DNA from: Mustelus asterias
Lineage: Eukaryota
Length of the DNA: 64,000 bases
Direction: 5' to 3'
Assembly: GCF_964213995.1 (NCBI RefSeq)
Contig: NW_027590140.1
Location: 248,001 to 312,000 of the forward strand
Part shown: in pieces, positions 1-64,000 of the stretch
Layout of the letters: every line of letters begins with the position of its first letter
Numbering within the stretch: the first letter of the stretch is position 1
Translations under genes and position numbers: made by a program
Notes under the pieces: model-generated
Told to the model about the DNA's origin: nothing
Database searches by the model: none
What the model saw: the letters and a program-made list of their open reading frames with translations, nothing else

Positions 1-2740
1 GTGTGCAGGAAGGCTTCCTGACACAGTTTGTAGATAGAACAACAAGAGGCGAGGCCACATTGGATTTGGTACTGGGTAATGAACCAGGCCAGGTGTTAGA
101 TTTGGAGGTAGGTGAGCACTTTGGTGACAGTGACCAGAATTCGATTACGTTTACCTTAGCTATGGAAAAGGATAGGTATATACCAAAGGGCAAGAGTTAT
201 AGCTGGGGGAAAGGAAATTATGATGCGATTAGGCGAGATTTAGCTGGCATAGGTTGGGGAAGGAAACTGCAGGGGATGGGCACAATTGTAATGTGGAACT
301 TGTTCAAGGAACAGCTACGATGCGTCCTTGATAAATATATACCTGTCAGGCAGGGAGGAAGCAGACGTGTGAGGGAACCGTGGTTTACTAAGGAGGTTGA
401 ATCTCTTGTGAAGAGGAAGAAGGAGACTTATGTTAAGATGAGACGTGAAGACTCAGTTAGGGCACTTGAGAGTTACAAGTTAGCCAGGAAGGACCTAAAC
501 AAAGAGTTAAGAAGAGCCAGGAGGGGACATGAGAAGTCTTTCGAAGGTAGGATCAAGGAAAAACCTAACGCTTTCTATAGGTATGTCAGGAGTAAAAGAA
601 TGACGAGGGTAAGATTAGGGCCAGTCAAGGACAGGAGTGGGAAGTTGTGCGTGGAGTCTGAAGAGATAGGAGAGGCACTAAATGAATAGTTTTCGTCGGT
701 ATTCACACTGGAGAGGGACAGTGTTGTCCAAGGGAGTACTGAGATGCAGGCTATTGGACTGGATGGGATTCAGGTTCATAAGGAGGAGGTGTTAGCAATT
801 CTGGAAAGGATAAAAATAGATAAGTCCCCTGGGCCTGATGGGATTTATCCTCGGATTCTCTGGGAGGCTAGAGAGGAGATTGCAGAGCCTTTGGCTTTGA
901 TCTTTGGGTCGTCATTGTCTACAGGAACAGTGCCAGAAGACTGGAGGAGAGCAAATGTTGTCCCCTTGTTCAAGAAGGGGAGTAGGGACAACCCTGGTAA
1001 TTATAGACCAGTGAGCCTTACTTCTATTGTGGGCAAAGTATTGGAAAGGATTATACGAGATCGGATTAATAATCATCTGGAAAGGAATAATTTGATTAGG
1101 GATAGTCAGCACGGTTTTGTGAAGGGTAAGTCGTGCCTCACAATCCTTATTGAGTTCTTTGAGAAGGTGACCAAAGAGGTGGATTAGGGGAAAACGGATG
1201 ATGTGGTGTATATGGATTTCAGCAAAGCGTTTGATAAGGTTCCCCATGGTAAGCCTTTGCAGAAAATACGGACACATGGGATTGAGGGTGATTGAGTGGT
1301 TTGGATCAGGAATTGGCCAGCTGTAAGAAAATAGAGGGTGGTGGTTGCTGGGAAATATTCATCCTGGAGTTCAATGACTAGTGGTATACCGCAAGGATCT
1401 GTTTTGGGGCCACTGCTGTTTGTCCTTTTTATTCATGACCTGGATGAGAGCATAGAAGGATGGATTAGTAAATTTGCTGATGACACTAAAGTCGGTGGAG
1501 TTGTAGATAGTGCGGAGGGAAGTGGCAGGTTACAGAGGGACATAGATAAGCTGCAGAGCTGGGCTGAGAGGTGGCAAATGGAGTTTAATGCGGAAAAGTT
1601 GAAGTGATTCACTTTGGAAGGAGTAACAGGAATACAGAGTACTGGACTAATGGTACGATACTTGGTAATGTGGATGAACAGAGGGATCTGGGTGTCCATG
1701 TGCATAGATCCCTGAAAGTTGGCACCCAGGTTGATAGGGTTGTTAAGAAGGCGTACAGTGTGTTAGCTTTTATTGGTAGAGGGATTGAGTTTCGGAGTCA
1801 GGAGGTCATGCTGCAACTCTACAAAACTCTGGTGCGGCCGCACTTGGAGGATTGCATACAGTTCTGGTCGCCACATTATAGGAAAGATGTGGAAGTGTTG
1901 CAAAGGGTGCAGAGGAGATTTACCAGGATGTTGCCTGGTATGTGGGAGAATCGTATGAGGAAAGGCTGAATGGCTTGAGGTTGTTTTCGTTCGAGAGAAG
2001 AAGGTTAAGAGGTGACTTAATAGAGGCATACAAGATGATCAGAGGATTAGAGAGGGTGGATAGTGAGAGCCTTTTTCCTCGGATGGTGATGGCTAACACG
2101 AGGGGACATAGCTTTAAATTGAGGGGTAAGAGATGTAGGACAGATGTTAGAGGTAGGTTCTTTACTCAGAGAGTAGTAAGGGCGTGGAATGCCCTGCCTG
2201 CAGCAGTAGTGGACTCGTCAACATTAAGAGCATTTAAATGGTCATTGGATAAACATATGGATAATACAAAACAAAGAACAAAGAACAATACAGCACAGGA
2301 ACAGGCCCTTCGGCCCTCCAAGCCCGCGCCGCTCCCTGGTCCAAACTAGACCATTCTTTTGTATCCCTCCATTCCCACTCCGTTCATATGGCTGTCGAGA
2401 TAAGTCGTAAATGTTCCCAGTGTGTCTGCCTCCACCACCTTGCCTGGCAGCGCATTCCAGGCCCCCACCACCCTCTGTGTAAAATATGTCCGTCTGATAT
2501 CTGTGTTAAACCTCCCCCCTTCACCTTGAACCTATGACCTCTCGTGAACGTCACCACCGACCTGGGGAAAAGCTTCCCACCGTTCACCCTATCTATGCCT
2601 TTCATAATTTTATACACCTAATGCACATAATATTGGAATAGTATAGATTAGAGGGGCTTTAGATTGGTTTCACTGGTCGGCGCAACATCGAGGGCCGAAG
2701 GGGCTGTACTGCGCTGTAATGTTCGATGTTCTATGTTCTA
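1..2740 (+). mobile_element. CR1 LINE ORF2 (end of endonuclease, RT, 3' UTR), degenerate; 3' UTR interrupted by a second CR1
   Basis: ORFs 3-689, 744-1187, 1338-1607, 1604-1969 and 1942-2349 carry CR1 motifs (LDLVLGNEP, KSPGPDGIYP, NYRPVSLTS, QHGFVKGKSCLT, GIPQGSVLGP, FADDTK) with stops and frameshifts; the 3' UTR resumes at ~2626 and ends in (GTTCTAT)n. Confidence 0.92.
2267..2622 (-). mobile_element. 5'-truncated young CR1 3' end nested in the previous CR1
   Basis: ORF 2384-2617 (YKIMKGIDRVNGGKLFPRSVVTFTRGHRFK) is nearly identical to the 3' end of the 46.4-49.9 kb element; ATAATA flanks both sides (probable short TSD). Confidence 0.85.
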
Positions 2741-2890
2741 AGTCTCACAACAGCAGTTTAAAGACCCACAGGTTTATTTCGAATCACGAGCTTTCGGAAC
2801 GCTGCGCCTTCATCGGGTGACTGGGCAACTGGTGTTGTGAGACTTCCTACTGCGTACATCCCAGTCCAACGCCGACATCTCCACATCACA
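2740..2890. mobile_element. Short Penelope-like pLTR-derived inverted element
   Basis: Shares AAGTCTCACAAC...GGTTTATTT and GTCCAACGCCGACATCTCCACATCA termini with the 38159-39430 Penelope element; contains a mutated hammerhead core on the minus strand (2784-2820). Confidence 0.7.
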
Positions 2891-3589
2891 TTTCTTAAGG
2901 GCCGTCCCTTTCCTCTGAGTCTGTGCCCTCGGGTCCAAGTCTCCCCTACTAATGGAAACATCTTCCCCAAGTGCACTCTATCCAGGCCTTTCATTATTCA
3001 GTAAGTTTCAATGTTATCTCCTTCCTCATACTTCCAAACTGCATCGAGTATGGACCCCCAGTCCTCAGGCGCTCCTCATGCGTCAAGTCTTTAATTCCTC
3101 GGATCATTCTTGTGACCCTGCTCTGGACCCTCTCCAAGGCCAACACATCCTTCCTCAGATACGGGGACCAAAATTGCTGACAATATTCTGAATGCGGTCA
3201 GACCAGTGTCTTATAAACCCTCAGCATTACACCCCTTCTTTTGTATTCTCATCATCTCGAAATTAACACCAGCAGAGTGATCTCTGCTATATCGAATTAA
3301 TATTGACCCTACATTATTTCCAACTTTCCAGACCTCCATGACCCTCAACACCCCATCTCGGCTGTAAATTTTCTACTTTGGGTGTAAAAGGTGTTGGATT
3401 GAAGGGCGTTAAGTGAAGCTGTTTGTTTTGTGACTGTTGTTGATGTGATCCGATCAGTGTGTCTGGAGGGATTTCCCTCTTCTATTAATAAGGGATTCCG
3501 TTCAATGTGTTGTCCCATTGAGTCAGCGGGAGCGACAACTCCAACACTAACAGAGATCAGCGTCTGTGGAGAGAGAGGGAGGGAGAGAA

Positions 3590-4266
3590 GAGATCAGAAT
3601 CTGGGAGCAATGGATTGGAATCTTCCAACAATGGATCAGAATCTGGGAACAATGGATTGGAATCTTCCAACATTGGATCAGAACAGAGTCAGAGAGGTTA
3701 ACAGCATGGAAACAGGTCATTCGGCCCAATTTGCCCATGCCATCCTCCTTTTAAAACTCGTAAACTAACCCCAATTGCCCCGCATTTAGGCCATATCCTT
3801 CTATATCCATGTAACTATCTAAATGCTTTTTAAAAGACAAAATTGGACCCGCCTCTACTGCTACCTCTGGCAGCTTGTTCCAGACACTAACCACCCTCTG
3901 TGTGAAAAAATTGCCCCTCTGGACACTTTTGTATCGCTCCCGTCTCACCTTAAACCTATGCCCTCCAGAATCTGAGAACAATGAAGCGGAATGTTCCAAC
4001 AATGGATCAGAATCTGGGAACAATGGATTGGAACCTTCCGTAAATGGATCAGAATCTTGGAACAATGAATCGGAATGTTTCAACAATGGACCAGAGTCTG
4101 GGAACAATGAACCGGAATGTTCCAACCAAGGACAGGAGTTTATTCCATTGGATTTCTCGGTTTACAGCAGATGGTCTTTGGATAACATCAGTTGATCGGA
4201 TTCAATATCTACTGAAGGCGATTTAATGCTTTTACTATCTCCTCCTGGCGATTGTTGGTGTTCCGG
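3590..4266 (+). pseudogene. Exon 1 of a GPR139/GPR142-like GPCR with 21-bp N-terminal repeats; disrupted
   Basis: 21/42-bp repeats (MDQNLGT/MDWNLPT), then ...IQYLLKAI*CFYYLLLAIVGVP followed by a phase-1 GTAAGT donor at 4267; TAA at 4224-4226 and a CR1 insertion at 3684-3965; homologous to 61863-62127. Confidence 0.65.
3684..3965 (-). mobile_element. CR1 3' fragment inserted in the GPCR repeat tract
   Basis: GHRFKVRRERYKSVQRGNFFTQRVVSVWNKLP in ORF 3751-4125; CAGAA repeated on both sides. Confidence 0.85.
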
Positions 4267-4589
4267 GTAAGTCCCTGGCTGGAATTGTACCGGCCGACCG
4301 CCACGGGAATAGGAGCAGGCGAGGGGCGGAGCATGGAAAGGTCGGTTGGACACGGGTGGGATGTTGCAGCTTGGGGAAGAGTGAGGCTGTAAAGTCCCGT
4401 CCCCTGTGTCCAGTTCCTAATTCTAGAAAGGCTGTTTCACTGTATTGATTTCCTTGCCATTGACTGTACTGGGTTTGCTGCTCTTGATGTTTCTGTTGAA
4501 TCTCTGTATCCGGTTATTAATTATTTCAGCCACTGACAACTGTCTCAGGGTCGATGGGCTAAGATTTCTTCTGTGTGCTGTGATTTTCC

Positions 4590-5532
4590 ATAGACATAGA
4601 ACATAGAACAGTACAGCACGGCACAGGCCCTTCGGCCCACGATGTTGTGCCGAGCTTTAGCTGAAACCAATATCAAGCTATCCCACTCCCTATCATTCTG
4701 GTGTGCTCCATGTGCCTATCCAATAACCGCTTAAATGTTCCTAAAGCGTCTGACTCCACTATCACAGCAGGCAGTCCATTTCACACCCCAACCACTCTCT
4801 GAGTAAAGAACCTACCTCGGACATCCTTCCTACATCTCCGACCAGGAACCCTGTAGTTATCCCCCTTGTAATAGCTCCATCCATCCGAGGAAGTAGCCTT
4901 TGAACGTTCACTCTATCTATCCCCTTCATCATTTTATAAACTTCTCTTGAGTCTCCCCTCAACCTCCTCCGCTCCAAAGAGAACAGCCCCACCTCCCTCA
5001 ACCTTTCCTCCTAAGACCTGCCCTCCTAACCAGCCACAGACTGGTAAACCTCCTTTGCACGCTTTCCAGCGCTTCCACATCCTTCTTATAGTGAGGTAAC
5101 CAGAACTGCACACAATATGCCAAATGTGGTCTCAACAAGGTCCTGTACAGTTGCAGCATAACCCCACGGCTCTTAAAATCCAACCCCCTATTAATAAAAG
5201 ATAACACCCTATCGGCCTTCTTCACAGCTCTATCCACTTGAGTGGTAACCTTCAGAGATCTGTGGATATGGACCCCAAGATCTCTCTGTTCCTCCACAGT
5301 CTTCAGAACTCTTCCTTTGACCCTGTAATCCACATTTAAATATGTCCTACCAAAATGAATCACCTCACATTTATCAGGGATAAACTCCGTCTGCCATTTT
5401 TCAGCCCAGCTTTGCATCCTGTCTATGTCTCTTTGCAGTCTACAACAGCCCTCCACCAATCTTGGTGTCATCAGCAAACTTACTGATCCACCCTTCAGCC
5501 CCCTCCTCTAAATCGTTAATAAAAATCACAAA
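4590..5532 (-). mobile_element. 5'-truncated CR1 LINE (RT C-terminus and 3' UTR)
   Basis: ORFs 4998-5477 and 4762-5001; (TTCTATG)-type tail; same subfamily as 7756-9412. Confidence 0.9.
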
Positions 5533-5704
5533 TCACATGTGACCTCAAACGCTATTCCACCGTGCATAAAAGATTGACACAGAATCCTTTTTATCCTCCA
5601 CACGTAACACCAGTTCACCCACCCATTCACGAGGCCGCAGATTCAATTTTATTGGTCATATATACACAGCAGGATCTTACAGAGTACATATTTCATTAAA
5701 TTTG

Positions 5705-5997
5705 AAATTTATTCATCAGTGTCACAAGTATGCGAACATTAAGATTGCAATGAAGTTACAATAAAAATCCCCGAGTCGCCACACTCCAGCGCCTGTTCAG
5801 GTACACTGAGGGAGAATTTAGCAGGGCCAGTGCACCAAACCAGCACAACTTTCAGAGTGTGGGAGGAAACGGGAGCACCTGGAGGAAACCCAGCAGACAC
5901 ACGGAGAACTTGCAGAATCTGCACAGACAGTGGCCAAGCCTGCAATTGAACCAGGACCTCTGGTGCTGGGAGGCAACAATGCTATCCCCTGTGCCAC
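5705..5997 (-). mobile_element. tRNA-derived shark SINE (HE1/V-SINE-like)
   Basis: Reverse strand shows A-box and B-box-like GGCACAGGGGATAGC...GGTTCAATT and the conserved GGGTTTCCTCCAGGTGCTCC core. Confidence 0.75.
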
Positions 5998-6019
5998 GAC
6001 AAGCTCTCCGAGAGCAACA

Positions 6020-6266
6020 GGAACACAAACACACAGACACACCCAAACACACATACATTAATACACACATTTACTGATAGAAGCAATCATATTGAGACAC
6101 TTACTCACACACACACACACAGATTCAAGAACCAAAATTGGTGGAACACTCCAGAATAACGCACACTTAGGAACACTCGTCAGGTGCTCTCTTGCTCACA
6201 CACAAACACGCACACACACACATGCATACTGGTACAGGCAATATGGACACACGCAACACACACACG
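6020..6266. repeat. Degenerate (CA)n microsatellite region
   Basis: Several CACACA runs, e.g. 6106-6120. Confidence 0.7.
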
Positions 6267-6852
6267 GTAGGGGGGCTGGATAACAACTACTCCCTGCCCA
6301 TTGATGGCGGGGTGATCAAGTAAAACTGCGTGACAGGCTAGAACCCAGGTCCATGCCCCATTTCTCGCCTCTTGCAATCTTCACCGGCAACGGATTTGCG
6401 GTGGATAGAGTCTCCTGCCCATTTCTGGAAAGAGGCCGAATAAATTATTTAAATTTATTTTGAAACAAATTGAAATAACATTCGCGAGCCTGGGATGGAA
6501 TTGTGTGCCACACTTGCCTTTGCAGCCTCACCGGGAGAGGTTGGGTCTGGTGAGGAAAACAGCTGGCCACATGTATGAGGACGAGTCGTGATGGCCTCGC
6601 CGGGAGAACTGAAGGCCATTGAGGGCACTGGGCAAGGTCGAGGGCAAAGTTAGGTGCCCCTTGGGCAATGCTCACCGGGAAGTACCAGGGAGTGGGGCAT
6701 GAGCTGGCGGCGTCTACAGGAGCGGACACTGAAGGTAGCGAGGCCTACTCTGAACGTAGTTGCTGGGTGGGAGAGGGTCCCGTTACCAATCTGCACGCTG
6801 TGTGTGGGGTGGTCCCCGCTGCCACTCTGCACGTGATTGGTGTTGTTAAGGA

Positions 6853-7000
6853 GGGGGGTCTCGCTGCCTCTCTGCATGCACAGTGGGGTAGGGAGGGTGT
6901 CTCGCTGCCTCTCTGCATGCACAGTGAGGTAGGGAGGGGGTCTCGCCGCCTCTCTGCATGCACAGTGGGGTAGGGAGGGGTGTCTCGCTGCCTCTCTGCC
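6853..7000 (+). repeat. ~41-bp minisatellite, about 3.5 copies
   Basis: Unit GTCTCGCTGCCTCTCTGCATGCACAGTGGGGTAGGGAGGG repeated. Confidence 0.85.
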
Positions 7001-7424
7001 CAGCTGACATTCTGCATGCAATTGGTGTGGGGGAAGGGAGGGTGATTGGTCCAGGTGGTGGGGAGGGGGATGGGTCCATATCTGGTCGGAGGCTGCTTAC
7101 AAAAAGCTGGGGGTCCCCGGACTATCTAGGGGCAGCTGCTGTGCTCAAGTGAGCTGCAGCAGCAGAGAGTTGACAAATGTCTCTCAGACCAGGCAGCTCA
7201 CTGCTGGCTGCAATTGCACATTTGCAACCACATAGGTTTGGTCCGTGGTCGATATCCCAGCCAGCCCTGTGAGAGCTGCAAGCGATAGGGCCACTGCTGA
7301 GGGTAGTCGAACAGCCATCGAGTTTTAACCGCACAAAATGAGGTCCTTCGGCGCATTATGTCTGAACTGGTCATCAAACACCTATCAAGTCGAATCCCAT
7401 CTTCCAGCACTCGATCCAAAGCCT

Positions 7425-7755
7425 TGTCATAGAGTTTACAGCATGGAAACAGGCCCTTCGGCCCATCTTGTCCATGGCGCCTTTTTAAAAAGATCCCTGA
7501 TCTAATCCCAATTACCTTCATTTGGCCCATATCCCTCTATACCCATCGTACCCATGTAACTATCTAAACGCTTTTTAAATAATAAAATTGTACCAATCTC
7601 GATTGCTACCTCTGGCAGCTTGTTCAAGACACTAACCACCCCCTGTGTGAAACAAATGCCCCTCTGGACAGTTTTGTACCTATCCCCTCTCAACGTAAAG
7701 CTATGGCCTCTAGTTTTAGACTCCCCTACCTTTGGGAAAAGATATTGACTATCTA
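7425..7755 (-). mobile_element. CR1 3' end fragment
   Basis: ORF 7502-7840 (SQYLFPKVGESKTRGHSF...FTQGVVSVLNKLP). Confidence 0.85.
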
Positions 7756-9412
7756 GAACATAGAAGATAGAACAGTACAGCACAGAACAGGCCCTTCGGC
7801 CCACGATGTTGTGCCGAGCTTTATCTGAAACCAAGATCAAGCTATCCCACTCCCTATCATCCTGTTGTGCTCCATGTGCCTCTCCAATAACCGCTTAAAT
7901 GTATCTAAAGTGTCTGACTCCACTATCACTGCAGGCAGTCCATTCCACACCCCAACCACTCTCTGCGTAAAGAACCTACCTCTGATATCCTTCCTATATC
8001 TCCCACCACGTACCCTATAATTATGCCCCCTTATAATAGCTCCATCCACCCGAGGAAATAGTCTTTGAACGTTCACTCTATCTATCCCCTTCATCATTTT
8101 ATAAACCTCTATTAAGTCTCCCCTCAGCCTCCTCTGCTCCAGAGAGAACAGCCCTAGCTCCCTCAACCTTTCCTCATAAGACCTACCCTCCAAACCAGGC
8201 AGCATCCTGATAAATCGCCTCTGCACTCTTTCCAGCGCTTCCACATCCTTCTTATAGTGAGGTGACCAGAACTGCACACAATATTCCAAACGTGGTCTCA
8301 CCAAGGTCCTGTACAGTTGCAGCATAACCCCACGGCTCTTAAACTCCAACCCCCTGTTGATAAAAGCTAACACACTATAGGCCTTCTTCCCAGCTCTATC
8401 CACTTGATTGGCAACCTTTAGAGACCTTTGGATATGGACCCCAAGATCTCTCTGTTCCTCCACAGTTTTCAGAACTCTACCTTTGACCCTGTAATCCACA
8501 TTTAAATTAGACATACCAAAATTAATCAGCTCACATTTATCAGGGTTAAACTCCATTTGCCATTTTTCGGCCCAGCTTTGCATCCTATCTATGTCTCTTT
8601 GCAGCCTACAACAGCCCTCCACCTCATCCACTACTCCACCAATCTTGGTGTCATCAGCAAATTTACTGATCCACCCTTCAGCCCCCTCCTCTAAGTCATT
8701 AATAAAAATCACAAAGAGCAGAGGGCCAAGCACTGATCCCTGTGGCACTCCGCTAGCAACCTGCCTCCAATCCGAAAATTTTCCATCCACCACCACCCTC
8801 TGTCTTCGATCAGACAGCCAGTTACCTATCCAATCGGCCAACTTTCCCTCTATCCCACACCTCCTCACTTTCATCATAAGCCGACCATGGGGGACCTTAT
8901 CAAACGCCTTACTAAAATCCATGTATATGACATCAACTGCCCTACCTTCATCAACACACTTTGTTACCTCCTCAAAAAATTCTATCAAATTTGTGAGGCG
9001 CGACTTGCCCTTCACGAATCCATGCTGACTATCCCGGATTAATCCGCATCTTTCTAAATGGTCGTAAATCCCATCCCGAAGGACCTTTTCCATCAATTTA
9101 CCAACAACCGAAGTAAGACTAACCGGTCTATAATTACCAGGGTCATTTCTATTCCCTTTCTTAAACAGAGGAACAACATTCGCCATTCTCCAGTCCTCTG
9201 GCACTATCCCCGTGGACAGCGAGGACCCAAAAATCAAAGCCAAAGGCTCTGCAATCTCAACCCTTGCCTCCCAAGGAATCTTAGGATATATTTCATCTGG
9301 CCCAGGGGACTTGTCGACCTTCAGTTTATTCAAAACTGCTAGTACATCCTCCCTCCGAACATCTACTTCCTCCAGCCTATTAGCCTGTAACACCTTCTCT
9401 TCCTCAAAAACA
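7756..9412 (-). mobile_element. 5'-truncated CR1 LINE with an uninterrupted RT reading frame
   Basis: ORF 7837-9471 (544 aa) with the full CR1 RT: [47 protein letters not shown]. Confidence 0.95.
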
Positions 9413-9639
9413 TGGTGGAGAAAATATACCACCTGATCCATGGAGTTATTGGTGTTCCTGGTAAGTGACAATTACCCTTGTAGTTCTCTAAATCTGTGTG
9501 TGAGCTGCTCTATGCTGTTAAACTGTGACTGATCTACATGTCAGCATTTTACAGACACATGATCAGTGATAAGATATACTGATCCCAGTGGACCTATCAT
9601 CAGCACAGTGGAAGTTTGAGCTGGAGGATTTATCAATGA

Positions 9640-10945
9640 TTTCGTAATTCAGCACTTGGAAGGCAGTGGGAAAATCAGACAAAGTCAGCATGGAGTTACA
9701 GAGGGGAAATCTTGTTTGAAGAATCTATTGGGTTTTTTTGAGGATGCAACTCGTCGAGTTCATTGGGGAGAACCAGTGGATGTGGTTTATTGAGACTTTC
9801 AGAAGGCTTTCGACAAGGTCTCACGGAACAGACTACCATGTAAAGTGAAAGCACATGGGATTGCAGGCAATGTTTTGAGATGGATAGAAAGCTGGTTCGC
9901 AGATAGAAAGCAATTATTTGTCAATAAATGGGCCTTTTTCTGATTAGCAGTCAGTGTCTAGTGGGGTACTGCAGGAATCTGTGTACGGACTCCAACTGTT
10001 CACATTACATATTAATTATTCTGAAAATGGTGCGAAATGTATCATCTCCAAATTTGCAGATGACAAAAGGTGGGTGAGGGTGAGCTATGAGAAGTATGCA
10101 GACATGCTTCACTGTAATTTGAACAGGCTCAATGTATGGGCATGTGCAAAGCAGTTGCAGTAAAATGTGGGTAAATGTGAGGTTATCCACTTTGGCAGCA
10201 ATAATAGGAAGACAGATTATTATTTGAATGGGTTTAAATTGAGAGAGGTGGATACTCAGCGAGACATTGGTGTCCGTATGCATCAGTAACTGAAAGTAAG
10301 CGCGCATGTACAACAGGCAGTAAAGAAGACCAATGGTATACTGGCCTTCATAGGGAGAAGATTTGAGTACAGGAATAGAGACGTGTTACTGCAGTTGTAC
10401 AGAACATTGCTGAGGCCACACTTCGAGTATTGTGTGCAGCTTTGGTGTCCTTATCTGAGGAAGGATATCCTCGCTATCGAGGGAGTACAGCGAATGTTTA
10501 CCAGGCTAATTCCTGGGATGGAAAGTCTGTGATATTAAGAGAGACTAAGTCGGTTCGGGCTTTATTCATTGGAGTTCATTGGAGTGAAACATATATTAAT
10601 GGAACAGGTTTAGACAGGGTAGATTCAGAAAGAATGTTCCCGATGCTCAGAAAGTTGAGGACGAGGGTTCATGGTTTGAGGATAAGCATCAACCTTTTAG
10701 AACAGAGGTGAGGAGAAATTTCTCCATTCTGATGATCTATGGACTTCACGACCACAGAAAGTAGCTGAGGCCAAAACCTTTCATGATTTCAGGAAGAAAT
10801 TATATATAGCTCTTGGGGCTAAAGTGATCACGGGATATGGGAGCAAGGGATGGTCAGGATATTGAAGTTGATAATGATCCATGATCAAACTGAATGTCGG
10901 AGCTGGCTCCAAGGGCCGAATGGCCTGCTCCTGCTGTTCTTATAT
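9640..10945 (+). mobile_element. Degenerate CR1 LINE RT and 3' UTR
   Basis: FQKAFDKVSR, GVLQESVYG, SKFADDK and CEVIHFG remnants with many disruptions. Confidence 0.8.
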
Positions 10946-11299
10946 TTCAATGTTTCAATGATTGTGAAACTGGGGTGAGTCTGAACCTGGCGTGGGCCTG
11001 AACCTCTGGAATTGTTTGGACATATTGATTGAGCGACGTTGGTGCGGATATGAACCTGATGTTCTGAACCAGATGAGGCTGCGCACCTAATGATAACTTG
11101 AAGACAGGTATGGTGCAAACCCAGGGTGGATTTGAAACAGGGGAGATTGCACCCCCCTCCCTCACACAAATAGCCTCAACCCCACTCCTCACCACCCCAA
11201 CCTGCCCGCAAAACACCACCCCAAATCCCTGCACTCGGAACATATTCCAAATGCTCCTTGTGTACATCTGTATCCCTCATTCCCCATACCCTAAGAGAC

Positions 11300-12860
11300 C
11301 TTATGACATAAGCAGAACGAGGCCACTCGGCCCATCGAGTCTGCTTTACCATTCAATCCTGGCTGATGTTTTTCTCATCCACATTGTCCTGTCTTTTCCC
11401 CATAACCCCTGATCCCCTTCTTAACCAAGAACCTATCTATCTCTGTCTTAAAGACATTGAATGACTTGGCCTCCTCAGCCTTCTACAGCTGAGAGTTCCA
11501 CAGATTCACCACTCTCTGGCTGAAGAAATTCCTCCTCATCTCTGTTTTAAAGGGTCGTCCTTTAGCCTGAGCTCTTTGCCCACTCGCCTAACCTGTCCAG
11601 GTCCTTCTGCAGCCAACCCCCCCCCCCCCCCACTTCCCTTCCTCATTACTCCCTGTCCATCTACATATCTTTGTATCATCTGCAAACTGAGCAACAGTGC
11701 CCTCATTACATTCTTCCAAATCATTAATGTACATTGAGAAAGGTTGTGATCCCAGCAACGGCCCCTGAGGCACACGACTGGTCACTGGCTGCCGTCCTGA
11801 AAAAAAACACCTTCGTGCCCATTCTCTGCCTTCTGCCAGTCAGCCAACCCTCTATCCATTCCAGGATCTTACCCTCAACTCCATTGGCACTTAACTGAGT
11901 TGTGACCTCTGGTTCTAGTTTTTTCCTACTAGTGGAAACATCCTCTGCACGTCCACGCTATCCAGGCCTCGCAGTATCCTGTAAGTTTCAATAAAATCTA
12001 CCCCCCTCATCTTTCTAAACTGGGGCCCAAAACTGTTCACAATACTCCAAATGTGGTCTTATATAGCCTCAGAAGTACATCCCTGCTCTTATATTCTAGC
12101 CCTCTCGACATGAATGCTGGCATTCCATTTGCCTTCCTAACTGCCGACTGAACCTGCACGTTGACTTCCAGAGAATCTTGAACAAGGAATCCCAAATTCC
12201 TTTGTGCATCTGATTTTCTAACTATTTCCCCATTTAAAGTATTTTAAAGGCTTCCCAACCCTCTGGCTTCCCACTAATCCTTGCCACTTTGTAGGTTTTT
12301 TCTTTTGCTTCTATGCTGTCCTTGACTTCCCCGTCAGCCATGGATGCCTCGACCTCCCCTTAGCATGTTTCCTCCTCTTTGGGATGAATTTATGTTGTGC
12401 CTCCCAAATAACTCTCAAGAACTCCTGTCATTTCCGTTACACTGTCTCCCCTGCGAGGCTCCCTTTCCAATCAACTCTGGCCAGATCCTCCCTCATGTCT
12501 TTGGAGTTACCTTTATTTAATTGTAATACCGTTACATCTGATTCCAGATTCTTCCTCTCAAACTGCAGGGTAAATTCTATCATATTGTGGTCACTGTTCC
12601 CTCAGGGTTCCTTCACCTTAAGTTCCCTAATCAAGTCTGCCTCATTACACATCACCAAATCCAGAATTCCCTGTTTCCTAGTCGGCTCTGGCACAAGCTG
12701 CTCCAAAAAACCATCTTTGACATTCCACAAATTCCTTTTCTTGGGATTCACTACCTACCTGGTTTTCCCAGTCCACCTGCATATCGAAGTCCCCCATGAT
12801 TATTGTAACATTGCCTTTTGTATAGGCTTTTTCTATCTCCTGATGTATTTTCTGCCCCTC
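11300..12860 (-). mobile_element. Mosaic of degenerate CR1 fragments
   Basis: VPQGPLLGSQ...FADDTKI in ORF 11588-11785; CR1 3' UTR at ~11300-11560; endonuclease-end remnants at 12300-12850. Confidence 0.7.
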
Positions 12861-14090
12861 ATTCTCTCACTATCCCCTTCACTACCCTCAGACTGTACTT
12901 TACCCTTTACCTCCGCTAATCGTTCCCGATGTTTACTTTTGAAGGCCAGTTTCCGAAGTTCAAAGTCTGTCTATTTTCCCTTCCCCCTTTCCCTTGCCTC
13001 CTTTTTTTTCTTTTGCCTGTAATTCGAATAGATTTCATTATTTTGCTTGCTGTTCCTCCCTTTCGTTTCCTTTTGCCTGCAATTCACAGAGTTTTAATTA
13101 TTTTTCATTCAGTCAGTTTCATTTGTAACTGAATTCTCGCCATTTCCAACGATTCTGACTGTGCTTCTGACAATTCCAAATGCTGTGCTGTCGCCACAAT
13201 TATCTCTCGTTTCCGTACTCTGTCAGCCAATGTCAACTACAATGTGTTTCCAATTCCAAAAGCTTTGCTTTCGTCACTTTCTGTGAGGTAACTTGCGTGA
13301 CTTCCTCCACCCGCAGAAACTTCTGAGCCTCGGAAAGAGCCATCAATCCAAACCACACTCCCCATTTAAACTGGAATACAACACCTGAAAAGAAAACACA
13401 AATCTGCGCACCACTCAATGTCTTTGAGTTCACTAATCCCAAATCAATCAAGAAATCCCGGAGCCCCCAGTTGTAATCAGTCAGGTTGGATACTTCCAGG
13501 TGTTCCATGAAGCTCGAGTGACCTGTAACGCTTTACCTTGAATCTGGCCAGAAGGAGCACGAGAGGTTTCACTTCAGGTGTGAGTGAACTGACCCACGAG
13601 GAACTCTTATTCAAAACAAAGTTTAATTAAGAATATTGTTGACGTGGATAGTAAGACAATTAGCAAGAACTTTTAACAATTGCAAACAAGAAACACAACA
13701 ACCACGGTAATGTACACCTCTGAAGGAAATATCTCTAGTGTGTTCCAACCAAAGCCAACATCCAATCCACAAAACCCTCCAAATCAGCACAATACAGCAG
13801 AGGTAAATGCCGAATTATTACACGTGTCCAGCCTCCTGGGCTGAATGCTCAAACTCCCTTGAGAAGAAACTCAGAAGAGGTTGTAGTCGAATCTGTTTCA
13901 CAAAACACAGCCTTCTAAAAAGAGAAGGACAGGGAGAGGGAGAGAGAGAGACTGTTTCTTAGTTTCCTGCTAAACTGCTTCCCACAACTAAACTAAAAGA
14001 CCAAAAGGAAAAAAATGATCACGTGACTGCCACAGCTTATTTCCACCTCCATGTAAGCTGCACGATTTAAATAATAATTCTTCAAGGAAC
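12861..14090 (-). mobile_element. Gypsy-type LTR retrotransposon remnant: 5' LTR, tRNA-Pro PBS, start of gag
   Basis: Reverse strand reads ...ATTACA (LTR end at 13472), AC, TGGGGGCTCCGGGAT (13455-13469; tRNA-Pro PBS TGGGGGCTCGTCCGGGAT lacking 3 nt), then gag-like MALSEAQKFL...KVTKAKLLEL; far LTR boundary approximate. Confidence 0.65.
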
Positions 14091-14092
14091 AC

Positions 14093-14404
14093 TCACAAAG
14101 AACAAAGAACAATACAGCACAGGAACAGGCCCTTCAGCCCTCCAAGCCCGTGCCGCTCCCTGGTCCAAACTAGACCATTCTTTTGTATCCCTCCATTCCC
14201 ACTCCCTTCATATGGCTACCTAGATAAGTCGTAAACGTTCCCATTGTGTCCGCCTCCACCACCTTGCCTGGCAGCGCATTCCAGGCCCCCACCACCCTCT
14301 GTGTAAAATATATCCTTCTGATATCTGTGTTAAACCTCTTCCCCTTTACCTTGAACCTATGACCCCTCGTGAACGTCACCACCGACCTGGGGAAAAGCTT
14401 CCCA
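14093..14404 (-). mobile_element. Young CR1 3' end
   Basis: ORF 14170-14382, near-identical to 2267-2622 and 49600-49900. Confidence 0.85.
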
Positions 14405-14544
14405 TGACAACATTAACACTCACGCTCTCAACTCACCACTCCCCATTACCCCAACACTCTCCCTCTCACATCAACACTACCCTGCCACTTCAACACACAC
14501 CCTCATCTCAACACACTCCCGCTCACCTCAAGAACCTCAGCCCT

Positions 14545-17500
14545 TAAATCTTTGCAACAGATTTGAGGTTCTTGCCACCAGTGTCGATGGGAAAAATGAC
14601 TGTGAGAAGGACGAGCAAACTGTCAGCAGTACTAGGGTGCAGGGTGCTGCTGCAACGGAGAAATCAAAGAGAAATGTAGTAGTAATTGGGGATAGTGTAG
14701 TTAAGGACATAGACACTGTTCTTTTTGACCAGGATAAGGAATACCTGAGGTTGTGTTACCTGCCTGGTGCTTGGGTCCAGGATGTATCATCTGGGCTGTA
14801 GAGGAATCTGGAGTGTGAGGGTGAAAATCCAGTTGTCGTGGTCTATGTAGGTGCCAATGACATAGACAAAACAGGAATTAAGGATCTGCAGAGGCAGTAC
14901 GAAGAGCTGGGGAACAAATTAAAAAGCAGAACCAACAAGGTGGTAATCTCTGGATTACTACCTGAGGCACGCGCAAATTGGTGCAGGGTTAATAGGATTA
15001 AGGAGACGAATGCTTGGCTCAAGGATTGGTGTGGGAGGAATGGGTTCGAACTCATGGGGCATTGGCACCAGTATTTGGGCAGATGGGACCTGCAGAGATG
15101 GGATGGTCTCCGTTTGAACCGTGCTGGGACCAGAGTCCGAGCGAATCGTATCACTAGGGCTGAATATAGGGCTTTAAACTAATTTATGGGGAGGAGGGTG
15201 CAGAGGTAAGAGGAATTACGAAATCAATGGTAGAGGAGAGGAAGCGAGTGCAAGTGAATGAGGGCATTCAAGTAGTTAAAGGAGTTGAGGGCGAGAGAGA
15301 CGTTGATAGTGTTTCATCAAATCGGGTCCAGATAAAAGCTGGAATAAAGACACTTTGCCTGAATGCACGAAACATTCGGAACAAAGTTAATGAGTTGATG
15401 GTGCAAATCAGCACAAATGGGTATGATCTAGTGACCATTACAGAAACGTGGCTGCAGGGAGACCAGGACTGGGAGATGAATATCCAGGGGTATCAGGCAT
15501 TTAGGAAGAATAGACAGGAAGGAAAAGGTGGTGGGGTAGCTCTGTTAATAAAAGATAATGATGTGGAGATGCCGGCGTTGGACTGGGGTAAGCACAGTAA
15601 GAAGTCTCACAACACCAGGTTAAAGTCCAACAGGTTTATTTGGTAGCAAATACCATCTTGGAGATCCTCTCCACTTGGAGCCGGCAGTTTGCGGTGTCGA
15701 TGGTAGTCATGATGTGGAGATGCCAGCGTTGGACTGGGGTAAGCACAGTAAGAAGTCTCCCAACACCAGGTGAAAGTCCAACAGGTTTATTTGGGAGCAA
15801 ATGCCATGTATTTGCTACCAAATAAACCTGTTGGACTTTAACCTGGTGTTGTGAGACTTCTTACAATAAAAGATAACATCAGGGTAGTAGTGAGGGATGA
15901 CATAGGCTCCAAGGAACAAAACGTGGAATCGTTATGGGTGGAGATAAGGACTAGTAGGGGGAGAAAGACACTAGTAGGCGTGGCCTATAAGCCCCCAAAT
16001 AATATTGTTGAGGTGGGGAGGGCTATAAACAAGCAAATAATGGATGCGTGCAAAAACGGAGCGGCAATAATCATGGGGGGCTTCAACCTGCATATTGATT
16101 GGCTGACTCAAGTTGGAAGGGGTGGGATGGAGGAAGAGTTCTTAGAATGCTGTTGGGACAGTTACCTTGAACAGTATGTTACAGAACCGACGAAGGAACG
16201 AGTCATCTTAGATCTGGCAATATGTAACGAGGTAGGGAGAATTAAGGATGTTTTGTGAAGGATCCTCTGGGGTCAAGTGATCACAATATGGTCGAATTTC
16301 TGATACAAATGGAAGAGGAGAAAGTAGGGTCCCATACCACTGTCCTCTGTTTGAACAGAGGGAAGTACGATAGGATGAGGGCTGAATTGGCTAAGGTGGG
16401 CTGGGTTAGCAGACTGGTAGATAGGACAACTGAGGAACAGTGGAGGATTTTTAAGGAGATCCTTTTCAGTACTCAGCAACAATATATTCTGGTGATAAAG
16501 AAGGACTGTAAGAAAAGGGACAGCCAGCCGTGGATAACGAAGGAAATTAAGGAGAGTATTAAATTAAAGACCGATGCGTACAGAGTGGCCAAAAATAGTG
16601 GAGAATTGGAAGATTGGAAAAACTTTAAGAAACAACAAAGAACGACTAAGAAAGCGACAAGGAAAGGAAAGATAGGTTATGAAGCTCGGCTAGCTCTAAA
16701 TTTAAAAAAATGATAGTAAAAGCTTTTACAAATATATAAAAAGGAATAGAGTGGCAAGAGTGAATGTTAGACCCTTGGAGGACGAGGGGGGGATTTAATA
16801 GTGGGAAATGAGGAATTGGCTGACACTTTAAATACGTTTTTTGTGTCGGTCTTCACGGTGGAAGACACAAATAGTTTACCAAATATTAATGATAGAGGGT
16901 TGGTAGGAGGAGAGGTACTCAATACAATTAATGTTCGCAGGGAGGCAGTGCTTGGTAAACTAACGGGACTGATGGTGGACAAGTCCCCGGGCCCGGATGG
17001 AATGCATCCCAGGGTATTGAAAGAAATGTCATAGGTAATAGCGGATGCGTTAGTGGTTATGTATCAAAATTCGTTGGATACTGGGGTAGTGCCGGCGGAT
17101 TGGAAAACGGCTAATGTTACGCCGCTGTTTAAAAAAGGAAATAGACAAAAGGCGGGTAACTACAGGCCGGTTAGCTTAACGTCTGTAGTTGGGAAAATGC
17201 TGGAATCCATCATTAAAGAAGAAATAGCAGGCCATCTGGATAAGAATGGTTCGATTAAGCAGACGCAGCATGGATTCATGAGGGGAAAGTCGTGTTTGAC
17301 GAACTTGTTGGATTTTTATGAAGATGTGACGAGTGCGGTTGACGGAGGGGAATCGGTGGATGCGGTGTTTTTGGATTGCCAAAAGCGTTTGATCAGGTGC
17401 CTCACAAAAGGTTGCTGAAGAAGACTGGGTCACACAGAGTTGGGGGTAGGGTGTTAACGTGGATTGGGGATTGGCTATCCGACAGGAGGCGGAGAGTCGG

Positions 17501-18565
17501 AATAAATGGGTGCTTTTCTGGTTGGCAGATGGTAACTAGTTGAGTGCCGCAGGGATCGGTACTGGGGCCTCAACTATTTACCATTTATATAGACGATCTG
17601 GAGGAGGGGACTGAGTGTAGGGTAACAACGTTTGTAGACAACACAAAGATAAGTGGAAAAGTGAATCGTGTGGAGGGCGTAGAAGGTCTGCAGAGAGATT
17701 TGGACAGGCTGAGTGAGTGGGCGAGGATCTGGCAGATGGAGTATAATGTTAACAAATGCGAGGTTATTCACTTTGGAAGAAATAATAGCAAATTGGATTA
17801 TTATCTAAATGGAAAGAAATTACAACATGCTGCTGTGCAGAGGGACCTGGGGTCCTTGTGCATGAGATGCAAAAACCCAGTCTGCAGGTGCAACAGGTGA
17901 TCAAGAAGGCAAATGGGATGTTGGCCTATATCACAAGGGGGATAAAATATAAAAGCAGAGATGTCTTGCTGCATCTGTACAGGGCATTGGTGAGGCCGCA
18001 GCTGGAATACTGTGCACAGTATTGGTCCCCTTATTTGCGGAAGGATATATTGGCCTTGGAGGGAGTGCAGAGCAGGTTCACCAGGTTGATACCAGAGATG
18101 AGAGGTGTTGATTATGAGGAAAGACTGAGCAGATTGGGTTTGTATTCATTGGAATTTAGAAGGCTGAGGGGGGATCTTATGGAGACCTATAAGATAATGA
18201 AGGGGCTGGATAGGGTAGAGATGGAGAGATTCTTTCCACTTAGAAAGGAAACTAGAACTAGAGGGCACAGCCTCAAAACAAAAGGGGGTCAGTTTAGGAC
18301 AGAGTTGAGGAGGAACTTCTTCTTTCAGAGGGTGGTGAATCTCTGGAATTCTCTGCCCACTGAAGTGGTGGAGGCTACCTCGTTGAATATGTTTAAATCA
18401 CGGATAGATGGATTCCTGATCGGTAAGGGAATTAGGGGTTATGGGGATCAGGCGGGTAAGTGGAACTGATCCACTTCAAATCAGCCATGATCTTATTGAA
18501 TGGTGGGGCAGGCTCGAGGGGCTAGATGGCCTACTCCTGCTCCTATTTCTTATGTTCTTATATTC
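14545..18565 (+). mobile_element. Nearly full-length CR1 LINE (ORF1 SGNH esterase, APE endonuclease, RT), decayed
   Basis: VVVIGDS...VYVGANDI...DGLRLN esterase blocks; LCLNARNIRNK, ITETWL, GGGVALL endonuclease motifs; RT motifs through 18469; several frameshifts and stops. Confidence 0.92.
15559..15864. mobile_element. Non-autonomous Penelope-like pLTR insertion (two tandem arms plus one inverted arm)
   Basis: 12-bp TSD AATAAAAGATAA at 15547-15558 and 15865-15876; splits the CR1 endonuclease at GVALLIKDN|IRVVVRDD. Confidence 0.85.
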
Positions 18566-18646
18566 TGATGTAAACTCAAACCAAGGGAAATGTTTGTCTC
18601 GTCTCAATTTCTACCTTGGACTGACAATGTTGACTTGATTTTACAG

Positions 18647-18729
18647 GATATGAGAAGATCAGTACCAAAAACCAAACGAAACATCAGATTGATACCTGAC
18701 GGATTCACTCAATTCATCAGAACCCGAAT
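18647..18729 (+). other. Putative non-coding cassette exon homologous to the 5' end of the zinc-finger terminal exon
   Basis: TTTTACAG acceptor, GTAAGT donor at 18730; similar to 24224-24329 and 32383-32480. Confidence 0.45.
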
Positions 18730-18829
18730 GTAAGTGTGTCATGAATGGAATTGAAATTCAGAATGCAAATTTTAAATTGATTTGCTCTTTAACCAGAGCT
18801 TGTGTAGGTCAATGAGGACAGGAATTTAG

Positions 18830-19875
18830 ATAGATTCAAATTTATCATGGGTCGAATGTGGAAGTCTGGCCAGTCAACTACTGGACGACGAAGGGTACTC
18901 TGTCCACCGTGTCCCGTGTTTGTCTTCTGAGGAGGTCGGTGCGGTTTTTCGCTCTGGCACATTGGAACTGTTGATCGATGAGTCAAGCATCATATCCTGT
19001 TCTTATGAGGGCATCTTTCAGCATCTGGAGGTGTCTGTTGCGATCCTCCTCATCCGAGCAGATCCTGTGTATACGGAGGGCTTGTCCGTAGGGGATGGCT
19101 TCTTGAACGTGTTTAGGGTGGAAGCTGGAGAAGTGGAGCATCGTGAGGTTGTCCGTGGGCTTGCGGTACAGTGAGGTGCTGAGGTGACCATCCTTAATGG
19201 AGATGCGTGTGTCCAAGAATGCTATCGATTCTGGAGAGTAGTCCATGGTGAGTCTGATGGTGGGATGGAACTTGTTGATGTCATCATATAGTTGTTTCAG
19301 TGATTGTTCGCCATTAGTCCAAAGGAAGAAAATGTCATCGATGTATCTCGTGTATAGCATCGGTTGTAGGTCCTGTGTGGTGAAGAAGTTTTGTTCGAAC
19401 CTGTGCATGAAGATGTTGGCATATTGAGGTGCGAATATGGTCCCCATGGCTGTTCCGTATGCCTGGATGAAGAACTGGTTGTTGAAGGTGAAGTCATTGT
19501 CCAGGATGAAGCGGATGAGTTATAAAATTGCATCTGGAAACTGGCAGTTGTCGGTGTTGAATACTGAGGCAGTTGCAGCAATGCCATCATCGTGGGGGAT
19601 GCTGGTGGAGAGTGCCAAGACATCCATTGTGACGAGGAGTGCTCCTGGTTCAACTGCTCCATGTGTGCTGAGTTTCTGTAGGAAGTCCGTAGTGTCGTGA
19701 CAAAAGCTGGGGGTTCTTTGTACAATGGGTTTCAGGATGCCCTCGACATAGCCGGAGAGGTTCTCGCACAGGATCCCATTGCCCGATACGATGGGACGGC
19801 CAGGTGTGTTTGCCTTGTGTATCTTCGGGAGGCAGTAGAGATCTCCAACGCGGGGAGTACGTGGGATGAGAGCAC
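18830..19875 (-). mobile_element. Penelope-like element reverse transcriptase fragment
   Basis: ORF 18983-19447: GTIFAPQYANIFM, YTRYIDDIFFLW, FLDTRISIK, LYRKPTD, HPKHVQEAIPYGQALRIHRICS; upstream frames give GRPIVSGNG and LVTMDVLAL. Confidence 0.88.
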
Positions 19876-20088
19876 GGAGGGTTCTGTTGTCTCCTCATTA
19901 AATCTCTGAATTCTTCCGGTTTGGGAAAATTTGAAACACAAAGTTTGCAGTGGGCTTTGAAGCGGGAAAATTCTCCTGTAAAGTTGCGGGGGAAATGAGT
20001 GTGAATCCCCCAGCCCCGGACAGAGGGCAACTGACCATCCATCTCCAGCTCTAATTCCCAAACAGAAAATGCTGCCAATAATCAGCAA

Positions 20089-20168
20089 TGATGAGGAAAT
20101 GCCGGCGTTGGACTGGGGTAAATACAGTAAGAAGTTGGACTTTAACCTGGTGTTGTCAGACTTCGTAC
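20089..20168. mobile_element. 80-bp minimal Penelope-like pLTR inverted insertion
   Basis: 12-bp TSD AATAATCAGCAA at 20077-20088 and 20169-20180; same termini as 15559-15864. Confidence 0.8.
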
Positions 20169-20229
20169 AATAATCAGCAAGTCAGCCTGAGTCTGTGGCC
20201 ACTCCCACCATCTGAAACTGTCACAATGT

Positions 20230-20416
20230 TTGGCTGATTGACGGAAGGCTCCGGACCAATAGACAGATAGGGGGCGGGACTGGAGGACCGAGCGGGAGCG
20301 GCTGGTCCTCCAACCAATGGGAGTGAATGAAGGGCGGGGCTTGAACTGGAGCATGCGCTGTGTGAGTAATGGCGAGAGAGATTGAGGTCGGATGTACATT
20401 GGACTGGTCGGTAAGT
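20230..20416 (+). promoter_or_regulatory. CpG-rich promoter and short first exon, probably of the downstream zinc-finger gene
   Basis: CCAAT at 20256 and 20314, GC boxes at ~20271 and 20332, NRF1-like GCATGCGC at 20351, YY1-like AATGGCG at 20368, GTAAGT donor at 20411. Confidence 0.55.
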
Positions 20417-20869
20417 GGACGGAATGGCGGCTCGGAGAGAGCGATGAATCGGGTGGGTGGACGTAGCCAGGTGATGTAAAACGTAAACTCAGAAAATGGA
20501 ATCCCCTGTTCTCGTCTGCAGCCAGCGGAGCCCAGTTATTTTTCCCGTTTCTGCCCCGAGTTCACGGCCATGTTTCCAGTGGGCGCTGTGCGCCTGCGCC
20601 TACGCACCTGAGGAGCGCTGTGAGGACAGCGCATGCCCAGTCCCCATGTCTGTCTGGGTTTGACCAAAGGGCAGAGGTGAGGAGTGTTTCAGAGGGGATG
20701 TGAGGAAAGAATGTTTACCAGACTTGGCTGGAAATATGGAACTCGCTGCCTGAGTGGGTGGTGGAGGCAGGGAGCCTCTCATTTCAGAAGCATCTAGACA
20801 ATTATTTAAATCGCCAAGGTGCAGTAGGCGATAATCCAAGTGCAAATAAATGGGATTAGTCTAGATTGG

Positions 20870-23560
20870 AAGTGAGGGGGGCTGGTGGGGGAGTGAGGGG
20901 GGCTGGTGGGGATTGGTGGAAGGGTGGGGGCCTTTGGGGTGGATGGGGTGTGGGTTGAGGGGGCGTGGGGGGAGGGGGTGCGGGAGTCGTTGGGGGAGGG
21001 GGTGTGGGGGTCATTGGGGGAGGGGTGTGGGGGTCATTGGGGGAGGGGGGGCGGGTGGGGGGGAGGGAGGGGGCGGGTGGGTGGGTGGGTGGGAGGGGGG
21101 GCTGGGGGGGTGGGTGGGAGGGGGGGCTGGGGGGGTGGGCGGGAGGGGGTGGGGGGTGTGGGGGTCATTGGAGGGGGGTGGGGGTTGTTGTGGGGACGGG
21201 TGGGTGGGAGGGAGTGGGGGTGGGGGTTGTTGTGGGGACGGGTGGGTGGGAGGGTGTGGGGGTAGGGGTTGTTGGGGCGGATGGGGGGGTGGGTGGGTGG
21301 GGAGGAGGGGACGGTTGGGGGGGAGGTGTCGTTGGGGGGAGGTGGCGTGGTGGTCGTTGGGGGGAGATGGCGTGGGGGTCGTTGGGGGGGTGGGGACTGT
21401 TGGGGGGGGGAGTGGACGTGGGGGCGGTTGGGGGGGAGTGGACGTGGGGATGGTTGGGGGGGAGGGGACGGTTGGGGGGAGTGGACGTGGGGGCGGTTGG
21501 GGGTGAACGGGTGTGGGGACGGTTGGGGGGGAGGGGACGGTTGGGGGGGGTGAACGTGGGGGCGGTTGGGGGGGAACAGGTGTGGGGACGGTTGGGGAGG
21601 AGGGGACGGTTGGGGGGCGTGGACGTGGGGGGGGAACGGGTGTGGGGATGGTTGGGGGGAGGGGGGCGGTGGGGGCGAGTGGACGTGGGGGCGGTTGGGG
21701 GGAGGGGGGCCTTTGTGGGGGGGTGGGGGCGGTTGGGGGGGAGGGCGCGTGGGGGCAGTTGGGGAGAGGGGGGGAGTGGCGGTTGGGGGGGATGGGGCGG
21801 TTGGGGGGATGGGGCGTGGGGGCGGTTGGTGGGGGTAGCGGTGTTTGGGGGGGACGGTGCATGGGGGTCGTTGGGGGAGGGGGTGTGGGGGTCGATGGCG
21901 GGGTTGGTAGTTGTGGGGGAGGGGGCGTGGGGGTGATTTGGGGGGAGGGGGCGTGGGTCTGATTGGGGGGCAGGGGGTGATTGGGGGGGCGTGTGGGGGT
22001 GATGTAAGGGGGACGGGCCTTGGGGGTGGAGGGGGCTTGGGGGTGATTGGGGGGAGGGGGCGTGGTGCTGATTGGGGGAAGAGGGTGTGGGGGTGATTGG
22101 GGGGAAGGGGGCATGGGGGTGATTGGGGGGGAGGGGGCGTGGGGCGGTTGGGGGGAGGGGGTGTGGGGGTGGTTATGGGGGAGGGGGCCTGGGGGCGGTT
22201 GGGGGGGGTGTGGGGAGGGGGAGTGGGGGCGGTTGGGGGGGAGGGGGTGTGGGGGTTGTTGGGTGGATGTGGGGGTCATTAGGGCGTGGGTGTTGTAGGG
22301 GGTGTGGGGGTCTTTGGGGGAGGAGGTGTGGGGGTCGATGAGGGGGTTGAGAAAAGGGGGCGTGGGGTTTGTTGTGGGAGGGGGGCATGGGGGCGGTTGG
22401 GGGGAGGGGGCGTGGGGGCGGTTGGGGGGAGTCGGCGTGGGGGGGAGGGGGCTTGGGGGCGGGTGGTTGGGGGGGAGGAGGCGTGGGGGTCTGGGGGTGG
22501 TTGAAGGGGAGTGGACGTTGGGGCAGTTGGGGGGAGGGGGCATGGGGAGGAGGGGGCAGGTGGGAGCGTGGGGGCGGTTGGGGAGAGGGGGTGGGGGCGG
22601 TTGGGGGGAGGGGGCTGGTCAGGGGGAAGGGGACGGTTGGGGGAGAGGGGGCGTGGGGGGTGGTTAGGGGGAGGGGGTGTGGGGGCAAGGGGGCGGTTGG
22701 GGCAGTGAGGGTGGTTGTGGGGAGGGGGCGGGTGGTGGCATGGGGGCGGTTGTGGAAGAGTGGACGTGGGGGCGGTTGGGGGGGAGGGGGCCGGTGGGGG
22801 CGGTTGGGGGGGAGGGGGCGGTTGTGGAAGAGTAGACGTGGGGGCGGTTGGGGGGGGAGGGGGCGGGTGGGAGCATTGAGGGGAGGGGGGAAGAGGGTGT
22901 GGGGGGCGGTTGGGGGAGAGGGGGGCGTGGGGGCGGTTGGGGGCAGTGAGGGTGGTTGTGGGGAGGGGGCGGTTGGGGGGAGGGGGCATGGGGCGGTTGG
23001 GGGAGGGGGCATGGGGGTTAGGGGGTGTTTGGGGGTAGGGGACCTGGGGGCAGTTGGGGGGGAGGGTGCGTGGGGGCGGTGGTTTGGAGGGGACGGTTGG
23101 GGGGAAGGGGACATGGGGGAGGTTCGAGGGGGGGGCAGTTGGTGTGGAGGGGCGGGAGGGTTGTTGGGGGGAGGGGGTGAGGCTTGGTTGAGGGGGAGGG
23201 TTCGGTGTGGGGGGAGTGGGTGTGGGGGGGTGTAGGTTGGGTGGGGGAGGGGGTGTGGGGTTGGTTTGGGGGATGGGCATGGAGGTGGGGAGTAGGGGGA
23301 AACTGGGGTGATGTCAGGAGGGGAGTGGGGTGAGGTTGAGAAAGAGAAGCGAGGTTGGGGGTGGGTGTTGGGTTGTGAGAGGGATGGGTGTCAGGGGGAG
23401 GGAAGGGTTGAGGGGGCTGGGGACAGCGGTGGGGGTGAGGGGAGGGGTTTGGGAGAGGTGTTGGGGAAGCGGAGAGGGAGCTTTAGGGGTGGGGAGGGAA
23501 CTGGTATAGGGTTTTGGGGAGGGAGATCGGGTGGGAGCTAGTGATAGTGCTGGGGGAGGG
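20870..23560 (+). repeat. 2.7-kb G-rich low-complexity, degenerate minisatellite tract
   Basis: Dense G runs with the recurring motif GGGGGCGGTTGGGGGGGAGGGGGCGTG; the Gly-rich and Pro-rich ORFs here are compositional artefacts. Confidence 0.9.
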
Positions 23561-23811
23561 CGGGTGAGGGGAGAGAGCCATTCCCTGAGTGAAGCACTGG
23601 GATATAGTGCTGGGAATGTGGAAGCCATTACCAGCAGAGTTTGAGATCTATGTCTGAGCTTAAAATATAGAGGTGACTCACACTGTTAGCAGATTGTTAA
23701 CCAGCTGTGATAGGAAAGAAACTCACTCTACAGGCATGATAGGTGCTTGATGGCTGGCGCTGACACAGTAATGGTCACTTACTGTGCTGTGAGACCACAT
23801 GAGTCCATTGT

Positions 23812-24130
23812 CAGGTGGAACAGTGGTTCGCATTGCTGCCTCACATCGCCAGGAACCCGAGTTCGATTCCCGGCTTGGGTAACTGCCTGTCCAGAGTCTG
23901 CACGTCCTCCCTGTATTTGCATTGGTTTCCCGGATGCTCTGGATTTCTCCCACAATTCAAAGATGTGTAGGTTAGGTGGATTGGCCATGCTAAATTGCCC
24001 CTTAATGCCAGGGGGATTAGTAGGGTAAATACATGGGGTGACGGGTATAGGGCCTGAGGGGGATTGTTGTCAGTGAAGGCTTGGTGGGTGAATGGCCTTT
24101 CCTGGGACTGCCGGGATTCTATGATTCTAA
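23812..24130 (+). mobile_element. HE1-like SINE with CR1-type tail
   Basis: GGTGGAACAGTGGTT...CTGCCTCAC...GAGTTCGATTCCCGGC, GTTAGGTGGATTGGCCATGCTAAATTGCCC, ending in ATTCTATGATTCTA. Confidence 0.8.
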
Positions 24131-24223
24131 CTGTACGGAACTGCTGTTGTAATGGCACAGGCCATCGGCAAGACCACATCTGGAGTACCGCACACAATTT
24201 TAGTCCCCTTACTTTTCTTGCAG

Positions 24224-24329
24224 GATAATTGGTGAAGATTCTTAGACAGGAAACTCGATCCAAGCATCACATCGAAGTTGGACAGAATCACTCGATTTGT
24301 CAGGACTTGGATATTATCAGCCTCTGAGT
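24224..24329 (+). other. Putative 5' UTR cassette exon of the zinc-finger gene
   Basis: TTTTCTTGCAG acceptor, GTAAGT donor at 24330; homologous to the start of the exon at 32383. Confidence 0.5.
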
Positions 24330-24384
24330 GTAAGTATTGAATTCCAGGTCATTACCACTCACTGTGTAAAAATTCTTCCCCACA

Positions 24385-25282
24385 TATTTGATTTGATTTA
24401 TTGTCACATCTTTAGTATACAGTGAAGGTATTACTTCTTGCGCACCATACAAACAAAGCATAACATTCATAGAGAAGGAAGGGAGAGTGTGCAGAATCTA
24501 GTGCTACAGTCCTAGCTAGGGTGTTGAGAAAGATCAACGTAATGCGAGGTAGGTCCATTCAAAAGCCTGATGGCAGCAGGGAAGAAGCTGTTCTTGAGTT
24601 GGTTGGTACGTGACCTCAGACTTGTGTACCTTTTTTTTCCGGTCGAAGAGAGTATGTCCTGGGTGCGTGGGCTGCTTAATTATGCTGGCTGCTTTTCCCG
24701 AGGCAGCGGGAAGTGTGGCCGGTATCAACGGGTGGGAGACTGGTTTGTATGATAAACTGGGCTTCGTTCACAACCCTTTGTCATTTTTTGCAGTCTTGGG
24801 CAGAGCAGGAGCCAGACCAAGCTGTGATACAGCCAGAAACAATGCTTTCGATGGTGCATCTGTAAAAGCTGGTGAGAGTCATAGCTGACATGCCAAATTT
24901 CCTTGGCCTCCTGAGAAAGTTAGTGAGGTTTCTTAACTTTGGCGTCGGCATGGGGGGACCAGGACAGGTGGTTGATGATCTGAACATGTAAAAAGTTGAA
25001 GCTCTTGACCATTTCTACTTTGTCCCCTTTGATGTAGACAGGGGCATGTCCTCCACTACGCTTCCTGAAGGCAATGATTATCATCTTCATTTTGTTGATA
25101 ATCAGGGAGAGATTATTGTCGTTGCACCAGTTCACCAGATTCTCCATCTCTTTCCTGTTCGTCGTCTCATCATTGTTTGAAATCCGACCCACTATGGTGG
25201 TGTCATCAGCAAACTTGAAAATCAAGTTGGAGGGGAATTTGGCCAACTAGTCATAGGTGTATAAGGAGTATAGTAAGGGGCC
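24385..25282 (-). mobile_element. Rex1/Babar-like LINE 3' part
   Basis: ORF 24920-25246 FKFADDTTIVGRISNNDE...LVNWCNDNNLSL; LTSFYRCTIESIVSGCITAW; (AAATC)n tail. Confidence 0.8.
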
Positions 25283-25909
25283 TTGAATCTACTTTGCTTC
25301 AAGTAGAACCCCAGTTTCTCTGCCCACAGTGGTAGCCGTATGTGCCATCTCCACAATACACCAGGCTCCTTCGGCAACACATCCCAAGCGGTGACGTGTA
25401 CTTCTAAGGACAAGGGCAGCAAATGCAAAGGAACCTGCAAGATTTCACTCCAAGTCACACAGTATCTTGACTTGGAACTATATTGGTGTATGATCTGGAG
25501 GGGAACATGAGGATGAGGATGTTCAGATACACCTATGACTATCTTGGTGGTGGAGAATGAGGTTTTAGAGGATTCTGTCAGAATTCTGGTTAAGATGTGG
25601 CTATCTCATATCTCTCCTTCACCCTCTTCTTCACCAACTTCTATCTCTCCCTCTCTTTTTCTCTCACCCTCTCCTACTTTGTGGACCAGGGTCTTGTGCA
25701 ATCCCAGATCACATTTCAGGTTCCCTTCCCTGAAGGACATTCGTGAATCAGTTGGGTTTTTATGACGATCCAACAGCTTTCATGGTCACTTTTTCTGAGT
25801 GCCAGCCTACAAATTACCAGATTCAATCTGCTCAATTTCACAACCTGTGTTTGTGGGTTCTCTTTCACCCCCTTTTTTTCTGTTTTAAATTAATTTCACG
25901 GGGTTTTTA

Positions 25910-27340
25910 AAAAATTAATTCGTGGGACATGGGCGTCGCTGGCTGGCCAGCATTTATTGTCCATCCCTAGTTGCCCTTGAGAAGGTGGTGGTGAGCTGCC
26001 TTCTTGAATCGCTGCAGTCCATGTTCTGTGGGTTGACCCACAATGCCGTTAGGGAGGGAATTCCAGGATTTTGACCCAGCGACGGCGAAGGAATGGCGAT
26101 ATATTTCCAAGTCAGGATAGTGAGTGGCTTGGAGGGGATCTTGCAGGTGGTGGTGTTCCTATTTATCTGCTGCCCTTGTCCTTCTAGATGGAGGTGGTTG
26201 TGGGTTTGGAAGATGCTGTGTAAGGATCTTTGGTGAACTGCTGCAGTGCATTTTATAGATAGTACACTCTACTGCCAATGAATGTCGGTGGTGGAGGGAT
26301 TGAATGTTTATAGATGTGGTACCAATCCAGCAGGCTACCTTGTCCTGGATGGTGTCAAGCTTCTTGTGTGTTGTTGGAGCTGCACCACCCCGGCAAGTGG
26401 GGAGTATTCCATCACACTCCTGACTTGTGCCTTGTAGATGGTGGATAGACTTTGGGGAGTCAGTAGGTGAGTTGCTCACTGCAGTATTTCTGACCTTCTT
26501 TTGTAGCACTGTGTTTATGTGGTGAATCCAGTTGAGTTTCTGGTTAATGATAACCCCAAGGATGTTGACAGTGGCAGATTCAGTGATGGTTACACCATTG
26601 AATGTCACGGGGCGGTGGTTAGGATGTCTCTTATTGGTGATGGTCATTGCCTGGTATTTGTGTGGCGCAAATGTTACTTGCCACTTGTCAGCCCAAGCCT
26701 GGATATTGTCCACATCTTGTTGCATTTGACCATGGACTGCTTCAGTCTGATGAGTCGCGAATAGTGCTGAAGATTGTGCAATCATCGACGAACATCCCCA
26801 CTTCTGATCTTATGAAGGAGGGAAGTTCATTGATGAAGCAGCTGAAGATTGTTGGGCCGAGGACACTGCCCTGAGGGACTCCTGCAGAGACGTCCTGGAG
26901 ATGAGATGACTGACCCTCAACAACCATCTTCCTATATACCAGGTTTGACTCCACCCAGCCAAGTGTTAGCCCCTTGATACCCATTGATTCCAGTTTTGCT
27001 TGGACTCCTTGATGCCACACTTGGTCGAATGTGGCCTTGATGTCAAGGGCTGTGACTCTCACCTCACCTCTGGAACTCAGCTCTCTTGTCCATGTCTGGC
27101 CCAAGGCTATAAAGAGGTCAGGAGCTGAGTGACCCTGGCGAAACCCAAACTTGGCCACTAAGGTTGCGACAATCCAATCCGCTGTCTCTGCTGCTTCCCT
27201 CCCATCCACTAGCCCCCTGGACAAACTGTTGGAGCTGCACCACCCAGGCAAGTGGGGAGTATTGCATCTCACTCCTGACTTGTGCCTTGTAGATGGCGGA
27301 TAGGCTTTGGGGAGTCGGGAGGTGAGTTGCTTGCTGCAGT
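25910..27340 (-). mobile_element. CR1/L2-group LINE of a second subfamily, RT and 3' end
   Basis: [69 protein letters not shown]. Confidence 0.82.
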
Positions 27341-27391
27341 TTTGCCTTGTTTGAGCCTTGAACTCGCATCTTTCTTTACTTTCTTTTCCAT

Positions 27392-29665
27392 GTCATAGAG
27401 GTTTACAGCATGGAAACAGGTCCTTCGGCCCAACTTATCCATGCTGCCTCCCTTTTTTTTGAAACCCCTAAGCTAGTCCCAATTGCCCGCATTTGGCCCA
27501 TATCCCTCTGTACCCATCATACTCATGTAACTATCTAAATGCTTTTTAAAAGACAAAATTGTACCCGCCTCTACTACTACCTCTGGCAGTACCTTGTTCC
27601 AGACACCACCCCTGTGTGAAAAACGTACCCCTTTGGACCCTTTTGTATCTCCCCTCTCACCTTAAACCTATACCCTCTAGTTTTAGACTCCCCTACCTTT
27701 GGGAAAATATATTGACTATCCAGCTGATCTATGCCCCTCATTATTTTATAGATCTCTATAAGATCACTCCTAAGCCTCCTAGGGTCCAGACAAAAGACTC
27801 CCAGTCTGTCCAGCTCTCCTTATAACTCAAACCATCAAGTCCCGGTAGCATCCTAGTAAATCTTTTCTGCACTCTTTCGAGTTTAATAATATCCTTTCTA
27901 TAATAGGGTGACCAGAACTGTACACAGTATTCCAAGTGTGGCCTTACCAATGTCTTGTACAACTTCAACAAGACATCCCAACTCCTGTATTCAATGTTCT
28001 GACCAATGAAACCAAGCATGCTGAATGCCTTCTTCACTACTCTGTCCACCTGTGCCGCCACGTTCAAGGAGCTATGAACCTCTCTCCAACGCCCTACCAT
28101 TAACTGAGTAAGTCCTGCCCTGGTTTGATCGACCAAAGTGCATCACCTCGCATTTATCTAAATTAAACTCCATCTGCCATTCGTCAGTCCACTGGCCCAA
28201 TTGATCAAGATCCTGTTGCAATCCGAGATAATCTCCACTATGCTACCAATCTTGGTGTCATCTGCAAATTTACTAACCATGCCTCTTAAATTCTCAACCA
28301 AATCATTAATATAAATGACAAATAACAGTGGACTCAGCACCGATCCCTGAGGCACACCGCTGGTCACAGGCCTCCAGTTTGAAAAGCAACCTTCTACAAC
28401 CACCCTCTGTGTTCTTTCATTAAGCCAATTTTTGATCCATTCGGCTACCTCACTCTGGATCCCGTGAGATTTAATCTTATGCAACAACCTACCATATAGT
28501 ACCTTGTCAAAGGCCTTGCTAAAGTCCATGTAGACAATGTCAACTGCATTGCCCTCATCTACCTTCTTGGTTACCCCTTCAAAAAATTTAATCAAATTTG
28601 TGAGACATGATTTTCCACTCAGAGTCATGCTGACTGTCCCTAATCAGTACTTGCATCTCTAAATGCTTGTAGATCCTGTCTCTCAAACTACCTTCTCATA
28701 ACTTACCCACTACAGATGTGAGGCTCACTGGCCTGTAGTTCCCAGGCTTTTCCATGCAGCCCTACTTGAACAAAGGCACATTTGCCACCTTTCAATCTTC
28801 AGGCACCTCACCTGTGACTATCGATGATTCAAATATCTCTGCTCGGGGGCTCGCAATTTCCTCCCTAGTTTCCCAGTGTCCTGGGATACACTTCATCAGG
28901 TCCCGGGGATTTATCTACCTTGGTGTGCTTTAAGACTTCCAGCAACTCCTTCTCTGTTATAAGTACACTCCTCAAGATATCACTAATTATTTCCCCAAGT
29001 TCCCTAACATCCATGTTTTTCTCAACCGTGAATACTGATGAGAAATATTCATTTAGGATCTCACCATCTCTTGTGCATCCACACACAGATAACATTGCTG
29101 ATCCTTAAGAGGTCCTACTCTCTCCCTAGTTACTCTTTTGCCCTTTTTGTATTTGTAGAAGCTCTTTGAATTCTCCTTTGCCTTATCGGCCAAAACAATC
29201 TTGTGTCCCCTTTTTGCCCTCCTGATTTCTCTCTTAACTCTACTTCTACACCCTCTATACTCTTCAAGAGATCCACTTGATCCCAGCTGCCTATGCATGT
29301 CATGTGCCTCCTTCTCCTTCTTGACCAGGGCCTCAATATCCTGAGTCATCCAGGATTCCCTACTTATACCAGCCTTGCCCTTCACTTTCAGAGGAATGTG
29401 CTTACCCTGAACACACTTTTGAAAGCCTCCCCCCTACCAAACGTCCCTTTGCCTTCCCACAGGCTCCCCCAATTAACTGTTGAAAGTTCCTGCCTGATAC
29501 CGTCAAAATTGGCCTTGCCCCAAGTTAGAATCTTTACTTTTGGGCCAGACCTATTATTCTTCATAGCTGTCTTAAAACTAATGGAATTATAATCACTGGT
29601 CCCAAAGTGATCCCTCACTAACACTTCTGTCACCTGCCCTTCCTTTTTCCCAAGAGGAGGTCAAG
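27392..29665 (-). mobile_element. Degenerate CR1 LINE ORF2
   Basis: ORFs 29388-29633, 29053-29385, 28865-29095, 28158-28628 and 27756-28136 with CR1 RT motifs. Confidence 0.9.
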
Positions 29666-30284
29666 TCCCTCATGCTCTTCAAGTGCTCATCTTGCCATTG
29701 GGACCCACCTCCTGCTTCTCGACCTAATCCCCAACAATCTGCTGACCACCCAACTTTCTCATGTTTGCTGATATTGTTAAAAGTTCTGTTCCTTTAGGTC
29801 TTGTCTCCCTCTGTTATGCGAACACACTCTGCTTTAAATCTGCCATCGTTTTCCCCTGATCAAAATAAATCTAATACTTCACTCTTCCATCTTTGGAAAT
29901 TATGGATCATCTCCAACCACACTTTCCTGTTAAAAATGCTGAGATCTTTTGTTATCTCTCAAATCCATGTCCATCTTTCCAGAACTGCACGATTCTGAAC
30001 ACACCCCTCGCCACTCCCCCACCACCACACCCCCCCCCCCCAGCCCACCCCCCCCCCCCCCCCCCCCCCCCCCCAGCCATGCCCCAATCAGGTTTCTGCT
30101 CCTGTGATGAACCAGCTCTGATCAAAGTTTCTAATGGCATCCTGTGTGACTGTGAAAAAGGGAAACTTTCTCTTCTCGACGTGTCTGTGGTGGCTCTCCC
30201 TCTCACAGGTTCTGGCTTTCCTGTGTTGTTCATAATGCTGACAACATGAACCTTTTCCCTGATTTGTCCTAACCCTTCTACCAG

Positions 30285-30690
30285 AAACTACAAAGAGTCG
30301 TAAATGAAGACCAGTCCATCACCCAAACCAATCTCCCATCCATTGACTCTGTCTACACTTCCTGCTGCCTTGGCAAAGTAACCAGCATAACTAAGGACCC
30401 CACGCACCTTGGACATTCTCTCTTCCACCTCCTTCCATCGGGAAAAAGATATAAAAGTCTGAGGCCACGTACGGACCGACTCAAAAACAGCTTCTTCTCT
30501 TCTGTCATCAGACTTTTGAATGGACCTACCTCACGTTATGTTGATCTTTCTCTCCACCCTAGCTATGACTGTAACACTACGTTCTGCACTCTGTTTCTTT
30601 CTCGATAAACGGCATGCTTTGTCTGTATAATGTGCAAGAAATAATGCTTTTCACTGTATGCTAATACATGTGGCAATAAATCAAATCATT
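30285..30690 (+). mobile_element. Rex1-like LINE 3' end
   Basis: Matches the 3' ends at 24385-24900 and 40076-40560 (CTAATACATGTGGCAATAAATCAAATC). Confidence 0.7.
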
Positions 30691-30804
30691 GCAGTAACAA
30701 ATGTTGAAATGCTTGCTCCACACCCACAGCCTTTCATCTGGTGTAAGACACAAACTCAAAGGGCCACTTTTCCCCTGAACTTTCACACCAATCAGCATCC
30801 ACAA

Positions 30805-30920
30805 TATGGAGATGCTGGTGTTGGACTGGGGTGGGCACAGCAAGGAGTCTCACAACACCAGGTTAAAGTCCAACAGGTTAATTTGGAATCACGAGTTTTC
30901 AGAGCGCTGCTCCTTCATCC
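30805..30920. mobile_element. Penelope-like pLTR terminal fragment
   Basis: TGGAGATGCTGGTGTTGGACTGGGGT...CTCACAACACCAGGTTAAAGTCCAACAGG terminus. Confidence 0.7.
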
Positions 30921-30929
30921 ATAATGAGG

Positions 30930-31075
30930 CTGACTTTCAGCCAATAAGGGAGGACCGGCCTCAGCTCCGCCCCTCTTTCGCTCTGGTTGGAGGACCAGCT
31001 GCTTCAGCTCAGTCCTCCAGCCCCACCCCTCCTCTTCTCATTTGTCTGGAGCTGCTGTCAATCAGTGTGGGCGCT
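30930..31075 (-). promoter_or_regulatory. Inverted paralogue of the 20230-20340 promoter module
   Basis: Reverse complement CTGATTGACAGCAGCTCCAGAC...GGAGGACTGAGC...GCTGGTCCTCCAACC...GAGGGCGGAGC aligns by eye to 20234-20340. Confidence 0.45.
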
Positions 31076-31162
31076 CATTAAATCCCCACACACTAAGTTT
31101 TGGACACAAAGTTAACGTCTGAGGAAACGCAAAGTTAACGCAATGAGGAAATAAATGTTTCT

Positions 31163-32035
31163 TGCGGATAGCAAAGAGCATTGTCGGGCAATACAGCAGG
31201 ATATCGATAGGCTGGAAAATTGGGCGGAGAGGTGGCAGATGGAGTTTAATCCGGAGAAATGCGAAGTGATGCATTTTGGAAGAAATAACGTAGGGAGGAG
31301 TTATACAATAAATGGCAGAGTCATCAGGAGTATAGAAACACAGAGGGACCTAGGTGTGCAAGTCCACAAATCCTTGAAGGTAGCAACACAGGTGGAGAAG
31401 GTGGTGAAGAAGGCATATGGTATGCTTGCCTTTATAGGACGGGGTATAGAGTATAAAAGCTGGAGTCTGATGATGCAGCTGTATAGAACGCTGGTTAGGC
31501 CACATTTGGAGTACTGCGTCTAGTTCTGGCGCCGCACTACCAGAAGGACGTGGAGGGGTTAGAGAGAGTGCAGAGAAGGTTTACCAGGATGTTGCTTGGT
31601 ATGCAGGGTCTTAGCTATGAGGAGAGATTGGGTAAACTGGGGTTGTTCTCCCTGGAAAGACGGAGAATGAGGGGAGATCTAATTGAGGTGTACAAGATTA
31701 TGAAGGGGATAGATAGGGTGAACGGTGGGAAGCTTTTTCCCGGATCAGAAGTAACGTTCACGAGGGGTCACGGGCTCAAGGTGAGAGGGGCGAAGCATAA
31801 CTCAGATATTAGAGGGATGTTTTTTACACAGAGGGTGGTGGGGGCCTGGAATGCGCTGCCAAGTAGGGTGGTGGAGGCAGGCACGCTGACATCGTTTAAG
31901 ACTGAACTGGATAGTCACATGAGCAGCCTGGGAATGGTGGGATACAAACGATTGGTCTAGTTGGACCAAGGAGCGGCACAGGCTTGGAGGGCCGAAGGGC
32001 CTGTTTCCTGTGCTGTACTGTTCTTTGTTCTTTGT
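31163..32035 (+). mobile_element. 5'-truncated CR1 3' part
   Basis: ORFs 31155-31523 and 31550-31960; (TTCTTTG)n tail. Confidence 0.9.
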
Positions 32036-32056
32036 CTGCTATTATATATGGTCCAC

Positions 32057-32093
32057 TCACCTGATGAAGGGGCAATGCTCTGAAAGCTCGTGA
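32057..32093 (+). ncRNA. Minimal type I hammerhead ribozyme motif in a Penelope-like pLTR fragment (32050-32141)
   Basis: TCAC-CTGATGA-A-GGGGC-AAT-GCTCT-GAAA-GC-TC-GTGA: helix I TCAC/GTGA, CUGAUGA and GAAA core, helix II, palindromic AGCU in place of helix III. Confidence 0.6.
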
Positions 32094-32714
32094 TTCCAAA
32101 TAAACCTGTTGGACCTTAACTGGTGTTGTGAGACTTCTTATTCTGTATGGTCGGTGAATGGGTTGGTTATCCCTAGTTGTGCAAGTTTGTTAAAAAGCTA
32201 CAGGAAGAATTTTCCAAAGCTTTGTTTGGATTTGAGCACAGTGAGGAGGGAGCTTTGGTGGGATGGGGATTTGCAGCTTTGGGGGACAAGAGAGGAAAAT
32301 TTGTTCCATAGAAACTAGAATTGTCTGTTCTGAATTTTTCTTCTGTACTGACAGTGATGCCTTTTGTAAACTCTTTTCACAGCAGATTGGAAGGGAAGAA
32401 TTTGCAGACTGAAAACTCAACCAAACATCACTTTGAGGTCTGACGAGTTACTCGATTCATCAGGACCTGAATATCATCTTTAAATTCAGAAGGAGAAATC
32501 TTTGTCTCTTCTGTCTGTGGGAGAAGATTCCAAACATCAGTGTGACTGGAAAAGCACCGAGCGACACACACTCAAGTGAACTGACTGTGGAAAGAGCTTT
32601 AACCAGTTACACAGCCTGAAAAAAACATAATTCACCATTCACATTGTGGAGTAACTGCGCACGTTGAGTGTGGACTGATCACCAAACCTGGAGAGACACA
32701 AGGACACCGGCACT

Positions 32715-33554
32715 ATGGGGAAACTGTGCAAATGCAAGGACTGTGGGAAAGGATTCAATTACCCATCACTGCTGGAAATCCATCGACGCAGTCACACTGG
32801 GGAGAGACCATTCACCTGCCCTGAATGTGGGAAGGGATTCACTCAGTTATCAAACCTGCAGACGCACCAGCAAAATCATACTGAGAGGCCGTTCACTTGC
32901 CCTGAATGTGGGAAGGGATTCACTCAGTTATACAATCTGCAGATACACCAGAGAAAACACACGGGTGAAAGGCCTTTCACCTGCTCTGAATGTGCGAAAG
33001 GATTCACTCGATCCTCTGACCTGTTGAAGCACCAACGAATTCACACTGAGGAAAGGCCGTTCAGTTGTACTTTCTGTGGGAAGAAATTTAGGTCGTCTTC
33101 CAACCTCAGTGTCCACCAGCGAGTTCACACTGGGGAGAAACCTTTCAGCTGTACTTCCTGTCGAAAGAGATTCAGATCTTCATTCCACCTCAAAGTACAT
33201 CAGCGAGTTCACACTGAAGAGAAGCCTTTCACCTGCTCTGAGTGTGGGGAAGGATTCACTCAGTCAGCAAACCTGCTGAGACACCAGCGAATTCACACTG
33301 GGGAGAGGCCATTCACCTGCCCTGAATGTGGGAAAGGATTCATTGGAGCATTTGACCTACAGAAGCACCAGCGAGTTCACACTGAGGAGAGGCCGTTCAG
33401 CTGTACTTCCTGTGGAAAGGGATTCAGGTCTTCATTCCACCTCAAAGTACACCAGCGAGTTCACACCGGGGAGAGGCCATTCACCTGCTCTGAGTGTGGG
33501 AGGGGATTCATTCAGTCAGCCTACCTGTTGAGACACCAGCGAGTTCACAAGTGA
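32715..33554 (+). CDS. Tandem C2H2 zinc-finger protein, 10 fingers, no effector domain visible
   Basis: Intact ATG-to-TGA 279-aa ORF with 10 CxxC-x12-HxxxH units and TGERPF/TEEKPF linkers; terminal-exon acceptor TTTTCACAG at 32382; decayed fingers in the 5' UTR. Confidence 0.88.
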
Positions 33555-33829
33555 CTACAGTGGTTGTATTCTGCTGTTGTGCTCTTGATCACATCCAGGA
33601 CTAAACCATGTTCATTCTGACAGTTGGGGTTTGTTTTTGTTGATGTTAATAATCTCTATAACTGGGCTGGAGTTTAATATTCTGGATCTATAGCTGATTG
33701 TGTTCTCGGGGCTGCACTTTCCTTTTAAGAAACACTCTCTGTGATCATTCCCCATAATTCAGGAACTCTCATCAGAAATTAGTTTGTAACAACATTCTGA
33801 ACTTTTACTCCAATCCTAAATTGGTCTCA

Positions 33830-34350
33830 GAACCATACAGTGCAGAACAGGCCCTTTGACCCATTGAATCTGCACCAACACGCAAGACAGACCTGACCTC
33901 CCACCTCATCCCATTTACCAGCACATGGCTCACAACCTTGAATGTTATGACGTGCCAAATGGTTTTGCAGGTACTATTTAAAGGCTGTGAGGAAACCCCC
34001 CTCTAGCACACTCCTCAGCAGCGAATTCCAGACTCACCACCCTCTGGGTAAAAAAGTCTTTCCTCACAGCCCCCCTACACCTCCTGCTCCTCGCCTTGTA
34101 CTCATGTCCCATCGTGACTAACCCTTCAACTAAGGGGAACAGCTGCTCCTTCTCCACTCTGTCCATGTCTCTCATAATCTTGTACACCTTAGGTCACCCC
34201 TCAGACATAGAACATTACAGCGCAGTACAGGCCCTTCGGCCCTCGATGTTGCGCCGACCAGTGAAACCAATCTAAAGCCCATCTAACCTACACTGTTCCA
34301 ATATCATCCATATGTTTATCCAATAACCATTTGAATGCTCTTAATATTGA
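33830..34350 (-). mobile_element. Two adjacent CR1 3' fragments
   Basis: ORF 33978-34187 YKIMRDMDRV...FFTQRVV; 34203-34350 is the reverse complement of the CR1 3' UTR seen at 2626-2740. Confidence 0.75.
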
Positions 34351-35204
34351 TGTCTTCTATGCTCCAATGAAAACAACTCAAGCCTATCCATTTTTGGTAC
34401 GAACTCTACAATTCAGTGCGTGAGAGGTTCCGTTGATTAACATCTCCAATTAGAAAGTGCAGATTAATCCGGACAATTCTCACTGACTGCACATTACACA
34501 CAGTGACACCTCCATTCCCCACCAGAAAGAAGGAGAATAGGAATTGGGTGGCGAATTGAGAGTTCCCAAATATTACCCTTCCCGCCTGGTACAGAAATCC
34601 CCTTGGCACGGGAATGGAGACAAGATCAATCGAAGTAATGGACTGTCAGAAATCACTGACAACCTTACAAAAACCTTCAGAAATGTATGGACTGTTATAG
34701 AAATATCTGATATTCTCTTAAGAAAATTTACATAGCAGCTTGCTAGCTGACAACGTAGGATTGGCCTGTTATCTTTGTCAAAGACATGTTTCTAGCACAG
34801 GCCCATAATCAAGGCATTTCTGACCCTGATACAATTGGATCTCATGACCCACACACAACCCAACTGTCTGCATAAAGGTTAAAACAGGCTCTCGAGAGCA
34901 GAGGTTTTGAAGTGGCTTCAGCCCAACACCCACACTCTGGCTCACATCAGTTAGCCGTTCAGAGAAGTCTGCCACCACCAGCTACAGAGACTAGCACTCT
35001 GCATCATCCGTCCATTTGTCTTCTGGGACCGGTAAACCATTCTCACCTATCATGGGAGTGTTCTTCCTGTTAATTTAACTTCCATGTCAAGGGAATAGTT
35101 ATGATGATGGATTTAGATGTGGACAGATGGGAGGAGACTCTCATGGAGCAGAAACACCAGCAGGAACTGGATGGGCTGAATGGCCTGTTTCTGTGTTGTG
35201 TTAG

Positions 35205-35585
35205 AAACTAGAAGCAGGAATAGGACATTTGGCCCTTTGAGCCTGCTCCGCCATTCATCTTGATCATCGAATTCAATATCCTGATTCCCCCCCTTCCTCC
35301 CGTATTCCTCGATCGCTTTAGCCCCAAGAGCTATATCTAATTTCATCTTGAAATCAGACAACATTTTGGCCTCAACTACTTTCTGTGGTAGTGAATTCCG
35401 CACATTCACCACCCTCTGGGTGAAGAAATTGCTCCTCACCTCAGTTCTAAAAGGTTTACCCCCTTATCTTCAAACTATGACCCCTAGTTCTGGATGCCCT
35501 CACCATTGGGAACATTCTTTCTGAATCTACCCTGTCTCATCCTGTTAGAATTTTATAAGTGTCTATGAGATCCCCTCTCACTATA
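35205..35585 (-). mobile_element. CR1 3' fragment
   Basis: ORF 35113-35439 RSNFFTQRVVNVRNSLPQKVVEA. Confidence 0.78.
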
Positions 35586-36349
35586 CTTAAACTCCTGAAG
35601 GGTCTGGTTTGAACTGTTAGACTATACCACCTTTTCCAAAACTTCCTGACCAGAGAGAATAACTTCTGTTTACCCTCTGTTCCCCTTAATGTGCTTGAAT
35701 CTGCTGTTACTGTCACTGCTAGTCACACCTAAACTGAACCACGTTCATTCTGTTTCTCTGTCCTGAAATGGTCAAACTGTGGAGTCAAGTTGAACTTCAA
35801 GATCTTGTTTCTCATGAATAGAATTGGGCTGGGATATTTCGGGATGTTGTAGAGACATTGATCGAATAATGGAATTGTAAAATGACCACAGCTCATTAGA
35901 AAGCCATTCGATCCATCGCTCCTGTGCCAGCTTTTATCAAAGATCAACACGGTTAGTAACAATATTCTTCTGTTTCTAAATAATCCCGAGTTTTCTCCCT
36001 TTCACGCCATTGTCCAATTCCATTTTGAAAAATGAGTTAAGAAAAAAAATATTGAAATAGGAACAGGAGTTTCTGCAGTTTCCACGCACAGTGCTTGAAA
36101 ATTAAGTTTCCCTGACCCAATGATATGCAGAGTTGGATTTGACATTTCATATCTTTTCAAGTTAAATATACATATGTTATTTATTTCAAAGGAATATTTA
36201 AAAGATGATTATCCTGATCTATAAAGTCCTCATTTTTTCCAGTTAATATATAATCTAACTCCCCTCACTGTACAACCTGGTACAGAGACGGGTCTCTACC
36301 ACAGTCGCCACTTTATGTTCAATTATGGGCGACAGATTATTTGCAATAA

Positions 36350-36825
36350 ATTGTAAATTAATTCAGATGAGGGGGTTGTCTAATGGAAAGGGGCTGAGTA
36401 AATGAGCCTGAAAGTCTCTGGAGTTCAGAAGAATGAGAGGCGATCTCATTGAAACCTAAACAATTCTCAGCGCGGTTGATAGGGGGGGACAGTGAGATTG
36501 TTTCTATTGGTCAGGGAATCCAAACCACAGGGGCACAGTCCCTAGATAAGGGGCTGATCATTTAGGACTGTGATAAGGCAAAATTCCTTCACTCAAAGGT
36601 TGTGAATCTTTGGAATTCTCTATACCAGACAGTTATGGATGTTCCATCATTGAACACATTTCAGGCGGGGATAGACAGGTTTCTCAGCTCTTGGGGAATT
36701 CAGGATATGAGGAGTTGGTGGGAAAATGGAGTTGAAGCTCAAGGTTAGCCATAATGGTATTGAATAGGGTAGCAGGCTCGATGGGGCAACAGTTTCACTC
36801 CTTTTTCTATTTATTGTGTTCATGT
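36350..36825 (+). mobile_element. Old CR1 3' fragment
   Basis: SLEFRRMRGDLIET and FTQRL/VNLWNSL remnants. Confidence 0.65.
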
Positions 36826-37539
36826 GTATGATGAAGTCAATAATTCATGTTACAATAAAAACAGTGTTGGAAGTTCTCAGCAGTTCTGGCAACAAATGTG
36901 ATGCATGAAACATAGTTAACTTTTCAACTCTAATATGATTCTTGTGGATTACAATATTTTGCACAACATCGAGTCGGGAAACTGAACCCAGGTGGAGAAA
37001 ACACTGAACCCAAGCAACTGGCATATTTAATCTGTAACTTGTTCAATAAATTTACCTGCCAACTGAAAGGCTGGAGGTTCGAGATCACCTCGGGCCAAGT
37101 AGAGACCCTCTATTCCTGCTTCTACTTATATTCCTGACATAGTTCTGTTTTGTATCCTTTTGCTATAATGAAATACTGTTCAAACTTTGCCAGCCCGGTT
37201 GTTATTCAGTAAGTTGCCACACAGAGATTTTGGATTGAACATGTTTTGCTGTGAATGCAGTGCATTCTTATTGATAAGTCATGGAATAAGTCAATGTCCC
37301 GTTTATGCTGAGAAAATCCCTTGTTTACTCTATCTGTTGAAACTCCAGTAAGTTCACATCTAACTGTAGGTGTTTGTTCTGTGTTAATAACAGCTGGAAC
37401 AGAATTATGGTGGAGTTCCTCTGCACCTTCCTTTCTGTATCAATTCATTTAGTATATTTGTAAATAGGCTCCATGGCTCAGATTATAATAGGATCATGTA
37501 TAATAATATTGGATGGAACATGTTTTCCTGTGAATGTTT

Positions 37540-37838
37540 GGGGTGGCACAGTGGTTAGCACTGCTGCCTCACTGCGCCAGAGGCTCGGGTTCAATTCCGG
37601 CCTCGAGTCAGTGTCTGTGTGGCGTTTGCACATCCTCCCCGTTTCTGCGTGGGTGCTCCGGTTTCCTCCTACACTCCAAAGATGTGTGTGTTAGGTTCGA
37701 CTGGCCATGCTAAATTGACCCCAGTGTCAGGGGGACTAGCAGGGTAAATATGAGGGAATAGGATCTGGGTGGGATTATGGTCTGTGCAGATTCGATGGGC
37801 TGAATGGCCCCCTTCTGCACTGTAGGGTTTCGATGAAT
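37540..37838 (+). mobile_element. HE1-like SINE
   Basis: GGTGGCACAGTGGTTAGCACTGCTGCCTCAC...GGGTTCAATTCC, TGGCCATGCTAAATTG core. Confidence 0.82.
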
Positions 37839-38158
37839 CTATGAGGCGCTTCCCCAGAATCTGCGAGAAAGAGAAGCTGCACGAAAAACTCTCATATGCG
37901 CAAAAGTGAGTTACCAATGGAGCATGCATGGTGTGTGCACTCCAGATACCACATGACAGTTATCCTGGCTTCAACATTGGAGAGAAACTGGATGGTAAAA
38001 GAGGCAACGGAGTGGATAGAGAAGCTTCATGAACACCCAGTGGAGGGTCTGAAACTCTGATAAGCATCTACGATATAAAATCTAAACTCTGCTTTTCTCT
38101 CCACGGACACTGTAAAATCTGCCAAGCAACTCCAACATTTCTGTTTTAATTTCACATA

Positions 38159-39430
38159 ATGTGGAGATGCCGGCGTTGGACTGGGGTAAACACAGTAAGA
38201 AGTTTAACAACACCAGGTTAAAGTCCAACAGGTTTATTTGGTAGCAAAAGCCACACAAGCTTTCGAAGCTCTAAGCCCCTTCTTCAGGTGAGTGGGAATT
38301 CTGTTCACAAACAGAACTTATAAAGACACAGACTCAATTTACATGAATAATGGTTGGAATGCGAATACTTACAACTAATCCAGTCTTTAAGAAACAAAAC
38401 AATGGGAGTGGAGAGAGCATCAAGACAGGCTAAAAAGATGTGTATTGTCTCCAGACAAGACAGCCAGTGAAACTCTGCAGGTCCACGCAACTGTGGGAGT
38501 TACAAATAGTGTGACATGAACCCAATATCCCGGTTGAGGCCGTCCTTGTGTGTGCAGAACTTGGCTATCAGTTTCTGCTCAGCGACTCTGCGCTGTCGTG
38601 TGTCGCGAAGGCCGCCTTGGAGAACGCTTACCCGAATATCAGAGGCCGAATGCCCGTGACCGCTGAAGTGCTCCCCAACAGGAAGAGAACAGTCTTGCCT
38701 GGTGATTGTCGAGCGGTGTTCATTCATCCGTTGTCGCAGCGTCTGCATAGTTTTCATCCGTTGTCGCAGCGTCCATCCACCAGGTACACAGTACATACTC
38801 TTGCAACTCGGCCAACGTTGTCTACCTGATACGCTGCAAGAAAGGATGTCCCGAGGCATGGTACATTGGGGAACCTATGCAGACGCTGCAACAACGGATG
38901 AATGAACACCGCTCGACAATCACCAGGCAAGACTGTTCTCTTCCTGTTGGGGAGCACTTCAGCGGTCACGGGCATTCGGCCTCTGATATTCGGGTAAGCG
39001 TTCTCCAAGGCGGCCTTCGCGACACACGACAGCACAGAGTCGCTGAGCAGAAACTGATAGCCAAGTTCTGCACACACAAGGACGGCCTCAACCGGGATAT
39101 TGGGTTCATGTCACACTATGTGTAACTCCCACAGTTGCGTGGACCTGCAGAGTTTCACTGGCTGTCTTGTCTGGAGACAATACACATCTTTTTAGCCTGT
39201 CTTGATGCTCTCTCCACTCCCATTGTTTTGTTTCTTAAAGACTGGATTAGTTGTAAGTATTCGCATTCCAACCATTATTCATGTAAATTGAGTCTGTGTC
39301 TTTATAAGTTCTGTTTGTGAACAGAATTCCCACTCACCTGAAGAAGGGGCTTAGAGCTTCGAAAGCTTGTGTGGCTTTTGCTACCAAATAACCCTGTTGG
39401 ACGTTAACCTGCTGTTGTTAAACTTCTTAC
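38159..39430. mobile_element. Penelope-like element with GIY-YIG fragment and inverted pLTRs (1.27-kb near-palindrome)
   Basis: 13-bp TSD TTAATTTCACATA (38146-38158, 39431-39443); arms 38195-38753 and 38872-39430; SCNSANVVYLIRC...WYIGE...QRMNEH...PVGEHF GIY-YIG motif from 38775; hammerhead motifs at 39330-39374 (+) and 38251-38295 (-). Confidence 0.92.
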
Positions 39431-40075
39431 TTAATTTCACATATACAGCATCAACAGTATTTTGCTTTTATTTACCTGGAGAGAGTTGAGAATGTGGAAC
39501 TGATTACCAGGAGGGTCTGAGATTCCATGAGCAAGTCTCAGCTGAAAACACAATTCATTGCTGAAAGCGCAAAAGGATTCACTGGGTTACCCAAATCACT
39601 GACACAACAGGCGAATCACACGAGAGAAAGACAATTCAGATACTCCACTTGTGCAAAGCCAGTTCCTCAGTTTCCCAGGATCTAAAACACAATTTACGAA
39701 AGGTTCAAGGGATTTGATTCACAATTAACTCATTCCAAATGGAAGATGTGGTTTAAATTTTTGGTATAGGGGGCATAATTTGTTCACTTACTCCTGCAAC
39801 TGCAGTAAATTCACATCTAACTGTAAGTACAGAAACAGAAAATGCTGAATGACCTCAAAACGTTGGCTCTATTCGCTCTCCACAGATGCTGTGAGATGTG
39901 CAGAGAAGTTCCAGCATTTTCTGCTTTTGTTTCCGATTTCAGCATCTGCAATATTTTACCTTCATCTAACTGAAGGTGTTTGTTCAGCTCTTAATTACAT
40001 CCAGGATGTAACTGGTGGAGGGATTTTATGCATTCGTCCCATAGCTCAGATTATAAAAAGATCATATATCTGAAT

Positions 40076-41795
40076 GGATTTGATTTATCATTGTCACATG
40101 TATTAAAATAGTGAAAAGTATTGGTTGTTGCGCGCTATACAGACAAAGCATACTGTTCATAGAGAAGGAAACGAGAGAGTGCAGAATGTAGTGTTACAGT
40201 CATAGCGAGGGTGTAGAGAAAGATCAACTTAATGCAAGTTAAGTCCATTCAAAAGGCTGACAGTAGCAGGGAAGAAGCTGTTCTCGAGTTGGTTGGTACG
40301 TGACCTCAGACTTTGGTATCTTTTTCCCGAAGAAAGAAGGTGCAAGAGAGAATGTCGGGAGTGTGTGGGTCCTTAATAATGCTGGCTGCTTTGCCGAGGC
40401 AATGGGAAGTTAGACAGAGTCAATGGATGGGAGGCTGGTTTGCGTGATGGATTGGGCTATGTTCATGACCTTTTGTAGTTTCTTGCGGTCTTGGTCAAAG
40501 CAGGAGCCATACCAAGCTGTGATGCAACCAGAAAGAATGCTTTCTATAGTGCATCTAAAAAGTTAGTGAGAGTCGTATCTGACATGCCAAATTTCTTTAA
40601 TCTAATGAGAAAGTAGAGGCGTTGGTGGGCTTTCTTATCTATAGTTTCGGCATAGGGGGACCAGGACGGTTGTTGGTGATCTGGATAACTAAAAACTTGA
40701 AGCTCTCGATCCTTTCTACTTCGCCCCTGTTGATGTAGACAGGGGCATGTTCTCCTTTATGCTTCCTGAAGTCGATGACAATCTCCTTTGTTTTGTTCAC
40801 ATTGAGGGAGAGATTTTTGTTGCCGCACCAGTTCACCAGATTCTCTACCTCATTCCTGTACTCTGTCTCCTCATTGTTTGAAATCCGAACCACGATAGTG
40901 GTGTCATCAGCAAACTTGAAAATCGAATTGGAATGGAATTTGGCTGCACAGTCATAGGTGTTTAAGGAGTATAGTAGGGGGCTGAGAATACAATCTTGTG
41001 GGGCACTGGTGTTGAGGATGACCATGGAGGAGATGTTGCTGCCTATCCTTACTGATTGTGGTCTGTGAGTTAGGAAGTGAGCCACGGAATTTGGAGATGA
41101 ATTTCGTGGGAATAATAGTATTGAAGGTTAATCTGTAGTCAATAAATAGGAGTCTGACATAGGTGTCCTGGTTGTCGAGGTGTTCCAGGGTTGAGTGCAG
41201 GGCCAGAGAAATGGTGTCTGCTGTGGACCTGTTGTGGCGGTAGGTAAACTGTAGTGGATCCAGGCAGTCCGGGAGGCTGGAATTGATTCGTGCCGTGACT
41301 AACCTTTCGAAGGACTTCATAATGATGGATGTCAGAGCCACTGGCTGATAGTCATAAAGGCACGCTGCTTGGTTGTTCTTAGGTACCAGGATAATGGTTG
41401 CCTTCTTGAAGTAGATAGGGACCTCAGATTGTTGTAAAGAGAGGTTGAAGATGTCTGTGAATACCTCCGCCAGCTGATCCGTGCAGGATCTGAGTGCATG
41501 TCCGGGTACCCATCTGGACCAGTCGCTTTCTGTGGGTTGACCTTCTGGAAAGCTGCTCTGACATCTGCAACTGTGACCCCAGATACAGGTTCATCCAGGG
41601 CTTCCAGGGTGGAGGGCATGCTCTCGCTGACCTCTTGCTCAAAACAGGCATAGAATGCATTGAGCTCATCAGGGAAGGATGCGTTGGAGCTGGCGATTTC
41701 ACATACCTTCATCTTGTATCCTGTTATGTCTTGCAGACCTTGCCATAGACGGCAGAAGTCTGTGTGGCGAGCCTGGGACTCTAGCTTGGTCCGGA
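40076..41795 (-). mobile_element. Rex1/Babar-like LINE, RT region and 3' end
   Basis: KATGPDG, ALTSIIMKSFERLV, LDPLQFTYRHNRSTADTI, VRLLFIDY, APQDCILSPLLYSL, FADDTTIV. Confidence 0.88.
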
Positions 41796-42578
41796 GAAGT
41801 GTGAGGTAATTCACTTTGGTAGGAATAACAGATGTGTTGAGTATAGGGCTAACGGGAGGACTTTGAATAGTGTGGAGGAGCAGAGGGATCTAGGTGTATG
41901 TGTGCATAGATCCCTGAAAGTTGGGAATCAAGTAGATAAGGTTGTTAAGAAGGCATATGGTGTCTTGGCGTTTATTGGTAGGGGGATTGAATTTAGGAGT
42001 CGTAGCGTTATGTTGCAACTGTACACAACTCTGGTGCGGCCGCACTTGGAGTACTGTGTGCAGTTCTGGTCCCCACATTACAGGAAGGATGTGGAGGCTT
42101 TGGAGAGGGTGCAGAGGAGGTTTACCAGGATGTTGCCTGGTATGGAGGGGAGATCCTATGAGGAGAGGCTGAGGGATTTGGGATTGTTTTCGCTGGAAAG
42201 GCGGCGGCTAAGAGGGGATCTTATTGAAACATATAAGATGATTAGAGGTTTAGATAGGGTGGATAGTGATAGCCTTTTTCCTCTGATGGAGAAATCCAGC
42301 ACGAGGGGGCATGGCTTTAAATTGAGGGGGGGTAGTTATAGAACCGATGTCAGGGGTAGGTTCTTTACCCAGAGGGTGGTGAGGGATTGGAATGCCCTGC
42401 CAGCATCAGTAGTAAATGCGCCTAGTTTGGGGGCGTTTAAGAGATCCGTAGATAGGTTCATGGACGAAAAGAAATTGGTTTAGGTTGGAGGGTCACAGTT
42501 TTTTTTTAACTGGTCGGTGCAACATCGTGGGCCGAAGGGCCTGTTCTGCGCTGTAATGTTCTATGTTCTATGTTCTAT
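41796..42578 (+). mobile_element. Young 5'-truncated CR1
   Basis: Uninterrupted ORF 41863-42483; (GTTCTAT)3 tail. Confidence 0.9.
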
Positions 42579-42749
42579 CTTTTTGCATGTTTGATGGATC
42601 TCCTTAGACATTACACACATCATTGCGGCGATATAGTGGCACAGTGGTGAGTCCCTGTGGCTTCTCCCCATTGGCTAAACTCAAGAAACTGTTTGTCGAC
42701 CGAATCAGGCTTGAATGTTGAATGATTCTTCTGAGTTCATTCCCACCCA

Positions 42750-43805
42750 CACACTGGGTACATTACCACTTCATCCTTGGGAGTGGCCTGATAGGCCGTT
42801 GGGGGACCTTTCATGAATCACATGTGTTTGGTTGTTGTAGATGTGCATTCAAAATGGTTGGAAGCACAGATCATGAGTAATATTCCAGCTCCTGTGACAA
42901 CAGAGAAGCTCTGTCAAATTTTCACAAGCCCTGGGTTACCAGATTGGTTTGTTTCCGATAACGACACTCTGTTTACAAGTGAGGTGTTTCAGGAATTCCT
43001 GTAAAGGAATGGTCTACGCCATGTGCGTACTGCACCGTTTCATCTGGCTACAAATGGTCTCACAGAAAGAGCTGTTCGAACTCTGAAGGAGGGATTGAAG
43101 AGAATGGCAGGCGATACTTTAAGAACAAGCTCTCAAGATTTTTGTTCCAGTTTCGCATCACACCACAATCCACAACCGGACTCTCTCCTGTGGAATTTTT
43201 AGGTGGAAGGTTGAAATCTCATCTGGATCTGCTTCATCCAGATCTCAGAGCAAAAGTGAGCAGGAGACAAGAGAAGCAGAAGGAGGGACACGACTACCGC
43301 GCCAAAGAGAGGCAGTTCAAACTGGGTGATCAGGTTTACATCAGAAACTTTGGGAGTAACCAAGGGTGGTTACCGGGAATAATTTTAAACCAAAGTGGTC
43401 CAGTATCTTGGGTGGTGAGACTGTAAAATGGAAGAGTTGTTCGCAGACACCAAGACCATATTCGCTTGCGGTGTGACCCCGAGTCAGGAACAGTTTCAGA
43501 GTCAGCAACCATTACTGAGAACATGGCAGAGGGTCATGCTGCTGTGGATGTTCACCAGGAAATGGTTGCAGCTTTGCCAGTTGACTCTGCTGTGGGAGTG
43601 GAAGAGGAATGTTCATGTACAGATTCTCAAACTACCTCTTCACCTCCCATTCCAGAAACACCATTACAAGATTTACCAGTGGTATTGTACAGGTCGCAAT
43701 GCAACCACAAAGCTCCTGACAGACTTCCGTATTGTTAAAGACATTACTTTGTTGTATTTCTGTCCTGATGGGGGATTGAAATTTAACGGGAGGAGAAGTG
43801 TTACA
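42750..43805 (+). mobile_element. Gypsy LTR retrotransposon integrase remnant with PPT and start of 3' LTR
   Basis: PLHPWEWP, LVVVDVHSKWLE, VSDNDTLFTS, NGLTERAVRTLK, RITPQSTTGLSP, WLPGII; PPT GGGAGGAGAAG (43788-43798) followed by TGTTAC at 43799. Confidence 0.82.
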
Positions 43806-45409
43806 GAGTGTTCTTCTCAACTTTTCTCCCTTTTGAGCACGTGCGGGGTTTCAGTCTGCAAGTCCAGGCTGGTTCCAATGCTCCTGTTTTTTTTTAACTT
43901 TCTTATTTATTTATATAAAGAACACTATTACTCGGCTATTAATCTAAACACATTCCAAGCATCCCAGTTTAATAAGATAAACAAGAACAGGAGTCAATCT
44001 TAATTAATGCACCAATTTCTTTCTTTATTTAACACTTCAGTTACCAACTCAAACTTCAACAGTTGCAATTCATTAATTATTTTACTGAACTACAGCTTCT
44101 TCCCAGCTGCCACCAGACTTTTGAATGGACCTACCTTCTATTAAGTTGATCTTTCTCTACACCCGAGCTATGACTGTAACACTATATTCTGCATCCTCTC
44201 CTCTCTATGAATGGTATGCTCTGTCTGTATAGCGCGCAAGGAACAATACTTTTCACTGTATGCTAATACATGTGACAATAATAAATCAAATACGATAGCT
44301 CTTAACTAAACATCAACTTTACTGAACTTTAACTCTTAACTAATCATTAACTTTAATTATTTAAATGAATATCCCTGATGCAGAATCTATCTTCTCTCTG
44401 AAGATTCCTTCAGTGCGTACCTCTTACAATGTTAACCTCTATTGTCCCTGACAAACAAAGGACTGCAATGTTCTTTATCTACAAATGCTTCACTTGCTTC
44501 TTAAGATTCCCTGTCATCCAGCCAACTGTGTAAACAGAAACCAATCACATGGTTCAAATAGCCAATGAAATTACTCGTAAACAATGCCATTATGCTTACT
44601 TCAGATGACATGTCTCTCACATAACGACAATAAAATTCGATGCCAACCATACTTCTCAAAAGTAAGCAACTTCTCTCATTTAGTCAACACAGGAAGCTCC
44701 GGCCACAGTTTCCAGATCAGAATTCTGACTCCGAGTTACTGTATGACCTGCATTTGGTTTTAATTATAAATTGACCAAAAATCCCAGCGTGTTTACCTCT
44801 CAGCCAGAGAAGCCATTTGGAAGCCACTGTTGTCATTCCTATTGTTGGAATCATTGTAGAAGCCATTCTTTCTCCATCTACACTGGGAAAATCATCAGTT
44901 TACCCATTCCCAGTTGCAAACACAGGACACATCTGCTGTCCTTGTTCCTCTTATCTGTCCTTGCCGAGCAATCTTCACAGCCGCAGCTGTTTCATGCCGA
45001 GTACATCTTATCACACACTGCTTACTCAACAGCTGCTTCAGCAACTACAGCTGTTTTCACACTCACTGTGCTTGCGTAAGATTGGCTACTTTTCCCATCA
45101 TGCCTTCTGGATGTTCAGCAGTTAGCCATCAGGCTACGTTCTGCATCTATTTTAAATCCAGCTGTATTGGTAAGAAAAGCACTATTTAATATCCAGGAAA
45201 AGATTAATGTCCTTCATCAGCTTTTGTGCATCAATTTTCAATGGAAATGTGCTCTCCCAGGCTCAAAGAACACCAGCCCACTAGAAGCAAAGTTGTGAGA
45301 GCGGCCAGTCCAGCAGAAATGAACCCTCCGACCCTCCCACTTCACGAATTGTCAGAATGAACATGGTTCAGTCCTGGATGTGATTAACAGCAGAACTCAA
45401 CCCCTGTCA

Positions 45410-46270
<861 letters not shown>

Positions 46271-46424
46271 TAAAAAATTTGAGAAAAGTCATTGTCAGCA
46301 CAGGATAGAAATCCAGAACAGACAATTCTAGTTTCGATGGAACATTCTTTCCTCCCTCATTCCCCAAAAGCTGTGAATCTCCATCCCACACATTCTCCCT
46401 CCATTCTCACTCTGCTGTATCTAA

Positions 46425-49400
46425 TTGGCACAGACAGGCGATTCTGTGGGTGCGAACGGGACTCCAGGATGGTAGTCTGCCTACCTGGTGCTGGGGTCAT
46501 GGATGTCTCCGAGCGGATAGGAGGCATATTAAAAGGGGAAGATAAAGAAACGGATGTCATTGTACAACATTGGTGCAAATGACGTAGATAGGAAGAGCAG
46601 GGGGATCCGACGAGAGCAATTCAGGGAGTTGGGAAATAGGCTAAAAAGTACGGCCTCCAGGGTGGCCATCTCTGGGCTGCTCCCAATGCCTCGTGCCAGT
46701 GAGGCTAAGAATAGGGAGTTAGTACAATTGAACGCTTGGCTAAAGGACTGGTCCAGGAGGGAGGGCCTCATTTTCCTAGATCAATAGGAAGTTTTCAGGA
46801 GAGGATGGCACCTGTACAAGTAGGACGGGTCACAACTAAGTTGGAAGGGCACGAATATCCTGGCTGGGAGTTTTGCTAGTGCAGTTCGGGGGCGTTTAAA
46901 CTAGAATGGCAGGGGGGTGGGGATCAAAATATTAGGTCTACAAGTGTAGAGGCTGGGAACGAGCTTGGGGCTGGGACAAGGCTGGCAAAGAAGAAGAGCA
47001 CTCTGGGGGAGGATGATCTCACTGGGCCTGGAGGTCTGGAGTGCTTATACTTCAATGCAGGGCGCGTAGCAGGTAAGACAGACGAACTTAAGGCCTTAAT
47101 GCTCACGAGGAATTTGGATGTGGTTGCGGTGACAGAGACTTGGTTGAAAGAGGGACAGGACTGGCAGCTGAATATTTCGGGGTACAAGTGTTTTAGGCGA
47201 GACAGAGGAGGGGCCAAAAGAGGTGGGGGAGTAGCAGTATTAGTTGGAGAGCATATTACAGCGGTGCAGAGGGAGAACAATTCAGAGGGGTCGTGTAACG
47301 AATCACTCTGGGTGGAGCTTAGAAACAGGAAGGGCGCAGTCACTATGTTGGGGGTGTACTACAGGCCCCCCAACAGCCCAAGGGAAGTGGAAGTACGGAT
47401 ATGTCAGGAGATACTGGATAGGTGCAGGAAAAATAGGGTTGTTGTAGTGGGAGACTCCAATTTCCCTGGTGTAGACTGGAAATCGCTGAGAGCAGGGACT
47501 CTGAATGGGGAGGAATTTGTAAAATGCGTACAGGAGGGTTCTTTGGAACAATATGTAGATAGCCCGACTAGAGAGGGGGCTATACTGGACCTCGTACTGG
47601 GGAATGAGCCCGGTCAGGTCTTCAAAGTTTCGGTAGAGGAACATGTGGCAAATAGTGACCACAATTCTGTTAGCTTTAGGATAGTGATGGAAAAGGATGA
47701 GTGGTGTCCCAAGGCTAAGGTGTTGGATTGGGGGAAGGCTAACTTTAGTGGGATTAGGCAGAAATTGGCAGCTCTTGATTGGGAGAGGCTGTTTGAGGGT
47801 AAATCCACATCTGGCATGTGGGAGTCTTTTAAGGAACAGTTGTTAGGGCTACAGGACAGGCATGTGCCTGTAAAAAAGAAGGATAGAAAGGGTAGGATTC
47901 GAGAACCGTGGATAACCAGGGAAATTGAGGGACTGGTCAAAAAGAAAAGAGAGGCGTATGTTAGGTCCAGGCAGCTAAAAACGGAGGGAGCTCTGGAGGA
48001 GTACAAAGAAAGTAGGAAAGAACTCAAACGGGGAATTAGAAGAGCAAAAAGGGGTCACGAAATGTTCTTGGCAGACAGGATTAAGGAGAATCCCAAGGCA
48101 TTTTATTCATACGTTAGGAACAAAAGGGTTGTCAGGGAAAAAATCGGACCTCTCAGGGACAAAAGTGGGGAATTATGCTTGGAGCCCAAAGAAGTAGGGG
48201 AGATCCTAAATGAATACTTTGCGTCGGTATTCACAAAGGAGGGGGATGTGTTGACTGGGAGTGTCTCGGAGGGGAGTGTTGAACCGTTGGAGAAAATCTC
48301 CATTACAAAGGAGGAAGTGTTAGGTTTGTTAGAGAATATAAAGACAGACAAATCCCAAGGGCCTGATGGAATCTATCCAAGGCTGCTCAGGGAGACGAGA
48401 GATGAAATCGCTGGGCCTCTGACACAAATCTTTGTCTCGTCACTCGACGCAGGTGAGGTCCCAGAAGATTGGAGGATAGCTAATGTGGTCCCGTTATTTA
48501 AGAAGGGTAGGAAGGATAGCCCAGGTAATTATAGGCCGGTGAGCTTGACGTCCGTGGTGGGGAGGTTGTTGGAGAAGATTCTTAGAGATAGGATGTATGC
48601 GCATTTAGAAAGGAATAAACTCATTAACGATAGTCAGCATGGTTTTGTGAGAGGGAGGTCATGCCTCACTAACATGGTGGAGTTTTTTGAAGAAATGACC
48701 AGAATGGTTGACGAGGGAAGGGCCGTGGATGTCGTCTATATGGACTTTAGTAAAGCGTTTGACAAAGTCCCTCATGGTAGGCTGGTGAAAAAGGTTAGAT
48801 CTCATGGGATAAAGGGGGAGGTGGCTAGATGGGTGGAGAACTGGCTTGGTCACAGAAGACAGAGGGTGGTAGTGGAAGGGTCTTTTTCCGGCTGGAGGCC
48901 CGTGACTAGTGGTGTTCCGCAGGGCTCTGTATTGGGACCTCTGCTGTTTGTAATTTATATAAATGATCTGGAAGAAGGTGTAACTGGGGTGATCAGTAAG
49001 TTTGCGGACGACACAAAATTGGCAGGACTTGCAGATAGTGAGGAGCATTGTCAGAAGCTACAGAAGGATATAGATAGGCTGGAAATTTGGGCAAAGAATT
49101 GGCAGATGGAGTTCAATCCTGATAAATGCGAAGTGATGCATTTTGGTAGAAATAATGTTGGGAGGAGCTATACGATAAATGGCAGAACCCATAAAGGGTG
49201 TCGATACGCAGAGGGACCTGGGTGTGCAAATCCACAGATCCTTGAAGGTGACGTCACAGGTGGAGAAGGTGGTGAAGAAGGCATATGGCATGCTTGCCTT
49301 TATAGGACGGGGCATAGAGTATAAAAGTTGGGGTCTGATGTTGCAGATGTATAGAACGTTGGTTCGGCCACATTTGGAACACTGCGTCCAGTTCTGGTCG

Positions 49401-49908
49401 CCACACTACCAGAAGGACGTGGAGGCTTTGGAGAGAGTACAGAGGAGGTTTACCAGGATGTTGCCTGGTATGGAGGGGCTTAGTTATGAGGAGAGATTGG
49501 GTAAACTGGGGTTGTTCTCCCTGGAAAGACGGAGGATGAGGGGAGACTTAATAGAGGTATATAAAATTATGAAAGGCATAGATAGGGTGAACGGTGGGAA
49601 GCTTTTCCCCAGGTCGGTGGTGACGTTCACGAGGGGTCATAGGTTCAAGGTGAAGGGGGGGAGGTTTAACACAGATATCAGAAGGACATATTTTACACAG
49701 AGGGTGGTGGGGGCCTGGAATGCGCTGCCAGGCAAGGTGGTGGAGGCCGACACACTGGGAACGTTTAAGACTTATCTCGACAGCCATATGAACGGAGTGG
49801 GAATGGAGGGATACAAAAGAATGGTCTCGTTTGGACCAGGGAGCGGCACGGGCTTGGAGGGCCGAAGGGCCTGTTCCTGTGCTGTATTGTTCTTTGTTAT
49901 TTGTTCTT
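46425..49908 (+). mobile_element. Near-intact CR1 LINE (esterase ORF1 remnant plus ORF2 with a single frameshift near 49190)
   Basis: VVCLPGAGVMDV...IGAND esterase; ORF 47099-49324 (741 aa, endonuclease plus RT) continuing in ORF 49179-49982; (TTCTTTG)n tail. Confidence 0.95.
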
Positions 49909-49909
49909 T

Positions 49910-50645
49910 AAGTGCATTCACCCTATCCATGCTTCTCATGACCTTACACACCTCTATAAGATCACGCCACGCTACAAAGTAAAAGGTCCTAGCCTGTCCA
50001 ATCTCTCCCTGCAACTCAGTCTCTTGATTCCTGCCAACATCCTTGTGAATCTCTTCTGCACCCTTTCCAGTTTAATATCATATTTGCTACAGCAAGGCGA
50101 CGAAAACTGAGCACCATACGGTGCGGCCTCAGTAACGTCCGTAAAACTGCAACATGACATTCCAACGTCTATACTCAGTGCCCTGACTGATGAAGGCCAG
50201 CATGGCAAATGCCTTCTTCACTGTCCCATGTACCTGTGACTCCACTTTTTGAGAACCGTGCACTTGAACTCCAAGCTCCCTCTATTTCACGATACTCCCT
50301 AAGTTACTACAATTCATCGTGAAAATCCAACCTTGATTTGACTTTGCAAAATGCTACACCTCACACTTATCATAGAAAGAAAGAAGAAATCACTTATCTG
50401 TATGAACTATTTGCCATTTCTCGGCCCACTTCCCCAGCTGATCAAGAACCTGTTGCAATGTTTGATAATCTTCCACGCTGTCTACAATACCACCGATTTT
50501 AGTGTCATCTGCAAACTTACTGCTCATGCCTTGTACAATCTCATCCAAATCGTTGATTTAGATAACAAACAGCAATGGGCCCAGCACTGACCCCTGAAGC
50601 ACACCACCAGTCACAGGCCTCCAGTTCGACAAGCTTCCGACCACC
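49910..50645 (-). mobile_element. Degenerate CR1 RT fragment
   Basis: NWRPVTGGVLQGSVLGPLLFVI; KLERVQKRFTRMLAG. Confidence 0.8.
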
Positions 50646-52579
50646 ATTCGCTTGCTCGTTTCCTCTCTCTCTCTCTTAGTCTCTCCATCCCCATCTTTCT
50701 GATGAGATCTCCACCTCAGCCTCTCTCTTTCTACTCCCTGTATCAATATTTGCGTCCACGGACCTGCATTTAATTCTCACTGCCTTTAGCTCCCTTTTGA
50801 TCTCTGTCATTCTCTCTCCTTCCATTTACTTCTACTTTTCTTCCTCCCTCCATATTGTGTTCAGAAGCTCATTCATTAGAAAATTGTCTTTCACGCGGGC
50901 TAATGCTTTCTTTCCAATTACAATTACACAGACGGAAACAGTCGTTATGTGATTCTGCTGCTGCCAGTGTAAAAGGTTCAGAGTTCACAAACTGATCTCT
51001 TATAACACGGGATATATTACAATCCAGTGATAGTTTCTGTACGGGGCCTGTATCAGTTTGAATCACTGTGAATGTTCAGCGCACTATAATGCATCCCACT
51101 GTCACTCAGCTGTACATCTGTCAGTGTTAAACTGAAGAAACGATCCAACATTCGGAGTGCTGAAGAGATACGTTCTCCCACACGCTCCGCTTTCTCTGCT
51201 TCTCCCTCCGAATTCCTTTTGATTAAAAATGCCGGCTTCTCCCCCGGATTTTGTCGTTACCAGACCAGATCATAGCGGCGGCCGCCTGTGGAGTATGAAC
51301 AGGGCAACACCATGCGTTCTCCGTCCAAACATGATACTGACGGTGCAGTTTGCTTAACAGTATTAGAATAACACAATCCTTCAAATAATCAATAAACAGA
51401 GAATGAACGTATGCTTTGATATTGGGACCATCAGTAAACATTCATTCACCTCCCTCATCATAAGATCTTTGAATGATTCAGCAAAGACCGCATATCGGGC
51501 ATGTGTTGACAGATGACAGATTTATCATTTCATCGAATCCGCTGCTCTTTCTGCATAGCCCAGAATATGTTTTCCTTCAAATATTCATCCAGTTTCCTCT
51601 AAACAGTTACCAAGAAATCTGCTTGGACCAGCATTTCAAGCATGATTAACCCTTTGTAAGAACAACATGCTTCCTTTAATTCATTTTCTAATTACCTGAG
51701 AACAGCCCGAGCTGGTGACCGAACTTTCTATCGCTTGAACAAATGTAAATTACTCGATCAAAACACTTTCTGAATATCGGTATGATCACAGAAGTCATTC
51801 TAACAAAATCTCCCCTCCCCCTGCCCAGGGCCTTGCCATCATTCGGGACGTGGTACCCGCAAATCAACACAAAACTTCAACACAAATCTGATTATCAATA
51901 TTTAAATATTTGAGTTAGTTTCCTTGAACATGTCCATTATTTCTATTAAGAGAAGGACGAATGGGAAATATGTCTTCAAACTTTGCAAATTGCTCTGACA
52001 TTTTCATAGTTTTGAATACATACAGCCTAATGTTTCTTTCTCTTCAATGCCCCCTTTTGAACTACAATAATCTGTTCTAAACCGCTCTGATGAACGTGAA
52101 TGTTCAATCAAAACGTGCATCCGTCCACCCTCTATTATTCCCTTGAACGCCAACCTGTCTACTTCCTTTTTTAACGTCCAATCCTACATCAATATTATTT
52201 TGCAGATCTGCATTCCAATGCGAGCTAAACGACTCACGAGCTTCAGAAAAAGAATCAGAAAGCTCTGAAATCCTGTGACAGTTTTCTTCCGGGGGAGTTG
52301 GATTCCCAAGGGTTTTCAATTTTTCTAAAAGGCGATCTATAATCGAAGTAGGGAATTCACTGACGATTCGGCTGATTGAAGGGTAATATGTCTGTGCAGA
52401 GCTTGTCGATGTGATCCTATCCGCCGCTATTTTACTCTCGGTAATACGGAGTGCAGACTGAGTATGTTGCTCTGAATCAAACAGAAATAAAATGATCTGA
52501 ATGGCCCGCCCGTGCAGCTGCCCTTCCACTCGAGATAATGGAGGTGGTTCTGAAGTTGCGCACTGAGATTCCAACTTAA

Positions 52580-53030
52580 AGGATGACCCTTCCAGGACAG
52601 AATAGCCCGTTTGATTGTGACCCATTGCAAAAACATGCATTTCTTCCACCACCGACGAACAGTGGCAGCAGTGTGGACGATATACAAAATGCACTGCAGG
52701 AACTCACAATGGCTCCTCAGCCAACACTTTCCAAACCCAACAATATTACCATCTCGAAGGGCACGGGGAGCAAACTTGTCGAAACACCACGACCTGGAGG
52801 TTTCCCTTCCAAGCCATACATTATTTCAAACATATCGCCATTCCTTCACTGTCGCTGGGTCAAAATCGTAGAACTTCCACTCTAACAGCACCGTGAGAAT
52901 ACCTATGCCACAGGGACTGCAACAATTCAAGAAAGCAACTCACCACCACATTCTCAACGGTGATTTAAGGATGGTTAATGACTGCTGGCCGAATCAGCGA
53001 AGCGTACGTCCCTTGAATTAATAACAAAAT
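52580..53030 (+). mobile_element. 3' end of the CR1/L2-group LINE seen at 25910-27340
   Basis: HHRRTVAAVWTIYKMHCRNS motif and a matching 3' UTR. Confidence 0.7.
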
Positions 53031-53160
53031 AATCAACCTGAGGCCAAATAAAGCAGGGGATCCAGACACTGTGTGTCGCTTAATGGCATTCTGTGGTCGG
53101 GGACTGCGAGGCAGCAGTAGCTGTCGTGATCTTCGATTAAACGTTCACATCTCAGTGTCG

Positions 53161-53762
53161 CCATTAAATTCTTGAGCATTGTTTTAAAAGATGGGCGTGG
53201 CCTAATTTACCGATGTTCGGGTCTGAAGTATTCAGTGCTGCTTTAAGATCCAGTGTCCAAGAGCAGTCCCGATCAGCAGCCTCCAGTTCCCCGTCATGTA
53301 AACCATCAGCTCCAGGCAGCAGAGAGATGGGAATCCTTGTTTTCACACTGTGTCTGTTTACACCGTGAGTACCGATAAAACTAACCCATACTGTGTGGAT
53401 TGAATATAAGGCTGGGTTTTGGCTGCGGGAGAGTTTCGACTGGAGCTTCACAGCTGAGTTTGCCCATTTAAATTCTTGAGTTTTATTTTTACGGTGGGCG
53501 TGGCCTATTATACAAATGAAAAGACCTAAAATATTTTAGGATAGCACCGAGATCCAGTCTCTCAGAGCAGTCCAGCTCTGCATTCTCCACCAACCACCCC
53601 TCCCCCCCCCACCCCCCCACCCTCTCACTCCACCTGTCATATAATAAATAATCTCCAGACAGGAGCGATGGGAATCCTCCTTGTTTTCAGCCTGTGAGCC
53701 TGTTTACCACGTGAGTACCGATCACACTAACACACATTTTGTGGATTGAATATAAAGCTACC
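53161..53762 (+). repeat. Tandem duplication of the antigen-receptor promoter plus leader exon
   Basis: Both copies contain CCATT(T)AAATTCTTGAG, GGGCGTGGCCTA, ATGGGAATCCT..., GTGAGTACCGAT and GTGGATTGAATATAA; leader ATGs at 53327 and 53668. Confidence 0.85.
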
Positions 53763-54134
53763 CCAGTCCATCTCAATTACAGACACTGTCTGGTGTTTTA
53801 CCCCGTTGAGTGATTCGGCTTTGATCGTCCATTAAACTTTGTGTTTAACTTCCAGGATCTTTCAGTCAGTCAGTGACACAGAGCCCGGCAGCGGTGACCA
53901 GGAAGGAGTGTCAGTCCCTCACCATCACCTTTGTTTTACATGGAGTTTATGATTCAGAAAATGGCCATTGTTTCAGACAAACCCAAACCGGGACAGCTCA
54001 CCAGCGGAAGGCGATTTGTTGTGTCGGTGAATAAAGCAAGAAGGACATTTTCGCTGGGAATTCATAATGTGAGAGTAGAAGACACCGCCACCTATTACTG
54101 TAAAGCGCAGCGCTGGAGGGCACAGATGGGGCAC
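53668..54134 (+). pseudogene. NAR-TCR V segment (leader exon 53668-53710, V exon from 53856), defective
   Basis: Leader MGILLVFSL*ACLP with GTGAGT donor; TTCCAG acceptor; SQSVTQSPAAVTRKECQSLTITF...FRQTQTGT, frameshift, TSGRRFVVSVNKARRTFSLGIHNVRVEDTATYYCKA. IgNAR-like V with a short CDR2 region and an extra FR1 Cys (KEC). TGA in the leader, first canonical Cys is TTT, frameshift near 53995. Confidence 0.8.
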
Positions 54135-54162
54135 CACAGTTCAAGAGAGAACGATAAATACC
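54135..54162 (+). promoter_or_regulatory. 12-bp-spacer recombination signal sequence 3' of the V
   Basis: CACAGTT, CAAGAGAGAACG (12 nt), ATAAATACC. Confidence 0.65.
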
Positions 54163-54482
54163 TCAGGACAATCAAAGCATCTATTCCTAGCAATTCCCTG
54201 GTTCGGCAACTGGACTTGTCGGACAGATGTTATTACCACTACAATCTGGTTTAACATCGTTCTAATGTCCTCCTTTCTGTTATCATTCTTTAATGTTTTT
54301 TCTCCATTTATAAGAATCTTCTATCTCTGCTCCTGTTCCTGGGAGCTCGGAGAGTCATATCGAACAGGTTGATCCAATGTTTTTTTTTAAACAATCAAGA
54401 TCCATTATTGATCTAAATCCCTGGATTAATTGAGAAAAGCCGACGGTCCAGTAATGGGTACTCGACAGTTTGAGGTGTCAGT

Positions 54483-54521
54483 CATTCTTGTGCTGTGCTG
54501 ACTGAGAGCAGTGTCACGGTG
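54483..54521 (-). promoter_or_regulatory. 23-bp-spacer RSS 5' of the J
   Basis: CATTCTTGT (nonamer, 6/9 to GGTTTTTGT), 23 nt, CACGGTG heptamer. Confidence 0.6.
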
Positions 54522-54574
54522 GAGAGAATGGAGATTTGCAGATGGGTCCGGGACGGTGGTGACTGTCACAGCCG
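54522..54574 (+). other. NAR-TCR J segment
   Basis: REWRFADGSGTVVTVTA followed by a phase-1 GTGAGT donor at 54575; xGxGT motif without W/F as in IgNAR-type J segments. Confidence 0.8.
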
Positions 54575-56299
54575 GTGAGTGAGTCCAAATCCTCCCGTGT
54601 TACAGAATGTTTAGGTTAGTGTTCAACGTCAGATAAGATTCATTTTATCACTTCAATTCTCTGCTACAAAAACAGGGTGGTTTCGAGGGGAAGAATTTCA
54701 ATTACAGATTTAGACTTGGGTGCACATTCAGAAACCAAAGTCGGTTCTGGATGTAAGACCGCGGTGAAGCAGTTTGAGACCCCGAAGGACAGGTAGCCTA
54801 CGGGCAAGGAGTTTCAACTGACCCCATCTGCATCATCTGCGTCTTCCCTTCTGCTGTCAGACTTTTGAATGGACTTAACTTTGCATTAAGTTGATCTTTC
54901 TCCACATCCTAGCTATGACTGTAACACTACATTCTGCACTCTCTCGTTTCTTTCTCTATGAACGGTATGTTTTTTTCTTGAAAGCGCGCAAGAAACAGTA
55001 CTTTTCACTGTATGTTAATACATCCGACAATAATAAATCAAATCAAATCAAAAAATCAAAATCATTGGTTTAAGGGAGATATCGGGTAATCCTCACAACA
55101 TTCCACAGTCCCACTCTCCTAACTTGTTTCAATGAGTGCACATTGTGGACACTCCGAAACCTGCTTCTTGCTCTTCGCTGGAAGAGCGCAGAGTCGCCGA
55201 GCACAGGATGTTTCTCTGATCGAGGAAATATGAACGACATACCGGGAGAGGTAACCTTACATTGTATTGGCCGGTCCAGTACCTGCCGCGGCATGAAAAC
55301 TGGAACATGACACAAATATCTTCAAAGATCCTTTTACAGTTGTAATATTTCATTTTACCGTTGTAATATTTCATTCTTGGGCAAAAAATAACGAAAAGTA
55401 GTCATATTCTAACAGATTTTTATTGCCTCCCTGTAAATAATCATTCCTGTTTGAAAGAATTGTTAAGGTTTTGAATTACACTCTCTTCCACGTATTGAAC
55501 GCTAATAATTGAGAAATGGGTTTGCATTTTTTTTCGAATTCAAAACATTGCGCTCATTGAAAAATGAACAGTTCCTAAAAGACCAGATTGTGTCGAGGCT
55601 GTGGGCGCTCAGCCGTTCCACAGATGTTTTTTTGATTACTAATTGCATCAATGGATTTGAGAATAGGACGCAGAGTGATCGTTCAGGTAGATGGCGAGAA
55701 CTAAACTTCCTATTTGTACATTGGTCCCCAAGGTAGATTTGTCTGAAGTGTTCCTATTTCTTATATCTTTTATTATCAGCTTTAATTTCTTATACTCCCG
55801 AGAAAATAAGTGATCAGCAATGTGTATTGATATAGAAAGCTTGGAAAATGTTTGCCGTTTGTCTCTCGAGCCCGGGTCGGACATGAAGAAACAACAGAGA
55901 AATATGATATAATTTCAAGGAGGTACATGTGCAGAAACTGATTCTTCGGTGGGAGAGTTTTTTTTATTCAGTCGCGTGACATGGACCTCGCTGGCTGGCC
56001 AGCATTTATTGTGCATCCCACGTCACCCTTGTAATTTGAGACGACAGTTGAGCGTCATCCACATTGCTGTGGATCTGGAATCACAAATAGGCCAGACCAG
56101 GTAAGGAAGACAGATTTCTTGCCTCAAGGACATTGGTGAACCAGATGGGTTTTTCCAACAATCTATAATGGTTTCATGGTCAGCAGTACATTCCTAATTC
56201 CAGATTCGTTTTATATTTGAACTCGAATTCCACCATCTGCCGAGGCAGTATTCGGACCTAGTCCCTAGAGCAAGGAGACATTTACAGATGAAATTGCTA

Positions 56300-56925
56300 T
56301 CATAGAGTCATCGAGGTTTACAGCATGGAAACAGGGCATTCAGCCCAACTTGTCCAAGCTGCCCTTATTTTTTTAAACCCCTAAGCTAATCCCAATTGCC
56401 CGCATTTGGCCCATATCCCTCTATACCCATCGTACCCATGTAACTATCTAAATGCTTTTTAAAAGATAAAATTGTACCCGCCTCTACTACTACCTCTGGC
56501 AGCTTGTTCCAGATACTCACCACCTTCTGTGTGAAACAATTGTCCCTCTGGACACTTTTGCATCTCTCCCCTCTCACCTTAAACCTATGCCCTCTAGTTT
56601 TAGACTCCGCTACCTTTGGGAAAAGATATTGACTATCTACCTTGTCTATGCCCTTCATTATTTTATAGACCTCTATAAGGTCACCCCTCAGCCTCCTACG
56701 CTCCAGAGAAAAAAGTCCCAGTCTATTCAGCCTCTCCTTATAACTCAATCCATCAAGTCCCGGTAGCATCCTAATAGATCTTTTCTGTACTCTTTCTAGT
56801 TTAATAATATCCTTTCTGTAATAGGGTGACCAGAATTGCACACAGTATTCCAAATGTGGCCTTACCAATGTCTTGTACAATTTTCACAAGACGTCCCAAC
56901 TCCTGTATGCAATGTTCTGACCGAT
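56300..56925 (-). mobile_element. CR1 3' fragment in the J-to-V-delta intron
   Basis: ORF 56386-56880 YKTLVRPHLEYCVQFWSP... Confidence 0.9.
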
Positions 56926-58077
56926 GAATGGTTTGAACCATTCGGATATATTTGCACGGAGACACATCAGAATGTGAAGGTAGCTGATTTGAGAAACGGC
57001 GCAATAAATTTATCGCATAGCTTGAAAAGTATGGGCAGGAGAGACGATTAAATAGACACACGGCTCAGGATGTTATTGGTTATTTCGTGTTCGAGATGGG
57101 AAGTGCCGTACAATAACAACTTTCGACCAGCTAGGCTGAGTGGCCTATTCATGGTAAGTTGCAAATGTTTAATGAAAATCTCAGAAACTGTTCCGCTTGG
57201 AAAGCATAGGAAGCAATCAACCAATGGGCTGAAGGATTTAGTACTCAGACACTCTGACGAAGCACTTCCCAGTGAGTAACAGTAAAACCACTGCGGAAAC
57301 TGAGCAGGCTGAACCCAACCGACAATTGAGAGTCCTGAGGATACGTTCTAATGACAGTTTGAAACCGCCAAGAATAGAAAACAACTCGGAAACAGAAATA
57401 AAGCTAAATCAACTTGATTTTTTTCTGATAAAAGTAAAACGATAGAATTGATGGAGGAAAACAGACAAGTAGTCCAAAGGCAGGCAGGAGTTATCTTGTC
57501 GGATTGAACTGCGGAAAATGTTGAATTTTGACCCACAGGTATCCATTGCAATTTGGCTTAACGGTTGCGGACGAATATCTGTAGCATGTGCTGAACTTTA
57601 AGATGTGCAGGGATATAAAACTGATGATTGTCCTTCAGGCAATCAAATCTGGACAGTAATTAATTGAGGAGGAAAATGAACATTTATGATTTTTAAAAAA
57701 GAATTCTGGTCCATACTTCACCAATATATTTAGAAGCAAATATTGAATAAAAGATGGAATCACATAGCTCAGAAGGGCATATTTCTGCCAATAATGACAA
57801 TTATTTGAAGGTGCTGTCAATGTTACATATTCACCCTATTGTATTTGACTTGGCACTGGAACCTTGTCCTGTTCCAGAGGATTATTCCTCTCAATATCCG
57901 TTTGAAAGTTAATATTGTACCTGCTCCCAGTACCATCACTTCCACAGTGCTTTTCAATTCGTTGTGAAAAAAATGTTTGGAGATTTGTTCGGCTTGTTTA
58001 TTTGCAATAGTCGCTAAATTTCGAATCAACTTTGATTAAGCAAATTACCGCAAAATACAAGCGCATTCACACGATTC

Positions 58078-58287
58078 ACTGCAACGTTATAACAATGTTT
58101 GGGTCAATGCACCTAACCAGCACATCTCTCAGTCTGTGGGAGGAAACTGGAGCACTCGCAGGAAACCAAGGCAGACAGAGGGAGAGTGTGCAAACTCCAG
58201 ACACACTGTGACCCAAGCCGGAAATTGAACCCAGGTCCCAGGTGCTGTGAGGCAGCAGTGCTAACCACTGTGTCACCGTTAAGTGAA
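58078..58287 (-). mobile_element. Truncated HE1-like SINE; inverted twin of 62166-62375
   Basis: 210 bp; one mismatch seen relative to the other copy. Confidence 0.85.
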
Positions 58288-58326
58288 GAGTGGCTAAGCA
58301 AATAATTATTTTATTCTATCCTGCAG

Positions 58327-58629
58327 ATTCCAGTTAATCTTTGTCACAGAGTTCTCTTCTCCACAACTCTGCTGCAGGTGACACGGTTACTTTAAGCTGT
58401 GAATATTCAGGGAACTGTCAGTCCAATGTACACTGGTACAGTCAGTCCTCAGGACAGGCTCCGAAATACCTGCTTCAGACACACACTTCAGGAGAGGAGA
58501 ATGAAAATGCTGCCGAGGGCAGAATTTCGGCTTCCACCGATTCTTCCTTCGAAATCAGCCGCTTAAGGATCTCGAAACTAGAAATTAACGACTCAGCTGA
58601 GTATTACTGTGCGCTGAGTCGGCCCAGAG
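58327..58629 (+). pseudogene. Leaderless supporting TCR delta V segment of NAR-TCR, with an early in-frame stop
   Basis: CTGCAG acceptor in phase with the J donor; (D)SS*SLSQSS...GDTVTLSCEYSGNCQSNVHWYSQSSGQAPKYLLQ...GRISAS...SRLRISKLEINDSAEYYCALSRPR; canonical C/W/YYC plus an extra CDR1 Cys; TAA at 58335-58337; 23-RSS follows directly. Confidence 0.82.
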
Positions 58630-59179
58630 CACAGTGATACAGAACACGGAGAGAACTGTACATGAACCTGAACATGGCGAGTATTACAGACACAGTGACA
58701 CGGAACAGGGAGAGAGCTGTACGAAAACTAAACATGTTGAGGATTACAGACACAGTGATACATAACAAGGGGAGATCTGTACAAAAACCTGAACATGATG
58801 AGGTTTACAGACAAACATGGAAACAGAACACGGAGAGAGCTGTACAGAAACCTGAACATAATGAAGGTTTAATGAACATAATGAACATAATACAGACACA
58901 GTGATAAGGACTTTGGAGAGAGTTGTCCAAAAACATAAACGCCGTGTAGCTTACAAATACAGTGGCGCAGAACACGGAGAGAGCTGTACAAAAGCCTGAA
59001 CATGGTGAGGATTACAGACACAGTGATACAGAATTCGCAGAGAGTTGTACAAAAAACTGAACATGGTGAGAATTACAGACACAATGATACAGAACATGGA
59101 GAGAGCTGTTTAAAAACCTGAATATGGTGAGGATTACAGACACAGTAATACAGAACCCGGAAAGAGCTGCACAAAAACC
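58630..59179 (+). repeat. Tandem array of nine 23-bp-spacer RSS units (~61-bp period)
   Basis: Heptamers at 58630, 58691, 58751, 58814 (degenerate), 58897, 58958, 59019, 59080 and 59141, each followed 23 nt later by a nonamer-like sequence; unit 3 is perfect CACAGTG-23-ACAAAAACC. Confidence 0.92.
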
Positions 59180-61862
59180 CGGGTATGGTGAGGATTGTTG
59201 CTTTTAATCGTCAGCATATTAAAAATCTGATACTTTTGTTTGTTTAACACTTTTTTCCACTGGTAAACACCCCAAGTGGAAGATTTTTTGGCGTTCGCGG
59301 CATTTTTATGTATTTGTAACTTGCTATAACTTTACTCAATTTTAATGAAATATGAATCTGTGAGTCATGACGTGATACTTTATATAAGCAACAATTTCTT
59401 ACGACCTGGAATGCACCGTCAGAATGAGTGGTGTGTAATGGTCAACCGAAACGTTCAAACGGTTAATGGATAAGTGCTGGGAAAGGAAGCAAACTGGTGC
59501 AGCGCTGCAGAGAAGTGCATGGGGAGTGGGGATAATTCGAATGCATTTCTAAAGGGACAAAACCTAATCAACATTTCATGTCTGCACTGTACGATTCCAC
59601 AATGCATGTTACAGATCCTGCAAGCCAGATTCTACAAGCCTTATTCTTTATTTATTTAATTGTTTATCTCGTAAGTTCAATTTTCTCCCTGCCTCTCAAA
59701 GTTGAAATATCTCCAATTAGCTTTGTTTGATTTCTACTTTGGCTTTTTGCTGTTTTCGTTTCATGCAATCATGGGAGCTTGTCCAAAAGTCAAATGTCGG
59801 TTGGGTTCAATCTGTTCAGTTTCTGCAGTGGCTTTACATTATCTCACTGGGAACTGCCTCTTCCAGCTCTCTGACTATTTCAATTCGTTCTGCCCATTAG
59901 TTGATTCTCTCCCGGGTTCTCTCGGGGGGCGGGAGGGGGGGGCGGGGGCTCTTGTATAATTTTTTACATTGTACAGAATCTGCAGAGAGGAATTGGCCAT
60001 TCGGCCCAACTAATCCATGTCCGTGTATACTGCAGACGAGAGGAAAATGAATCGATTGGTCCATCATGCCTGTGCTGTCTTTGAAATAGCTATTCGATTT
60101 TGTCCCTGTTTCCTCTTCTTTGCCTATAGTTCTTTAAATCCAATCCCAACCCGCACCCCCAGTCAGTTCATGCAATCGCCTTTTGAAGCTTCCCAATGTA
60201 TCTACAGCAACATCTTCCATATTACAAAAATACAGAGGAAAAATGGTTCTATTTATCTCCCTTCAGGATAGTTTACCAATTATTGTAAACCTTCGTGCTC
60301 TTCATTGGCCCAGTGGAAACTGTTTCACCTTACTCTCTCAAAGCTCCAAGTTAACTTGAATTAAATTCCCGTTCACCATTATGGACAGAAGCAGAACAAT
60401 TAAGAACTTCTCTAACCTCCCTTTTTAATTGAAATCTCTCATCCCCTGACACCATTCCAGTAAATCTCCTTTGTAATCTCTCCAGGACCCTCACATCCCT
60501 TCAAATACGTACTGACCAGAAATAAACACAATTCCTCAGATGAGGAGTTTTATGCTGTGCCTCAATTTATAACAGACATCCTCTGTGCAGTATTAGCAAT
60601 CTTATCATCTGCTCATTCCGATGATAAAAGGATGTGTGCATGCATCCGTTCTGTTGCTGCACACATTTAAAATAATCCCATTAATTTACATTGCATCTTC
60701 TAATTCCGCCTACCAAATGTGCCCTTCACACATCCCTGCATTAAGTTCAAATTTGCGCGTGTCTCTCCATACCAAAGGATATAGGGGTAAAGGCGGGATT
60801 AGTGGATTGAATTTGATGATCAGCCATGAGCATAATGAATGGTGCAGCAGGCCCGAAGTGTGGAATGGCCTCTCCTGCTCCTCTCTTCTATATTTCCATA
60901 TTTCAAAAACCTGTGCATATCCTTCTGAAACTTACTACTATCCTCCTCAGTGTTTCACATTCTGAATTCCACATCTAAAGGTGTTGAAATGATCTCAATT
61001 TTGTAGAAGCCAATGTTATTTATGTGCATCAGAGAGAGTAATGGTCCTAATATTGACCCCCAGTGAACATTACTGTGTACTCTCCAAAGACAGAATAACT
61101 ATCGTGAACGACTTTTCTCTGCTTTCTATTTATTTTCCAATATAATATTCATAGTGTTGCCATCCCTTTATTACTCGTGCTGCTGCTTTTATACAACTCC
61201 ATTAAACGATACTTCATCAAACGCCATTCATATGCATAACATCAAGCCTTTCGGTAATCACAGACCTTCTTGCTACTTCGACAAGAAACTACTCGGAGTT
61301 TATCAGATATGTATTCCCACCATCAATTCATTCTTCTGCTCATTTGTAACAATATTTTACATCAAGAAGCAAATGTTTTTTGCCCGCCGTTATGCTCTGT
61401 CGTGAGTTGTTCAAGGCTAACATTGTCCTGACACATTTTCATTTCCTGGTTTTATCCCTTTCTGCTTTTAACGCAACTTGGAGCGTTCCAACCATCCAAT
61501 GTTCTGACACCACCCCAATATCCATTGAGGATCGAAAAATTATTTGAATGTCCTCCATTATTACCATTATTCGTGCCGTCAGCAACCCTGCTGCATGTCA
61601 TCCAGACAGCATACATATTCTACTTTATCGTGACTTAAAATGTTTTGGTCTGAAAGGAGTTAACATAGCTTGTTTGTTTAGTGAATGTAACTTATATCCG
61701 TCTCAGTGGTTCCTAAATGTGGCACCATGGGGTTCCCAAATCCAATTAATAAGGGATGTCTTGCAACACAACAGTATAATCGGGCACGTCCAACACTGAG
61801 CGAGATCAGCAGCTCCAGACGGAGGGACAGGAGATATCAGAATCTGAGAACAATAGATTGAA

Positions 61863-62127
61863 ATGGAATCGAATCTGAGAACAATGGGTCGCAACGTTAT
61901 AACAATGGAACAGAGTCGAAGAACAATGGATTGCAATGTTACAACAGGGGATCAGAATGTGACAGCAATGCGTTGCAATGTTACAACAATGGATCGGAGT
62001 TTATCCATGGCACTTGCCTTACTCACTCAGCAATGGATACCATTACCATTAGCATGGCGGATCCGGTATACACTACACGTTATTCAAGCTGTTTACTATC
62101 CAATTTTGGCTGTTGTTGGTGTCCCTG
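61863..62127 (+). CDS. Coding exon 1 of a GPR139/GPR142-like GPCR (N-terminal heptad repeats and start of TM1); exon 2 not found in the window
   Basis: Open frame MESNLRTMGRNVITMEQSRRTMDCNVTTGDQNVTAMRCNVTT...VIQAVYYPILAVVGVP with phase-1 GTAAGT donor at 62128; 5' flank homologous to 3545-3610. Confidence 0.68.
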
Positions 62128-62165
62128 GTAAGTCTCCGGAGCGGATTTTTAACTACTTTTGTTAT

Positions 62166-62375
62166 TTCACTTAACGGTGACACAGTGGTTAGCACTGCTG
62201 CCTCACAGCACCTGGGACCTGGGATCAATTTCCGGCTTGGGTCACAGTGTGTCTGGAGTTTGCACACTCTCCCTCTGTCTGCCTTGGTTTCCTGCGAGTG
62301 CTCCAGTTTCCTCCCACAGACTGAGAGATGTGCTGGTTAGGTGCATTGACCCAAACATTGTTATAACGTTGCAGT
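62166..62375 (+). mobile_element. Truncated HE1-like SINE; inverted twin of 58078-58287
   Basis: GACACAGTGGTTAGCACTGCTGCCTCACAGC...; same truncation and tail as the other copy. Confidence 0.85.
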
Positions 62376-63249
62376 TCAGTTCACGGCTTCATTCATCTTC
62401 TCTGGATCCAGACATTTTCCAAGCAGCGCATAAGACACACCTATCCCCACCCAAAGGTTGCTCTCACATTTCTGTTAGAAACATGGAATCATAAATGCAT
62501 AGAATCCCTATAAGGCAGGAGGAGGCCGTTCGGAAACAAAACAATGAAGTAATTGGCAAGGAAACAAGCCCCAGAAACTAAAGAATAGCTAGCAGTAGAA
62601 ATTAGGCAGTGAAACGAAAAGTTTACATGAAGATGAAAGTGTAAAGTAAACCAGGGATTGGAATTTGAGCAGGGTACTGATAAAGATTGCTACTCCACGG
62701 TGCACAGAGATCTGAGAGTAGATTGACAATACTGGTACTGAAAACTGGACACCAAAATCGCTAATGTGCGCATCAGGAAAATGTTCTTAATGAACAAGCT
62801 CTCACAGCACGACAATGCTTCATCCATCAGAGGTACGCTCACTAACTATTTACAGTTGAAAGTTTGGAATTCTCCTTTGCTGGTCACTTAGTGTTGCATT
62901 CAGCCACGTAAAAAGACGACATCAATGTCCTTTTAATGTGAACACAAGGCAAGGGTGACTAATAGAGTGTAGGTTTCCCAAGTGAAGAATTAACCCAATT
63001 CGTGTGGTACGAGTTCGACATACAAGTCCAGCCCATCATCTGCCGATCCTTCCTTGCACCTGATTTAAAACTTGTCTCTTCAATTTATAATGTCTTTCGT
63101 GCCTTCAGAATTCATAGAAATTATCGCACATTTTGCTCCTCCAGTTACCCACTAGCTAACGCTTTACTTCTGGATTGCTCCATCACCCCTCCATGCCACG
63201 TCACGTTTGCCTCCCCTCCCTCCACACAGTTAGCCTTTGTTATTCAGCA

Positions 63250-63690
63250 ACAAAGGAATTAGGAGCAAATTCTACCCTTCCAGCCTGCTCTGCCATTTAA
63301 TCAAATAATGGTTTATCTCTCCCCGGTCTCAAACCCACTTTCCCACCTGTTCCCCATATCGCTTGATCCCTTTATTATTAGCGATATATCTATCTTCTTC
63401 TTGAAATTATTCAACGATTGAGATTGCACGCGCCATGGGGCAGATAGTTGCACAAATTCAACACCCTCTGTGAGACGTAATTCCTCCATGTCTCATTTCT
63501 AAATCCACCGCCTCTCAAACTATATCTGTGACCTCTTGTTCGAGATTGCCCCATTAGAGGAAGCATTTGGTCTAGTTTTACTGCATCAACCCGTTTTAAA
63601 AGTTTATGTACCTCGATCAGATCCCTTTCTCATCCTTCTAAACTCCAATGAGTATAAGCTCAAACTGCTTAATGCTTCCTCATAAGTCAT
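63250..63690 (-). mobile_element. Old CR1 3' fragment
   Basis: Reverse strand YEEALSSLSLYSLEFRRMR...RGHRYSLRGGGFR remnants. Confidence 0.65.
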
Positions 63691-63709
63691 CTCTGCTTCC
63701 TCCCACTAT

Positions 63710-63901
63710 GCTGTGGAGATGCCGGTGTTGGACACCGGTGGGCACAGTAAGAAGTCTCACAACACCAGGTTAAATCCAACAGGTTGATTTGCAATCACGA
63801 GTTTTAGGAGCACTACTCCTTGAAGGAGCAGCACTCCAACATCTGGTGGTTCGAAATCAACCTCTTGGAATTTAACCTGGTGTTGCAAGACCTCTTCTTG
63901 C
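63710..63901. mobile_element. Older Penelope-like pLTR inverted insertion
   Basis: Same termini as the 15559, 20089 and 38159 elements; CTCCCACTAT duplicated at 63700-63709 and 63905-63914. Confidence 0.72.
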
Positions 63902-64000
63902 GTTCTCCCACTATATAACATACCTTTCCCTTTCTCCTTTCTAGTCAATTTATTTCAATACATCACGGGATGCAGTAACACATCTCATTAACTCCTCAAT

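What the first reader, a model, noticed from the sequence alone, without database searches (positions are those of the whole stretch)
54094..54574. NAR-TCR V appears pre-joined to its D in the germline (V-long tail-12RSS ... 23RSS-J, no D between)
Seen: after YYCKA the V continues for nine more codons (QRWRAQMGH; G-rich CGCTGGAGGGCACAGATGGGGCAC) before a 12-spacer RSS (54135-54162). The J about 360 bp downstream has a 23-spacer RSS, and no RSS-flanked D is visible between them. Established: NAR-TCR cassettes are described as V-D-J, shark IgH/IgNAR clusters use 23-RSS V and J segments with intervening D segments, and germline-joined VD/VDJ genes are known in cartilaginous-fish Ig clusters. Inference: this is a RAG-made V-D joint fixed in the germline, leaving one D-to-J step, which would extend germline joining to a T-cell receptor cassette. 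Alternatives are a D-less V12/J23 cassette type, or a simple deletion (a heptamer-like CACAGAT at 54121 could be the remnant of the V's own RSS).
Basis: partly seen in the sequence, partly recalled or inferred. Interest (0 to 1): 0.7.

Follow-up and report, generated by a model that had tools for sequence, protein, structure and literature searches.

The report
Inherited half-joined shark T-cell receptor, dead
This is a broken copy of a 40-member family of shark T-cell receptor gene cassettes that are inherited with their V and D pieces already fused, likely by the immune recombinase acting once in an ancestor's germ line, so intact copies would need one cut-and-join instead of two, a shortcut known from shark antibody genes but barely recorded for T-cell receptors.

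Summary
The layout is real: NAR-TCR V, 12-RSS, no free D, 23-RSS J, then a leaderless supporting V-delta. It is inherited but not special to this locus. 40 of 70 NAR-type V exons examined share the junction and form one clade (100/100). 15 are ordinary split V-D-J cassettes. The V-J interval is homologous to their D-J intron, so the V-D intron was lost and the 12-RSS is D's own. The junction also stands in two other samples and, in related form, in two other organism labels. The 'nine extra codons' are mostly ordinary V end: only 10 bases are non-V (8 D-like, 2 unexplained), and the G-richness is later drift. Those 2 bases (up to 4) could be N/P bases or heptamer remnant, so RAG joining is likely (~0.75), not proven. 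The window copy is a pseudogene (leader stop, Cys23 lost, frameshift, stop in supporting V). At least 6 family copies look intact; expression was not testable. The assembly also holds younger V-D and D-J joins and a signal joint, germline status mostly open. The scan already reported this family from other copies.

The parts
53668..53710 (+). Leader exon of the NAR-TCR V, with a TGA stop at 53695-53697
   Evidence: paralogous contigs read T at 53697
53856..54124 (+). NAR-TCR V exon, pseudogene: first Cys codon is TTT (53930-53932), 11-base deletion after 53993; 54099-54124 is the V-encoded end (second Cys to Thr, one base shorter than in the other 38 copies)
54125..54126 (+). Two junction bases (GA here, CA in most of the family) of open origin: N, P or heptamer remnant
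54127..54134 (+). D remnant (TGGGGCAC here, TGGGACAC or a close variant in the family), matching the 3-prime core of free D segments such as TAGTGGTTGGGACAGT
54135..54162 (+). 12-spacer RSS, the former D 3-prime RSS, now serving the fused VD
54163..54482 (+). Former D-J intron; homologous end to end to the D-J intron of split cassettes, not to their V-D intron
54483..54521 (-). 23-spacer RSS of the J
54522..54574 (+). NAR-type J segment (DGSGTVVTVTA) with splice donor
58327..58629 (+). Leaderless supporting TCR-delta V with CDR1 cysteine (CEYSGNCQ); TAA stop at 58335-58337
58630..59179 (+). Tandem array of seven recognisable 23-RSS copies after the supporting V

Best explanation
The window holds a dead copy of an old, much-duplicated family of NAR-TCR cassettes whose V is fused in inherited DNA to the last 8 bases of its D, likely because RAG made a V-to-D coding joint once in an ancestor's germ line. 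Shown: the V-RSS, V-D intron and D 5-prime RSS are gone, the D 3-prime 12-RSS, D-J intron and 23-RSS-J remain, the junction is shared by 40 copies, and this copy is broken. Inferred: RAG cut at the 22-RSS of V and the 5-prime 12-RSS of D, left V untrimmed, trimmed D and added or kept 2 bases. Segmental duplication then spread the cassette. Predicted: an intact copy would finish its NAR domain by one VD-to-J recombination obeying the 12/23 rule, with the first part of CDR3 (QHWYYTHGT or similar) set by the germline, and would splice onto the supporting V-delta as usual.
For: Census: 40 of 70 V exons carry the junction, 38 of 40 at identical length, and 15 of 70 are split V22-12D12-22/23J. D-RSS+intron+J tree: the family is one clade at 100/100, with the window copy nested inside at 99/98. 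The window interval scores 109-133 against D-J introns of 5 of 5 split cassettes tested (shuffled maximum 47) and 19-25 against their V-D introns (chance level). Both breakpoints sit at segment borders, whereas the two non-RSS deletion breakpoints seen in broken cassettes fall inside V and mid-intron. An independent younger joint has the same anatomy: C110:84772 is untrimmed V + C + TGGGACAGT, with its split twin at C71:14347473. A precise 12/22 signal joint at C110:113668 shows RAG products exist in this locus. Inheritance: junction-spanning contigs in samples S2 (0 differences) and S3 (1 difference) and in organism B (10 differences, 1 gap), and the family tail as loose ends in organism C. 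An unnamed ENA protein with a different CDR1 has the same tail (P0068). At least 6 of 40 copies pass a crude intactness test, and 3 of these checked have an open supporting V with RSS. dN/dS between the intact lineage and four open-frame copies from two other lineages is about 0.3-0.4 on small counts.
Against: The junction is not clean by the criterion of PMC2193156 that no base be attributable to the RSS. The CA (or CACA, if the parent V ended 2 bases earlier) equals the start of a heptamer, and the ATGGG that follows equals the start of the V spacer in most split cassettes. No split parent close to the family was found (D-J intron only about 61-64% identical), so trimming and additions are reconstructed from distant cassettes. 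The V-region tree does not resolve the family as a clade (open node 88/93 with other cassettes; AU p = 0.095 neither shows nor rejects it). 34 of 40 copies failed the crude intactness test, which under-counts. dN/dS between pairs of other open-frame copies is about 1 (0.7-2.2). No rearranged VD-J transcript was seen among the 70 protein hits. Samples S2 and S3 share a study with the best holder and may be the same animal or kin.
Confidence: 0.75

Rival explanations
1. An ordinary, RAG-independent deletion (slippage or microhomology repair) removed the V-D interval, breaking 2-4 bases inside the V heptamer and inside D; the result works the same way.
For: The tail contains a (CA)3 run followed by TGGG. 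Split cassettes read (CA)n then GTGATGGG, and both the V spacer and D contain TGGG. Non-RSS deletions do occur in this locus.
Against: Using the TGGG microhomology needs a second 4-6 base deletion in the heptamer. A single random deletion would have to land within 4 bases of the V border and inside a 13-19 base D. The non-RSS deletions seen land far from borders. The young joint at C110:84772 also has a heptamer-like C after an untrimmed V, there explicable as a P base.
Confidence: 0.17
2. The window copy (and its twin at C88:1569063) is a second, independent V-D joint with G-rich N bases.
For: Its tail differs from the family by 7 substitutions, all to G, and 1 deletion in 37 bases; its V end resembles the TACGGCA type of C173:94361.
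Against: It nests inside the family on the intron+J tree. The organism B counterpart has one extra base behind 54115, which gives the family length. Drift or gene conversion after pseudogenisation is enough.
Confidence: 0.04
3. A primary D-less V12/J23 NAR-TCR cassette type, like a light-chain cluster.
For: Spacer lengths fit direct V-J joining.
Against: The 12-RSS and the whole V-J interval are homologues of the D 3-prime RSS and D-J intron. The last 8 bases are a D core. Split V ends stop at the same place in another genus (P0072).
Confidence: 0.03
4. A somatic lymphocyte rearrangement or assembly artefact.
For: Several single-copy RAG products elsewhere in the assembly are nearly identical to split twins and could be somatic.
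Against: 40 diverged copies share one junction, and it is present in other samples and organism labels.
Confidence: 0.01

Closest known systems
NAR-TCR, the doubly rearranging TCR-delta of cartilaginous fish (Criscitiello 2006, not held; features from passages of PMC1845163 and PMC12227049)
   Same: Leader + NAR V with a-b loop Cys (KECQ) and no WYRK tryptophan, NAR-type J, downstream leaderless V-delta with CDR1 Cys.
   Different: V and D are fused in inherited DNA, so the NAR domain would need one recombination rather than two; this copy is a pseudogene.
Partly germline-joined (VD-J) IgH clusters and germline-joined NS4 light chains of sharks (passages of PMC4279169, PMC6795676, PMC2193156)
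   Same: Same VD-J state, mixed with split clusters in one genome, little added sequence at the joint.
   Different: Here it is a T-cell receptor cassette. In the NS4 joints no base was attributable to the RSS, whereas here 2-4 bases are ambiguous.
Marsupial TCR-mu V-mu-j (passages of PMC7615758)
   Same: [quoted passage not shown]
   Different: V-mu-j is fully joined, is the invariant supporting domain and is attributed to retrotransposition; here the tip domain is half joined and keeps its leader intron and RSSs.
Germline-rearranged TCR alpha/beta genes reported in channel catfish (abstract of PMC6170632)
   Same: Rearranged TCR sequence in germline DNA with the leader intron retained.
   Different: Complete V(D)J, PCR-based, attributed to transposition from T cells; not a partly joined, duplicated cassette family.

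Membership tests
NAR-TCR cassette | NAR V with Cys in the a-b loop and no WYRK tryptophan | tested here: met
   KECQ and GHCFRQ in the window V; feature from PMC1845163
NAR-TCR cassette | Leader on the NAR V | tested here: met
   Leader exon at 53668-53710, but with a stop in this copy
NAR-TCR cassette | Downstream leaderless supporting V-delta with CDR1 Cys and 23-RSS | tested here: met
   58327-58629, CEYSGNCQ, RSS at 58630; stop near its start
NAR-TCR cassette | Free RSS-flanked D between V and J | tested here: not met
   No D-flanking RSS pair in 54163-54482; present in 15 of 70 cassettes examined
NAR-TCR cassette | Expressed as a three-domain TCR-delta chain | not testable with these tools
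   No RNA holder listed; this copy is broken
RAG-made germline joint (criteria of PMC2193156) | Present in inherited DNA, derived from a split ancestor | tested here: met
   40 diverged copies, other samples and organism labels, homology to split cassettes
RAG-made germline joint (criteria of PMC2193156) | Breaks at the coding/RSS borders with both RSSs and the intervening DNA removed | tested here: met
   V end complete, D 5-prime part trimmed, no V-D intron homology left
RAG-made germline joint (criteria of PMC2193156) | No base of the joint attributable to the RSS; P bases as hairpin evidence | tested here: inconclusive
   CA or CACA fits the heptamer start, N addition, or a P addition if D began with TG
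RAG-made germline joint (criteria of PMC2193156) | Leader intron retained (not a retrocopy) | tested here: met
   Intron 53711-53855 and D-J intron are present
Primary D-less V12/J23 cassette | V-J interval unrelated to a D-J intron and no D-derived bases | tested here: not met

The most novel reading that the evidence does not exclude
RAG has acted repeatedly on the shark TCR-delta locus in the germ line: one old V-D joint founded more than half of this genome's NAR-TCR cassettes and is shared across species, younger V-D, D-J and inversion products are still arising, and the intact VD-J copies supply a one-step NAR-TCR with a germline-fixed CDR3 stem, a T-cell counterpart of the pre-joined neonatal antibodies.
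Probability: 0.35. Interest if true: 0.72.

Novelty: new variant of a known kind. Interest (0 to 1): 0.5.

Why it matters
[quoted passage not shown] A large inherited VD-J family in NAR-TCR would show that germline recombination also reshapes a shark T-cell receptor locus. It would give a ready test of whether a fixed CDR3 stem is selected. The window copy itself adds only one decayed member.

Tried and rejected
Uniqueness of the locus: rejected. G-rich tail as D or N sequence: rejected, it is derived from a TAC-rich family tail. Expression: no RNA holder listed, which is no evidence either way; none of the 70 protein hits was a rearranged transcript as far as source names show, a weak negative. 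Runs with small word shares that I did not lay (X6, X8, X9, X10) are not used. Germline test of the young joint C110:84772 (4 runs): one bridging contig in X3 with 42 and 30 letters on the two sides, one short of the tool's 31-letter rule, and none among listed pieces of X1, X2, X4, where holes prove nothing; counted as a hint only. V-region tree: does not resolve the family. Intron distances involving C119:360954 look mis-delimited and were not used. The intactness test required a leader starting ATGGG and so under-counts (model P0003 has an open leader starting ME). Left out of the intron tree: 12 of 70 cassettes with no J found or no recognisable D 3-prime RSS, among them one family member (C111:897125); two members were used without a 2.8-kb insertion. 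Literature: searches listed no paper on germline-joined NAR-TCR. Criscitiello 2006 and 2010, Deiss 2019 and Ott 2021 are not held and could mention it. The one supplement file held for PMC3964593 gave no hits, and other supplements of that paper may bear on the claim.

Full report
Observation. The window has a NAR-type V exon at 53856-54134 whose last frame reads YYCKAQRWRAQMGH. It is followed by a 12-spacer RSS at 54135-54162, a 23-spacer RSS at 54483-54521 and a J at 54522-54574. No other RSS was found between them. A leaderless V with a CDR1 cysteine lies at 58327-58629. These are the NAR-TCR features given in passages of PMC1845163. The RSS consensus used for scanning is recalled textbook knowledge. 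The copy is dead: TGA in the leader, TTT for the first cysteine, an 11-base deletion, and TAA near the start of the supporting V.

Census. DNA and protein searches of the own genome and fetched regions gave 70 NAR-type V exons; this is a lower bound and may include haplotype duplicates. They are: 40 with the window's layout; 15 complete split cassettes (V-22RSS, 12RSS-D-12RSS, 22/23RSS-J); 1 independent V-D joint; 3 D-J joints; 2 inversion products; 8 broken or interrupted; and 1 IgNAR-like outgroup. Of the 40, 38 have a junction of identical length, and the window copy and its near-identical twin at C88:1569063 are one base shorter. At least 6 of 40 pass a crude test for leader, acceptor and open V, all with CACAGTG at the 12-RSS. 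Three of these, checked further, have an open supporting V with RSS downstream.

What was lost. The window's V-J interval aligns along its length to the D-J intron of 5 of 5 split cassettes tested (scores 109-133, shuffled maximum 47, about 62-64% identity) and not to their V-D intron (19-25, chance level). The 12-RSS is therefore the D 3-prime RSS. A primary D-less cassette type is rejected. On a tree of D-RSS, intron and J (58 of 70 cassettes, 46 distinct rows) the family is one clade at 100/100, with the window copy nested at 99/98. The tree of upstream DNA plus V leaves the family in an open node, and the AU test neither shows nor rejects a clade (p = 0.095). One old event followed by duplication is the simplest reading.

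The junction. Split V ends run 25-27 bases from the Cys codon. Those in the family's part of the V tree are 27 bases and end in ACA or ACG, and a Chiloscyllium punctatum model reads YWYYT followed by heptamer-coded HSD. So 27 of the family's 37 bases are V, the last 8 (TGGGACAC) match free D cores such as TGGGACAGT and TGGGATATT, and 2 (CA) are unexplained. They could be N bases, P bases of a D starting TG (IgNAR-like Ds in this genome start TGGG, but none of the 20 NAR-TCR D rows does), or the start of the V heptamer. PMC2193156 (passages) argued for RAG in shark germ cells partly because no joint base was attributable to an RSS; that test is inconclusive here. In favour of RAG, both breaks are at segment borders, while the two non-RSS deletion breakpoints seen in broken cassettes are not. 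The window's G-rich tail differs from the family by 7 substitutions and 1 deletion and is best read as decay.

Inheritance. Forty diverged copies cannot come from one lymphocyte. Of 10 runs listed, 4 were laid on the window. Contigs span the junction in X3 (sample S2, 54090-54327, 0 differences), X4 (S3, 53997-54258, 1 difference) and X5 (organism B, another study, 54090-54343, 10 differences and 1 gap). X7 (organism C) has no cover over the window's own tail but shows the family tail as loose ends. An unnamed ENA protein with another CDR1 ends YWYYTHGT and reads on through the 12-RSS. S2 and S3 belong to the same study as the best holder and are not proven independent animals. The nearest named protein to an intact copy (99%) is labelled Mustelus asterias by its source.

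Other RAG-like products. C110:84772 is untrimmed V + C + TGGGACAGT, with a split twin at C71:14347473 almost identical in V and intron. C173:94361 joins a D and a J each trimmed by 3 bases. C90:1134834 and C119:338928 are D-J joints with no close split twin found. C122:392453 joins a NAR D to an inverted supporting V. C110:113668-114490 has a precise 12/22 signal joint at one end and a V end fused to a J-RSS at the other. These show RAG chemistry in this locus, but they may be somatic. Only the first was tested, with one borderline bridging contig in 1 of 4 runs.

How it would work. In an intact copy the fused VD carries a 12-RSS facing a 23-RSS J about 360 bases away, so one deletional recombination would complete the NAR domain, with a germline-set CDR3 stem and one variable junction (inference from the 12/23 rule). 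dN/dS of about 0.3-0.4 between the intact lineage and four open-frame copies from two other lineages, against about 1 (0.7-2.2) among those four, hints at selection on that lineage, on small counts. Expression could not be tested.

Comparison and novelty. Partial VD-J joining is described for shark Ig clusters (passages of PMC4279169 and PMC6795676). Germline-joined TCR V genes are in print for marsupial TCR-mu (passages of PMC7615758) and channel catfish (abstract of PMC6170632). Seven searches and passages of PMC12227049 (also abstract and section 6), PMC5931798 and PMC3964593 gave no mention for NAR-TCR, but four primary papers were not held. Eight earlier notes of this scan describe the same family from other copies; they are not independent support. 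Verdict: real and inherited, a new variant of a known kind, seen here in a dead copy.

Noticed in passing
window 58630-59179: Seven recognisable 23-RSS copies in a ~61-base tandem array behind the supporting V-delta; other intact-ended supporting Vs carry 2-5 copies, five of them perfect in L031. Purpose unexplained; may allow repeated or more efficient rearrangement.
   Followed up: partly
L082 (G000:C110:113668-114490): Precise head-to-head 12/22 signal joint at one end and a V end fused to a J-RSS at the other end of an inverted V-D-J interval: a RAG hallmark in the assembly, germline or somatic unknown.
   Followed up: partly
L086 (G000:C110:84772): Independent young V-D joint in an otherwise intact cassette, nearly identical to split C71:14347473; one borderline bridging contig in run X3.
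   Followed up: yes
L031 (C173:94361), L044 (C90:1134834), L053 (C119:338928): Three NAR-TCR cassettes with D already joined to J (V-22RSS ... 12RSS-DJ); the C90 one has extra G-rich bases 5-prime of the D.
   Followed up: partly
L078 (G000:C122:392453-393470): NAR D joined to an inverted supporting V-delta end, a cross-domain V-D joint.
   Followed up: partly
L065-L066, L096, L103, L104 and others: Many family members occur as facing inverted pairs 8-11 kb apart, each with its own supporting V; one partner is usually the intact type, the other decayed.
   Followed up: partly
window 51032-51373, minus strand: A further TCR-type V exon with a 23-RSS, oriented opposite to the cassette.
   Followed up: no
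window 53328-53365: A second, out-of-phase leader-like exon in a duplicated promoter block upstream of the real leader.
   Followed up: no
L087 (G000:C71:735068): IgNAR-like V followed by several short RSS-flanked D-like segments starting TGGG; used only as outgroup.
   Followed up: no
L032, L033, L034: Three family members have an insertion of about 2.8 kb in the D-J intron and a deletion removing the YY codons.
   Followed up: no
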